From positions 4,898,649 to 4,962,648 of the forward strand of contig NC_057751.1 in the NCBI RefSeq assembly GCF_004010195.1: 64,000 nucleotides of DNA, read 5' to 3'. Of the stretch, positions 1 through 64,000 are shown in pieces. The notes under the pieces were generated by a model. It was not told the DNA's origin. It ran no database searches and saw only the letters and a program-made list of their open reading frames with translations. A program made the translations under genes and the position numbers. Every line of letters begins with the position of its first letter. Position 1 is the stretch's first letter. The stretch is from Chiloscyllium plagiosum (lineage: Eukaryota).

Positions 1-1967
1 CTTTGCCTTTCTTTCCAAGTCTCTGAGTCTGCACATCAGCTGAAGAATGCCGGGTGTACCGTAGATCATGTGGGATATTTACCGAGTCTGCTGAGGGGAG
101 GAGACATGAGCTTCGTTGGAACACATCTAACTGTGAGCCACATCCTGCACCAGGTCTAACAGAGACCACACTTTCAGGAGGAGTTCATTGGTGATGTTTA
201 AGGGGCCCCACTTTGAACTTTGCGACGTAGTTGCTGTCTCTCGTGTGATCTGGTGTAAGATGTGCCCTACAATAAGATGTGGTCCAGTGTAGTTTGTGTG
301 TGCTGTACCCCGGGTGACTGCTGTAGATGTTGCCTGTGAGCTGAATGATGCTAATATTTTTACAATGGATTGTGAAAGTTGCTTTGGGATGTCCTGAAAA
401 AGGGCAGTTCTCATTCCTGAAGCCCCTGGGACCTGATCAATGGAATGGTGTCATTGAGTCAGAGAGGTCAACAGCCAAGAAAACGTCCCTTCGGCCCATC
501 AATTATACGCCAGAGAAAAACATCGGCCTAACAAGTCGAATCCATTTTCCAGCTCTTGGCCCACAGCCTTTCCAGTCCGGGCATGGCAAGAGATCATCTC
601 AGTCTTTCTACCATGTCTAAAGGGTTTCCACCTTGACCACCCTGACAGGCAGTGAATTCCAGATTCCAGTTCCTGACAAGTAAAACACTACCTCCAGGTG
701 AATGTGAGGGAGGCTGTACTTCTCAATCTCCTCCTCCAGGCTTCAGTCTTCCGTGCAACAGCTGGGACTGTGTCGCCAGAAAGAGAAGATCATTTCTCAC
801 CAGCAAGCAAGGTTTGGGCCTGCTCTCTCCTGTCTGTCCACTCTCTCACTCCCCCCATCTGTCTGCGCTCTCTCTCTCTCTTTCTCTCTCTCTCACTCAC
901 TCTCACTTTGTCTGTCTTTCTCTCACACGCACTTTCACTCTCAGTCTGCCTGTCTGTCTCTTTCTCCATCTGTGTGTGTGTCACTGTCTCTGTCTCTCTT
1001 TCTCACCTTCTCACCCTTGTTAACATCTCAGACATTGCGAGGGGCAGGTGGGTGGAGGTATTTCAGAGTTTTTTTGACTGTGGTGGGGAGCAATAATCCA
1101 AATTGAGTCTCCGGAGTCTCTGTATTGGGATCTTTCTGTGCAGGAATGAAGTTCTCGATTGCTCATTGATCAAGGTCTGCCTCAGGAACACAGTTTTGAA
1201 ACGTTGCTGTCTCCGTTTCAATGAAACTGCCTCCAAACCTCTCCTTCAACCTGAGGGGAACTGTTTCAGTCAAATCATTGCAGCTTGTTCCTGGCCAAAA
1301 ACCACTGGGAGCATTTCCATCACTGAGACTGAGCCAACTCCTCCTCCACCCTTCTTCCTCTCCTCCACTCTTCCCTCCTCACTCCCTCTTCCTTCTTCCC
1401 CTCCTCTGTCTCCTCTCCATCATCCCTCTCCCACGATCTTTCTGTATCGGAGCCTGCAGCCTGGGACAGCTGATTGTGCGCCTCTCGCATTGACATGGGC
1501 AGTGGGGGGAGCTTGGGGGGGGGTGGGGAGCGCAGTTATGTTGAGTTTGTTGTCCGTCTTGATGTGGTGTGGACCCTGTTGGGATACTGGCTGGGTCAGA
1601 CAGAAATGCTAACTGTTCTGTGTTGAGCGTGTGTCTCTCTGGCGTGAAAATGTTGCAAATGGACGGCACGGGTACCTTGACCATCTCGGCTGCCCCCATG
1701 TCAGACAAATCCAGAGTGAGAGGGGTATCCTTTCTGTCTAAACTGAGGGCACACAGCTGCTGGGCCCAGTCCAGTGACAATCCCAGATGTGAAACCTCTT
1801 CAGCAGAACATGTCTGCATGAGCAACACGCCAGTGGGTTCTACTTTCTGCCCATTTTTTCACCTTGGTTTGTGCTTCCCCTCTCTGCAGGAGACCAACAG
1901 CATTCTGAAACTCCGGATCAAAGAACACAGCCAAGATTTCCTCGGCGGTTCCCGCAGGTGACGGAGG

Positions 1968-2265
1968 ATGAGGAGCATCCTTTGTGCTGTCCGTCACTGT
2001 TTGGCCCTGGTGTTTCTCCACTGCACCTTGGAGCTCCACTGTTTGGCCGAGGTCAAAGGGCAGCAGGTTCCCAGGATTCAGCTCCGATTGGCTGGTAGGA
2101 GGAAGAAGGCCAACGAGGGGCGGGTTGAGGTCTACTACGACGGCGAGTGGGGCACTGTGTGCGATGACGATTTCTCCATATCCACGGCCACTGTCATCTG
2201 TAAGGAACTGGGCTTCCTCCACGCAGAGAGCTGGGTCCCCAAAGCCAAGTATGGCAGAGGCAAAG
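1968..2265 (+). CDS. LOXL2: LOXL2-like coding exon 1: signal peptide and first half of SRCR1 (acceptor AG at 1888-1889 gives about 78 nt of 5'UTR in this exon)
   Basis: ATG at 1968; MRSILCAVRHCLALVFLHC...LRLAGRRKKANEGRVEVYYDGEWGTVCDDDF carries the SRCR motif; donor AG|GTAAT at 2266; phase 1 joins the next exon as Gly. Confidence 0.9.
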
Positions 2266-2379
2266 GTAATTGGATCTTGGGGAGGCCACATCACTGGGCA
2301 TTTAGATGCAGACTCAGGTCTTTGCTCTTGGCCAATTCCAGAACCAAAGGGTCACATTCTGAGGGAACGGGGTAGGCTT

Positions 2380-2840
2380 TAGGAAAGGTTTCTGAAAGGG
2401 TGCAGAAAAGATTTACGAGGATGTTGCCAGCGCTGGAGGGTTTGAGCTCGAGGGAGATGCTGAATAGGCTGGGGCTGTTTTCCCTGCAGCGTCAGAGGCT
2501 GAGGTGTGACTTTATAGAGATTTATAAAATCATGAGAGGCATGGATAGGGTGAATAGACAAGGTCTTTTCCCTGGAGTGGAAGAGTCCAGAACTAGAGGG
2601 CATAGGTTTAGGGTGAGAGGGGAAAGATATAAAAGGGTCTCTGGCGCTGCGAGGCAGCAGTGCTAACCACTGTGCCACCGTGCCGCCCACAAATTTAAAA
2701 GGCATCTGGATGGGTATATGAATAGGAAGGGTTTGGAGGGATATAGGCCGGGTGCTGACAAATGGGACTAGATTAATGTAGGATATCTGGTCAGCATGGA
2801 CGAGTTGGACTGAAGAGTCTGTTTCCCTGCTGGATGACTC
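2380..2840 (+). mobile_element. CR1-like LINE 3' end
   Basis: QKRFTRMLP...[17 protein letters not shown]...ESRTRGHRFRVRGERYK followed by a typical 3' UTR. Confidence 0.85.
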
Positions 2841-4004
2841 TCGCAGTTGGATATTGCACATGGAGCTAAAGGGATTGAAGGATATGGGGGGTTTGGGAGG
2901 AACAGGAACAGTATACTGATTTGGATGATAAGCTGTGAAGGGCTGAATGGCCGACTCCTGATCCTCCTATTTCCCATGTTTCCCGGGGTATCATGACGTT
3001 GTTCATTTTTGCAGAAAGATTTGGGGCTCCCTCACAAGGGGCAGAAAAACCGAAACCCAGGCTTTTCCTGGGGCGAGGCTGCGGAGCAGGAGCTGAGAGA
3101 ACGGAGAGGCCATTCGCCTTCTCTAACCTGCTGCACCATTCACTGAGGACAGGGCTGAACCCACAGCACGGCAGTGTTCCCCATGTACAGTACCTGCTGC
3201 TGAGCTCCATCGGTTCCCACCTCCTCTCCATCTCAGCCTCTGCTGGACTTGGTAATCCAGTGCATGCTGTGTGGTGGGAGTGGAGGTTTCCAAAGGTTCA
3301 CAACTCTCACGTTCTCCGTCACCGCCCTTAACCATCAACCCCTTCGACTGGTCCCAAGGAAGGAAGAACGTGGTGTTGGTAAGCCCCACACCTCCCCAGG
3401 GTGCCTTCCCTTTCCCCTGCGAACAACCCCATGAGCTCTCAAGCCCATTCTAAGCTATTTCCCAACACCTCTCTGCAAGAAGAACACAACTTTCACAAAA
3501 GCAGTGAGTCCAGCTGGAAGACACCAGCTAGATGGCCTGCCAAGGAGCTGAATGTACTCACAGTGATGAGTTCACCCTCTGTTCCACTGCCTCTGTTGTC
3601 CTGGGTTGACCGGGATCTGGAAGAGACGACACTGAGTGCTGGAGAAACTTGGCAGGTCTGTGGGCGGAGGAACTGAGCAAGCCTTTCCAGCGCAGCGTCG
3701 CTCCGTCCCACTGGATGGAATTTCTGAGCTCAGATTGTCAGATGTGAAGCTGTGCTGACAGAACTGGAAGCACCAGCTAAGCTTTGCTTCAGCAGGCAAG
3801 CTGCTGGCTTCAGATCAGTTGTTTCTGAATTTCATGTGGTCCATCAGTGAATGGGTCTGCACATGCGTCGTGATGCAAGGGGAAGACTGAGCACTTCCTA
3901 AGCCCACAGGAGTTCGCCTTGTAGCCCGTTGCGTGGTGGGAGAGTGTGGGACCTGACCTCTGTGTGCTGCAGAGTAACTGGGTTGACGTTGTTTTCCAAT
4001 GTAG

Positions 4005-4180
4005 GCAGGATCTGGATCGATAATGTCCGATGCACTGGCAGTGAGAAGACTCTGGCAGCTTGCGATTTCAATGGCTGGGGCATCACCAATTGCAAACACA
4101 CAGAAGATGTTGGAGTAGTGTGCAGTGAGCAGAGAGTACCTGGCTTCAAGTTCTTCAACACCCTCCTCAACGATATTGAG
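4005..4180 (+). CDS. LOXL2: LOXL2-like coding exon 2: end of SRCR1
   Basis: tgtag|[69 protein letters not shown]; donor GAG|GTGAGT; 176 nt; PGFKF motif is typical of LOXL2. Confidence 0.93.
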
Positions 4181-4924
4181 GTGAGTGCAGCCTTGCCCAC
4201 CCTTGCTGGGACACACGATGGCTTGGTGATGAACATCTATGCAGCACTCACAAAGTACATTCATTTACTGGCGTGAAAGCTGGTTCTAATAGCTCCCAGG
4301 TTGCCAGGAGGTCCATCTCCACTCTAAACCCATTCGAGGTGGGTGGGTTGGGGGTGTGGTTACCAGCTGTGTCCTGGGAGCATTGCAAAGGTGCAGCATC
4401 GGACCAGCCAATCAGTGAGGCCTCTGCGGCCCCAATATTATTTGTCTTCTTCCAGTTCCAAGGCTGCAAGAAGCCAGTGACTGCTGCCAGTGATTGCCAG
4501 GTTTTGGTTTGTGAAAGCAGTCAATACTCACCATGGCAGATGGTGGAGTAAATACATGGAGATGATGGCCTGGTGGAATTGTCACTGGACTGTTAATCCA
4601 GAGAGCCAGGTAATGATCTGGGAACAGCAGATGGTGTAATTTGAATTCTGATGGTGCAATCTGGAATTAAGAGTCTAATGATGACCGTGAATCCATTGTC
4701 GGTAATGTACCTTCAGGGAAGGAAACTGCAATCCTTACCTGGTCTGGCCTACTTGTGACTCCAGACCCACAGCCGACGTGGTTGAGTCTAAACTGCTCTC
4801 TGGACAATTATGGATGGGGAATAAATGCTCGCTCATCCAGCGACACATACATCCCATGAATGAATAAAACCAAAGTGTGGATTTGAAAGTTCGCTAAACG
4901 ATGACCATATAAACATTGTCAATT

Positions 4925-5960
4925 GTCAGCTCAACGTTCCAGGGTTTGGAGGTTTCAGGCACGATGTAGGGGGGGAGAATGTAAGAGAGGTGGGGTTGTT
5001 ATATTATTGATTTGAGATGATCAAGACTGCAGTTAGGAGGGAGGATATCTAGAAGGATCTTCAGATGCAGCCCATCCAGGTAGAGCTTAGAAATAAAAAA
5101 CAAGGGATGATCACTTTCCTGGGATTATACTTCAGGCCTCCCAGCAGTCAGAGGGGGATATGAGGGCAAACCGCAGCCAAGTGTTAGAGGAATAGGGCTA
5201 TAACAGTGGGGGATTTCAACTTTGCCAACAATAACTGGGTGTGAAAGAATTCGATGGGGTGAACATTTTCAAATGCATCCAGGAGTGTTTTTTATGAGAG
5301 TACAGAGGTAGTTCTACTCGAGATGGGCAGTGCTACACCTAATCCTCGGGAATGAAGCTGAAATGTAGTTGAAATGTCAATGAGCAAGGATTTCAGGGAC
5401 AATGATCATAACTGTAAGTTTCAACGTAATTGTGGAAAGGGATAAGGATCGTGCAGAAGTTATGAGTCTGAGTTGGGAGGATGCCAATTTCATTATCATT
5501 AGACAGAATCTGGCAAACGTAGGCTGGGAGCAGCTGCTTGCAAGTAAATCTGCATGAGGAAAGTGGGAGTCTTTCAAAAGCATTATCGTGAGAATTCGGG
5601 ATCAGTGTGTTCCTGTCAGAGGGAAAAGCAAGGGCAGCAAGCTCAGGGAACCCAGGATGTCAAGGAAATGAAGGAAGCACGTGTCAGGGACAGCATGTTA
5701 AAGACTGGGGAGGCCCATGAAAAGTACAGAGAGTGGAGGAGGTTGCTGCAAAAGGAAACGAGGAGAGCAAAGAGGGGCAACAGCAGATAGGATTAAGGAA
5801 ACCCCCAAGGCATTTTATCAGTAAATTCAGAGCAAAAGGATTGCCAGGGACCTATTAGAAAACCAAGGGGCAGCCTAGGCTTGGAACCAGAGTATGTGGA
5901 TGAGGCTATAAATGAATATTTCTCTGTATTTACAGAGGAAAAGATATTGTAGCTGGGGAT
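4925..5960 (+). mobile_element. Decayed CR1-like LINE ORF2 fragment (endonuclease/linker region)
   Basis: Remnants of APE-type motifs (gtgggggatttcaac = VGDFN; gatcataac = DHN) with many stops. Confidence 0.55.
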
Positions 5961-7114
5961 TTCAGTTCAGGGCAGGTTCCATGTGCGTGCCTTCCTCAGG
6001 GGAATGCTGTTCCTGCTCAAGTCTTGACTCCCATTTGTTAGTGCCCACCCTTCTGTGAGACAGTGGCTGAGGCTCGGGACCTTTCATGCTGTGAGCCATG
6101 TCCTGTACATCTTTGCATATTAGCTGCTCTGATATTCCATGCTTGCCCAAGGGCGTGTGGACAAGTACACTTCCAGCTTTGGAAGTGGGTGTGAATCCTG
6201 AGGTATGAATGTAGTACACTAGCTCATATAACACATACCGCAGTGAGTTACATATCTGTTGAGTCACATATCATCAAATTTATTAACAACACTGACTATA
6301 TTTACAAGATTTTAAACCAGCCCCCTCATACCCATCGTCTGGAACCAGTACGTACATTATATGGAAACAGCTGACCTACTCAGCACACTGCACTGACACC
6401 ATTCCGACAGGACAGTGCCTGAAAACCAGGCAGCTACCTTGGATAACATAACATTACAGCTTGTAATGTTAGTGCCTGATCTGGAATCTGTACCCACCCA
6501 GCAAAACCCCATCCACCTTGTGCTGAAGGAATCAGCCTGTCAAAGGGGAGCAGGTTTTGGATTTCCGAGAGTGACGCATCCTGAGATCAGTCTGTGATGA
6601 CCTGGATCTCGTGTGAAGATGATTCCTCAGTGTTCTGGATTTCACCCCCTTCTCCGACAGGATATACAGCCACGTTCTCTCATTGCATTCCTTTGCCATT
6701 GTAAACAAGCTTCCTTGTCAGGCCATCCATCAGGATCAAGGATGCCTTGCTTTCCCTGAACACCTGTGACTAGTTCAGTGTTGGATCCAGCCCACACATG
6801 GTGTCTCGAGGGAGAGCGTGGGGGGGTGGGTGGAGGGCAGAGCAGGGGAGGGGGTAGGGGGGGAGGTGTGGGTTGGATGCTCGATGTTCCTGCTGCTGGC
6901 CCAGTTGAAGACATTCTGTGGATGCTCCTTCTACAGTTTTGTCATGATTGGGCAGGAGCTTCCCATCACCCCCACCGTTGGATGGTTACATTTCTTCAGG
7001 GAGGCTTTGAGCAGACCCTTAAAACTCACCTCTGCCCTACCTTGTGACTGTTCACCATGACCAAGCTTGAAGGAGAGAGAGAGAGAGAGAGAGAGATCTC
7101 CGAGGGTAGTGATT

Positions 7115-7410
7115 AGATTAGATTCCCTACAGTGTAAAAACAGGTCCTTCAGTCCAACAAGTCCACACCGACCCTCCAAACCCATTTGCCCACCCTATAA
7201 TTACCCCTTACTACTGCACCTAACACTATGGGCAATTTAGCATGGCCAATTCACCAGACCTGTACATCTTTGGACTGTGGGAGGAAACCCCACGCAGACA
7301 TGGGGAGAATGTGCAAACTCTACACAGACAGTCACTCGAGGCAGGAGTCGAACCCAGGTCCCTGGTGCTGTGAGGCAGCAGTGCTAACCACTGAGCCACC
7401 GTGCCACCCC
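7115..7410 (-). mobile_element. tRNA-derived SINE (HE1-like)
   Basis: Minus strand ggcacggtggctcagtggttagcactgctgcctcacag...gggttcgactcc (A/B boxes) and a CR1-like tail. Confidence 0.8.
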
Positions 7411-9229
7411 AGCAGTGTCAGGACCATGTGGTTGACCCTAATGCAGCTCATTGATCAGAACCAGTGGGTTGATGTTGGCCTGAGAGAGGACACTTATCTC
7501 CTCTCTGCTCCCATTTTCCTGTTTACTCACTGGGATCTTGTCCTTGCAGTAAGGAACTTCTTCATGACCTCTGAAGATGGTGGTTTCTCCTTGGGCAGCA
7601 ATGTGTACTGACCCCCCAAGGACAAGCCTTGCTTGCCACCCTGTTCTTGTCATTCCTCATTCACTCACCCACTCACTCTCTTGGAAGGTCCTGTTTTGAA
7701 GAAGCTTCTTTTGTGGATCTGAAAGAGGTCCACCATCTCAGGAATTCACCAAACCTTGAAATACACCTGCATAAGGTGTATTATGAGATGGAGTCATTCC
7801 AATGTGAAAACAGATCTGAAGGATTCTCTTCCTCCCATTTCCCTTGGCATTCCCGTGGGAGCTAGCTGCTGGGAAATGGAACGCTGCATTGGGATAATTT
7901 CACTTGGAGCATCTTTTGGGATGTGGGCGTCACTGGCTGGCCCAGTATTTATTACCCATCTTCAACTCCCCATGAGAAGGTGGGGGTGAGCTGCATTCTT
8001 CAACCACTGCAGTCCACCTACTGTAGGTAGACCCACAATGATATGAGGGAGGAAATTCCAGGATTTTGACCTAGTGACAGTGAAGGAATATATTTCCAAA
8101 TCAGAACGGTGAGTGGCTTGGAGGTGAACTTGCTGGCGTTGGTGTTCCCATGTATCTGCTGCCCTTGTCCTTCTTGATGGTACTTGTCATGGACTTGGAA
8201 GGTGTTATCAGAGGAACCTTCTGTACGTAGATCTGATTTTCCTGTATGCCAAGTGTCCGTTGTGGCAAACTTTTAGACCAACACTCTGCATGGTTACTTT
8301 ATTCATAGAGGAGGTCAGGAGACTACATGAGAGTCAGCAGTTTGTACTGAGGCCCAGGGAATGGGCCAGCAATGATGCATGGAGTTTCTGTCCAGCTGTT
8401 TGTCCATGAGAGGCAGTCCATGTTTCTTGATGTCTTTGAAGTTTCGTTAACGTGCCTTAACTCAGCCCTTGGGTTCCTTTGGCCAATTACTTCAGAAACC
8501 GACGGTGTTGCAATCCAACATGCTCCTGATTCTTTCACTCTGTCCACTACTGGGTAGCTGGGAATGTGGAGCTGTCTGTCCTTCTCCCAGTGAAGTGGTG
8601 GGAAGAGTGAATTTCCCCAGCCCAGCTGAATAGTTTTCTGTCTGGTGTGGGCACTCAGGGCTACGCAATTCAGGCAGTTGGAGTTCAGCTTCCGATCATC
8701 AAACAGTCAAGAGAGAACGGTGGGGTGTTTAGCTTGAGGAGCTGAATTAACTCCCCCTGTCTCGTTTGAACAGATGCAAGCAGCAATCTGGATTTGTGCA
8801 TCTGCACTTCCCAGTTGTTGCACTAGCATCACTATCTGGTCAGCTTGCCAGTTTTCCACCACTGTAGCAGACAGAGTGATCGACCACAAGTCATTGTTCT
8901 CTGAGCAAACTTGGAGCACCGAGTTACAGCCGGGGGGGGGGGTGGGGGGAGGGAGATTGTTTTCAACCCCTGGTTCCAAAGCCATTCACTGGCTGTTTTC
9001 CTTTAGATGCCATTCCCGTAATGATTCCCGTGCACAAAAATATCAGGGGCAACCGCAGCCAGAACTGCATTCCTTCCAAATTGTCTGGTTGCTGGAAGAT
9101 TCTGCTGTTATGTGCACTCCTTTTTATCCTGCTCTGAAACAGCATGACAAGTGAAGAATTGAGACAATTAACATTGAACATAATGGCCCCATTCCGTGCT
9201 CAGAAGCAAAGGGGCAGCATTTGTGACCA

Positions 9230-9680
9230 ACAAAAACAGAAATTGCTGGAAAAGCTCAGCTGGTCTGGCAGCATCTATGGAATGAAAGCAGAGTTTACAT
9301 TTTGGGTCCAGTAAACCTTCCTCAGAACTGATGGTAACGAGGAAGAAGTTGGTTTTTCTGCAGGAGATCGGGTCAGGGGAAGGGGGTAAGGAGTAAATGA
9401 CAGGTGGGAATAGAGCCCAAAGAGCGAGAGGAGAGCAGTTGGACAGATAAAGGAGTGCATAAAAATCATCCGAGGAAGGTGAATAGCTACTAATGGTGGC
9501 TACAATGGGTTGTGTGTAACAGCTGACCATGTGATAACAGGGCCTGGTGTGTGGGGGTTGGGGTAAGGACATGGGAGACGGTGCTTCAAGCCCTAAAATA
9601 GTTGAACTCGATATTGAGTCCGGAAGGTTGTAGAGTTCCCAAACAGAAACCGAGGTGCTGTTCTTTCAGCTTGCGCTAAG
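9230..9680 (-). mobile_element. Penelope-like 3' fragment
   Basis: Minus strand ends ...ttctgaggaagg...gatgctgccagaccagctgagcttttccagcaatttctgtttttgtt, the same terminal repeat as the + copy at 13057-13157. Confidence 0.6.
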
Positions 9681-10142
9681 ATGTTTGTGACTAACCTTGA
9701 TGGAAACAACCCACATAGAATTTACGATCCCTGAACTTCCCTGATAACCTTTTGGAACTGGTGTCAGGTCAAGGGAATCTCAGGCTTGGAGCTGAGGAAT
9801 GTACGCAGCCAATCGGATTAGAGTAACCTCACCGACAGCACACCTAGAAGTCAAAAACAATGGTTCTGAAATAGTTTCATTTGACTGAAATAATTTGTTG
9901 GTAAGTACAGAGGGGGGTTACAGTCGAAAAACTTGAAAAATGTTTTGAGATGTTTGATGGGAAAGTTTGACATTGCTCAAGGTTAACATCACTCTCTCCA
10001 GCCAGTGAGACTGCTCAGAAACATGTACCTTCTTGTTAAAAAAACTCAATCACACCTCATTTGATAAGTTCTTTAGTATCATGCTCTTAGTTTACCTCTC
10101 ACCCTGCATTTGTTTAACTCCATTTGCTCTTTGATAATCATT

Positions 10143-10322
10143 CTGTGTCTCTCTCTGTTTGTCTCTCGCTCGCGCTCTCTCTCTCTCCGTCTCTCTCTCT
10201 CTCTCTCCGTCTCTCTCTCTCTCTCTCCGTCTCTCTCTCTCTCTCTCCGTCTCTCTCCGTCTCTCTCTGTCTCTCTCTCTCCGTCTCTCCGTCTCTCCGT
10301 CTGTCTCTGTCTCACTCTCTGT
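10143..10322. repeat. CT-rich compound microsatellite
   Basis: (CT)n punctuated by CCGT. Confidence 0.9.
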
Positions 10323-13261
10323 TTCTTTATACGTGGAATTAGCCACAGATCACAGATGCCTCCTGGACTCAAAAGCAGCTGTCTCAAACATTTCCAGTGG
10401 TCCACCATTGCTTGGTATTGACACAGCTGCACGTGGTCAGGAGGTTGGAGGATCTGCACAAACAGATCTGGCCTGACCTCTTTCTTCCCTGTGCTTGTCT
10501 GTCTTTCACACTGAGTCACCTCCCGGTTGGGTTCCATCCTCAGAATACACTCCTCCTCCATTAGGACATCTCTCCCTCACCTCTCGTCGCTATCCAAATC
10601 CAGGTGTGACCGTGTTGGCATTTTCTCATCTTCACATCCTCGAGTCCAACTGGGACTTGAATTTCTGTGGGAGCCAAGAAGCTCAACAGATCGGCAGACG
10701 ACGGTCTCTCAGACTGGAGGCTGGGATAGATGCCAGCAGTCTGAATTGGGGTCTGTGTGAGCAGTTATCCACTCAGCAGATTGTTAGTTTGTTTGTGCTG
10801 TACCCTGTGACAGTTCTTGGAGCAGGACATTATGATGAGGGCGGTGACCCACACACTCGGTCAGATAGGGCCTGTCTGTGACTGACAGAAGCCATCCACA
10901 TGCCCAGCCTGCGTGTGATCAGCCCTGAGGCTACAGTGCAAACAGCGGTGGTCCCTCTCCTCAGATCCCAGTTGGCACTCAGCACAGAAAAGACTGCTTC
11001 TTCATGGAGATCGATGTCAACGCCAGATGGACATGAGGGATGGATGTGTGCAGACATCATGAGGAATGCTGACAGAGAACCCTGGAGATGGGACTTCTGT
11101 TAGCTCCAAGAACAGTCGCATCTCAGCATCTGTGTTCTGCACTTAGACCCAGCAGAGCCTGTTGTAGTTGGCTGCTTTGTGTGGGCAGAGGGAAGGAGAA
11201 ATCCCCAGCTCCCCCTGATTTCCCTTTCAACCTTTAACATTTTCCCCGTGTTTGTGGGAAGAGACTTTGACTGGCAAGGTCACTCATCAATGCCCGTCCC
11301 TAATTGCCCCTAGTGTAGGTGGGGGTGAGCTGCCTTCTTGAACCGCTGCAGTCCATGTGCTGTGAGTTGACCCACAATGCCCTTAGGGAGGGAATTCCAG
11401 GATTGTGACCCAGTGACAGTGAAGGAACGGCGATATATTTCCAAGTCAGGATGGCGAGTGGCTCGGTGGGGAATTCCCAGAGGGTGATGGGGCACGTGCC
11501 CAGTCATCGTTGGGTGGCCTTACATCAGTGCCCCGCTCACGAGTCAAGCTTGGCATCAGCTCTGAAATCACATGTGGTCCCTTGAAAAGCAGCATCCTTC
11601 CTGCCCCTGAGAGGAAGCTGTCCCCTGAATGTATGGGCACTGAGTGGAAAAGGAATCTCCAGCCGTCGGATATCTCACAGAAATGGAGAAATGTCGAAGG
11701 TGGGAGCAGGAGTAGGCCATTTGGCCCTTCCAGCCTGCTCTGCTGGTCAGTAAGATCACTCCATCCCACCTCAATCCATTGATCCCTTTTAGCCTCAAGA
11801 ACTCCAAGTTCCTCGTCCTTAAAAAGGTGCATTGTTTTGCCCTCACCCACCTCTCTGTGATTGTGAATTGCACAGCCTCAGTGCTGTCCTTGGATGGAGA
11901 CATTTCTCTCCATCTCAGTCTGAAATGGTTTCCCCCTTCTCCTTGACTCCTTCTTCTGGACTCCCTTCACTGTTGGGATCACCCCTCCTGTCCAGTCCTG
12001 TTCGGAGTGTGCTGGAAACACTGGGCCAGTGACCTGTCTCTGACCCTTTTTGAAGCCTGGGGATGACTGGGAGAGTGTGTTTAAGGCAAGGGAGACAGCA
12101 ATCTCCCCTGATGCAGGAGTGTGTCCCCCTTTGGTGTGCCTGCACACCCTGGTGCAGTCCCTGCAGTGGGAAGCCCTCTTCCAAAATGAGGAGCCTGGTG
12201 CTGAGTTTAACCTCAGGCTAACAAGCTGGGATTTTCACAGCAACCCCAGCCAGTTCGGGAATCGAACCCGTGAGGTTGGTGTATCCCAAAGTAACCACCC
12301 GGTCAGCTGGCTGGATCGAACACCATGTCATGGCCAGACCTGTGGTGTCCCAGTGTACTGAAAGAGCACTCAGTCTGCCCTGGAAACCGCTGTGGGAGGG
12401 AATGTTTGTGCAAACGTGTTCCTGTGAAGTGCTTGGAATGTTCAGAATGACATTTGAGCTGGCTGCTGGAACATTTCAAGGTATTCCTCACAGCACTGCG
12501 CACGGTTTCTCAGGGTCAGAGGTCACAGTGTTGAGATGCATTTTTCTGAGCATTGATCATGGAGAAAATGGGCTTTTTCTCTCCAACCCCCCCCCCCCCC
12601 TCCCAAAAACGTCATGTAATCTCTTGGAGACTTGCCAGCCAGCATCTGTTTTCCATTGTACAAGAACTCCGAGCTGGTTCAGGCTCCCAGACAGTTTTCC
12701 TTCATAGATTCGCAGCGATGATGAACTGGCAAATAGTACAGTTCGAACCGCAGTCAAATCCTGCTATTTTGTAGGGAGGGTTATGTTCCTGCAAAGCTTG
12801 ACAAACAGTGAATATATACTTTAAGACGGTTGTCAAGTGAAAAGGTTTGACGCTGCCTAAACACTGACTTAAAACATAGTGGGATCCCAACTGGTAGCTG
12901 ATGGTTTAGTATGACAGGAAACATTTAACATCATCAATGGCAGGATGCTAGGAAGCGAAGAGGAACAGAGGGGTGTTATGGGGAGCTTGGTCTCAGATCC
13001 CTGAAGGTGCACAGGGGAATCACCAGGATGTTAGAGTTGACACTTTGAGAACCGAGTTCTGAGGAAGGGTCACTGGACCCGAAACGCTAACTCTGATTTT
13101 TCTTCATAAATGCTGCCAGACCTGCTGAGCTTTTCCAGCACATTCTGTTTTTGTTTGTGATTTGCATGGGATGGAGCCCGTTTAGCTGAAAAGAGAGGCT
13201 GGATAAGCTCAGGCTGTTTTCTTCAGAGCAGAGAAGGTTGACTTGATAGAGATGTTCAAGG

Positions 13262-14200
13262 AGCTGAAAATGTGTTGCTGGAAAAGCGCAACAGGTCAGG
13301 CAACATCCAAGGAGCAGGAGAATTGACAGTTCGGGCATGAGCCCTTCTTCAGGAATGAGGAAAGTGTGTCCAGCAGGCTAAGATAAAAGGTAGGGAGGAG
13401 GGACTTGGGGGAGGGGCGTTGGAAGTGCGATAGGTGGAAGGAGGTTAAGGTGAGGGTGAACAGAGTTGGGGTGGGGGCGGAGAGATCAAGNNNNNNNNNN
13501 NNNNNNNNNNNNNNNNNNNNNNNNNNNNNNNNNNNNNNNNNNNNNNNNNNNNNNNNNNNNNNNNNNNNNNNNNNNNNNNNNNNNNNNNNNNNNNNNNNNN
13601 NNNNNNNNNNNNNNNNNNNNNNNNNNNNNNNNNNNNNNNNNNNNNNNNNNNNNNNNNNNNNNNNNNNNNNNNNNNNNNNNNNNNNNNNNNNNNNNNNNNN
13701 NNNNNNNNNNNNNNNNNNNNNNNNNNNNNNNNNNNNNNNNNNNNNNNNNNNNNNNNNNNNNNNNNGGGGGGTGTGGATCTGACGAGGGAGTCACGGAGTG
13801 AGTGGTCTTTTCAGAACGCTGATAGGGGAGGGGAGGGAAATATATCCTTGGTGGTGGGGTCCGTTTGGAGGTGGCAGAAATAACGACGGATGGTACGGTG
13901 TATATGGAGGTTGGTGGGGTGGTAGGTGAGGACCAGTGGGGTTCTGTCCTGGTGGCGATTGGAGGGGCGGGGCTCAAGGGCGGAGGAGCGGGAAGTGGAA
14001 GAGATGCGGTGGAGGGCATCGTTGATCACGTCTGGGGGGCAATTGCGGTCTTTGAAGAAGGAGGCCATCTGTGTTGTTCGGTATTGGAACTGGTCCTCCT
14101 GGGAGCAGATGCGGCGGAGATGAAGGAATTGGGAATATGGGATGGCATTTTTACAGGGGGCAGGGTGGGAGGAGGTTTATAGTAAATGTCCATGTTAATT
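13262..14200 (-). mobile_element. Penelope-like element fragment spanning an N-gap
   Basis: MASFFKDRN...PLVLTYHPTNLHIH...LQTDPTTKDIFPSPPLSAF is typical of the PLE C-terminal region; the 3' terminal repeat (cctgaagaagggc...gatgttgcctgacctg) is at 13265-13355. Confidence 0.75.
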
Positions 14201-16049
14201 CGATCGCCCGAGAAAGAAATGGAGAGATGTAGAAAATTATGAGGGGCATGGACTGTGTGTGTGTGCAGTTCCCATTGAAACACAACTCGCTCTGGTGCAG
14301 AGGGGGAAATTAATTGGGGAAATCAAGGAGCTTAACAAATGACTTGTCTCAACATTCAGCCAAGTGTCCAATTCATCAAATATTTAGATAGATCCCCGAG
14401 TTGTTTACTTGGGAAAGAATAAAGACAAACAGAGATCTTGAGTTTGCGTGCAGTGTGTAGAAATTCCCACAGATTGATTCCCACCATTTACAAATTTGAA
14501 TGTGAACACACCTCCCTCCTTGTTGTGCTAACAACCACAATGTTTCAGATGTTTGCCAGTGAGCTCTGGCTGTGCTTTGTAGCAGAGATTTCTGTGATTG
14601 GTGCTCAGGGACTGAGGGAGCTCAGAGAGTGGTGTGGGCCAACATTCAGCAGAGAGGCTGGGGGAGGGTGGGGGTGGTGGGTGGTCCAATCTGGATGAAT
14701 TCTGAGAAAGCCAGAGGCCGGGTTAGGTTTTGGATTCTGGCAGCTTTTCCACTGGAGTTTCTCCAAGCCCTGTCCCGCAGAGGTAGGGAAGGCGGATTTG
14801 GGCATGTATTGCTGCCCCATGCCCCCTCCCCAGGTGAGCTATTCCCCAGGCTGGGAGGACTGCCCATACCTTTCCTGTGCCTGGTAACCCCCTCCCTGAA
14901 GTCTGCATCCTTTGTGAATTTGCAATGCTGATCTTTTCATTTGTTCATGGGAAGTGTCTGACGCTGGCTGGGGTCAGTGTTTATTGCCCAGGGGGCACTT
15001 CCAACACTGGAGTCACCTGTAGGCCAGACCAGGTAAGGCTGGCAGATTTCCTTCACTGAAGGACAGCTGTGAACCAGATGGGTTTAAAGGCTGATTGACA
15101 GCAGTTGCCAGCTTTTTAAATGTCACCCTCTGCTTGGCTCAGAGATGTGCAATCGGAGCTGCAGAGGGGGCCAACACTGGCAGTCGATGGCTTTGTTCCG
15201 AGTGAGTGTCCTCTAACAGGCAACACACTGACTGCTGTCCTTGTCCCCACTCTCCGACCTATCTGTGGCTCCCAACACTGAGTTAGTGACTGTCTGACCG
15301 AGCTTTCACCTGGCCACCGTGTGTGCAGAATCAAGGGGAAGGAGCTTGGATCTCGTAACAGCTCCTGAGCACGTGGGCAAGCAGTGAGGGCAGACCACGT
15401 GCAAGTGTCTGCATCTGTCTGTGTCTGTGTGTTTGCCCTCTGACCGTTCCATTCAGTAAAGCCATTGTCCATGCGGATAGTCCTGCAGGCCTGTGTTAAT
15501 GCTCTGGACTTGACTGCGTCTTCAAACTCATCCTGCTGTCTGTCTGGTTGGAGAGTCATGAGGCTGTGGTACTTTCAGTGTTGTTATGTTGGCCTTGAGG
15601 GGAGAGGCTTCTCTGTCAGTTGTTGCTGGGATTTGTGGCCATTGCTTGAGTAAATAGGAGATTTGGCCTGAAGTGTGGTTGGTTAAGTGTACTGGAGAGT
15701 GTGTCACTGGAGGTGAGAGAATGGAAACTCCTGCTCATAGGATTGCTCAGGGTTAACGTACCACCATGCACGTAATGCTGCAGAACAGCACCACTGCAAG
15801 GCCAACTTACCACGTTTTACCTGTCAGTGTGCTGTCCCATTACATGGGTCACTCATTGCCTGCTTCACAGATACACTCACTCTCTCTCTCCCTCACAGAC
15901 ACACTTGCGCACACACACACATATACTCACAAATGCACACTCAAACAGACACTGACTCTGTCTCTCACACTTTCACAGACACCCATACTCTCTTTCTCTC
16001 TCCTTTCTTTCTTTCTCTCTCTCTCTTTCTCTCTCTGTCACATACACAC

Positions 16050-16960
16050 CTCTCTCTCACACTCTCTCTCACACTCTCTCTCACACTCTCTCTCACACTC
16101 TCTCTCACACTCTCTCTCACACTCTCTCTCACACTCTCTCTCACACTCTCTCTCACACTCTCTCTCACACTCTCTCTCACACTCTCTCTCACACTCTCTC
16201 TCACACTCTCTCTCACACTCTCTCTCACACTCTCTCTCACACTCTCTCTCACACTCTCTCTCACACTCTCTCTCACACTCTCTCTCACACTCTCTCTCAC
16301 ACTCTCTCTCACACTCTCTCTCACACTCTCTCTCACACTCTCTCTCACACTCTCTCTCACACTCTCTCTCACACTCTCTCTCACACTCTCTCTCACACTC
16401 TCTCTCACACTCTCTCTCACACTCTCTCTCACACTCTCTCTCACACTCTCTCTCACACTCTCTCTCACACTCTCTCTCACACTCTCTCTCACACTCTCTC
16501 TCACACTCTCTCTCACACTCTCTCTCACACTCTCTCTCACACTCTCTCTCACACTCTCTCTCACACTCTCTCTCACACTCTCTCTCACACTCTCTCTCAC
16601 ACTCTCTCTCACACTCTCTCTCACACTCTCTCTCACACTCTCTCTCACACTCTCTCTCACACTCTCTCTCACACTCTCTCTCACACTCTCTCTCACACTC
16701 TCTCTCACACTCTCTCTCACACTCTCTCTCACACTCTCTCTCACACTCTCTCTCACACTCTCTCTCACACTCTCTCTCACACTCTCTCTCACACTCTCTC
16801 TCACACTCTCTCTCACACTCTCTCTCACACTCTCTCTCACACTCTCTCTCACACTCTCTCTCACACTCTCTCTCACACTCTCTCTCACACTCTCTCTCAC
16901 ACTCTCACACTCTCTCTCTCACACACTCTCTCTCACACTCTCTCTCTCTCACTCTCTCTC
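16050..16960. repeat. 12-bp tandem array (ACACTCTCTCTC)n, about 70 copies
   Basis: Successive 60-nt lines are identical from 16081 to about 16900. Confidence 0.97.
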
Positions 16961-18125
16961 TGCTGGTGGGAGCTTGCTGTATGACCCAGGCCCTGGGATT
17001 TGGTGGTAATGTTGCCCCCTGAGCAGGGGAGCGAGGTGGGGTCCTCCACTGGGCTCAGCGACCCAGCCTCTCTTGGAAACGACGAGGTTGGACATTTGAT
17101 TGGAACCTGAGGGCTATGTCACCTGGTGTGAAAGCTGCCACCTCAGAGAGGACAGGCCGGTGGAGATAGTGCCTTCCAGAGAGAACCGTCTTAGTGTAAG
17201 GGGGAATGAATGGCATGTGAGAGAGGCCAGGGCAGTTTCCAGCCTTGAACAGCTGGTTTGTAATCTTCCATCACCAGAATGGAATGAGACTCGGAGTCAC
17301 TGTGTCTCCCGGGTAGATGATGTTTGTGTCCTTCAGCAGCCCACAGTTCCTGCTGTTGCTGTGAGTGTTGGAGCGTTCAGCTTGTCAGTATAGTGAGCTG
17401 CAGAGACTCCAGAATGCCTTGGAGCCTGTCTGTCTGACCAGCTGTGGAACGTGCTGTGCTCTTGTCCAATACTCCAGTCCAGCTCACCTTGCCATTGTCA
17501 ATATGGGTGGCACTTGTAAGAGTGGGGGAGAAGGAGAACAGCTGGAGCTTTGATGACTTCAACAGATTTGTTGTCAGCGAGAATCACATAGACCGTGTGC
17601 CCACAGCTGAGGACCAGGGCCCTTTGTTTGACCACTTGATGCTTCATTCCAATTTCTCCGTGTTTTTCTGATCAGCACAGCCTTCTGCTCCCTTCTCCCT
17701 CATACACAGATCCCCTGAAATGGATTGATAGTGTTCATCTCTGCTCCTTCCTTCCCCCTTTCTGGGTCAGACAAAACATCTCACCCAGTTACCGCGCATG
17801 CCCTGTACTTGAGCGAGCGGGCGGGCTGTTCGGCTCTGAGAGGCATCACGGAATAGTTTTCCCCCCACCTGAGAGGCTGCCCCCTCCTCCTCCTCCCACC
17901 TTAGGCAGCGACCGCTGGGCTGGATGGGGACAGTCTGCACTCCCCACTGCCTGCCACAGAAAATGGAGCAGATCCCTGACTGGTTTGGGCCGGGGGAGGG
18001 GACTGGGAATGCCACCTAAGCTCTGCCTAGCACCCCGCTCCATCTCCCCCGATAATGGCAAATACCAATCCACCAGCCGCCCCACCTCCACCCCTCTCCT
18101 GCTTTACACAATCCGAATTGGCTGT

Positions 18126-20483
18126 TGTGAGAAACGAAGCTCACTCACTTCAATAATTTCAGTCCGAGACAAGATCTGAATCAGTCGTGTCATTTATTTT
18201 GCTCTTGCAAGAGGGTGTGGTGTCCATTGTCCACAAGGCAGGGACACACACACACTGAATTCAACTAGTAATTTGCTTCCTATTCTTTCAACCCATTGCT
18301 CCTCCCCTGTTTACATCTCCCACTTCTCTAAGACCGGCCCCCATTACTCTTGTTCATCTCTTGCCTTATCCGGCCTTGTCTGTGACAAAATGCTTTTTCT
18401 GGCCTCACAAGGCCGTTTGACCACATCCTGCCATGGGCCATTGTTAGGTATATCCTCCTTCACTACCACCTGTTTCCCTTAGTTGTTATGACCTTATGAC
18501 CTCATGACATCTTGATTGTGGTTTGTTCTTGTTTTTGCAGAAGTGGGAAATAGATGCTTATAACTATTGCTGAAAAATGTGTTGCTGGAAAAGCGCAGCA
18601 GGTCAGGCAGCATCCAAGGAGCAGGAGAATCGACGTTTTAGGTATAAGCCCTTCTTCAGGGATGGAAGGCTTCCTACTAACATCACACAACCTTTTTCCA
18701 CCAGAATCATATCAAGGGACATTCTGTTTTCCCATGCCATCCTACTTGTTGCACCATGCTTTTCATTTTTCCTTTAACCGCATCTCTTATATAATTTATA
18801 AATCACTATTGATTATAGAAAATGTAATTTATCCAATCTACATTTTTATTAATCATTACCCACCAGAAAAGAGCTGACTCAAAGCCTGCTGCAATCTGGT
18901 TGTGAGCCTTGAACTCATCAGGTATCCCTCCTCGGGACTCCTATAGAGTCGAGATAAATCCTGCCATCGAAAGCGGTGTCTAGCAGTGATCTCTTACTCC
19001 TTTCCTTTTTCTCTACTATCCTTTCCTTCTCAAATGCCAGAGTAAATGGAATTGCCAATGGTAAAATTGCGCATATCCCTCTCCAATCCGGAGGTAGGGT
19101 GGGTCTGAATATTTTTCCTCCACAGTACCACCACAGATCTGCTCAAGGAACCTTTCGTGCCGAGTAGTTCCCTCCCTTGTCCGGTTTGGTGACATTCTTA
19201 ATCTCTGTACTTAATTTCGGCTCGCCCAAATCTCTAGACTGATTTGTATTTCGTTTACACACACACGATGTGTGATTTCCACCTGTGGCTGAAAACGTGT
19301 GTGTGTGTGGGGGGGCTTTTAAATCCTTCTTTTCCAAGGGAGGGAACATCAGAGATAGGGAGGTACAATTCCTATCATTTCGTGCAGTCTCAACCTGGTA
19401 CAGGACTATCATACATTTCATGCCCTTCCTGTCTTGCTTCCGCCCAAGAGGAAAGGGAACCACCTGTGCCACTGGCCTACCGGAGGCACGTGCATAGCAA
19501 TTGCTCTTGTTCAGGCCTTTTTACAATATACTTTACCCATTCAACCCAGGTATTTGCATCCCCATATACAGTTTCTAGTTCGATGGTCTGTTTCAAGACC
19601 TTTACCTCTATAGTTTATACTACCTTAGAGTCATCGGGATGGGTGAAAGTTGTACCTTATTATCCAGTAGTTCTGTCCGTTTTTCCTTTCTACGCTAATT
19701 TGAAAACAGCAGCCTGAGAACTCCCTCTAGTTTGCTTTCATTTCTATCCCAAATGTTTCATTTAATTGTACATGACAGTGCCCCCGAAGCTCACTCACTT
19801 CAATAATTTCAGTCCGAGACAAGATCTGAATCAGTCGTGTCATTTATTTTGCTCTTGCAAGAGGGTGTGGTGTCCATTGTCCACAAGGCAGGGACACACA
19901 CACACTGAATTCAACTAGTAATTTGCTTCCTATTCTTTCAACCCATTGCTCCTCCCCTGTTTACATCTCCCACTTCTCGAAGACCAGCGCCCATTACTCT
20001 TGTTCATCTCTTGCCTTATCCGGCCTTGTCTGTGACAAAATGCTTATTTCTGGCCTCACGAGGCGGTTTGGCCACACCCCACTGTGGGCCATTGTTAGGT
20101 ATATCCTCCTTCACTACTATCTGTTTCCCTTACTTGTTATGACCTTATGACCTCATGACTTCTTGATTGTGGCTTGTTCTTGTTTTTACCGAAGCGGGAA
20201 ACAGATGCTTATAACTATGTTTGTACAGGCGTATCTAGCTTAACCCCCTCCCCTCACAGCACCTTATCTATTTGTCTGTAACATCTACCATTGTTCGCAG
20301 GCACATTTCATTCTTGAATGCACATTTTAGCTAATACAAAAACAATTATGTATTTCCTTCACATTGTTTTAATTTTTGTGAACTCAGGTTTTGGCTGAAA
20401 CAACTATACACTGGTGTGAGTTCATTTACCTTGCATAAGTAATTATGATTGCAGAAGTAACACTACTTCACCTATATCCCACA
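18126..20483 (-). mobile_element. Internally deleted endogenous retrovirus (LTR-env-partial LTR), HERV-I/IP10-like env
   Basis: Ends TGTGAGA...TCCCACA; 5-bp TSD GCTGT at 18121-18125 and 20484-20488; ~430-bp direct repeats 18135-18567 and 19785-20218 with minus-strand AATAAA; env motifs lie between them. Confidence 0.85.
18661..19700 (-). pseudogene. env: Decayed retroviral env (SU C-terminus, furin site, TM ectodomain with ISD-like motif)
   Basis: Minus-strand translation across frameshifts and stops: LKQTIELETVYGDANTWVEWVKY, SGRPVAQVVPFPLG, DLWWYCGG..LPPDWRGICAILPLAIPFTLAF, RSKR (18990-19001), IYLDSIGVPR, PDEFKAHNQIAAGFESALFWWVMINKNVDWINYIFYNQ, AWENRMSLDMILVEKG. Confidence 0.85.
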
Positions 20484-22730
20484 GCTGTGAAGCGCTGCCA
20501 GTTGCCCTGAGGTACGGAGAGGCAGGCGCTATGCAAGTGCACCTTGCAGAATGTGGCTGACAGGTGCTGTGCGATCCCACTCACTGATGTTTATTCTTTG
20601 CCTCCCCCAGCCAGCAGGGGATGGGAGACTGAATGGGGAGCTCTCCCAGCACGACCTGGGAAATGTGTGGCACAGTAATCTCAGCTGATCTGCTCCATTC
20701 CCCAAATGGCAGGTGGTTTCCCTCAAAGCTACGAGGACCTTGCAGGGCTGGGCTGGCTGCATGCTGACAGGACAGAACAGGCTTGAGGGGTCACATGACC
20801 TCCCCCTGTTGCTCCTTTGTATGTCTCTGTGGTACTCTGTGTTTCCTTGGACGCCTCTCAGTCCCTGTTGTGACTCCACTCAACATGTGAGCAGGCACAG
20901 CTCCGTGGGGGGCAGGGATTCTGAAGATCCACAAAGATTCTCCAAGGAGAGTAATCCCTCCTCCTCTCACTACTGAGCAGTCGAGTCCTTACCCCACCTC
21001 TGACTCCTGGTCCCAGAGACCCTCCACCTTCCCCTGACCCAGGCGAGGAAGCAGCCTCTCAGCACTGACCCCTCTCAAACCCTGGAATAAGTATCCACAT
21101 TCCAATGGGGTGGTCATGTTCGGGAATCACTGCTCTACAGGACGTGCGCCCAACCAAAATGGATGAAACCTGGCACTTAACGTTTCGTTTACTTTGGGAG
21201 CCAGTCCAGGTAGGAGGCCCTTCAGCCCACTCCGATTGTGCTGGTCCTTTTTGAGAGTACCACCCCAATATTCCCTCCCACCTCTGCTCTCTGTCTNNNN
21301 NNNNNNNNNNNNNNNNNNNNNNNNNNNNNNNNNNNNNNNNNNNNNNNNNNNNNNNNNNNNNNNNNNNNNNNNNNNNNNNNNNNNNNNNNNNNNNNNNNNN
21401 NNNNNNNNNNNNNNNNNNNNNNNNNNNNNNNNNNNNNNNNNNNNNNNNNNNNNNNNNNNNNNNNNNNNNNNNNNNNNNNNNNNNNNNNNNNNNNNNNNNN
21501 NNNNNNNNNNNNNNNNNNNNNNNNNNNNNNNNNNNNNNNNNNNNNNNNNNNNNNNNNNNNNNNNNNNNNNNNNNNNNNNNNNNNNNNNNCAGTCTGATCC
21601 CCCCGGTCTCACTGCTTCCCACTCCCACGGCAGCTCTCATGTCTATTTCTGTGTTCCCAGCTGTCTCTCCCACATATTTCCTTCAATTCCTATCTCTCAA
21701 CATCCTTCATATCTCTGCCCTGTTGACATTCCCCTGTAGATTCTCTTCCTACAATACTGTGCCCCTTTGTCACCCCACCAGGTTTTTCAGGAATGCTTAA
21801 TCATTCAAACTTTCACAAAACCAACACATTGTTCGTCTTTCTCTGCATCTTTCTTTCGGCTCTGTGGGATCTTGCTATTCTTGTCTGTACGTCATTCTAG
21901 CTGCATCGCAGCAGCCCCCCACCCCCACCACCACCCCGCTCTCTCAGCTCTATCTCTCTGCTGTTGCAACCCCTTTCTCTCTTTCTGCCCTATATCTCTC
22001 CCTGGGATTTCTCTCTTGCTGTCTATCTGACGTTCTCTCCCTGTCTTTGCCTCTCCTTTTTCCCCTTGTATCTGACTGACATTGTATTTATCTTCCTGGG
22101 ATTTTACTATCTCTCTCTCTCTCTCCATCTCTCTCTCTCTCTCCATCTCTCTCTCTCCATCTCTCTCCCTCCCTCTCTCCCCTGTGCTCCTTGGTCTCGC
22201 TGTAACTGAGGGTGCAGCACCCTTGCTTGTGCCTGACCTTGTGTTCCACTTTGAACAACCTAGCACTGTAGGGCAGCTCCTGCCCACAGCCCTGGCATCA
22301 GAGGATCCGCAAGGACAGGATTTGTGCCTCTCTGCGTGTTCCTGGAGGTCGATCCTTTTTTTCTCTCAAAGCAGTCCAATTGCAATTGGAAGTCAATAAT
22401 TCCCAAATCTGGGAGCAAGCCGTTGTTTGGAAATCTGAGTGTTTTTCTCTCCCTCTGAGCAGTGACTTGTTGCCCAGCTGTTGAGAAGATGAAGAAATGT
22501 TTGGCGCAACAGGAGGAACATCTGTGTGCAGGCTGAAGGACTCTGGGGGACTGGGAGTTGCAAGTAAATAGGATAATGTTGGGCTTGTGTGCACAGATGA
22601 CATTGATCTCCCATTCCCTTTGAAATGGTTCCAGTCCCATTTCATTCTGCATTTCCCTCCCTCTGCCTCATATTGTTTTCATTTGTTGAGTCACGTTGAG
22701 AACTACGTCAAATGTCTTCCCCATGTTCTT

Positions 22731-23035
22731 TTCAAAATATCGTCAACTCTGCTACAATGTAGATTGGAGGTTTGTTATGGACCAAGTCCAATCCCCTCAG
22801 AATATTTTCAGAAGGTAGCCCAGACACTAACCTTTTCTTATTGTAAAGGTAGGTGTGGGGTGGATAGTCCAGGAGTGATACATTCAAAATATCGTCAACT
22901 CTGCTACAATGTAGATTGGAAGGTTTGTTATGGACCAAGTCAGATCCCCTCAGAATATTTTCAGAAGGTAGCCCAGACACTAATCTTTTCTTATTGTAAA
23001 GGTAGGTGTGGGGTGGATAGTCCAGGAGTGATACA
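22731..23035. repeat. Tandem duplication, ~152 bp x2
   Basis: 22731-22882 and 22883-23035 are nearly identical. Confidence 0.9.
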
Positions 23036-23486
23036 GCTGGTCAGACCACTCGGCTTTAAGCAACACAGAATTTATTTACCCACTACAATTGAATCACAAA
23101 CAAAAGAATACGGAATTTAGAATAACTTAATTATTGGAAAACTCGGCATGCTTGAAAGTTAACTGAGGAGCTGTTCCAATTCCCGTAACATCCCACAAAC
23201 ACACCCCTTGGTAAAAGGTAAATTCAATCACTGGTTCCTCCAGGCAGGAGAGATTTCAGAGACAGAGGCCTGAACCTGTTTGCAGTGAAGCAGCTTCTGA
23301 CTTCCTGCTCCCTGCACCTTCTCTGCTACAGCTAAACCAAACCAGAAAAAACCTCAACCAGGAGAACTAGCCAGCGCTGCAGTCGGCTCTTTGCAGACAT
23401 TTTGACACCTCTGCCTTTACAACCTCTTTTTTTAAAAAAAAAACCCAAGGACAAAATAGTCTTGTTCAACTGACAGCACCATCACA
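22926..23486. mobile_element. Solo-LTR-like element
   Basis: Starts TGTTATGG and ends ATCACA; flanks GGTT/GGTC look like an imperfect 4-bp TSD; related sequence at ~59425-60020. Confidence 0.5.
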
Positions 23487-23825
23487 GGTCGCAAATGCAG
23501 GTCAGCCTGATATCCCTATTGGGAGAAATACTGGAAACTGTGCAAATGTCTGGAAAAACGCAAAGGCTTTTTGGAAACAGCCTTGAATAGACCTGCAGAC
23601 ACATTGAGTTTGGGTCCTTCTGGATAAAAACTTCATCTAGGTTGAACAGACCTGAAAAGCAAGGTTATTTTTAACCTCCAAATGATTTGAACTAGTGGAC
23701 CCAAAACATGCTTTGTCTGAAAACCAGTTGATGTTCAGGTTTCCTCGTAAGGGAATCCAGACCTGTCCCAATTCCTGGACACTGAGAAAATACTTGCCAG
23801 ATTGGACAGAGTCACCATGACTCAT

Positions 23826-24095
23826 CGGTGGCTCAGTGGTTAACACTACTGCCTCAGGGACCCAGGTTCGATTCCACCCTGGGGTGGCTGTGTGGTGTTT
23901 GCACACTCTCCCCGGGTCTCTCTGTGGATTTCCTCCCGCAGCCCAAAGATGTGCAGGTTAGGTGGATTGACCGTGCTAAACTGCCCATAATATCCAGAGA
24001 GGTGTGGGTTAGCCGTGGGAATTGCATGGTTGCGAGAATAGGGTGGAATGCTCTTCAGAGGGTCATTGCAGATTTGATGGCCTGTGTCCACACTG
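23826..24095 (+). mobile_element. tRNA-derived SINE (HE1-like)
   Basis: ggtggctcagtggttaacact...ggttcgattcc head and conserved core. Confidence 0.7.
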
Positions 24096-24608
24096 CAGAA
24101 GAGAAAATCATATTTGAGAAGCAAAGAGATATGGTGTATTGGCATTTTCAGGAAGGTTTTTACAAAGTCTGAGGCAGCAAGTGGGTGTGACAAACACTGA
24201 AATGTATGGGGTTTGAGGTTTGGTGAAAAGGCAGAGAACAGAGTGTACGGTGGGAACATGGGTCGTTCTGCACGTTGGCACACAGTGACCAGAAGGGGTA
24301 TGCTCAGGGTCAGTGTTTGGAGACACAGCTTCTCCTCAGCTGTCTGATCGGTTGCTAGAATTCATTTGGCCAACAGTGATTCAGGTCAAAAGAACGAGAG
24401 GAACGTAATGCAGTGGGGCTGCTGTTGGGCAGAGCCAGCATGGATTCAGTGGGCTGAATGGTCTGTCCAGATGTGATACGAGTACATGTTTCTACACCTT
24501 CCCATGCTGGGGAAGAAGTGGAGGAGGGTGATGATTTGACCCATGCTGTGAAAGTGATCCAATTCAGGAGTCCCCTCTAACACTCGCTCTGTCTGTCTGT
24601 GATCCCAG

Positions 24609-24820
24609 GACGAGCAGTTACGAGTGCAAGATGTTCGCATCAAGGGAGTCTTTGGCTCGTCCAGGAAGCGGCTGCCTGTCACAGAGGGTTATGTCCAGGT
24701 GCAGCAGGACGGAGAGTGGAAACAGATCTGTGACGCGGACTGGACGGCCATGAACAGCAGAGTTGTCTGTGGCATGTTTGGATTTCCTGCAGAGAAAGGC
24801 TACAACATGAGGATTTACAA
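24609..24820 (+). CDS. LOXL2: LOXL2-like coding exon 3: first half of SRCR2
   Basis: cccag|GAC GAG CAG; DEQLRVQDVRIKGVFGSSRKRLPVTEGYVQV...WKQICDADWTAMNSRVVCGMFGFPAEKGYN; donor AA|GTAAG; 212 nt, phase 0 to 2. Confidence 0.93.
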
Positions 24821-25340
24821 GTAAGGACAGAGCGTCCGGATGTGGCTGCTTTCTGGGTGGGAGATCTGAGATTGGTGCCCTGCTGTATGCCTGGGAGAGA
24901 TCACTAGGGGTACAGGGAGAGAGGGGGAGCAGGGTAAGCATGATCCTCATGAATGGGGGAACAGCTTCAGGGGCTGACTCATGTTTTGATCTTTGCCCTG
25001 ATCTGAGATGTCATTATTTCACAACTCCTGGAGCAGATGGACTTGAACCCAGTCCTCCTTGCTCAGATATAGGCACACTACCACGGCAGCAACAAGAGCC
25101 CTGGGCATGCCTTTGATGTTGAGGTGTGACAGTGATCTGCCAAAGGATGCAGAGTCCGCAGTGTCTTTCACTAGCTCGGAGGTAGCTAGCTGATGGTGCT
25201 GGAACTGAATGGGGTCTGATTGATGTTGTTAGGTCAAAGCTGGATGCACTCATATTCTCTCTCTCTCTCTCACACTCACACACACTCTCATACACTAACA
25301 CAAACTGCCCTCATGTGGATCGATCAGATTACAGCCAACA

Positions 25341-25600
25341 GGGTGGCTCAGTGGTTAGCACTGCTGCCTCTCAGTGTTAAGGTCCCGGGTTCGATTCCAG
25401 CCTCCGGGAGTGACTGCAAACTCCACACAGACACATTCTCCCCATGTCTGGGTGGATTTTCTCCCTCAGGTGTGCAGGCTCGGGTGGGTTGGCCACAGGA
25501 AATGTAGTGTTAAAGGGATGGGGTGGGTCTGGGTGGAATACTCTTCAGAGAGTCAGTATGGACTCAATGGACTGAATGGCTTCTTTCCACACGGTAGGAG
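25341..25600 (+). mobile_element. tRNA-derived SINE (HE1-like), diverged
   Basis: ggtggctcagtggttagcactgctgcc...gggttcgattcc. Confidence 0.7.
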
Positions 25601-27229
25601 TTCTGTGAGGAATGTTTCAATCCTCTTCACTTCTGAAGCTGAATGATTGGAAGGTGGAATAGTTAGATACCAGGTATTCAGGGCTGTGTGGGTAATCCGA
25701 AAGTAATCCCCTTGTCAGAATCCCAATCTGCCTCATGATATCGTTTGTGTCCAATGGGATGCCATATTGTGGAAATGGTTTGGAGCTCTGCTTTTGCCCC
25801 AGTCCCAGCCCCATGCTGCCATCCAACTCTGTCATGGATTCTCCCCGATGACTCTCTCATTGATTTCCCCCACAAACCCCTTGTCAACTCCCTCACTGAA
25901 TCCCTCATTAATTCCTCCTCCAATCCCTCCTTCACTCCCCCAGACTCCTTGTCACTTCCCCCTCAAATCACTCATTGATTACCCCTCCCNNNNNCCGACC
26001 CCCTCTGCTCTCTCCCTTCCCCCGCCCACAGACCACCTATCCTGCTGTTTCCCCTCTCTCCCTCATGCCCCACCACCAACTGCTTCCCAAACGTCGGCTC
26101 TGGACCCCTTCTCTCATTCAGCCCTCTTGACCCCTTCCCTCCTGAGTTGCCTGGTGATGCTTTATCCAGACTCCACCCCCACCATTCCACCATTCCCCCT
26201 TGATAATGCCACCTCACTGCATTGAGTTCGGTCCTGCTGTCGCATTACCTGATGGACTCTGTAACTTGGGAAGATGAAACTATTGCATACACGGGGAATT
26301 CCCTCCATGTCAGTCAGGAAAATGTGAATGAACATCCCCTCAGGAAGTCAGTGTTTGTTCCTGAATGGCATGAGTGTTATTGGGAATAAATTTAAGCCCC
26401 TTTCTCCACCACCACCCTGTTATGGGAGCAAAGGCTGCAGGTCTGTCGGGAAGGCTGGGGGCTGGTGAGGGAATGAACATTGTCCAACAGGTCAAATAAC
26501 CACTTCCTGTGCTGTGTGCTCCCAGTCCTTGGCACTACCATTGTCTGATCCCATGGGTTTGTCAGTCAGTGGGGAGGTGGGAATGGTCTGGTTGAGGTTC
26601 AGAGCTTTGTTGCCTGAGTAATGATTAAATGTGAGGGGGCTGAGTCATTCCCCCAGAATGACAGGGTCCTGATTGGGAAATGCCAGCTTGGCCATTGAGT
26701 GCAGAAGCCAGGAGACGCTATATCTCAATGTGGCAGCTCACTGGGGTGGGAAAACAAGCTCCATTCACCATGGCTTATCTCATTGTACAGACATCACTGG
26801 ATACAATGAGCAAAACATGTTGTCCTTGTGGAAGTATACTGGTGTCTTGCTTGTGTGTTGAGTGTCCTGTCCAACTATGTGTGTGCATGTTTCCCTCACA
26901 AAGTATTCTCGTTCTGTAGTGTACCTTGTCTCTGGGTGTGTCCCCAGCGCAGTACAATGTCTCTGTGTGTGCACTTCTGATTGTAGTCCGTGATGCATTG
27001 CACACTCTGTACGTGCATGCGTGTGCGTGTGTGTGTGTTCCTAATGGAGAACATTGTGCCTGTACTGTATCGTGCCTCTCCCAGTGTGTTCCAGCTGGTG
27101 TGCTCTTGTCCTGTTGGGTATAAACGTTTGTATGTGTCTCCTGAGTAGAGCACAACAGATCATGTTATGGACATTGCCTTTGTGTCGAAGATGCTGATGG
27201 AGTATACTCCTCCTGTATTTTGGAAACTG

Positions 27230-28780
27230 GCTCTCTCTCTGTATTGTGTGTGTCTTATACTGGTCCTGTGCTGTGTATACTGGCTCTCTGTGTGGTTTAT
27301 ACTAGCTCTCCTTGTGTGTTATACACTGGTCGTACCTTTGTTGTATGCTGGTCCTGTATTGTGTGCACTGGCTGTCACTGTGTGTTGTATACTAGTCCTG
27401 TATTGTATCTACTGGCTGTCTCTGTGTGTTGTATACCGATCCTGTATTGTATCTACTGGCTGTCCCTCTGCATTGTATACTGGTCCTATATTGTGTGTAC
27501 TGCCTGTCCCTGTGTGTTGTATACTGGCCCTGTATTGTGTGTACTGGCTGTCCCTTTGTGTGTTGTATACCATCCTGTATTGTGTGTACTGGCTGTCTCT
27601 GTGTGTTATATACTGGTCCAGTACTGTGTGTACTGGCTGTCCCTCTGTACTGTATACTGGTCCTATATTGTGTGTACTGGCTGTCCCTCTGTACTGTATA
27701 CTGGTCCTGTATTGTGTTTACTGGCTGTCCCTCTGTACTGTATACTGGTCCTGTACTGTGTGTACTGGCTGTTCCTGTGTGCTGAATACTGGTCCTGTAT
27801 TGTGTGTAGTGGCTGTCCCTGTGTGTTGTATATTGGTCCTGTATTGTGTGTACTGGCTGTCTCTCTGTGCATTGTATACTGGTCCTTTATTGTGTGTACT
27901 GGCTATCTCTGTGTGTTATATACTGGTCCTGTACTGTGTGTACTGGCTGTCCCTCTGTACTGTATACTGGTCCTGTATTGTGTGTACTGGCTGTCCCCTC
28001 TGTACTGTATACTGGTCCAGTATTGTGTGTACTGGCTGTCCCTCTGTACTGTATACTGGTCCTGTACTGTGTGTACTGGCTGTCCCTCTGTATTGTATAC
28101 CAGCCCTGTACTGTGTGTACTGGCTGTCCCTCTGTACTGTATACTGGTCCTGTATTGTGTGTACTGGCTGTCTCTGTTGTATACCGATCCTGTATTGTAT
28201 CTACTGGCTGTCCCTCTGCATTGTATACTGGTCCTATATTGTGTGTACTGCCTGTCCCTGTGTGTTGTATACTGGCCCTGTGTTGTGTGTACTGGCTGTC
28301 CCTCTGTTGTATACTGTCCTGTATTGTGTGTACTGGCTGTTCCTTTGTGTGTTGTATACCATCCTGTATTGTGTGTACTGGCTGTCTCTGTGTGTTATAT
28401 ACTGGTCCAGTACTGTGTGTACTGGCTGTCCCTCTGTACTGTATACTGGTCCTGTATTGTGTTTACTGGCTGTTCCTGTGTGCTGAATACTGGTCCTGTA
28501 TTGTGTGTACTGGCTGTCCCTGTGTGTTGTATACTGGTCTGGTATTGTGTGTACTGGCTGTCCCTCTGTCTGTTGTATATTGGTCCTGTATTGTGTGTAC
28601 TGGCTGTCTCTCTGTGCATTGTATACTGGTCCTTTATTGTGTGTACTGGCTATCTCTGTGTGTTATATACTGGTCCTGTACTGTGTGTACTGGCTGTCCC
28701 TCTGTACTATATACCAGTCCTGTACTGTGTTTACTGGCTGTCCCTCTGTACTGTATACTGGTCCAGTACTGTGTGTATTC
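27230..28780. repeat. ~42-44-bp minisatellite (tgtatactggtcctgtattgtgtgtactggctgtccctctgtac)
   Basis: About 35 variant units with blocks of re-duplicated variants. Confidence 0.95.
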
Positions 28781-28874
28781 TGGTTGTGCGCTGGCCATGA
28801 CCCACGTGCAGCACAGAGCCTGGCCTTGTCTGGGTGCTAGCTGTGAAGTGTTGTGTTTGATGTGTTTTGTGCAG

Positions 28875-29088
28875 GACCTTTGCGAGCAGGAAGAAGCACA
28901 CGTATTGGCCGTACAGCATTAACTGCACAGGCAGCGAGGCCCATGTGTCCAGCTGCAGCCTGGACTACTCTGAAAGCAACACCAACAGCTCGTGTGCCAG
29001 CGAGATGCCTGTGATTGTCAGCTGTGTGGCTGGACGGCCCTTTGCTGCTCTGAGTACTACGCGGGTTCGCAAAGCCTTCCAGACTGAG
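28875..29088 (+). CDS. LOXL2: LOXL2-like coding exon 4: second half of SRCR2 plus linker
   Basis: gtgcag|G ACC TTT GCG; TFASRKKHTYWPYSINCTGSEAHVSSC...VIVSCVAGRPFAALSTTRVRKAFQTE; donor GAG|GTGAT; 214 nt, phase 2 to 0. Confidence 0.92.
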
Positions 29089-31254
29089 GTGATCACTGCA
29101 TGTCCCTGTATAGCCCCCCACCGCCCACCTTCCCCCGCGAAACCCAGCTCACGTGCAATGGGTCAGTCTAGGTGTGTCGTTCAGGGGCAGCCTCACCACC
29201 ATCTCACTGATGGGCTGAATGGCCTCCCCAGGTCACGATAACACCATTTTATTGGTAGAGGCTCAGTGGGTGATGCCTCACTTATAAGAGGCTAATGTCC
29301 CAAACCCGGTCACTAGCATGCCTGATGACAAGGCCTGTATGCAGACATGTTCAGGAGGAAGCTATGGATGGCATCATTGTTTTGTTGTTGGTTAATATTA
29401 CCCCATTACGCTCTGAGTTTTGATGCTCACCAGAACAGCGGAGCCAAGCGGCAGCTGACCTCTGCACAGCAAGATCCCACCCACAGCAGGAGAGGCTGAA
29501 TTTGGAGCTTCAGCTAAGACCCTTGCAGTGGAGGCCCAAGAATGGAAGGTGGGACCCGCAGCCTCCGTGACAGAGAGCTGACTGGAGTAAGGGTACCATC
29601 CAGGCAGGTCTGAAGCACCCCTCTCCTCACCCCCACTCCCCCGCCCCAGGCAATTCGAGCAGTGCCCTCACTCAGTGGGAATTCCAGCCTGGTGAACATG
29701 GAGAAAGCATTCTCGAGTAGCCTGGGAAACTGAAGTTGTAACAGAACTCACCGAACGTAGCACATTCCACATCATGTGTGTCATGCACATGAGATAATGA
29801 GAGCCAGCTGGCTGTGCTGGCTGCTGAGGTCCGACACGGATCAGTTCCGAGCTACCGGAGTTAGCCCTGACCATCCTGCATCCAGGCTGCACCGAATCCA
29901 CGTGAATTGGTTTTCGGGGATTGGAACTGAGAAGCTACAGGGCAGACTATGGGATCCCCACCTGGTCAGATAGCAACCTGCAAGCAACCATGAGTGGCTG
30001 CAGACACAGCAGGGAGGATAAATCAGTCAGCACGCCTCTGTATCCCACTGCTGGCTGCTCCCCTTCTGCCCTTTGCTGAATACTCCCAGCACCCTCTTAG
30101 TGTTTCCCTGCCCCTTTATTGCAATCACCCCCTCTCGGGCTCCTGTCTACCTCCACTCCCTCTCATTCCCCCTTCCTCTTGTCCACCTGCTTGCCATTTC
30201 TCTCTTCACTTCACCTGACCCCGGCTCATTTTCTCCCCTGTTTCTGTTTGCCCTCCCCAGCCCTGCCCTCTCCATCTCCCTGCTGTCAGTTTCCCTCTGT
30301 CTCCAACTTTNNNNNNNNNNNNNNNNNNNNNNNNNNNNNNNNNNNNNNNNNNNNNNNNNNNNNNNNNNNNNNNNNNNNNNNNNNNNNNNNNNNCTCCCGA
30401 ACACCCCCCCCCCCCCTCCACGCCGCCAACCCACCTCCCTGATGTTTGTCTGTTCGTGTTGCTAGGTGTCACACAGTCTGAGCTGTGTCCTCCTGTGAAG
30501 CACGTTGGAATGTTGAAGGTGCTATGGCAATGCAGGTTGTTGCTGTTGTGAATGCTGCCTGACTTTGCCCCGTTTGTGGAGAGGGGGAGGTGGAGTTCCC
30601 CCTGCCTCTGGTGACTTCGTGGGTGGACCCTTGAGGAAGAGTGTGGTCCACAGCGATTCCGTGTTGCTCGGCAACCAGGGGAATCACACCTCCCAGGTCC
30701 AGTCCCCTATAGCATCTCCCTGAGCCACCTGGTGGCCACGATCAGGAATGGGTAGCCCATGCTGATGCCCAGGGAACCTGAGGACACAGTGAACATGTTC
30801 AGACGATGGGACTGGTCCAGTCTGTCAGAGCCACCACCCTCCCTGCTCCCTGAACTTGCTTCCCAACATCCCACCTGAACTCCAGCCCATGTTCCAGGTG
30901 AGCCCAGACTGGAGGAAGGCACCTGGTCTAGTACTCATTCTCAGGGCCAGCACGGATCTGATGGGTTGAATGACCAGCCCCAAGGGCTGTCGTGACTGAG
31001 TGAAGCCAATCTGACAGAGAAGGGGGTGCTGCAGTGTCAGTGGAGCTGACTCCCCTGTCGGACGGACATAGACACACCTCTCCCCTCACGCCTATCTCCC
31101 CATACCTCCTCCCCCCACTCAGTTCCTCTCGACCAAGGCAATTGTCATTTAACCCCCCCACACAGTCAATAGTGACGCCTCACAAACCAAATGCACCTTG
31201 TCATGGCATTGCCATCTGTGGGATCTTGCTGTGCGCTGATGGCCTACTGTTCAT

Positions 31255-31970
31255 AGAGTCATAGAGATGTACAGCATGGAAACAGACCCTTCAGTCCAAC
31301 CCATCCATGCTGACCAGATATCCCAACCCAATCTAGTCCCACCTGCCAGCACCCAGCCCATATCCCTCCAAACCCTTCCCATTCATATACCCATCCAAAT
31401 GCCTCTTAAATGTTGCAATTGTACCAGCCTCCACCACTTCCTCTGGCAGCTCATTCCAAATCTCCAGGGAAAACAGCCCCAGCCTGTTCAGCCTCTCCCT
31501 CTAGCTCAGATCCTCCAACCCTGGCAACATCCTTATAAATCTTTTCTGAACCCTTTCAAGTTTCACAACATCTTTCCGATAGGGAGGAGACCAGAATTGC
31601 ACACAATATTCCAACAGTGGCCAAATCAGTGTCCTGTGCAGTCCAAGCTGAGGGTTTTGTCACATCCAGGGTGAGGCCCGATGTGTCACAAAGCCATAGA
31701 GATGTACATCACTGAAACAGACCCTTCGGTCCAACTTGTCCATGCTGACCAGATATCCTAAATTAATCTCGTCCCACATGCCAGCACCCGGCCCATATCC
31801 CCCCAAACCCTTCCTATTCATATACCCATCCAAATGCCTCTTAAATGCTGCAATTGTACCAGGTCCACCACATCCTCTGGCAGCTCATTTCATACACGTA
31901 CCACCATCGGTGTGAAAAAGTTGCCCCTTCGGTCTCTTTTATATCTTTCCCCTCTCACCCTAAACCTATA
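31255..31970 (-). mobile_element. Two CR1-like LINE 3' fragments
   Basis: Reverse complement of the same CR1 3' end seen at 2380-2840 and 41461. Confidence 0.8.
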
Positions 31971-32569
31971 CCCTCATAAAGAACTCGGTTACAGGGATGG
32001 ATGCCACATGATCTTGCAGCTTTGTGGTAAGATGAAACGATGGTGAGACGTTTCCTCAGTAAAGCCAGAATGTTGAGACCAAGGGTTTGTGAGTTTTGAA
32101 CGTCGTTAATAAGATGAAGAAAGATCTGGATGCAGAGGATTGCATTATTCCCAAGTGGAATCTCCCACCGTGTACCCCTGCTGCACTGATGCTGGTGACC
32201 AGGACATGGGATCCTCTGCCTGGCCAAGACACTGAGGGGAAGGGAGAGGAGAGGAGGGGAAAGCAGCTTTCCAACACAGTGAGGGAGAGGTCGATACCCT
32301 GCGGGACGCAGGTCATGACAGGGTTCTGGGGGAGAGAGAGAGAGAGAGAGTGTGTGTGTGTGTCTACACGTGCGTGCAACGGTGGACCATTCAGCCCATC
32401 GCTCCCATACCAGCTCTCGCCAAGAGCTTTGCGCTTGTTCCCATTAAGCTGCCCTCCCCACCTCTGTTTGTGAGTGTCCGCGCGATTCTCTTCTGCGCGT
32501 TCTCCCAGCAGTGATGCCCCCCTCCCTCTGTGTGTCGAGTGGAACGAACTGCTCCTTTTGTCACCACAG

Positions 32570-32753
32570 AGGCCTCTGATCCGGCTGCGGGGAGGAGCGA
32601 AGATCGGAGAGGGCAGAGTGGAGGTGATGAAGAATGGACAGTGGGGGACAGTCTGTGATGACCGCTGGAATCTGTTGGCAGCCAGTGTCGCCTGTCGAGA
32701 GCTGGGATTCGGCACCGCCAAGGAGGCTCTGACCGGAGCCAGAATGGGCAAAG
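32570..32753 (+). CDS. LOXL2: LOXL2-like coding exon 5: first half of SRCR3
   Basis: cacag|AGG CCT CTG; RPLIRLRGGAKIGEGRVEVMKNGQWGTVCDDRWNLLAASVACRELGFGTAKEALTGARMGK; donor AAG|GTGAG; 184 nt. Confidence 0.94.
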
Positions 32754-33339
32754 GTGAGGATTTGCCGGCCCGGAATATGACCGAGATACCCGGGGGATAC
32801 CCAGGGGAGGCAGAAAGGAAGATTCCCCCTTGCTGCAGCGGACAGTGACCGAGGGGGGCAGAGATTGAAGGGAAGGGGCAGGAGGTTTCGAGGGGATGTG
32901 AGGGAAACCTTTCTCATCCAGAGGAATCTGGAACTCCCTGCCTGTGAAGGTGGCAGAGGCAGGAACCCCCATCACATCGCGGACATATTCAGATGTGAAC
33001 TTGTGATGGTCAGACTGTGGGCCAAGTGCTGGGAGATGGGAATAGCAGAGTAAGCCATTGTTGTTGACCAGTACCGACCCAATGGGCCCTTTATTTTGTG
33101 ACCTCAGCGGCTCCCTGACCCTCTTTTCCCACCACCCCCCCCGCCTCAGTTCTGACCCCCCCCTCTGTCTGGGTTTCTGTTGCTGTTTTCCCATCCCTCT
33201 GCCTATCCTCAAGCCAGACCTGAGGGAGATCGTACGCAGAGACAGGAAGCTGAATTCAGAGTGTTCCTCTTGGCGTCGCTACCATGGTCATTACGTGGGA
33301 AATACAGGGGGCAGGTTTGTTGCTATCCCTTCACAGGAC

Positions 33340-33665
33340 ATGGTGGCTCAGTGGTTCGCACCGCTGCCTCACAGCGCCAGGGACCCGGGTTCGATTCCAG
33401 CCTCAGGCCACTGTCTGCATGGAATTTGCCCATTCTCCCTGTGTCTGCAGGGGTTTCCTCTGGGTGCTTCCTCCCACAGCCTAAAGATGTGCAGGTTAGA
33501 TCAATTGTCCATGCTAAACTGCCCATAGTGTCTCGGGATGCATCGGGTTAATCATGGCAAATGCAGGGTTCTGGTGAGAGGGTTAGGAGTCTGGGTCTGG
33601 GTAGATGCTCTTCGGGGGAGGTTGGTGCACACTCAATGGGCTGAATGGCCTGCTTCCACACTGCA
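33340..33665 (+). mobile_element. tRNA-derived SINE (HE1-like)
   Basis: tggtggctcagtggttcgcaccgctgcctcacagcgccagggacccgggttcgattcc. Confidence 0.8.
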
Positions 33666-34431
33666 GCAATTCTCTGATCCTGGGATGTGGGTGTCACTGG
33701 CTGGGCCCAGCACTTCCTGCCTGTCCCTAGTTGCCCCTTGAGAAGGTCGGGGTGAGCTGCCTTCTTGAACTGCAGTCCATGTGCTGTGGGTTGACCCACA
33801 ATACCCTTAGGGAGGGAATTCCAGGATTCTGACCCAGTGACAGTAAAGGAACAGCAATATATTTCCAAGTCAGGATGGTGAGGGGCTGGGAGGGGAACTT
33901 GCAGGCGGTGGTGTTCCCATGTATCTGTTGCCCTTGCCCCTTGTTTGGGATGAGGGCGATTGTGTGTTTGGAAGGTCCTTGCAAGCTGTTCAGCTGTCCG
34001 AGAAACAAAGAAGAATCCATAATGGTGTCTGGATCTGAGATTGCCATCATGCAGTGGGCTTTGTTTGGAGCTGTTATGGTGTATTGGCAGGGTGTCACTC
34101 CCTTTGGGCCAGACACTGTTACACCAGCTCCTGTTGGTCATGGAAGCTACGTTAGCCATGTGGCCCAACTGCAACTTTCTCACATTCTCCCGTCCTTTAT
34201 CGAGAGGAGATTGGAAAAGATGAGTATTGTATTCCCAACCAAAAGCACCAGAGTCTGGATTTGTCACAATTTCACTTTGGATGGACAGTCAGTTGTTGTG
34301 GGAGAGATGGAGGGTGAGTGCACTGGTCTGTGTCGGCATGGCAGCATCCTGTGTGTCGCCAAGTCTATGTTCACTGTTACCCTTCCCTTAGGTGGCCCCT
34401 CACTAGCTCCTCTGATTGTGTTTTGTCACAG

Positions 34432-34580
34432 GCATTGGCATGACCCACATGAACCAGGTCTCGTGCACAGGCTTTGAGAATTCCCTCACGGCCTGCCAGT
34501 CTAACCAGGAGCAGCTGTGTGGCCATGATGAAGATGCTGCAGTTCGCTGTAACACCCCTGACATGGGCTTCAAGCAACAG
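34432..34580 (+). CDS. LOXL2: LOXL2-like coding exon 6: second half of SRCR3
   Basis: cacag|GC ATT GGC; IGMTHMNQVSCTGFENSLTACQSNQEQLCGHDEDAAVRCNTPDMGFKQQ; donor CAG|GTCAGT; 149 nt, phase 1 to 0. Confidence 0.92.
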
Positions 34581-34769
34581 GTCAGTACCTTCACCTTAAC
34601 TACAGGCCCACCCGCACCCCCCAGGCCGGGCACTGGCACATCACACGCCAACAACACCCCAGACCCTGGCACTGCAGCTGGACATTAGCTTTGTCTTCAG
34701 GAGTAGATTCATTCATGGGCATTGAGAGATGGAGGGCATTCAGGAGAGGAGTACAGACAGGGGTGCCAA

Positions 34770-35070
34770 GGATTCTGGAGAGAGAGAGAGAGAGAGAAAG
34801 GGGGGATTCTGGAGAGAGGGAGGCATTCTGCAGAGAGAGAGTGAGGAAAAGGATTCTGGAGAGAGGATTCCAGAGATGGAGAGAGTAGATTCCATAGAGA
34901 GAAAGAAATAGAGAGGATTCTAGGGAGAGAGGGGGCCAGGATTCTGGAGAGAGAGAGAAAGAGAAGTGCGGGGAGGTGAACAAGGAGGATTCAGAGAAAG
35001 AGAGGGGAGGGGATTCTGGAGAGAGAAAGAGGGAGAGACGGGGAGAGAGAGAGAGAGAGAGAGAGAGAAT
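34770..35070. repeat. Purine-rich degenerate repeat (GGATTCTGGAGAGAG)n
   Basis: Recurrent ggattc(t/c) motif separated by GA tracts. Confidence 0.75.
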
Positions 35071-35571
35071 TAGTGTTTCTGGTTTGAACATTGGAAGACA
35101 AGGTAAAAATGAGTAATAGGATGTGAGGACTTCTTTTTGTTCAGTGTCTGGTCAGCTCTATCCCTGCCGGGGGAATCTGAGCCCTTCTCTCCCAATTCCC
35201 CCACCCATTTCCCCCTCCCCATTTCTCTCTCTCTCACTCTCTCCCGTGCTCGCTCTCTCTCTCTCTCAAACTCCACTCCCTTCTCTTCCCCCACTTTCTC
35301 ACCACCCCCACTACAATGTTCCCTCCAGCCATGAGAGAGTAGCCCCATGGCTTGGTATGATGTGGCGACCTGACCGTTTTCTCGAGGGATGGGGACAAAG
35401 GGCTGGGCTTACCAACACTGAGAACAAACATGACCCACAAACCACCGGGATGGCCTGCAGCAGGGTATTCCAGGGTAAAGCAGGGTTGTGTTAGAAATGT
35501 TGAGGGTGATGGTTGAGGCTGTATGTTTAGTTCTCGCTCATTCCCCTGTTCCGGTATCATCCCGTGTGTAG

Positions 35572-35739
35572 ATCCGCCTGGTCGGAGGACGTACTCCGTT
35601 TGAAGGACGTGTCGAGGTGCTGATGAAGAGGAACGGCAGGCAGCGATGGGGCACTGTTTGCAACAGCAACTGGGGTCTGATGGAAGCAATGGTGGTGTGC
35701 AGGCAGCTGGGCTTGGGATTTGCTGACCATGCAGTTCAG
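35572..35739 (+). CDS. LOXL2: LOXL2-like coding exon 7: first half of SRCR4
   Basis: gtag|[65 protein letters not shown]; donor CAG|GTACA; 168 nt. Confidence 0.93.
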
Positions 35740-36869
35740 GTACAAGTCAGCAGCTTCCAAAGGCGAGATTCCGAACTCTGTATCCCTGCTCATACCTCAG
35801 CCAGGGCATCATCTCCAACTCGTCGTGCTGTTGAATTAGGACTGACCCTCCACCTGACAATGGCCAGCAGTGGAACTTAGCTTTATTGTTCCACAGTAAC
35901 AGCCACATTCCTATTTGCCCCTGAGCTTAGTGTCTTGCTTGGCCACTTCAGAGGGCACTTAAGGATCAACAACACTGCTGTGGGTCTGGAGTCCCATCTC
36001 GGCCACACCAGGCAAGAACCACAGATTCCCTTGACTAAAGGCCATCAGTCTGGCAGGTGCACTTGTACAGCAAGCGTTAATAGTTGTCACAGTCAGCATT
36101 ATTGAGGTGAGCTTTCCATTCTAGTGCCATTTCCACTGTGCCCCACCATCTCCCCTTCCAGAACAGGCTGCATTTTGGTACCAGCCCCATGGGGAACACC
36201 CAGATGTGAGGATAGAGACGTTCCTGTTTCACAGCACAGAAAGAGGCTCTTTGGTCCATCGTGTCAGCACTGGCCCTTGACCATCCATCGATCTGACTCC
36301 CATTTTCCTGGACTTGATCCGTAGCCCTGTATGTGATGGTATTCCCAGATGCTCATCCCAATACATCTTAAGTACCTTGAGTTCCTGTCTTGACCAGCCT
36401 TTCAGTTCCAGATACATACCACTCCCTGGGTGAAAACAAATTTCACCCAATCCCCTCTCAATCTACTGTTGTTTTTATTTTATTCACTCATCACTGACTG
36501 GGCCAGCGATTATTGTCCATCCCTACTTGCCCAGGGGGCAGTTAAAAGTCAGCCACCTTGCTGTGGGTCTGGAGTCACACGTAGGCCAGACCAGGCCACA
36601 GCAGTTTCCTTCCATAAAGGACTTCAGCGAACCAGATGGGGTTTTCCAACAATTGACAATGGTTTCATGGTCATCACTAGACTCCTCATTCCAAAATGCT
36701 TTTTGAAACTGAAATCAAATCAAACTGAAACACCATCTGCTGTGATAGAATTTGAGCCCATGTGCCCAGAACATGAGTTGTTTATAGTTTTGTGATAATA
36801 TCAGCAGGCTATCACCTCTGCTTTGATATTCCATTAGTGTCCCCTTGTTCCTGATCCTTCTCCTGTCAC

Positions 36870-38400
36870 CCCTATCTATGCCCTTGAATTGTGAACACCT
36901 CAGTCAGGTCCCCCCAGCCCAGTTTCCTCTGTTCTGAGGAGAAGAATCGCAGCTGATCCAATTCCTCTTCATAGCTCAGTTCTTCCATCCTGGGAAATAT
37001 CCCGTGATTCTCCTCTGCACTGTGTAGAGGGCAGTTACAGACTTCCTGCAGTGTGGTGACCAGAAACGCATACAGTGCTCCCACTGTGGTCTAATTGACA
37101 TTATACACAGCTCCATCATAACCTCCCTGCTAATAAAGGCCAATATCCCATCTGCCTCTGAACCATCTGAGCCACCGGTCCTGCTGCCTGGAAGGATCTG
37201 TGAACATTAACACCAAGGTCCCTCTGATCCTCGGCACAATCCTTCCAAGAGAACACATGAGCTCACACTTTTCAGGATGACATTTCATTTGCCACTGTTG
37301 AGCCCCATCTACATCATCCTGCAGTCTAGTCTTTCCACCTCACTATTTCCCCCACCTTCCATTTTCCCTTTTCTTGCAATGGTACAGATCATAGCGCATA
37401 CATTCACGTCTCTGTCGTCAGTGTACACTACAAACAGCAAGAGACCCAGCGCCAAATCCTGTGGAATGCCACTGGACCCAGGCTTTCAATCTCCAAAACA
37501 CCTTTCAACCATCACCCTCTGCTTCCCATCACAGAGCCTCTTTTGGATCCCATTTTCCAAACTGCCCTGGATCCCAGTTTTTAAGCAGCCTGCCATGTGA
37601 GACTTCGGAAAGAGCCTGACTGAGGCCTATATAGGCATCGACTGCACGACCCTCAGCTACACACCCAGTAACTTCCTCAAAAAGTACAGTCTGTGAGACC
37701 TGAGCTCCCCCTGATCCCAGTTTTTAAGCAGCCTGCCATGTGAGACTTCGGAAAGAGGTCTATATAGGCATCGACTGCACGACCCTCAGCTACACACCCA
37801 GTAACTTCCTCAAAAAGTACAGTCTGTGAGACCTGAGCTCCCCCTGACCAAGCCATGCTGACTCCCCTTGGAGAATCATTGCCTGTCCTCAATGTTTCCT
37901 GATGGTCTCCCAGCCACAGTTGTTAGACTGACAGGCCTATCGTTTCCTGGTTTATCCCTGGTACCTCTCTTGAATAATGGTACCATGTTAGCTGGCATCC
38001 AGTCCTCTGACATCCCTCCAATGCGGCCAGACAGACTTTGGAAATGAATGTTGGAGCCCCTGGCGTCTGACAGCAGCGTGGGGTAGATCCATTTACAAGG
38101 TTGCTGAGACCACCAGGACCTGTCCCCTCTCCATGCTCATTTGTTTAAGTGTATCAAGGCCCTGTTCCCGAATTATTGACTCAGATCATCCTTCTCCACA
38201 GTGAATACACATGCAAAGTACTCATTTCAAACTTCAGCCATGTCTTCAGGTTCCACTCAGACATTTTGGCCACTTTGCTCCCCAGAGGGATCTCCTCTTC
38301 ACCTGGATATCCTGAAACCTCGAACAAATTGGGGAACCAGCTGTTGGATTTTCCTATATTTGACCTGTGCCATGATTTTTCAGGCTGTCACTTCAGTCTC
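36870..38400 (-). mobile_element. Old decayed CR1-like LINE
   Basis: Diverged remnants (MEELSYEEELDQLRFFSSEQRKL; VLFEEVT...EGRAVD). Confidence 0.55.
37570..37846. repeat. Tandem duplication, ~140 bp x2, inside a LINE remnant
   Basis: gatcccagtttttaagcagcc...gagctccccctga occurs twice; the second copy has a small deletion. Confidence 0.85.
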
Positions 38401-39471
38401 CTCATTGCTTGAAGTATCTCCACTTATGTTTGTATAATCACGCGCACGTCTGCTCTCCCGAATCTAAAGAGGCAATGGAAAATATGCAGTTAGCGAGGGT
38501 CTCGGGGACGGTGTTGGAATTTCTCAGTTCTTCAAAGTCTTGGACAGGATGCATTCCATTTCTTTGTCTCAAAATACCTCAATTTCGCAGTAACTGAGAG
38601 GGATCTTTCAGATGACCAAGGGGAGACTGTATACTGTTATGGTGAGGCCAAACACTCAGGTATACATGGCAGACAGCGTTCCATTGGGGAATTCAGGACG
38701 TTCTCCCACAGAGAGTGGTGAGAATGTGGGACTCACAATCTGAGGGCGCTCGGTAGTTCTGTGATAAAAGCTTGGCTAGAATTGGCAAGACAGCAAAGAT
38801 CTCCATTGATATCTGTGGAATATTGGTGCAGAATAATTTAAGGCTTTCGTGAAGGAGGATCAATATTTCTTCTCTCTCGGTGAGAGGGAAAATAACCAAG
38901 GAGGCTGCGTTGGCAGGATCCGAACAAGAGGTGCACAGAGGAGATTGTGTACTGAATGGGGATTGCGATGGGTGAGGATTGAGGGAGGGAGACTGAGACA
39001 GGGATGGACAGAGGGGATTGTGTTCTGAATGGGGATTGTGATTGAGGGAGGGAGGGAGACTGAGACAGTGATAGACAGAGGAGATTGTGTTCTGAATGGG
39101 GATTGTGATGGGTGAGGATTGAGGGAGGGAGGGAGACTGAGACAGTGATGGACAGACCAGAGTGCTACCAGAGAGAGAGAGAGAGAGAGAGACCAGGTTG
39201 CTATCTTAATGGAGGTCAGGATAGTTATCAAAGGGGATTGGAGGGTTTCGGGGTAGAGAACTGGACAAAGTAGATGGCGAACTTATTGCAGAAAGGGATC
39301 AGTCTTGGTATGAAACAGTGTAATCCTGCTGAGGAGAAGTGGTGGAAAGGAGATTGCTCCATTCTGGCTGTGTTCAGGTATTAGCCGTGCTGGAGTTGCC
39401 ATGCTCCAGCTCAGATCAGAGGTCTCGCCTGTGTTTTTCCCTCAGGCTGATGAGTTGGTGTTTTCCTTCAG

Positions 39472-39637
39472 GAGACCTGGTTCTGGGGAGGGGATCCGTC
39501 AGCTGATGAAGTGGTGATGAGTGGTGTGAAATGTTCAGGCACGGAGATGTCCCTTTTCCAGTGTCTTCACCATGGGGAGGAGCTCGATTGCCCCAATGGA
39601 GGGGGACAGTTTGCTGCTGGTATCTCGTGCACAGAAG
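39472..39637 (+). CDS. LOXL2: LOXL2-like coding exon 8: second half of SRCR4
   Basis: ttcag|GAG ACC TGG; ETWFWGGDPSADEVVMSGVKCSGTEMSLFQCLHHGEELDCPNGGGQFAAGISCTE; donor AAG|GTAAGT; 166 nt. Confidence 0.93.
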
Positions 39638-40414
39638 GTAAGTCCAGCTCTCTCCTGTTCCCCGGAACCAACAGCTGCACAAAGCATTCTCTCCCCTTCC
39701 TCCTGAACCCCGGTCAGCCTCCTGAGAGAGCAGGAAAGGTGGAGACATGTGGGTGGCACAGGGAACAGGAAAGGAGAGTGGGTGATGGGGATTTAGGAGG
39801 GGAGGAGAGAATGTGGACCAGAGAGTGAGTTGAAGAGAGGTGGCAATAGGGAGGCTTCGACACAGCTGGGGAAGGGATAATTGGGAGAGAGAAATGAAGG
39901 AGACAAGGGGGGGACAAGAGCAAAGGGAGGTGAAGGGAAGGGCAGGAGGCAATGGTTGGCAGAATGGTTGGGGAAAGTGTGAAGGGGAACGAGAGGAATG
40001 AGGATAAGGGAGGGGGAAGGGGTGCAGGGAGAATGTAGGGTGGAGGAGAGAAGGTGAAACAGAAGGGGCAAGTTGGAGTTGATGGAGAACTAGGGCAGAG
40101 ATTGAGAAAGGGATGCAGAGGAGAGAGGCAAATGGAGGGGAGGGGGCAAGTGTGAGATTGAAGGGGTGAGGGAGACCTGGAAGGGGAGATGGAGGGAGAG
40201 TGAAGAGTGGGGAAAAGGGATCTGGAGGGGGATAGTGGACAGAATGAGGTGTTAATAAAGAAAGCTGGTGCAGAAGCTTCTTTGGCCAGCTCAAGATCTC
40301 CACTGTCCTCAGTGGGACTGAGCAGCTAATGTTCACACAGTACGTTCTGACTGGCACTCTGTGTGAGGAGTTAGAGTGAGTGAGAATGATTGGCCAGGGC
40401 TTCAGGAGGACTCG

Positions 40415-40608
40415 GAGACTAAAACAAAAACCGCAGATGCTGGAATCCAAGGTCCACAAGGAAGAGGCTGGAGGAACACAGTATCAGGAGGTGGAGAAGC
40501 CAATGTTTTGAGTGTAACCTTTCTTAAGGATCTGAAATGTTGTCTTCTCCACCTCCTGCTGCTGCCTGGCTTGCTGTGTTCTTCCAGCCTCCTGCCTGTC
40601 TCCCTTGA
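40415..40608. mobile_element. Older fold-back Penelope-type insertion
   Basis: Diverged inverted arms (aggctggaggaacacag..caggaggtggagaag vs cttctccacctcctg..ctgtgttcttccagcct); flanking GAGGACTC repeat. Confidence 0.6.
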
Positions 40609-40740
40609 GAGGACTCAGGTGGGTTTGTGTGGATGGGTGTGCTGGTCCCAGACCAGTGGGAGTAGATGGAGCTGGATGGAGTGGGCTCTGGGGTTGACAA
40701 GCCTTAGTTGACAGTAACCCTTGTGCACTCTTGTTCCCAG

Positions 40741-40984
40741 CTGCTTCCGACCTGGTTCTGAACCCGCGGGTAGTTGAAGAGACCACGTACCTGGAGAATC
40801 GGCCTCTGTCCATGCTGGCCTGTGCCATGGAAGAGAACTGTCTGTCAAGCTCAGCGGTCGGATTGCCACCTCTGACCAGCTTTCGCCGGCTGCTGAGATT
40901 CTCCTCCCAAATCCACAACAACGGGGAGGCCGACTTCAGGCCCAAGGCTGGTCGCCACGCGTGGATCTGGCATGAGTGTCACAG
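40741..40984 (+). CDS. LOXL2: LOXL2-like coding exon 9: start of the lysyl oxidase catalytic domain
   Basis: cccag|CT GCT TCC GAC; ASDLVLNPRVVEETTYLENRPLSMLACAMEENCLSSSA...RRLLRFSSQIHNNGEADFRPKAGRHAWIWHECH; donor CAG|GTAAC; 244 nt. Confidence 0.95.
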
Positions 40985-41081
40985 GTAACAGTGTGTCCTG
41001 TCATCACCCTGATGAGAATGCAGCCCTGCTAGTGCAGCAACCATCATTAATTCCAACACACACACACACACACACACACAC

Positions 41082-41121
<40 letters not shown>

Positions 41122-41460
41122 GGGACTGCAGCTTCTGCTCTGTCAGGGACCGAACCACACCACTGACACTACAGGTAGAGAGAGATCCAAAGCACTGCTT
41201 TCGAGGTTGTGCAGGGAGCCAACTGGAGAGATGACAGTTCGGTCCAAAGCAACCCAACTGAAAATGTGTTGTGCTGAAGTGACATTGGCAGAAATATTGT
41301 GTCACGGTGAAGCAGTGCTGAGGTTTCATGGGATGGGAAGCAGTCCCCTTGATCTCCCTATGTGGCCACACCCTGTCCACAGGAGCTGATTGGAATTTGG
41401 TTTGAGAACACCAAATCACATTGCCTGTGTTTCCCTGTCATGTCTTTCTCCATGGGACAT

Positions 41461-43430
41461 CGAGTCATACAGTCATAGAGACGTACAGCAGGGTAACAGG
41501 GCCTTTGGTCCAACTCACCCATCCTAACCAGGTATCCTAAATTAATCTAGTACTATTTGCCAGCATTTGGCCCATATCCCTCTAAACCCTTCCTAATTAT
41601 ATACTCATCTAGATGCCTTTTAAAAGTTGTAATTGTCGCAGCCTCCATCACTTCCACTGGCAGTTCAATCTATGCATGCACCACCCTCTGTGTGAAAACG
41701 TTGCCCTTTAGGTCCCTTTTATATCTCTCCCCTCTCATCCTAAACCTGTGCCCTCTAGTTCTGGACTCCCCGGCCCCAGGGAAAGGACCTTGTCTATTCA
41801 TCCTATCCATGCCCCTCATGATTTTATGAACCTTTATAACATCACCCCTCAGCCTCAGACGCTCCAGGGAAAACAGCCCCAGCCTGTTCAGCCTCTCTGT
41901 ATCGTCCAAAACCTCCAACGCCAGCAACATCTTTTCTGAACCCTTTCAAGTTTAACAACACCTTTCCTACAGCAGAGAGACCAGAATTGCACGCAATATT
42001 CCAAAAGTGTCCGAACCAATGTCCTGTACAGCCGCAACATGACCTCCCAACTCCTGTACTCAATACTCTGACCAATAAAGGAAAGCATACCAAACTCCTC
42101 CTTCACTATCCTATCGACCTGCTTTCAAGGAGCTAAGAACCTGCACTCCAAGGTCTCTTTGTTCAGCAACACTCGCTCAGACCTTACCATTAAGTGTCTA
42201 ACTCCTGCCCTGATCTGCCTTTCCGAAATGCAGCACCTCGCATTTATCTGAATTAAACTCCATCTGCCACTCCTTGACCCATTGACCCATCTGATCAAGA
42301 TCCTGTTGTAATCTGAGGTAACCCTGTTTGCTGTCCACTACACCTCCAATTTTGGTGTCATCTGCAAACTTACCTCTTATGCTCACATCCAAATCATTTA
42401 TATAAATGATGAAAAGTAGAGGACCCAGCACAGATTCTTATGGCGCTCCATTGGTCTTAGACCTCCAGTCTGAAACAACCCTCCACCACCACCCTCTGTC
42501 TTCTACCTTCAAGCCAATTCTGTATCCAAGTGGCTAGTTCTCCCTGTATTCCATGTGCTCTGACCTTGCTAACCAGTCTCCCATGGGGGAGCTTTGTCAA
42601 ATACCTTATTGAAATTCATATAGACAATGTCCACCATTCTGCTTTCATCAATCCTCTTTGTTACTTCTTCAAAAAACACTATCAAGTTTGTGAGACATGA
42701 TTTCCCACGCACATGTTGACTATCCCTAATCAGTCCTTGCCTTTCCAAATACATGTACATCCTGTCGCTCAGGATTCCATTCAACAACTTGACCACCACC
42801 GATGTCAGGCTCACCGGTCTATAGTTCCTTGGCTTTTCCTTACCATCTTTCTTAAATAATGGCACCACATTAGCCAACTTCCAGTCTTCTTGCACCTCAT
42901 TCATGGCTATTAATGATACAAATATCTCAGCAAGAGGCCCAGCAATCTCTTGCCAACCCTCCCACCAAGGTCCTGGTTCCACCTGATCAGATACCCAAGA
43001 AATTATCCACCGTTATCAGCTTAAATACGTCTAGCGCCATGTCCCCTGAAATATGGACACTTTTCAAAATATCACTATTTATTTCTCCAAGTTCTCTCAC
43101 TTCCATTTCCTTGTCTATCGTAAACACTGAAGCAAAATAGTCATTTCGTATCTCATCCGCCTCTTGCAGTTCCACACACATGTGGCTTTGCTGATCTTTA
43201 AGGGGCCCAATTCTCTCCCTAGTTACTCTTTTGCCCTTAATATATTTGTTGAATCTCTTTTGATTCTCAACCCTGTTTGCCAAAGCTATCTCATGTTCCC
43301 TTTGCCCCTCCTGACTTCCCTTATAACTATACTCTTACTTCCCTGTGTACTCCTGTCCCTGACATGTGCTTCCTTCTTTTTCTTGACCGGAGGCTCAATA
43401 TCTCTCGTCATCCAGCATTCCCTACCCCCA
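41461..43430 (-). mobile_element. CR1/HER1-like LINE, 5'-truncated and decayed
   Basis: RT motifs PRNYRPVSLTSVV and LGPLLFIIYINDLD...KFADDTKIGG, plus the C-terminal [16 protein letters not shown] and ESRTRGH motifs. Confidence 0.9.
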
Positions 43431-43952
43431 GCCTTGCCCACCTAGCAGCAGAACCCTGTGTCACAACCAGACCCGAGTATTAGTCTGTCTGCACATGTTG
43501 GGGAGGGGATCCTTGGAAGTATGAGGGTCAGTCATGCAGTAAACTGGTTATTGTCTTTCTATTTCAGTCACAAACTCAAATGTTGGCATTTACTTTCAGC
43601 AGTAGGCCATGCAGCCGTTCAAGTCTGCTGCACCATTCAGTAAGATTGTGACTGTTGTGATTGTGGTCCCCAAGTCTGCCACCTTCCCTACCAACCTTCC
43701 CTACTCACCTTAGATTCCCTCGTCAGCTATGTACCTATTTATTTCCGCCTTGAAAATATTTGATGACCCTCCCTCTGCAGAAGAGAGTTCCAAAGACCCA
43801 GGACTGTCTGAGACAGAAACCTTCTTCCATACCTCTGCCTGACTTGGGAGTCCCCCACCCCGCCTATCCCTCCATTTTTAAACCGTCTCCCCTCATTGGA
43901 GTTTGACTCCCATCCTTTCAACACCCGCTGTGTGAAGCCTCCTCAGGATCTG

Positions 43953-44127
43953 GGCGAAAGTGAGGACTGCAGATGCTGGAGATCAGAGTCTACATTAGAG
44001 TGATTTGGAGATGCTGGTGTTGGACTGGGGTGTACAAAGTTAAGGGCTTTTGCCTGAAACGTCAATTCTCCTGCTCCTCGGATGCTGCCTGACCTGCTGT
44101 GCTTTTCCAGCACCACTCTAATGTAGA
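43953..44127. mobile_element. Short Penelope-type insertion with inverted segment and 14-bp TSD
   Basis: TSD CTCCTCAGGATCTG at 43939-43952 and 44128-44141; inverted repeat gagtctacattagagtg / cactctaatgtagactc. Confidence 0.75.
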
Positions 44128-46294
44128 CTCCTCAGGATCTGACGTATTTCATCAAGTCATAGAAATGCTGAGGATCAGGAGGCCCTTTTTGGTTCTGCCT
44201 TTCTTACAGAACTTGGCTTGGTCCTCTGTTTCAGTGTCATAGTCCCTGTTTCTCCCCATGCCTGTTGATGCCTTTCCAACCTTTTCAGATTACCAGCTTT
44301 CAGTGCATCGCCCCTTGGTCAGGTGAAGTGAGAGGGAAGCACACAGACCCCAGTATTTATGGATAGAGAGATCCAGGGCAGAGATATCAGAAGATCACAC
44401 CAATGATGTGATCAAATAATAATTCTCTGCAGGTGACCAAGGGTGTTCGACGGTCTGTGTAAAGTGTCAACAGCTGAATAACAAACAAAGGGCTGAACTC
44501 TAATCCAATCAAAGGAGGCAGAGAGGTAATTATAAAACATTCCAAATAAGGTGATGCTGGAGACCAGCCATATGACTGGAACAACATAGAATACTAACAG
44601 GAGCTTCTGGAAACACCCAGCAGGTCCGGCAGGCAGCATCTGGGAAAAAAACTCAGATACCAAACAATAATTCTGGTTGTTAACTGAACCTCTCCATATT
44701 ATCCACTCAGCGAGGATGATAAAGGACGAAGTATAGTGGGGATAGCTCCGTGTGCCCATCTTCCCAAATGGCGTCTTTTGCTGCCAGAATAGACAGCACC
44801 CCTGACAGAGTAGCACTCCCTCATTGCACAGTATATGCCAGCCTGGACTTTGGTGCTGACAGCTGCATGTTGTGTTGCTGGACAGCATCCCTGCTCCTGA
44901 CTCGAGAGTCACAACCTTCCCTGCTCTGCCTTCAATAACCTGGGCCTTTGTGTCGAGTCTGACAACACACCCCCAAGTGCTGATGGAATTTTCCAAAGTC
45001 TGGTTGTTCCAGAAGGTTTGAGGAGCACTGAAACAGTGAATCCCAGGGTGAACCATGCAGTGTTCCATTCGCCTCCAGAAAGAGCTGACCATGTTCACTC
45101 GCAGTCAAGTGGTGCATCATCTTGTTCAAAACCAGCCTGTCTGGGAGCAATGGGACTCGGTTCTGAAGAGGATGGTGGTTTGAACTGTGGCCATCAGGGT
45201 CAAAGGACAGAGGCTGAGAACCTGACATCAGCTGTTGTTCACTATGTGCCCGTTTGTGATGTTAATGAGAACGCACAGGTTGCAGACTGTGAGTTAGGGG
45301 CCCAGTGCACTCCTACTACATCAATTTGCTCCTTTACCATGTTGTGATTTTATGTTGAATTGGTGATGATGTATTTGAAAAACACAGAGAAAATAAGAGC
45401 ACAATGAGGCCATTTCACCCTTTGAACCTGTGCTGCCATTCATTGTGAATCATGGCTGCTCATCCAACTCAGTCCCCTGTTCCTGCTTTCTCCTTTTACT
45501 CCCTTTCTCCCCAAACACCTCTTTCTTTCTTGTGAACATTCAGTGTTTTGATGTCAGCCCCTTGTGGTGGTAGAAAATATCACAGGCTCTCCACTCTTTG
45601 GTGAAGAAACCTAACAGATCTTATACTTAACTGATGCCCCTTGCTTCTTGTCTCCTGCATCCACCTGTCTAATACTAATTGATTTTTAGAGGTGTTTATA
45701 AGATTTCCCTCCTTAGTCACTTAAACTCCTATGAGTAGAATCAGAAGTGTTCCAGCCTCCCTTGAGACATCAGTCCAATTCAGAGGTCAGCCTGGTGAAT
45801 GACCACTGTCCTTCCTTCATAGCACACCCTCCCTCAGTTACAGAAGTTGAAACTGCATATTCCAGGGATGGTCTCACCAATCCCCAGTACAACAGCAACA
45901 AGACATCCCTGCCCCCTTACTCAAGTCCTGTCACTATGAAAGCCTACAGCATATCCTTGGGAGGTGAATGTGCATCCTTTTAGCCATCTGCCCAATAACA
46001 CCCAGATCTCCAATCTATTGCCATTCGGATCACCATCGGCCTGCCTACTTTGGCATCTCCACATCATCCTGGCATCAAGTGGCTTCCTCCCTGTTTTTCA
46101 CAGATGCAGTTTGTATAATGTACTGAGGAGGAAGTAGAATTCAGATGGTGATCGTGAACCTGAAATGTGGACCACCAAGTGCAAAATACTCAAGCTCTAC
46201 CTCCAAAACCTGAGGCTTTGTGATTAATCTTTCATGGCAGAGTAAGACACATGCTGAGGTTTGAAAGATGCTGTGCAGAATGGGAATGTTAAGG

Positions 46295-46527
46295 TTGGAT
46301 TCCCTGCAGCATGGAAACAGGGCCTTCGGGCAGTTTAGCATGACCAATTCACCCAAACCTGCACATCTTTGGACTGTGGGAGGAAACCGGAGCACCCTGA
46401 GGAAACCCACACAGACACGGGGAGAATGTGCAAACTCCACACAGTCAGTCACCCAAGGCTGGAATCGAACCTGGGTTCCTGGTGCTGTGAGGCAGCAGTG
46501 CTAACCACTGAGCCACCGTGCCACCCC
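46295..46527 (-). mobile_element. tRNA-derived SINE (HE1-like)
   Basis: Reverse complement of the same head and core. Confidence 0.8.
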
Positions 46528-46840
46528 AAATTAAGCTAAGTATGAGCCAATAGGAAGTTACCTGCCTGTCAGTGTGAATAGCTCAGAGAGCAGGAGTTCA
46601 GGGTTAGCGGTGTGTGTTCTCTGGGAGACAGGAGGCTGTGAGTTGAATCTCCAGTCAGCCTTTTAACCAGCCTTGACTCGTGCAGTGGGATCTGCAGGGA
46701 AGACCTGTGTGAGTGTGTGTGAGTGTGTGTGAGTGTGACAAAAGGTGTATTTTGCAAATTGCATGCAGGATGGAAATGTTAAGTCTGAGCCAACATGGCT
46801 GAAAGGATGCATTCGCGCTTGCCTGTGATCTACCCCCAGT

Positions 46841-47179
46841 CAGTGGTAGGTTCGAGGCTAGGCAGAGCCACAGGGGATATAGAGGGGGTTAGAATGAAGG
46901 AGGGCTAGTGTAGGCAGCAGCGGGGAGTGAGGTAGGGAAGAGGGAGACAGAGGAGCCTAGCCTGTGCCGGACAAGTGGCGTTTTGTGTTTCAGGCAGGGC
47001 TCCTCCTAAGGAGGGGAGGTTCATGAAGGAGGAAGGTGTCTTACTCAAACTTTTCACATCCTCAAACTCTACTGTACTTCACTCCCCACCGCCTATGCTA
47101 GCCCTCCTTTACTCTAACCCCCTGACTACCCCCCACTAATCCCCTCTAGCTCTGCCTAGCCTTGAACCTGAATCCACTA
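46841..47179. mobile_element. MITE-like imperfect palindrome
   Basis: ~90-bp arms (46848-46933 and ~47074-47169) are reverse complements: aggttcgaggctaggcagagc..ggggttaga..aggagggctag vs ctagccctcct..tctaacccc..gctctgcctagccttgaacct. Confidence 0.6.
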
Positions 47180-50100
47180 TGAAAATTACATATCCAGCTT
47201 TCACTGTTGGAGACTCAACTTGGAAATATTGCCTGTGGATCTCTCAGCTCGATTCAGCACTTTGAAATTCATCGCCGTGAAGCTGAAAATCCCTGGTCCC
47301 CTCCATAAAACCAGGGACAGGAACCAACTACCTCCAACATCAAAAGCCAAGAGTTTGGCCACACTCCACTCACATTGACAAGACACAGGCTCTGTCCCCC
47401 TGCCTTGTGAGTTGACATCTCCATCTCCATGTGACATCTTCTCAATGAGAACCCCATTTCTCTCAGGAACGACACTGCAAACAGCTTCTCATGAGGAAGC
47501 CCCTCCAATCCTCTTGGGCCCTCAGTGACTGAGTGAGCATTTCACATCTTCCATCTGAAGTGAATCAAACAGGAGCCACAGGCATTTGACCCCTTTAAGC
47601 CTACCCTGTCATTCCCTCGGATCCTGCCTTTATGTACTGTATTCCACATTCCCGTCTCTCCCCTTCTGTTGGGAATTGAGCTCTGGTGCTGAGTGAGACT
47701 GAAGCACAGACCTTGAATGTGAGTGTACCCTTATAAGCATGCACTCCCTCCCAGCTTGCTGAGCTGAAACCATCAAACTCTGTGCAGTGTCTCAATGTGC
47801 TACTGCGAGGTGTTTCAGCTCAGTCACCAAGCAAAGCCCCATCCACCCCCTGCTTCACTTCCACATGGAGCTCCAGACCTGGATTTCCCTTCCTCTCTGA
47901 AGGTTAGATGTCCAGCAGGTTCATTTGAAAATTTATGCTCCACTTGTGTTCCTACATTGAGTCAGAGCAAATATTAGATCCCAACTACTCCCCACACTTG
48001 GTCAGGCTGTGAGATGAGATCAATCTCATGTTCCCTGATCTGGGAGAGTGCTTCCTTCCACTTTGAACTTCCTTCAGTTTCAGAGATCCGCACCTTCCGA
48101 TGAACAACTGACCTTCAGATGAAAGCGTCTCCCTATTCCTCTCTCAGTCCGAACTTATTGTGGAGGAATGACAATGAGGAAATACTGCACGCAATTCAGT
48201 TTGACGCAAACACGTCACAGAATCGCAGGGTTATTCCGGTACAGAATGAGGCAACTCAGCCCATCAAGCCTACATCTGTCTTTTCCCTCACCCCAATCTG
48301 CCTTCCCCCCACCTCCATACTCCTGCACACTATCTCTGTCCAAATGACCATCTATTGTATACTTCCATTAAACCTGCCTCCAAGGTATCATCCCCTGCTA
48401 AAATAATGCTATTATTCTTACTTATTTTAATGTTATTATATCTGAGATCTCTCCACATATTTGTTCCTCAGTTTCCCACTGACCATTGGGTGGCCTATAG
48501 GATAATCCCAATAGTGATTCTCCCTTTCTTATTTCTGAGTTCCACCCATGTAGCTTCACTGGACAATCCCCCAGAAATATCCCCTCTACAGTAATAATGT
48601 TTTCCCAAATCAAACATGCACTCACCGTCCTCTCTCGCCTCCTTTTCTATCCTTCCAATCACTCCTAAACCCCTGGAACATTGAGCTGTCAATCCTATCC
48701 CTCCCTCAGCCATGTTTCTCCAATAGCTCTCTCCCAGTATCATCTTCCCATACATGCCCTGAGTTCATCATCCGTGCCTGACAGACCTCTTGCAATGAGA
48801 AGAAAGAGAAACTTTAAAAAAAGAGAAAATAAACCTACCTCGGCCGCATTTCCAGACAGTCCATTCTAGATGTGAAATATTCACTGAGTGAGAAAGTTTT
48901 TTCTCCCATCCTCCTTGCTTCATGGGCACATCCATGCACCTGTTGTTCCTTACAGAAGTGTGGGAGGGGCAGCTTCTCTCCAGCTGCACTACCCAACCTG
49001 CTCCAGATTTTGAAACTCCCCACCAACCCCCTTCTATGGGGACAGCCTGGGCTTGTTTCTACTGGAGTTTCCGACTATGAGGGTGTGCCATTGACGTGTA
49101 GGACAGTCTTGACAAGGTGGATATGGAAATGACGCTTCCCGGAGTCCAGAAGATGGGGACTCTGTTTCAGAGGCTGGGGTGGTCATTTCACGACAGAGAT
49201 GAGGGAGGTTTGCAAGTCCCCGTCTCGGAAGACAGTTTGAAGCAGTGTTGCATTGATTCTGGTGAGGCGGGGGAGACAGAGTGTGGGTGGGGGAGCTGGA
49301 AAGGTGGAGTTGTGAACACATCCAGATCAGCCACAACCTGACTGGGTGACACAGATGGTTTGAAGGGCAGATGGTACACGTCTCCTATTTTGTACGTTCA
49401 AACATTAGGTCACTTCAATTGACGGGTCAAGAGAACTTGTCCAAACATTGAGTTTCATGCAGTTTTGTTTCACGAAACAATGGCACAGATTTGTGGGAGA
49501 CTGGAATGGAGTCACTCAAAGAAGGGTTTGCACCTGAAATGTTGACTTCTCCACCTCCTGCTGCTGCCTGGCTTGCTGTGGTCTTCCAGCCTCCTGCTTG
49601 TCCACCTTGGATTCCAGCATCTGCAGGTTTGTTTGGTCTCACTCCAAGCTGGAGCCCTTGAAGAACCCACACATTGAGGAAACTGGAGGGTACTCGCTGA
49701 TGGCTGGATAGAGCCTCCCCTCCACACTTCCTTGTGGAAACGGTTTTCCTGGGGTTGCTGATTGGGACCGAGCTGGTTGGGTCTTGTCAACCCGTGTTGG
49801 CTCTGCTGCTGCCTTGGGTCTAGAATTAGTTCTGGTGATGACAGCTGTGCTGAAGCTTTGGCTCAGGAGGTGGGGCTCTGGGCCAACTGGAAGCAGCATC
49901 TTCTGTGTCTGACATTGGCTAGCTTTCTCTATCTAGGCACAGCAAATCATCTTGGGCCAGCAACTGCCCGAAAGATGCAAAGATTACAGCCTGTGCTGAC
50001 AGAGAGCTACCCCTTACAGCATGTTACTCAAACCATGATAGGCAGGCCAGTCCTTGGGAGCTGCTGTCTCAGACCTAGTCAACCCTCTTTGTAAAACGAC

Positions 50101-50798
50101 CAGGCCATCCAAGGAGTCTAGGTTTAATCAGTGCCGAGTGGAGTTGGCATAGGCTGTGCTCAAGAGAAAGAGAGAGGCGGAGTTCAAAGCACAGCTCATG
50201 TTTCCAGCTAATCATAGGAACAGACAGGGCCTTAAGTATCACTGTTCCCGTGCAGATCAGCTTTCCAGCATCTGTAACTAAAACTCAATTTTTGTCTGTT
50301 GCTGCATCACTCCTATTGCTCAGGGGGATGAACAAATCCACTGGGATTTGCAGATTTAAGGGAACATAGGAACAGGAGGAGGCCATTCAATAAGATCATG
50401 GCTTGGTCTGTGGCCTAACTCCACAAACCTGCCTTTGACCCGTTTCCCTTCATAGTTTTGTTTGACAAAAATGTATTTGTCTCACAATTTAAAATTCCCA
50501 ACTGATCCAGCATCTACTGCCGTCTGTGGAAGAGAGTTCCAAATATCTCCCACCCTTTGTGTGTAGAAGTGCTTCCTGACATCTCTCCTGAACAGCCTGG
50601 CTCTCATTCTCATACTGTGTCCTCTAACTCTCGAATCCCCAGCCAGTGGAAATCATTTTATCTCCCCTGTTTATCGCTGCCTGTTAATACCGTGATTACT
50701 TTGATTGGATCACCCTTAACTTTGTACGTTGGCAAGATGATGTATGATAGAGACTGGGATGCTTGAGTGATTTTCTTGACCTTCTGCCCACCTTGTAG

Positions 50799-50914
50799 GC
50801 ACTACCACAGCATGGAGGTGTTCACCACTTACGATCTCCTGATGCTGAATGGAACACGGGTTGCTGAGGGACACAAGGCCAGTTTCTGTCTCGAGGATAC
50901 TCAGTGTGACTCAG
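50799..50914 (+). CDS. LOXL2: LOXL2-like coding exon 10: copper-binding histidines and LTQ lysine; the gene continues but later exons are not seen
   Basis: tgtag|[48 protein letters not shown]; donor CAG|GTACT; 116 nt; completes WIWHECHRHYH across the intron. Confidence 0.95.
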
Positions 50915-51018
50915 GTACTGTACTCCACCCTCTCCCAGGATTTCCTCTCCCGCAGCTCTTCTGGCAATGGGAGCACACTAAATGAAGGGTTTTTCGAAGC
51001 GTCTTCGGTGATGCCACA

Positions 51019-51518
51019 NNNNNNNNNNNNNNNNNNNNNNNNNNNNNNNNNNNNNNNNNNNNNNNNNNNNNNNNNNNNNNNNNNNNNNNNNNNNNNNNNN
51101 NNNNNNNNNNNNNNNNNNNNNNNNNNNNNNNNNNNNNNNNNNNNNNNNNNNNNNNNNNNNNNNNNNNNNNNNNNNNNNNNNNNNNNNNNNNNNNNNNNNN
51201 NNNNNNNNNNNNNNNNNNNNNNNNNNNNNNNNNNNNNNNNNNNNNNNNNNNNNNNNNNNNNNNNNNNNNNNNNNNNNNNNNNNNNNNNNNNNNNNNNNNN
51301 NNNNNNNNNNNNNNNNNNNNNNNNNNNNNNNNNNNNNNNNNNNNNNNNNNNNNNNNNNNNNNNNNNNNNNNNNNNNNNNNNNNNNNNNNNNNNNNNNNNN
51401 NNNNNNNNNNNNNNNNNNNNNNNNNNNNNNNNNNNNNNNNNNNNNNNNNNNNNNNNNNNNNNNNNNNNNNNNNNNNNNNNNNNNNNNNNNNNNNNNNNNN
51501 NNNNNNNNNNNNNNNNNN
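51019..51518. other. 500-N assembly gap between LOXL2 and RASSF2
   Basis: Run of exactly 500 N; other gaps at 13491-13765, 21297-21589 and 30311-30393. Confidence 0.95.
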
Positions 51519-53417
51519 TTAGAGCGTTTGGATGAGATCTGAAAGGTGTTGAGTTCAAGTCCCAGGCAGTGCCTTAGCAATAGTCTCAGGTAGGAAAGGT
51601 TAGCTGTAATTTAATTCAGGGTGATAGTGAACTGATTGCTGAGTAAGATCAAGTGCAAACTCCGTGATAACTGTAGGGAGTGCCACCAGAGGCTGCTGGG
51701 TTTTACAGCTCGAAACAAAACAAAACCCCAAAAATATAAACAACCTTATACATCTGTGGTGGGATTTGAACCCAAACTCTGTCTATTCACAAGTCCATTA
51801 CTTTTCCTCTGTGCTACCAGTATTTTCACACTCACTAAGCTTTGGGGAGTAAACTTATCATTTGATTAAGTAACACAGCTCTCTACAGCAGATATATAAA
51901 TTCAGAGACATCCCCAAACCTCCAGGGTCCACATGGACACACCTGGTAAGAGTAAGGTGCTTGGAGGAGTACATGCTGAGAGACACTGGTTCAAAACTGG
52001 ACTACACTTTTTACAATTTAATTGTTTACAACAACCAGAATTAATCCGAGAATAAAGCAGTTTGCAAGTTCACCATCTTCAGTCCTCGTGCATTGACAAC
52101 CCTCCTGCCAGAGGAATCCTATCACACAGAGTGTCATTCCTCAGTACCCGTCTCACCCAATGCAACAACTGGGAAGGGGCTTCTCATTTCTTGGGCACTG
52201 TCCACTGCAACATCTGTCTCTCTCTCACCGGTCCAATTCAGGATCATTTTGAATTTCCAAGTGCTGAGCAGCCTCTCATTGGGTTCTACAAGCCTCTCCA
52301 TGATAGATGGAGTGAAGCACCATCCTGTGTTTGCTGTGTATATCCACTTAACTAATTCCACCCCCACCGACCCTCATGTCACATTACATCTTCTGTGCCC
52401 CCTGCTTGTTACACTTTGCAAATTGAGACATTTGACAAAAATTGCTTCATACAATTTTCTAAATGGCCAGCTTCTCCCTCCTCAACAATCAATTCCAGTG
52501 TTTTCCTGTGGCTTCACATCTCCTGCTTTCTTGAACAGAGAAAGTGGCACATTCGACTTGTCAGAATCTGGGGAGTTCTGGAAGCTGATTACTCATGCAG
52601 CCAATCTCCAGAGCCACTTCTGCCCATTCTGGGGGGAGCTGCAGATGAAGGAGGGGGATGGGTTTAGGTGGGGAATGCGGTGGAATGATCAGCTAGTGAT
52701 AGGTGTATACAGATACTGGGTCCGACCTGATTGGTCAATGGGAGGGATGAATCAGTAGCTACCCCCACCCCCAGTCCTGAAGAAGGGTGACTTCTGAAAT
52801 GTTGACTTCTCCAGCTCCTGCTGCTGCCTGGCTTGCTGTGTTCTTCCAGCCTCCTGCCTGTCTACTCTTTATGTTAGATCCTCTGCTTTCATCCTGAAAC
52901 TCTCCCACATGCAAACATGATCTCCCTTAGTCTCTTGGAGGTTCAGTCTGGAACCTACACTAACAATCTGGTCAGCAGACTCTACTCAGTTGAAGTGAAT
53001 TATATTTTGATGGGACATGACAGAGTAGGTGCAGGAAGGCTGTTTTCCCCTGGCAGATCACAGTCTGGGACCAGGGTCACTATCTCCCAAATAGCAACAA
53101 GCCATTTGGCACGGAGAGAGGGAGAAACTCTTCACTCAGACAGCTGAATCATGGGAATGGTCTATCCCAGAGAGTTGTGGGAGCTCAGCCATTGACAGAA
53201 TGATCAACAGGAAACAACACCGGTCAACCCTTGTAAAAACACCAAGGACTAAAGGAGAGAGTACAGGAAACTGCTCTGAGGGATAAGATCAGCCAAGTGT
53301 TGGTACAGGGTGCGAATGGTCTTCACCTTTCTCTACCTTCCTGTAAAACAGCTGATGGGTCATATTCCCTTCTCCTTCCACAGACCTCTCTGGGAAATAG
53401 GGCTAGTCACTAGAGAA

Positions 53418-53705
53418 GAAAGTGAAGTCTGCAGATGCTGGAGATCAGAGATGGAAATGTGTTGCTGGAAAAGCGCAGGTCAGGCAGCATCTAGGGAACA
53501 GGAGAATCGACGTTTCGGGCATTAGCCCTTCTTCAGGAATGAGGAAAGTTGGTCCAGCAGGCTAAGATAAAAGATAGGGATCTTAGCCTGCTGGACCAAC
53601 TTTCCTCATTCCTGAAGAAGGGCTAATGCCCGAAACGTTGATTCTCCTGTTCCCTAGATGCTGCCTGACCTGCTGCGCTTTTCCAGCAACACATTTCCAT
53701 CTCTC
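53418..53705. mobile_element. Fold-back (inverted) short Penelope-type insertion with 12-bp TSD
   Basis: TSD GTCACTAGAGAA at 53406-53417 and 53706-53717; ~122-bp arms 53447-53568 and 53580-53704 are nearly perfect reverse complements. Confidence 0.85.
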
Positions 53706-56537
53706 GTCACTAGAGAACCAAAATACTGTCATTCTCTCTATCTCTCTACCCACTCAAACCTGAAGCTCAGCTATCAGTGGCTGTCTTCCTTTCTGAACAC
53801 AAAATCTGCCCAGCAGGGGTCAGGAAAAGAAGAAACAAATCGAAGAAACAAATCCAAGTTATTCTGAAGCCTGTGACATCTCGCGAGACAAGGGAAGTCA
53901 GTGCACGGAACATACGACCTTGTCCCCTCCAAGCCGTTAACCATCCTGATGAAAAAATACAATTGTCATTGTTTCACTGTCACTGAGTCAAAAACTACAT
54001 CACTAACTGCATAGTTTGTCCACCTCCAGTATGTAGACTGTGCTGGTTCAAGAAGGCAGCTCACCCCCCACCTTCTCAAGGGGCAACTAGGGACAGGCAA
54101 TAAGTGCTGGGCCCAGCCAGCAGTGCACAAGTCCCATGAGGGATTTTATTTAAAAAGGTCTCGTCTTGAAGGATTTAGACTTCCCCTCGTTCTTTTGTGG
54201 TTCCAAACCAACAAGTCCCTCCCCTGGAGCACTGTGGGCCTGCAAACGCACACACATTTGCATCAGAACATCAACCGTGCTAACAGCTTGTCGAATGAAA
54301 TATTGCTGCTATTTTTCAAATCCTTGTTCTAAGCTGGGTGTGAACAAGTTGGTCTGTGTGCAGTGCAGGGACTCGGTAATCTCGTTACAAAACTGGAGAC
54401 AAATTGATGCTCAAAATCACAAAACTGTACCAAGGACTGGGCAGTTTCACATTTCAGTCTCACTCCAACATACAGCAAATGAAAACACCAAGGCAGCACA
54501 TTTGTTAGACTCAGTTTAATTCCATCTTTCTTTTTAAAAAATAGCTGAGATGTTTTAAAACTCCGAATGTATGTTAGGTCATGAAATATTGCGACAGAAA
54601 AATATATCTATTTCTTACAGTCTGCTTCAAGTTCGGGTTGAACACTGATGGGAAGGCGATGCTGTGTCCTGGGAAGCAGGGTGGTGCTCACAAAAGGGGA
54701 TTTGCCGGGCGTTAGGAAGAAAGGGATCAAGCACCTGGGAACTGTGGGCATCTTGCAGAAACCTTGTCAGGATGGGTAAGGAGTCAGGGTGTGGAGTGTG
54801 TGGGGGGTGCACACTTCCTTGGGCCAGCTGACCTGTGATGCTGAGTCTGTTGGCAGACTGCCTGGAGCTTTGACTCCACAACCTCAGGGAATAAGTTAAT
54901 ACACCACAGCACCCCACCTTTCCCGCTGAACAACAGGATCCTGGCTGATCTGACAGACCGAGAATCTCTCTACCCAGTCTTAAATATACACCACCAGCCA
55001 AATTTTCATCAAATCAGAAATATCAACAATTGAAAGGAGAACACAGCAAAAAAAAACCTTTTTTTGTACTCAAGTTGAGGTCATTTTTTGATTACACGGC
55101 ATTCACTGAGAAATACAGAAGCAGGTATGGGCCATTCGGCCCTTTGGACCAGAGACGGCCAAATGGGTGGAATTTTGGAGCAATTGGATCTGACTGACTG
55201 GGAATACGGAGTGCAGTCAGCCATTGTGGAGAATGGGAGTTATCCCTAACCTATTCCAAACCTCCTCCATGGAATTTCATCACATGAACACATGCTTCCT
55301 GAATGACAGCACTGTTGTGGCCCTATGCGGTCTCCCTTCCAGATCACCAACTCAGCTCGCAACTCAGAGACTGCCTTCAGTTACAACATCCTGTCCCTGA
55401 GGCTCAACATGGTCAGTCAGGTGAGGGGACCAATGGGACACTGCAAAAGCTGCACCTCAGTCATGTGCAGGATTCCCTCTGTTCATTAATGTTACTCTCA
55501 CACACCTCCCCCACTGCCTCCGTCCACTCCACCCCAGCCTACACAGGGAGGAGGGGCATTCAGTTGGCTGGATGGCTGGTTTCCGATGCAGAGTGACACC
55601 AACGGCTCGTTCGATTCCCACCTCGGCTGAAGTTATCATGGAGGTCTCTGATTCTTAATCTACACCTTCCTTCCGGAGGCATCATGATCTCCACCAGTCT
55701 CCCCTCTCTCGGAGAGCAGCCCCATGCTAACAGGATGGAGACTTCACCTTGTTTCGAGTGTAGCATCGCTTCTGTGCTGTGACTGAAGAGGATTCTTCCC
55801 CCTGCCCCACACCAGGATCACTACCACCACGTACACTTTCACTCCTTGTGTGTCAGGGTTTGAGTATGACATTAGGCATCTGTGAGTGGAGATGTGTTGG
55901 AATATTCTGGGACTCCCATTCCCAGTCTGCTCCAGTTCACCGATCCGGCAAAAATGGGAGAGCTCGACAATAGGAGATGCCAACATGGAGGCAAGAGGAG
56001 GAGGAATTCTGCTCTCCTGAACCTCAACCTTGACTGGGAAATGCCGAGGGGGGTGGGGACGAACCTGCCAGGGCCCATCAGTGGGGACTGGTCATTTGTG
56101 GACAGGACCAACAGGCTGAGAGGGAACAGTGCAAAGCTGGTCTAGCCTCTATGTGACTCCAGGCATCAGGTTCCTGGTTCAACTAGCCTCCCCCCCCACT
56201 CCAACCTCTGCAAATGTTCACGGGACAGAACAAAGGGCTGTGGGGTGGATGGGAGAAGAGGAGGATTTGGTTCATTGGCTGGATTTATTGGAGTGTTTCT
56301 GAAGATAAAGCATCCCTTCCCAAAGAGCACAGGACAACCCCCATTTAGGAACCTCCACACCCACCCACTCACCCACCTCCCAGCTCCTGACAGCTGACAG
56401 TTTGGGAGGTGCCAAGGTCCCACTCCACAGGAGCTTGACAAGTGCATAGTCATGGCATTGTCACCCAATACCAACATCCGAAAGAGTGCCCACATCTAAA
56501 TGTCTTGTGCCATTTGTTCTACCCGCTGTGCCAGGCT

Positions 56538-56607
56538 TCAAATCTGTGCCCAGGACTCTGTTAACTCTTGTACTCGCGTCTCCAGAACAGCACGCATGAC
56601 TGAATAC
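56538..56607 (-). CDS. RASSF2: RASSF2 terminal coding exon
   Basis: ctgcag|G TAT TCA GTC; (K)YSVMRAVLETRVQELTESWAQI*; phase matches the previous exon; TGA at 56538-56540. Confidence 0.85.
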
Positions 56608-56649
56608 CTGCAGAGACAAACACCATCATGTCTTATTGTCCATCCTCAA

Positions 56650-56837
56650 TGACAGTGTGGCACTCCCTCAGTACTGCCCCAGGGAAGGGGGGGGGGGGGT
56701 TCAGCAGTGGGATATAATACAGTTATCAGCGTCAGGGACAGTGTGGCACTCCCTCAGTACCACCCCAGAGAAGGGGGCTTCAGCAGTGGGATATAATACA
56801 CAGCTATCAGGGATAGTGTGGCACTCCCTCAGTACTG
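56650..56837. repeat. Three-copy repeat (cagtgtggcactccctcagtac) at the start of the RASSF2 last intron
   Basis: The motif occurs three times at roughly 76-87-bp spacing. Confidence 0.7.
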
Positions 56838-57091
56838 CATTACAATTTCCTGTGTAAACGAGTCATGCTGCTGTTACAAACACATTCAAAGAAGTAACGT
56901 CAGGGAGATGTATTACAAATTACTGAGTAATTCTCTCAATTAACCCAATGGTCAGAGCTCTGACCAAAGTTCAAGTCGTCGCGGTTCAGGTGTTAGTTCT
57001 CTGACCTGGACTCCCTTCGTGTCCCACTCTTCCCTCGGCCCAACAATTGAAACTCACAAAAAATGTGAAACAGACCGGGACAAGAACTCAC

Positions 57092-57189
57092 TTGCGTGTT
57101 AATTTCTTCACCTCTCGATCTTCCTCTTCCTTCAGTTTGACAATGAAACTCTGCAGCACTGGCATTTCAAACTTGATATACTGGGCAAC
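57092..57189 (-). CDS. RASSF2: RASSF2 exon (SARAH domain)
   Basis: ggccag|[44 protein letters not shown](K); donor AA|GTGAGT; 98 nt. Confidence 0.9.
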
Positions 57190-57756
57190 CTGGCCAAAGG
57201 AGAGAGAGAAATACCTGAAGCATCAGTTGTCCTGAAGCAAGCCAGTGATTTCACTCTGAAAACACTGGGGACAGAAGCAAGGGAGAGCCATTAGAAACAA
57301 CTGTTTGGCCCTGCACGAGACACTTATTCCCCTCCTTACTTCCGGCACTTCCAGCTCGGATCCAATAGGGAAGATGGATCCTGTTTTCATCAATCTTAGA
57401 TGTGTTGGTGTACGCATTTCTGATTAGAATGGAAAATTCCCATATAAACATGTCACATTGTAATGATACCCTCCTGCCTGTGGTGGCATTGCAGCACCTT
57501 AGCTATGCCTTTCCTTGCCCATTCTCCTGCCTCCAATTCTCCACTTGATGTCAGTTATTCCCAGTTAACTATAGTATGGTTACAACACCAAAGGAAAGGC
57601 TTCAACCCTGAATCTCCAGAACATGACCTGTGTTTAAGGATTAATAGTCTAGCGATAATATTACACAGCCATCATCTCCTCTTATTGGGTCTTAGACATG
57701 ACTTGTTTCCTTCATCCATCATGAGTCTCCTACAGCCCCTGTCAATTGGTTAAACG

Positions 57757-58040
57757 GGTGGCACGGTGGCTAACACTGCTGCCTCACAGCGCCAGAGACC
57801 TGGGTTCAATTCCCGCCTCAGGCAACTGTCTGTGTGGAGTTTGCACATTCTCCCCGTGTCTGTGAGAGTTTCCTCCCACAGTCCAAAGATATGCAGGTTA
57901 GGTAAATTGGCCATGCTAAATTGCCTGTAGTGTTAGGTAAAGGGGTAAATGTAGTGGAATGGATCTGGGTGGGTTGCTTTTCAGCAGGTCGGTGTGGACT
58001 TGTTGGGCCGAAGGGCCCGTTTCCACACTGTAAATAATCT
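57757..58040 (+). mobile_element. tRNA-derived SINE (HE1-like)
   Basis: ggtggcacggtggctaacactgctgcctcacagcgccag...ggttcaattcc and a tail ending in taatctaatct. Confidence 0.8.
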
Positions 58041-58149
58041 AATCTTAAACTGCAGAGGATTCCTAATTGCAAGCAGACTCACCCAGAACCCTTCACAGGC
58101 ACTGAGATCACTGAGCCAACATGAAACAGTTAGGGGTTTTTTGAAAAGA

Positions 58150-60870
58150 TTTGTAACTCAGGTTGAGGTTCTGGATGTAACTTTGCTCCCTGAGCTGGAG
58201 GTTTGTTTTAGACGTGTCGTCACTGTACGAGGTAACATCATCAGTGAGCCTCTGGTGAAGTGCTGGTGTTATGGCTCACTTTCTATTTACATGCCTTGGT
58301 CTCTAAAGGTGGGTGACATCATTTCCTGTTCTATATCTCAGAGGGTGGTAAATGGGGTCCAGATCAATGTGCTTATTGATGGAATTCCCAGTGAAATGCC
58401 AAGCTTCTGGGAATTCCCGTGTGTGTCTCTGTCTAGCCTGCCCCAAGATGGATGTGTTCTTCCAGTCAAAGTGGTGTCCTTCCTCATCTGTATGTAAGAA
58501 TACTAGTGGGTCATGTTGTTCTGTGGTTAGTTGATGCTATGAATCCTGATGGCTAGTTTTCTGCCTGTTTGTTCAATGTAGTGTTTGATACAGTTCTTGC
58601 ACGGTATTTTGTAAATGACATTAGTTTTGCTTGTTGTCTGTATAGGGTCTTTCAAGTTCATTAGCTGCTGTTTTGGTGTGTTCGTGAGTTTATGGGCTAC
58701 CATGATGCCAAGGGGTCTAAGTAGTCTGGCAGTCATTTCCAAGATGTCTTTCATGTAAGGGAGAGTGGCTCGGGTTTCTGGGTGTCATTTTAAACAGGAA
58801 CGACTACTATGAGAAAGCGAATGCACTGATTGAAGATGTGGACAGTTACCAACAGGTGGCGATACACCCGACACCACAATGAGAGAACTTAATTACAGCC
58901 TAACTCCAAACAACTTCAGAAATCTGGAAAACGAAACAAGACCAACTTCCAGAAAATGAAACCAGATGAATCCAATACACCACACTTCTATGGATTACCC
59001 AAACTTCACAAGCCAGGAGCCCTCCTCAGACTCAGTCTCGCAACCTGGAACACCAATGTACAGATTGGCCAAGGAGCTACACCAAAGACTAAAACACTTA
59101 GTAAAAGCCTCACTCCACTCCACCCAAGAATTCCTGAAGACCAAAGACACTAAGATAGAAGAGGATGAAATAATGGTCTCCTCTAATGTAACAGCCCTGT
59201 TCACACCTGTCAACATCAACCTGGCCAAGGAAACACTGACTACATTATTAGACGACCCAAAGACACATACACCAAACACCAACAACTTCATCAACAAGGA
59301 CAGTATTGTCAAGCTTGTGGACCTATGCCCTACCACCCACTGCACCTTCAACAACAAAACCTACAAACAAACCAAGGGAACACCCAAGGGATCTCTGATA
59401 TCTTTGCTGATATCTGTATCTGATTGCTAATGGATGAGGCCAGACCCCTCAAAACATTTTAAGCAGGTAGCCCACACCATAACCTTGCTATTTGTTTATG
59501 CTACGTGTACAGTGGATATCCCTCGAGTAAATTCGCTAGTTTTAAACAAACAGAATTTACAAACTTGTGGACTGAAACACAAAGAACAGAAAATAGAATC
59601 GCGGATAACTTATCCTGTCCAAGCCCAACATCAAATGATGCTGTTCCGAAAATACTTGCAACAGTCCCAGTCCACACGTCCCTGAGCACAAAGAGTCAAA
59701 ATGACACAGATAGCTGACAGTTTGTGACATCAGAAGGGAAGAAGGAGACAGAGAAGAGTCCACACCTTTTCCACACACAACTTGAAGCTCTCAACTGAAT
59801 CTAAAAAAGCTCTAATCTAAACAAAGGCTAGCTACATAGTGAGCTGGCCACTCCCTTTTGATTATTCCAGTTTCTTTTAAGACATCGAAGTCTTAGGCTG
59901 GAGGCATTATCTGTTCGGGTAAACAAAAGGGTCCCAATAAACTTTGGAACCTTGGGTCATTGGAACTTCTCTATAAAGAAAAATCAAAGCCATAACAACT
60001 AGTATTGTTGCAACGTCACAGTAGGGCAAACAGCCAATGGGGAACTTGAAACCAGCGTCTCCATGAAAACAACCCATACAGACCAAATACTGAACTCCAG
60101 AAGCAATCACCCCAACACCCACAAACAAAGCTGCATCAGAACATGATTTCAATGAGCCACCACACACCGCAGCACAGAGCAGAAGAGAAATATCTTTCCA
60201 GCGTATTCAAAAAGAACACGTACCCACACAGTCCGCCAATTTCTCAGCAACAAACCCAAACTAGCAGACACAGCACACATAGAAACACTCGGCACATTAC
60301 CTTACATGAAAGACATCTTGGAAATGACTGCTAAGACTACTCAGACCCCTTGGCATCGTGGTAACCCACAAACCCACCAACAAACTAAATCAGCAGCTAA
60401 TGAACTTGAAAGACCCTATACAGACAACAAGCAAAACTAATGTCATTTACAAAATACCTTGCAAAAACTGTAACAAACACGACATTGGACAAACAGGCAG
60501 ACAACTGGCCCCCAGGATACATGAGCATCAACTAGCCACAAAACGACATGACCCTCTCTCACTAGTATCCTTACATACAGATGAGGAAGGACACCACTTT
60601 GACTGGGAGGACACATCCATCTTGGGACAGGCTAGACAGAGACACACACGGGAATTCCATCAGTAAACACATTGATTTGGACCCCATTTACCACCCTCTG
60701 AGAAATAGAACAGGAAATGATGTCACCCACCCAACGAACCTAAACACAAACAGAAAGTGGGCCATACCACCAAGGCTTCACCAGAGACTCATTGATGATG
60801 CTCCCTGGCATGGTGACGACACGTCTGAAACCAAACCTTCCAGCTCAGCCAGCAAACCTCCATTCATCAA
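58150..60870 (+). mobile_element. Decayed Penelope-like retroelement (RT plus GIY-YIG endonuclease) with an inverted 3' copy at ~58150-58790, in a RASSF2 intron
   Basis: PHFYGLPKLHKPG, MVSSNVTALFT and FNNKTYKQTKGTP (RT); NVIYKIPCKNCNKHDIGQTGRQLAPRIHEH (GIY-YIG) on + at 60358-60666 and on - at 58527-58754. Confidence 0.85.
59400..60020. mobile_element. Solo-LTR-like element nested in a Penelope-like element
   Basis: Interrupts the Penelope RT remnant; start (ccagacccctcaaaacattttaagcaggtagccc) resembles the 22926 element; ends GTCACA. Confidence 0.45.
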
Positions 60871-60882
60871 ACAGTTACTCAC

Positions 60883-61004
60883 ATCGTAGGTGACCTCTTC
60901 CCCAAGATCCTTCTCCATTAGAAAGATTTTCGCTATGGCTTCACAAGGTCCCTGCAGGATGCGGGCAATCAGAGGATAGTCAGAATCCTTTAACTTGGTC
61001 CTTT
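60883..61004 (-). CDS. RASSF2: RASSF2 exon (end of RA domain)
   Basis: cccag|AA AGG ACC; (E)RTKLKDSDYPLIARILQGPCEAIAKIFLMEKDLGEEVTYD; donor GAT|GTGAGT; 122 nt. Confidence 0.9.
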
Positions 61005-61897
61005 CTGGGAAGACAGAGAGAGAGTGAGTGACAGAAAGAAAAAGAGAGAGAGAGTCAGACAGACAGACCATAATGAGAGAAAGTGTCTGCCCCTGAGTGA
61101 ACATGTAGGAGGTGTACAGTGTGCCCCGTTCTCTGTGAGGACATGGTAAACTGAGCAGGAAGTGGCCATTCAGCCCCTCCAGATGGATGGGAGTTAACTG
61201 TCAGCCCCACCCCCACATCTCTCACTCCCCTCCCCCCCCGAAATATGAATAGGCTTGAATAACTTTGGCAATGAATCAGGCACAATCCTCGAGGCTCGGA
61301 AATTCCAAACAGGAAGATAACTTCTTCTCGACTGGGGGATAATCAGCCCGGCTGGGGGTTGCTGGGTCTGGGTGGGATGCACTTCAGTGGGCCAGTGCAA
61401 ACTCAATGGGCTGACTGGCCTCCTTCCACACTGCAGGGATTCCATGCTGAATAGCTCTGGACTCAGTATGACTGTGTCATTCCTGTCCTTGAACTCCTGA
61501 CCAATAAAGCCTAACGTGACATTCACCCCAACTGCTCTCCTCTTGCTGAGATCTCGGAATCTCCCCAAGGCTCTGATGTTTCATTGAGGTTCTGGGTTGC
61601 TCCATGTGCTGTGGTGTCTGTGTGTCTCTCTGTGGATGACACACATTCACAGCACCTTGGAGAATGCTTGTGTCCAATGGTGCTCTCTCATCCACTCACT
61701 CCATGCTCCTACTGATGATACCCAACCTTCACTCGGGATGCTCTTGACCCTCCTCTTGGCAAATGAATGCCAAGGCAAGGACCCAGTCTGTGCCAGTGTT
61801 TTGGGCATGACATTGGATGACAGCCATTGCTGTCTCCTCACTCGACAACTTGGACAAGCTCTCAAGATGGATAAATCTTCATTAGCCACGGACTCAC

Positions 61898-61949
61898 CTC
61901 CGCTGGTGTGGACAATATAAAGTGCAAACTCGTCGGAACTGTTCTCGAT
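61898..61949 (-). CDS. RASSF2: RASSF2 internal exon (RA domain); upstream exons are not found in the window
   Basis: Minus strand ctttcag|ATC GAG AAC AGT TCC GAC GAG TTT GCA CTT TAT ATT GTC CAC ACC AGC GGA G|gtgagt = IENSSDEFALYIVHTSG; 52 nt; not in the ORF track. Confidence 0.88.
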
Positions 61950-63354
61950 CTGAAAGAAGAGGAGAAAGTCACATCGCTCAATCCTTCTCTTCGCCTTCCA
62001 CCCTTCAGAGTTTCATGGTGGGGCTTTGCCAAATGCCCACACTCTGCTGCCCACCGCCACCACCCAGTCTCCTCTCCTCTCTTCCTGCAGGTGCTGGGTA
62101 AACTCCATCAGCCCGAGAAACGGGCAGGGAGCAGGGAGGGGGCTTTGGCCAATCATGTTGTGGATGATGCAACGATTGCCGGATCAAACTGGAGACCATG
62201 AAGGGTTTCTCTGTCACAAAGCCAGGGCTAACAATGGTGGGCCAGAGGTGGGAGTGCACTTGAAGATGAGAAGCAAGGGAAAGGGACATTTGTTTAAATG
62301 GATTTGGCGGGGGACTAGCATGGGCTTCCAGGGATGAAGGAAGTGACTGATCAGGAAAGGATTCCAAATATCAGGAAGAGGTTCCAAGGCTAAAGAGGGG
62401 CACCAATGCAGTGCAGCAAGACGTGAGGTGCTGGGTGAAGGGGACTCAGTCTGACGGTACCAGGCAATAACAACAGTAGGGAAGGGGCAATATTACAGGA
62501 ATGGAGACAGTGAGCAATTCCAGTATCGGTCAGAGCAGGTAACAGCAGGAGGCCATTCAGCCCATCCACTCTGCTTGGACATTCAATTCGTGGCTGACCT
62601 GATCACCCACAACTTCCCTTTCCTGCTTGTCCCCCATCGCCCTTCATCCCTCCCTGATTAAAAATCTCTCTGTCTCAGCCTTTAGTGACCCAGCCTCGCC
62701 ATCCCTCTGCGGGAAAGAATCCCACAGCTTCACTCCCCTCAGACAGAAGAAACTCCTCCTCATCTCTCCCTTTCTGAGATGACACCCTCTGGTCCCAGAC
62801 TCTCCCACAAGGGGAAACAGTCTCTCCACATCTCCCTGATTCCGTTCCTGACCAATCATCTGTTTTCAATCAAGTCAGTCCTCACTCTTTGTTCCTGTCA
62901 GTGAGTCCAGGCCTCCTGTTCAGACATTCCTGATGAAGGGCTTTTGCCCGAAACGTCGATTTTGCTGCTCCTTGGATGCTGTCTGAATTGCTGTGCTCTT
63001 CCAGCACCACTGATCCAGAATCTGGTTTCCAGCATCTGCAGTCATTGTTTTTACCTCCTGTTGAGACAGCCTGTCCATCTCTGGGACCAGCCGAGCATAC
63101 CTTCTCTGGACTGCCTCTAAGGCCAATGTACCTTTCCTCAGATAATGGCGTCTCCTGTGCTAACCCCTATGGCCACTCCAGGCGTTAACAGGATTCCAGC
63201 ATCAAACTGCTACCTTGCCATCACTGTCTGCTTTAATTAGTTAGCCAATCCTCTACCCATGTTCATATCCAATCCCAGACACCAGGGGCTCTTATCCCAT
63301 TACGTAATCTGGCATGTTATACCTTGTTGAATGTTCCTTTTTGGAAATCTGATT

Positions 63355-63800
63355 CACAAGGATGTTGCCAGGGTTGGAGGGTTTGAGCTATCAGGAGAGG
63401 CTGAACAGGCTGGGGCTGTTTTCCCTGGAGCATCGGAGGCTGAGGGGTGACCTTATCAAGGTCTTATAAAATCATGAGGGGCATGGCGAGAGTAAACAGA
63501 GATGATCTTTTCCCTGGGGTGGGGGAGTCCAGAACTAGAGGGCATAGGTTTTGGGTGAAAGAGGAACGATATAAAAGAGACCTAATGGGCAACTTTTTCA
63601 TGCTGGGGATGGTACGTGGATGGAATGAGCTGCCAGAGGATGTGGTGCAGGCTGGTACAAAGACAACATTTAAAAGGCATCTGAATAGGAAGTGTTTGGA
63701 GGGATATGGGCCACGTGCTGACAAAGGGGACAAGATTAATTGAGGATATCTGGTCAGCAGGGACGGGTTGGATCAAAGGGTCTGTTTCTGTGCTGTACAT
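63355..63800 (+). mobile_element. CR1-like LINE 3' end
   Basis: [27 protein letters not shown] plus 3' UTR. Confidence 0.85.
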
Positions 63801-64000
63801 CTTTCTGAGTGTATGACATCCAGTTTTTCCCCTTCACCTGCTTGTTGACACCTCCAACAGCTGGAATACATTGCTCAGGCGTTTCTTTCTCCTCCATGAG
63901 ACCACGCTGACTCTGCCTGAGCCTCCTCCCTATCTGGGAATGTGGCACACTTTCATGTTCTCTGATGGACTCAGAGATTTTCCCCAGGAACAGACCTGGG

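Follow-up and report, generated by a model that had tools for sequence, protein, structure and literature searches.

An antisense, twice-deleted endogenous retrovirus with an EnvP(b)1-like envelope remnant in a LOXL2 intron of Chiloscyllium plagiosum

Results

The window that we analysed, a 64-kb stretch of Chiloscyllium plagiosum DNA, carries exons of LOXL2 on its plus strand, with ten exon-sized matches to shark LOXL2 (69–95% to Mustelus LOXL2-like versus 38–74% to Mobula LOXL3B, a difference on which LOXL3 was rejected as the host gene) and five single-exon matches to chiPu_0020309 of C. punctatum at 94–98.5%. An exon at 4004–4180 (plus strand; residues 101–159 of protein P0237, 96.6%), which holds the end of SRCR domain 1, and another at 24606–24821 (plus strand; residues 159–230, 94.4%) enclose an intron of ~20 kb in which an endogenous retrovirus occupies positions 18126–20483. 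Its orientation is antisense, as the initial annotation had it: LOXL2 reads on the plus strand, and the env remnant and LTR polyadenylation hexamers lie on the minus strand. Three AATAAA hexamers occur on the proviral strand, and neither AATAAA nor ATTAAA on the LOXL2 strand of the element; polyadenylation signals that point away from the gene may explain why LOXL2 has tolerated the relic. Elsewhere in LOXL2 introns, long simple or minisatellite-type arrays at 15757–17019 and 27145–28837 of the window give spurious long open frames. Among the database proteins, shark LOXL2 entries P0240 and P0249 are named ENTPD4 in two NCBI annotations (Stegostoma and Heptranchias), probably from merged neighbouring gene models, and a LOXL-type protein filed under Kangiella (P0253) likely reflects host contamination of a bacterial record.

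The element is the remnant of a real integrated provirus. Its outer ends are TG at 18126 and CA at 20483, with a terminal inverted repeat that is perfect over 4 bp and matches at 5/6, and it is flanked by a 5-bp target-site duplication, the same 5-mer standing at 18121–18125 and 20484–20488 (chance equality of two random 5-mers of the window, p = 0.0015). When 147 boundary registers were tested (lengths 4–6, shifts of −3 to +3 at each end), a duplication appeared in three, and only the 18126/20483 register kept TG...CA. The ends, the short inverted repeat and the perfect duplication described initially are therefore all upheld.

Two LTRs in direct repeat delimit the provirus, each with its outer end intact and truncated on its inner side. 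Because the polyadenylation hexamers of both copies (18193–18198 and 19843–19848) and the env remnant all lie on the minus strand, the right copy is the 5′ LTR (19785–20483, minus strand, 699 nt, without the last 9 nt of U5) and the left copy a 3′ LTR remnant (18126–18567, minus strand, 442 nt), from which the first ~265 nt of U3 are gone. The pair of LTRs recognized at the outset is thus present, at 95.2% identity over 434 columns (18135–18567 versus 19785–20218), but neither copy is whole. Of the 1,217 nt between them, 1,120 are env and 96 an insert of other origin, which together account for all of the space; gag and pol are absent. Searched for a primer-binding site (PBS), the 30 nt that follow the 5′ LTR contain no TGG; searched for a polypurine tract (PPT), the 150 nt that precede the 3′ LTR remnant contain no purine run longer than 9 nt.

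These losses resolve into two deletions, where a single one had been supposed. The first extends from 9 nt before the end of the 5′ LTR to env codon ~126 and took the PBS, gag and pol along with the signal peptide and the greater part of the receptor-binding domain. As proposed, env follows directly on the 5′ LTR, but the junction lies in mid-SU (codon ~126) and not at the start of the gene. The second took env after codon ~493, with the TM tail and membrane anchor, as well as the PPT and ~265 nt at the start of the 3′ LTR, leaving the order env end, a 96-nt repeat piece (18569–18664, minus strand) and then the 3′ LTR from its position ~266; neither this deletion nor the insert had been noticed before. 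With PBS and PPT both inside the deletions, and only env and the insert between the LTRs, the initial view of a provirus stripped of PBS, gag and pol is borne out.

A deleted form such as this might belong to an amplified non-autonomous subfamily, LTR–partial env–LTR, whose members depended on a helper virus for copying in trans. A clean first break at the U5 border would suit this, and ‘midwife’ copying is known for HERV mosaics according to the available text of PMC4724089, but a structure with PBS and PPT both missing and LTRs truncated at different places is not reverse-transcribable, and the 64-kb window holds no second copy of the element; we regard such an origin as very improbable.

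The 96-nt insert is the end piece of an interspersed repeat, probably of Penelope-like type. It matches a repeat end at 13263–13357 at 88.5% over 96 nt and some eight or nine other places in the window at 77–94%. Minimal hammerheads are given as a mark of Penelope-like elements in the available text of PMC6155905, and the minimal hammerhead core pattern occurs at four places of the insert's repeat group in the window, being absent from the insert itself. The repeat copy at 13263 adjoins, across an N gap, a frame piece with a weak resemblance to PF26215 clusters (0.97, low recognition). Pfam returned no significant match for the frame pieces at 13040–14400, 58960–59427 and 60328–60663 of the window, which may be Penelope-type RT and GIY-YIG regions; Rfam returned none for either the element region or the whole window, and folding of the insert and two sister copies was no better than that of shuffles (z = 0.89, −0.51 and −0.66). 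At 53455–53696, two copies of the same Penelope-like end, inverted relative to each other, each have an intact minimal hammerhead core pattern.

The env remnant (18665–19784, minus strand) holds residues ~126–493 of XP_072430390.1 (P0005), a 626-aa protein of C. punctatum, starting 10 nt after the 5′ LTR and ending at the insert. An envelope match for the translated fragments, by which the initial annotation had proposed that its reading be checked, was found at E = 3e-114 by tblastn of the database envelope against the window and at E = 1.9e-95 for the longest single-frame piece (198 aa, with X at one stop), which matched 19 proteins at E ≤ 0.001 among 701 candidates, XP_072430390.1 being the best (79% identity over 197 aa). 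The remaining in-frame pieces are 64–87% identical to the same protein, a member of the TLV_coat family; none of the four env pieces of the window itself gave a significant Pfam match. Five frame changes (near 19685, 19650, 19520, 18929 and 18768) and five in-frame stops interrupt the remnant. The furin-type SU/TM cleavage motif (18990–19001) and the stretch resembling an immunosuppressive domain (ISD; 18690–18734) are present on the minus strand, as are the other motifs named initially, while the SU CXXC is degraded, the CX6CC motif behind the ISD is cut by the second deletion and the membrane anchor is gone.

This copy is an inert relic: it can be neither primed nor packaged as a gene-bearing genome, and no envelope can be translated from it. 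We considered whether it might nonetheless have been co-opted, as a regulatory LTR or a truncated envelope that affects LOXL2 or viral entry: little of the 5′ LTR is missing, and related envelopes have been captured in primates as EnvP(b)1 (PMC7683403 and the available text of PMC8123466). With no signal peptide, most of the receptor-binding domain lost, the SU CXXC lost, no membrane anchor, and five stops as well as five frame changes in env, however, co-option is the least probable of the alternatives weighed here, hardly to be expected.

The divergence of the LTR pair is strikingly uneven. All 21 differences (14 transitions, 6 transversions and 1 gap) fall within 18329–18551, in one 240-nt part, and the 194 nt on the R–U5 side have none (Fisher p = 3e-6; 0/20,000 permutations), an asymmetry that remains when CpG sites are removed (p = 5e-5), which rules out CpG decay as its source. 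The two LTRs of a provirus are identical at integration, so that uneven differences call for gene conversion, a donor tract or collapse by the assembler. The K2P distance, 0.048 for the LTR pair as a whole, rises to 0.090 in the diverged part, and the ages of 11 to 204 Myr that follow from rates of 2.2e-9 and 2.2e-10 per site per year (as in Han 2015, PMC4422223) are unreliable because the differences are so confined. The decay of env fits better with the higher LTR divergence than with zero. In the U3 of both copies an 8-bp unit is repeated 2.9 times (18486–18508 and 20137–20159), possibly as an enhancer repeat; a sigma-70 scan of the LTR, which is not applicable to such a sequence, gave one site against 1.4 expected.

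Two rival accounts of the element draw on this asymmetry. The insertion could be very young, its diverged U3–env part, complete with breaks and Penelope-like patch, having come from an older copy elsewhere through a conversion tract; the excess of 21 differences over none, with or without CpG sites, is what this would produce, and the near-identical open env frames of the congener C. punctatum establish that young copies exist. Such a tract would have to exceed 1.4 kb and end inside an LTR, though, and intra-element conversion over 1.65 kb or assembler collapse is a simpler account of the pattern, so that we judge a young insertion unlikely. Nor do we favour, to about the same degree, a partial artefact of assembly in which two LTR stretches of near identity were collapsed or a separate provirus fragment was fused to a solo LTR: the matching outer 5-mers and the intact TG and CA speak for a single integration, and both inner junctions are free of N gaps, even if the exact identity over 194 nt, and an assembly of gapped short-read type with five N runs in the window, would suit it. 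A single integration that decayed in place is the reading that we retain.

To place the envelope among its relatives, we considered the best 120 of the 455 matches to XP_072430390.1 found among 6,846 candidates. Within these 120, sequences of Mustelus, Heterodontus and Scyliorhinus are 56–76% identical, those of birds 54–73%, the bilby 59% and simians 47–48% over 91–93% of the length, followed by frogs and teleosts. The 90% cluster of XP_072430390.1 has 12 members, all from C. punctatum, of which the five longer ones reach the CX6CC motif. Four of the 12 (P0005, P0024, P0026 and P0032) are open 626-aa frames, known as gene models, that lie on three chromosome-sized contigs, are 94–99% identical and are all annotated ‘uncharacterized protein’. 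Whereas these have signal peptide, CXXC, furin site, CX6CC and membrane anchor, the window copy is a broken stretch of residues ~126–493 and stands 21% apart, as a different subfamily or simply a different species would. The same wider lineage takes in a second shark env clade of 33 members (P0019/P0049) and a Heterodontus cluster of 22, and the bird envelopes P0016, P0013 and P0011 (pheasant, ptarmigan and gull) are 54–62% identical to XP_072430390.1. An env piece filed under an Aeromonas MAG (P0166) is likely host contamination of a bacterial record.

Outside these genomes, two pattern matches in viral contigs yielded no relatives, and 100 pattern matches in metagenome contigs yielded six loci, all distant (30–46%) and none with DNA likeness to the LTR. 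One of the metagenome contigs (L005, 65–9926) has gag-, pol- and env-like open frames, its env, which comes behind the other two, being 46% identical to XP_072430390.1 over the C-terminal half. No close Pol–Env fusion appeared among the best 150 of 2,123 matches at E ≤ 0.001 in a search of representatives, and neither this search nor those of viral and metagenome contigs yielded a Pol linked to the shark envelope. Of 24 sequencing runs listed, 20 contain part of the queried sequence, with a best share of 0.40, and none of these is listed as RNA.

The simian matches are EnvP(b)1: P0087 matches PDB 6w5y at E = 3e-99 and clusters with it and with human Q304Z4. Human EnvP(b)1 is 48.5% identical to XP_072430390.1 over 600 columns and 41.6% identical to the window piece over 197. 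We built a careful tree from 27 chosen rows, trimmed to the part of env that survives in the window and rooted at the midpoint, omitting redundant rows and the long rows P0133, P0159, P0142, P0104, P0112 and P0023. In it the window piece and the 626-aa C. punctatum proteins are sister groups (support 93/81), within a Chiloscyllium clade (96/90) that is itself within a shark clade (86/91); under the midpoint root, sharks, birds and EnvP(b)1 form one clade (92/92) in which the three-way order is open. A quick tree of 46 full-length rows, long rows kept and likewise midpoint-rooted, agrees, with an SH-aLRT of 99 when bilby, caecilian and titi rows are included.

Alignment to the solved EnvP(b)1 domain (26%, pairwise E = 4e-12) places the receptor-binding domain at residues 27–146 of XP_072430390.1; the corresponding pheasant envelope is 40% identical to that domain, as against 26% for the shark. 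The best fold match of an AlphaFold model of XP_072430390.1 is PDB 6w5y (Foldseek E = 5e-6; Z = 8.5, rmsd 3.1, 112 residues aligned), a match confined to residues ~27–160, where alone the model is usable (mean pLDDT 42.8, 60–70 in much of the N-terminal domain), and not fully independent of sequence, since two EnvP(b)1 rows were in the AlphaFold alignment.

The initial annotation had likened the env motifs to those of a HERV-I/HERV-IP10 class I group. HERV-I and HERV-IP are separate groups: in the available text of Vargiu et al. (PMC4724089), the ERVPb1 envelope groups with HERVIP env in the HERVIPADP supergroup (HERVIP10F/HERVIP10B3) and HERVI in another; likeness to chicken ChiRV1, an A content over 31% and frequent env exchange are also noted there. 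The available text of PMC8123466 derives ERVPb1 from a HERVIP10B3-like virus, and Repbase names for the HERV groups are given in that of PMC5753468. What survives of that comparison is its HERV-IP side, by env and through ERVPb1, the tree rows including no labelled HERVIP10 env (clade support 92/92); none of the searches returned a sequence labelled HERVI. The proviral strand is 32.9–34.3% A, against 24–25% in the flanks, above the >31% given for HERVIPADP (available text of PMC4724089) and A-rich as reported for HERVIP; because the copy has no Pol, and no gag or PBS either, we file it as ‘env like HERV-IP’ and not as a HERV-IP member. Judged by sequence comparison, the link to HERV-IP holds, at the level of env only.

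Discussion

The whole of the evidence is best explained, with a probability that we put at about 0.88, by a single integration of a class I retrovirus in a LOXL2 intron, followed by two deletions, a foreign patch and decay. On this account a virus with an envelope of EnvP(b)1/HERV-IP type would have integrated once, by integrase, antisense in the ~20-kb intron. Everything from 9 nt before the end of the 5′ LTR to env codon ~126 is missing, probably through one of two causes: plus-strand mis-transfer in reverse transcription, to which we give roughly an even chance, or later genomic deletion, only slightly less probable. The mis-transfer mechanism, reportedly described by Pulsinelli and Temin in 1991, is suggested by the position of the break, at the U5/PBS border, in a copy that has kept its two outer ends. 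The other loss took the env tail, the PPT and ~265 nt at the start of the 3′ LTR, and the Penelope-like end was patched in; this would have happened after integration, since no provirus is made without a PPT, perhaps through an insertion-linked deletion or break repair. Neutral decay would have added the five frame changes and five stops, and the R–U5 side of the LTRs, observed to be free of differences, may later have been homogenised by gene conversion or made to seem so by the assembler.

Two other origins were rejected. A spliced env message would not account for a join inside SU, and a molecule without a PBS would not yield a target-site duplication together with the two LTR ends. A LINE-type processed copy is contradicted by the absence of poly(A) and by the intact LTR ends.

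Gamma-type retroviral envelopes are not new to sharks. In the available text of Chen et al. (bioRxiv 10.1101/2021.11.23.469661), six cartilaginous fish are described as hosts of ERVs with such an env, three of them with over 500 copies, ERV-GA.a-Cpu is named, and 46 orthologous groups are counted in Chiloscyllium. These elements, which may include the present lineage, share with ours the host genus and the type of envelope (ISD, CX6CC and membrane anchor, the last two seen in the closest relatives of our copy and cut or deleted in the copy itself), and they are multi-copy, with orthologous insertions between Chiloscyllium species. That the element marks a poorly catalogued elasmobranch family, as first suggested, is accordingly doubtful. 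The term ‘HERV’ does not occur in the main text of that study, nor EnvP(b)1 in its sections on these ERVs.

A shark element described earlier offers a looser parallel, being nearer to human and amniote class I elements than to the epsilon-like ones of fish, as ours is. This lemon shark ERV, reportedly a pro-pol fragment that is said to have received the HERV-I label from Martin et al. in 1997 and Herniou et al. in 1998, admits no direct comparison with an env remnant. Its closeness to a human ERV, and a proposal of cross-transmission, are cited in the available text of Han 2015 (PMC4422223); the available texts of PMC4133949 and PMC4977317 report HERV-I-related chicken sequences and, for the elephant shark, ERVs that are only epsilon- and SnRV-like.

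The locus itself is minor, an ordinary decayed and twice-deleted provirus of known kind, useful as a marker and as a warning for LTR dating, since its two LTRs differ by 0% or by 9% according to the part compared. Primates have EnvP(b)1 as one conserved and functional gene; this copy is a dead member of a multi-copy shark family. It is possible, although we would wager somewhat against it, that bamboo sharks harbour a recently active retroviral family with several open env frames, to which, of all lineages known on the fish side, the primate fusogen EnvP(b)1 is most closely related. A search of open-licence literature, with subscription journals largely outside its scope, found no published link between a shark env and EnvP(b)1; that the link between the open shark frames and the primate gene is both right and unreported we hold just as tentatively.

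The element marks an envelope lineage that sharks have in common with birds and with the captured primate gene EnvP(b)1. The function of EnvP(b)1 is described as unknown, and the receptor-binding-domain variants of sharks and birds may serve as comparative material for it; the same variants bear on how class I retroviruses moved between sharks and amniotes.
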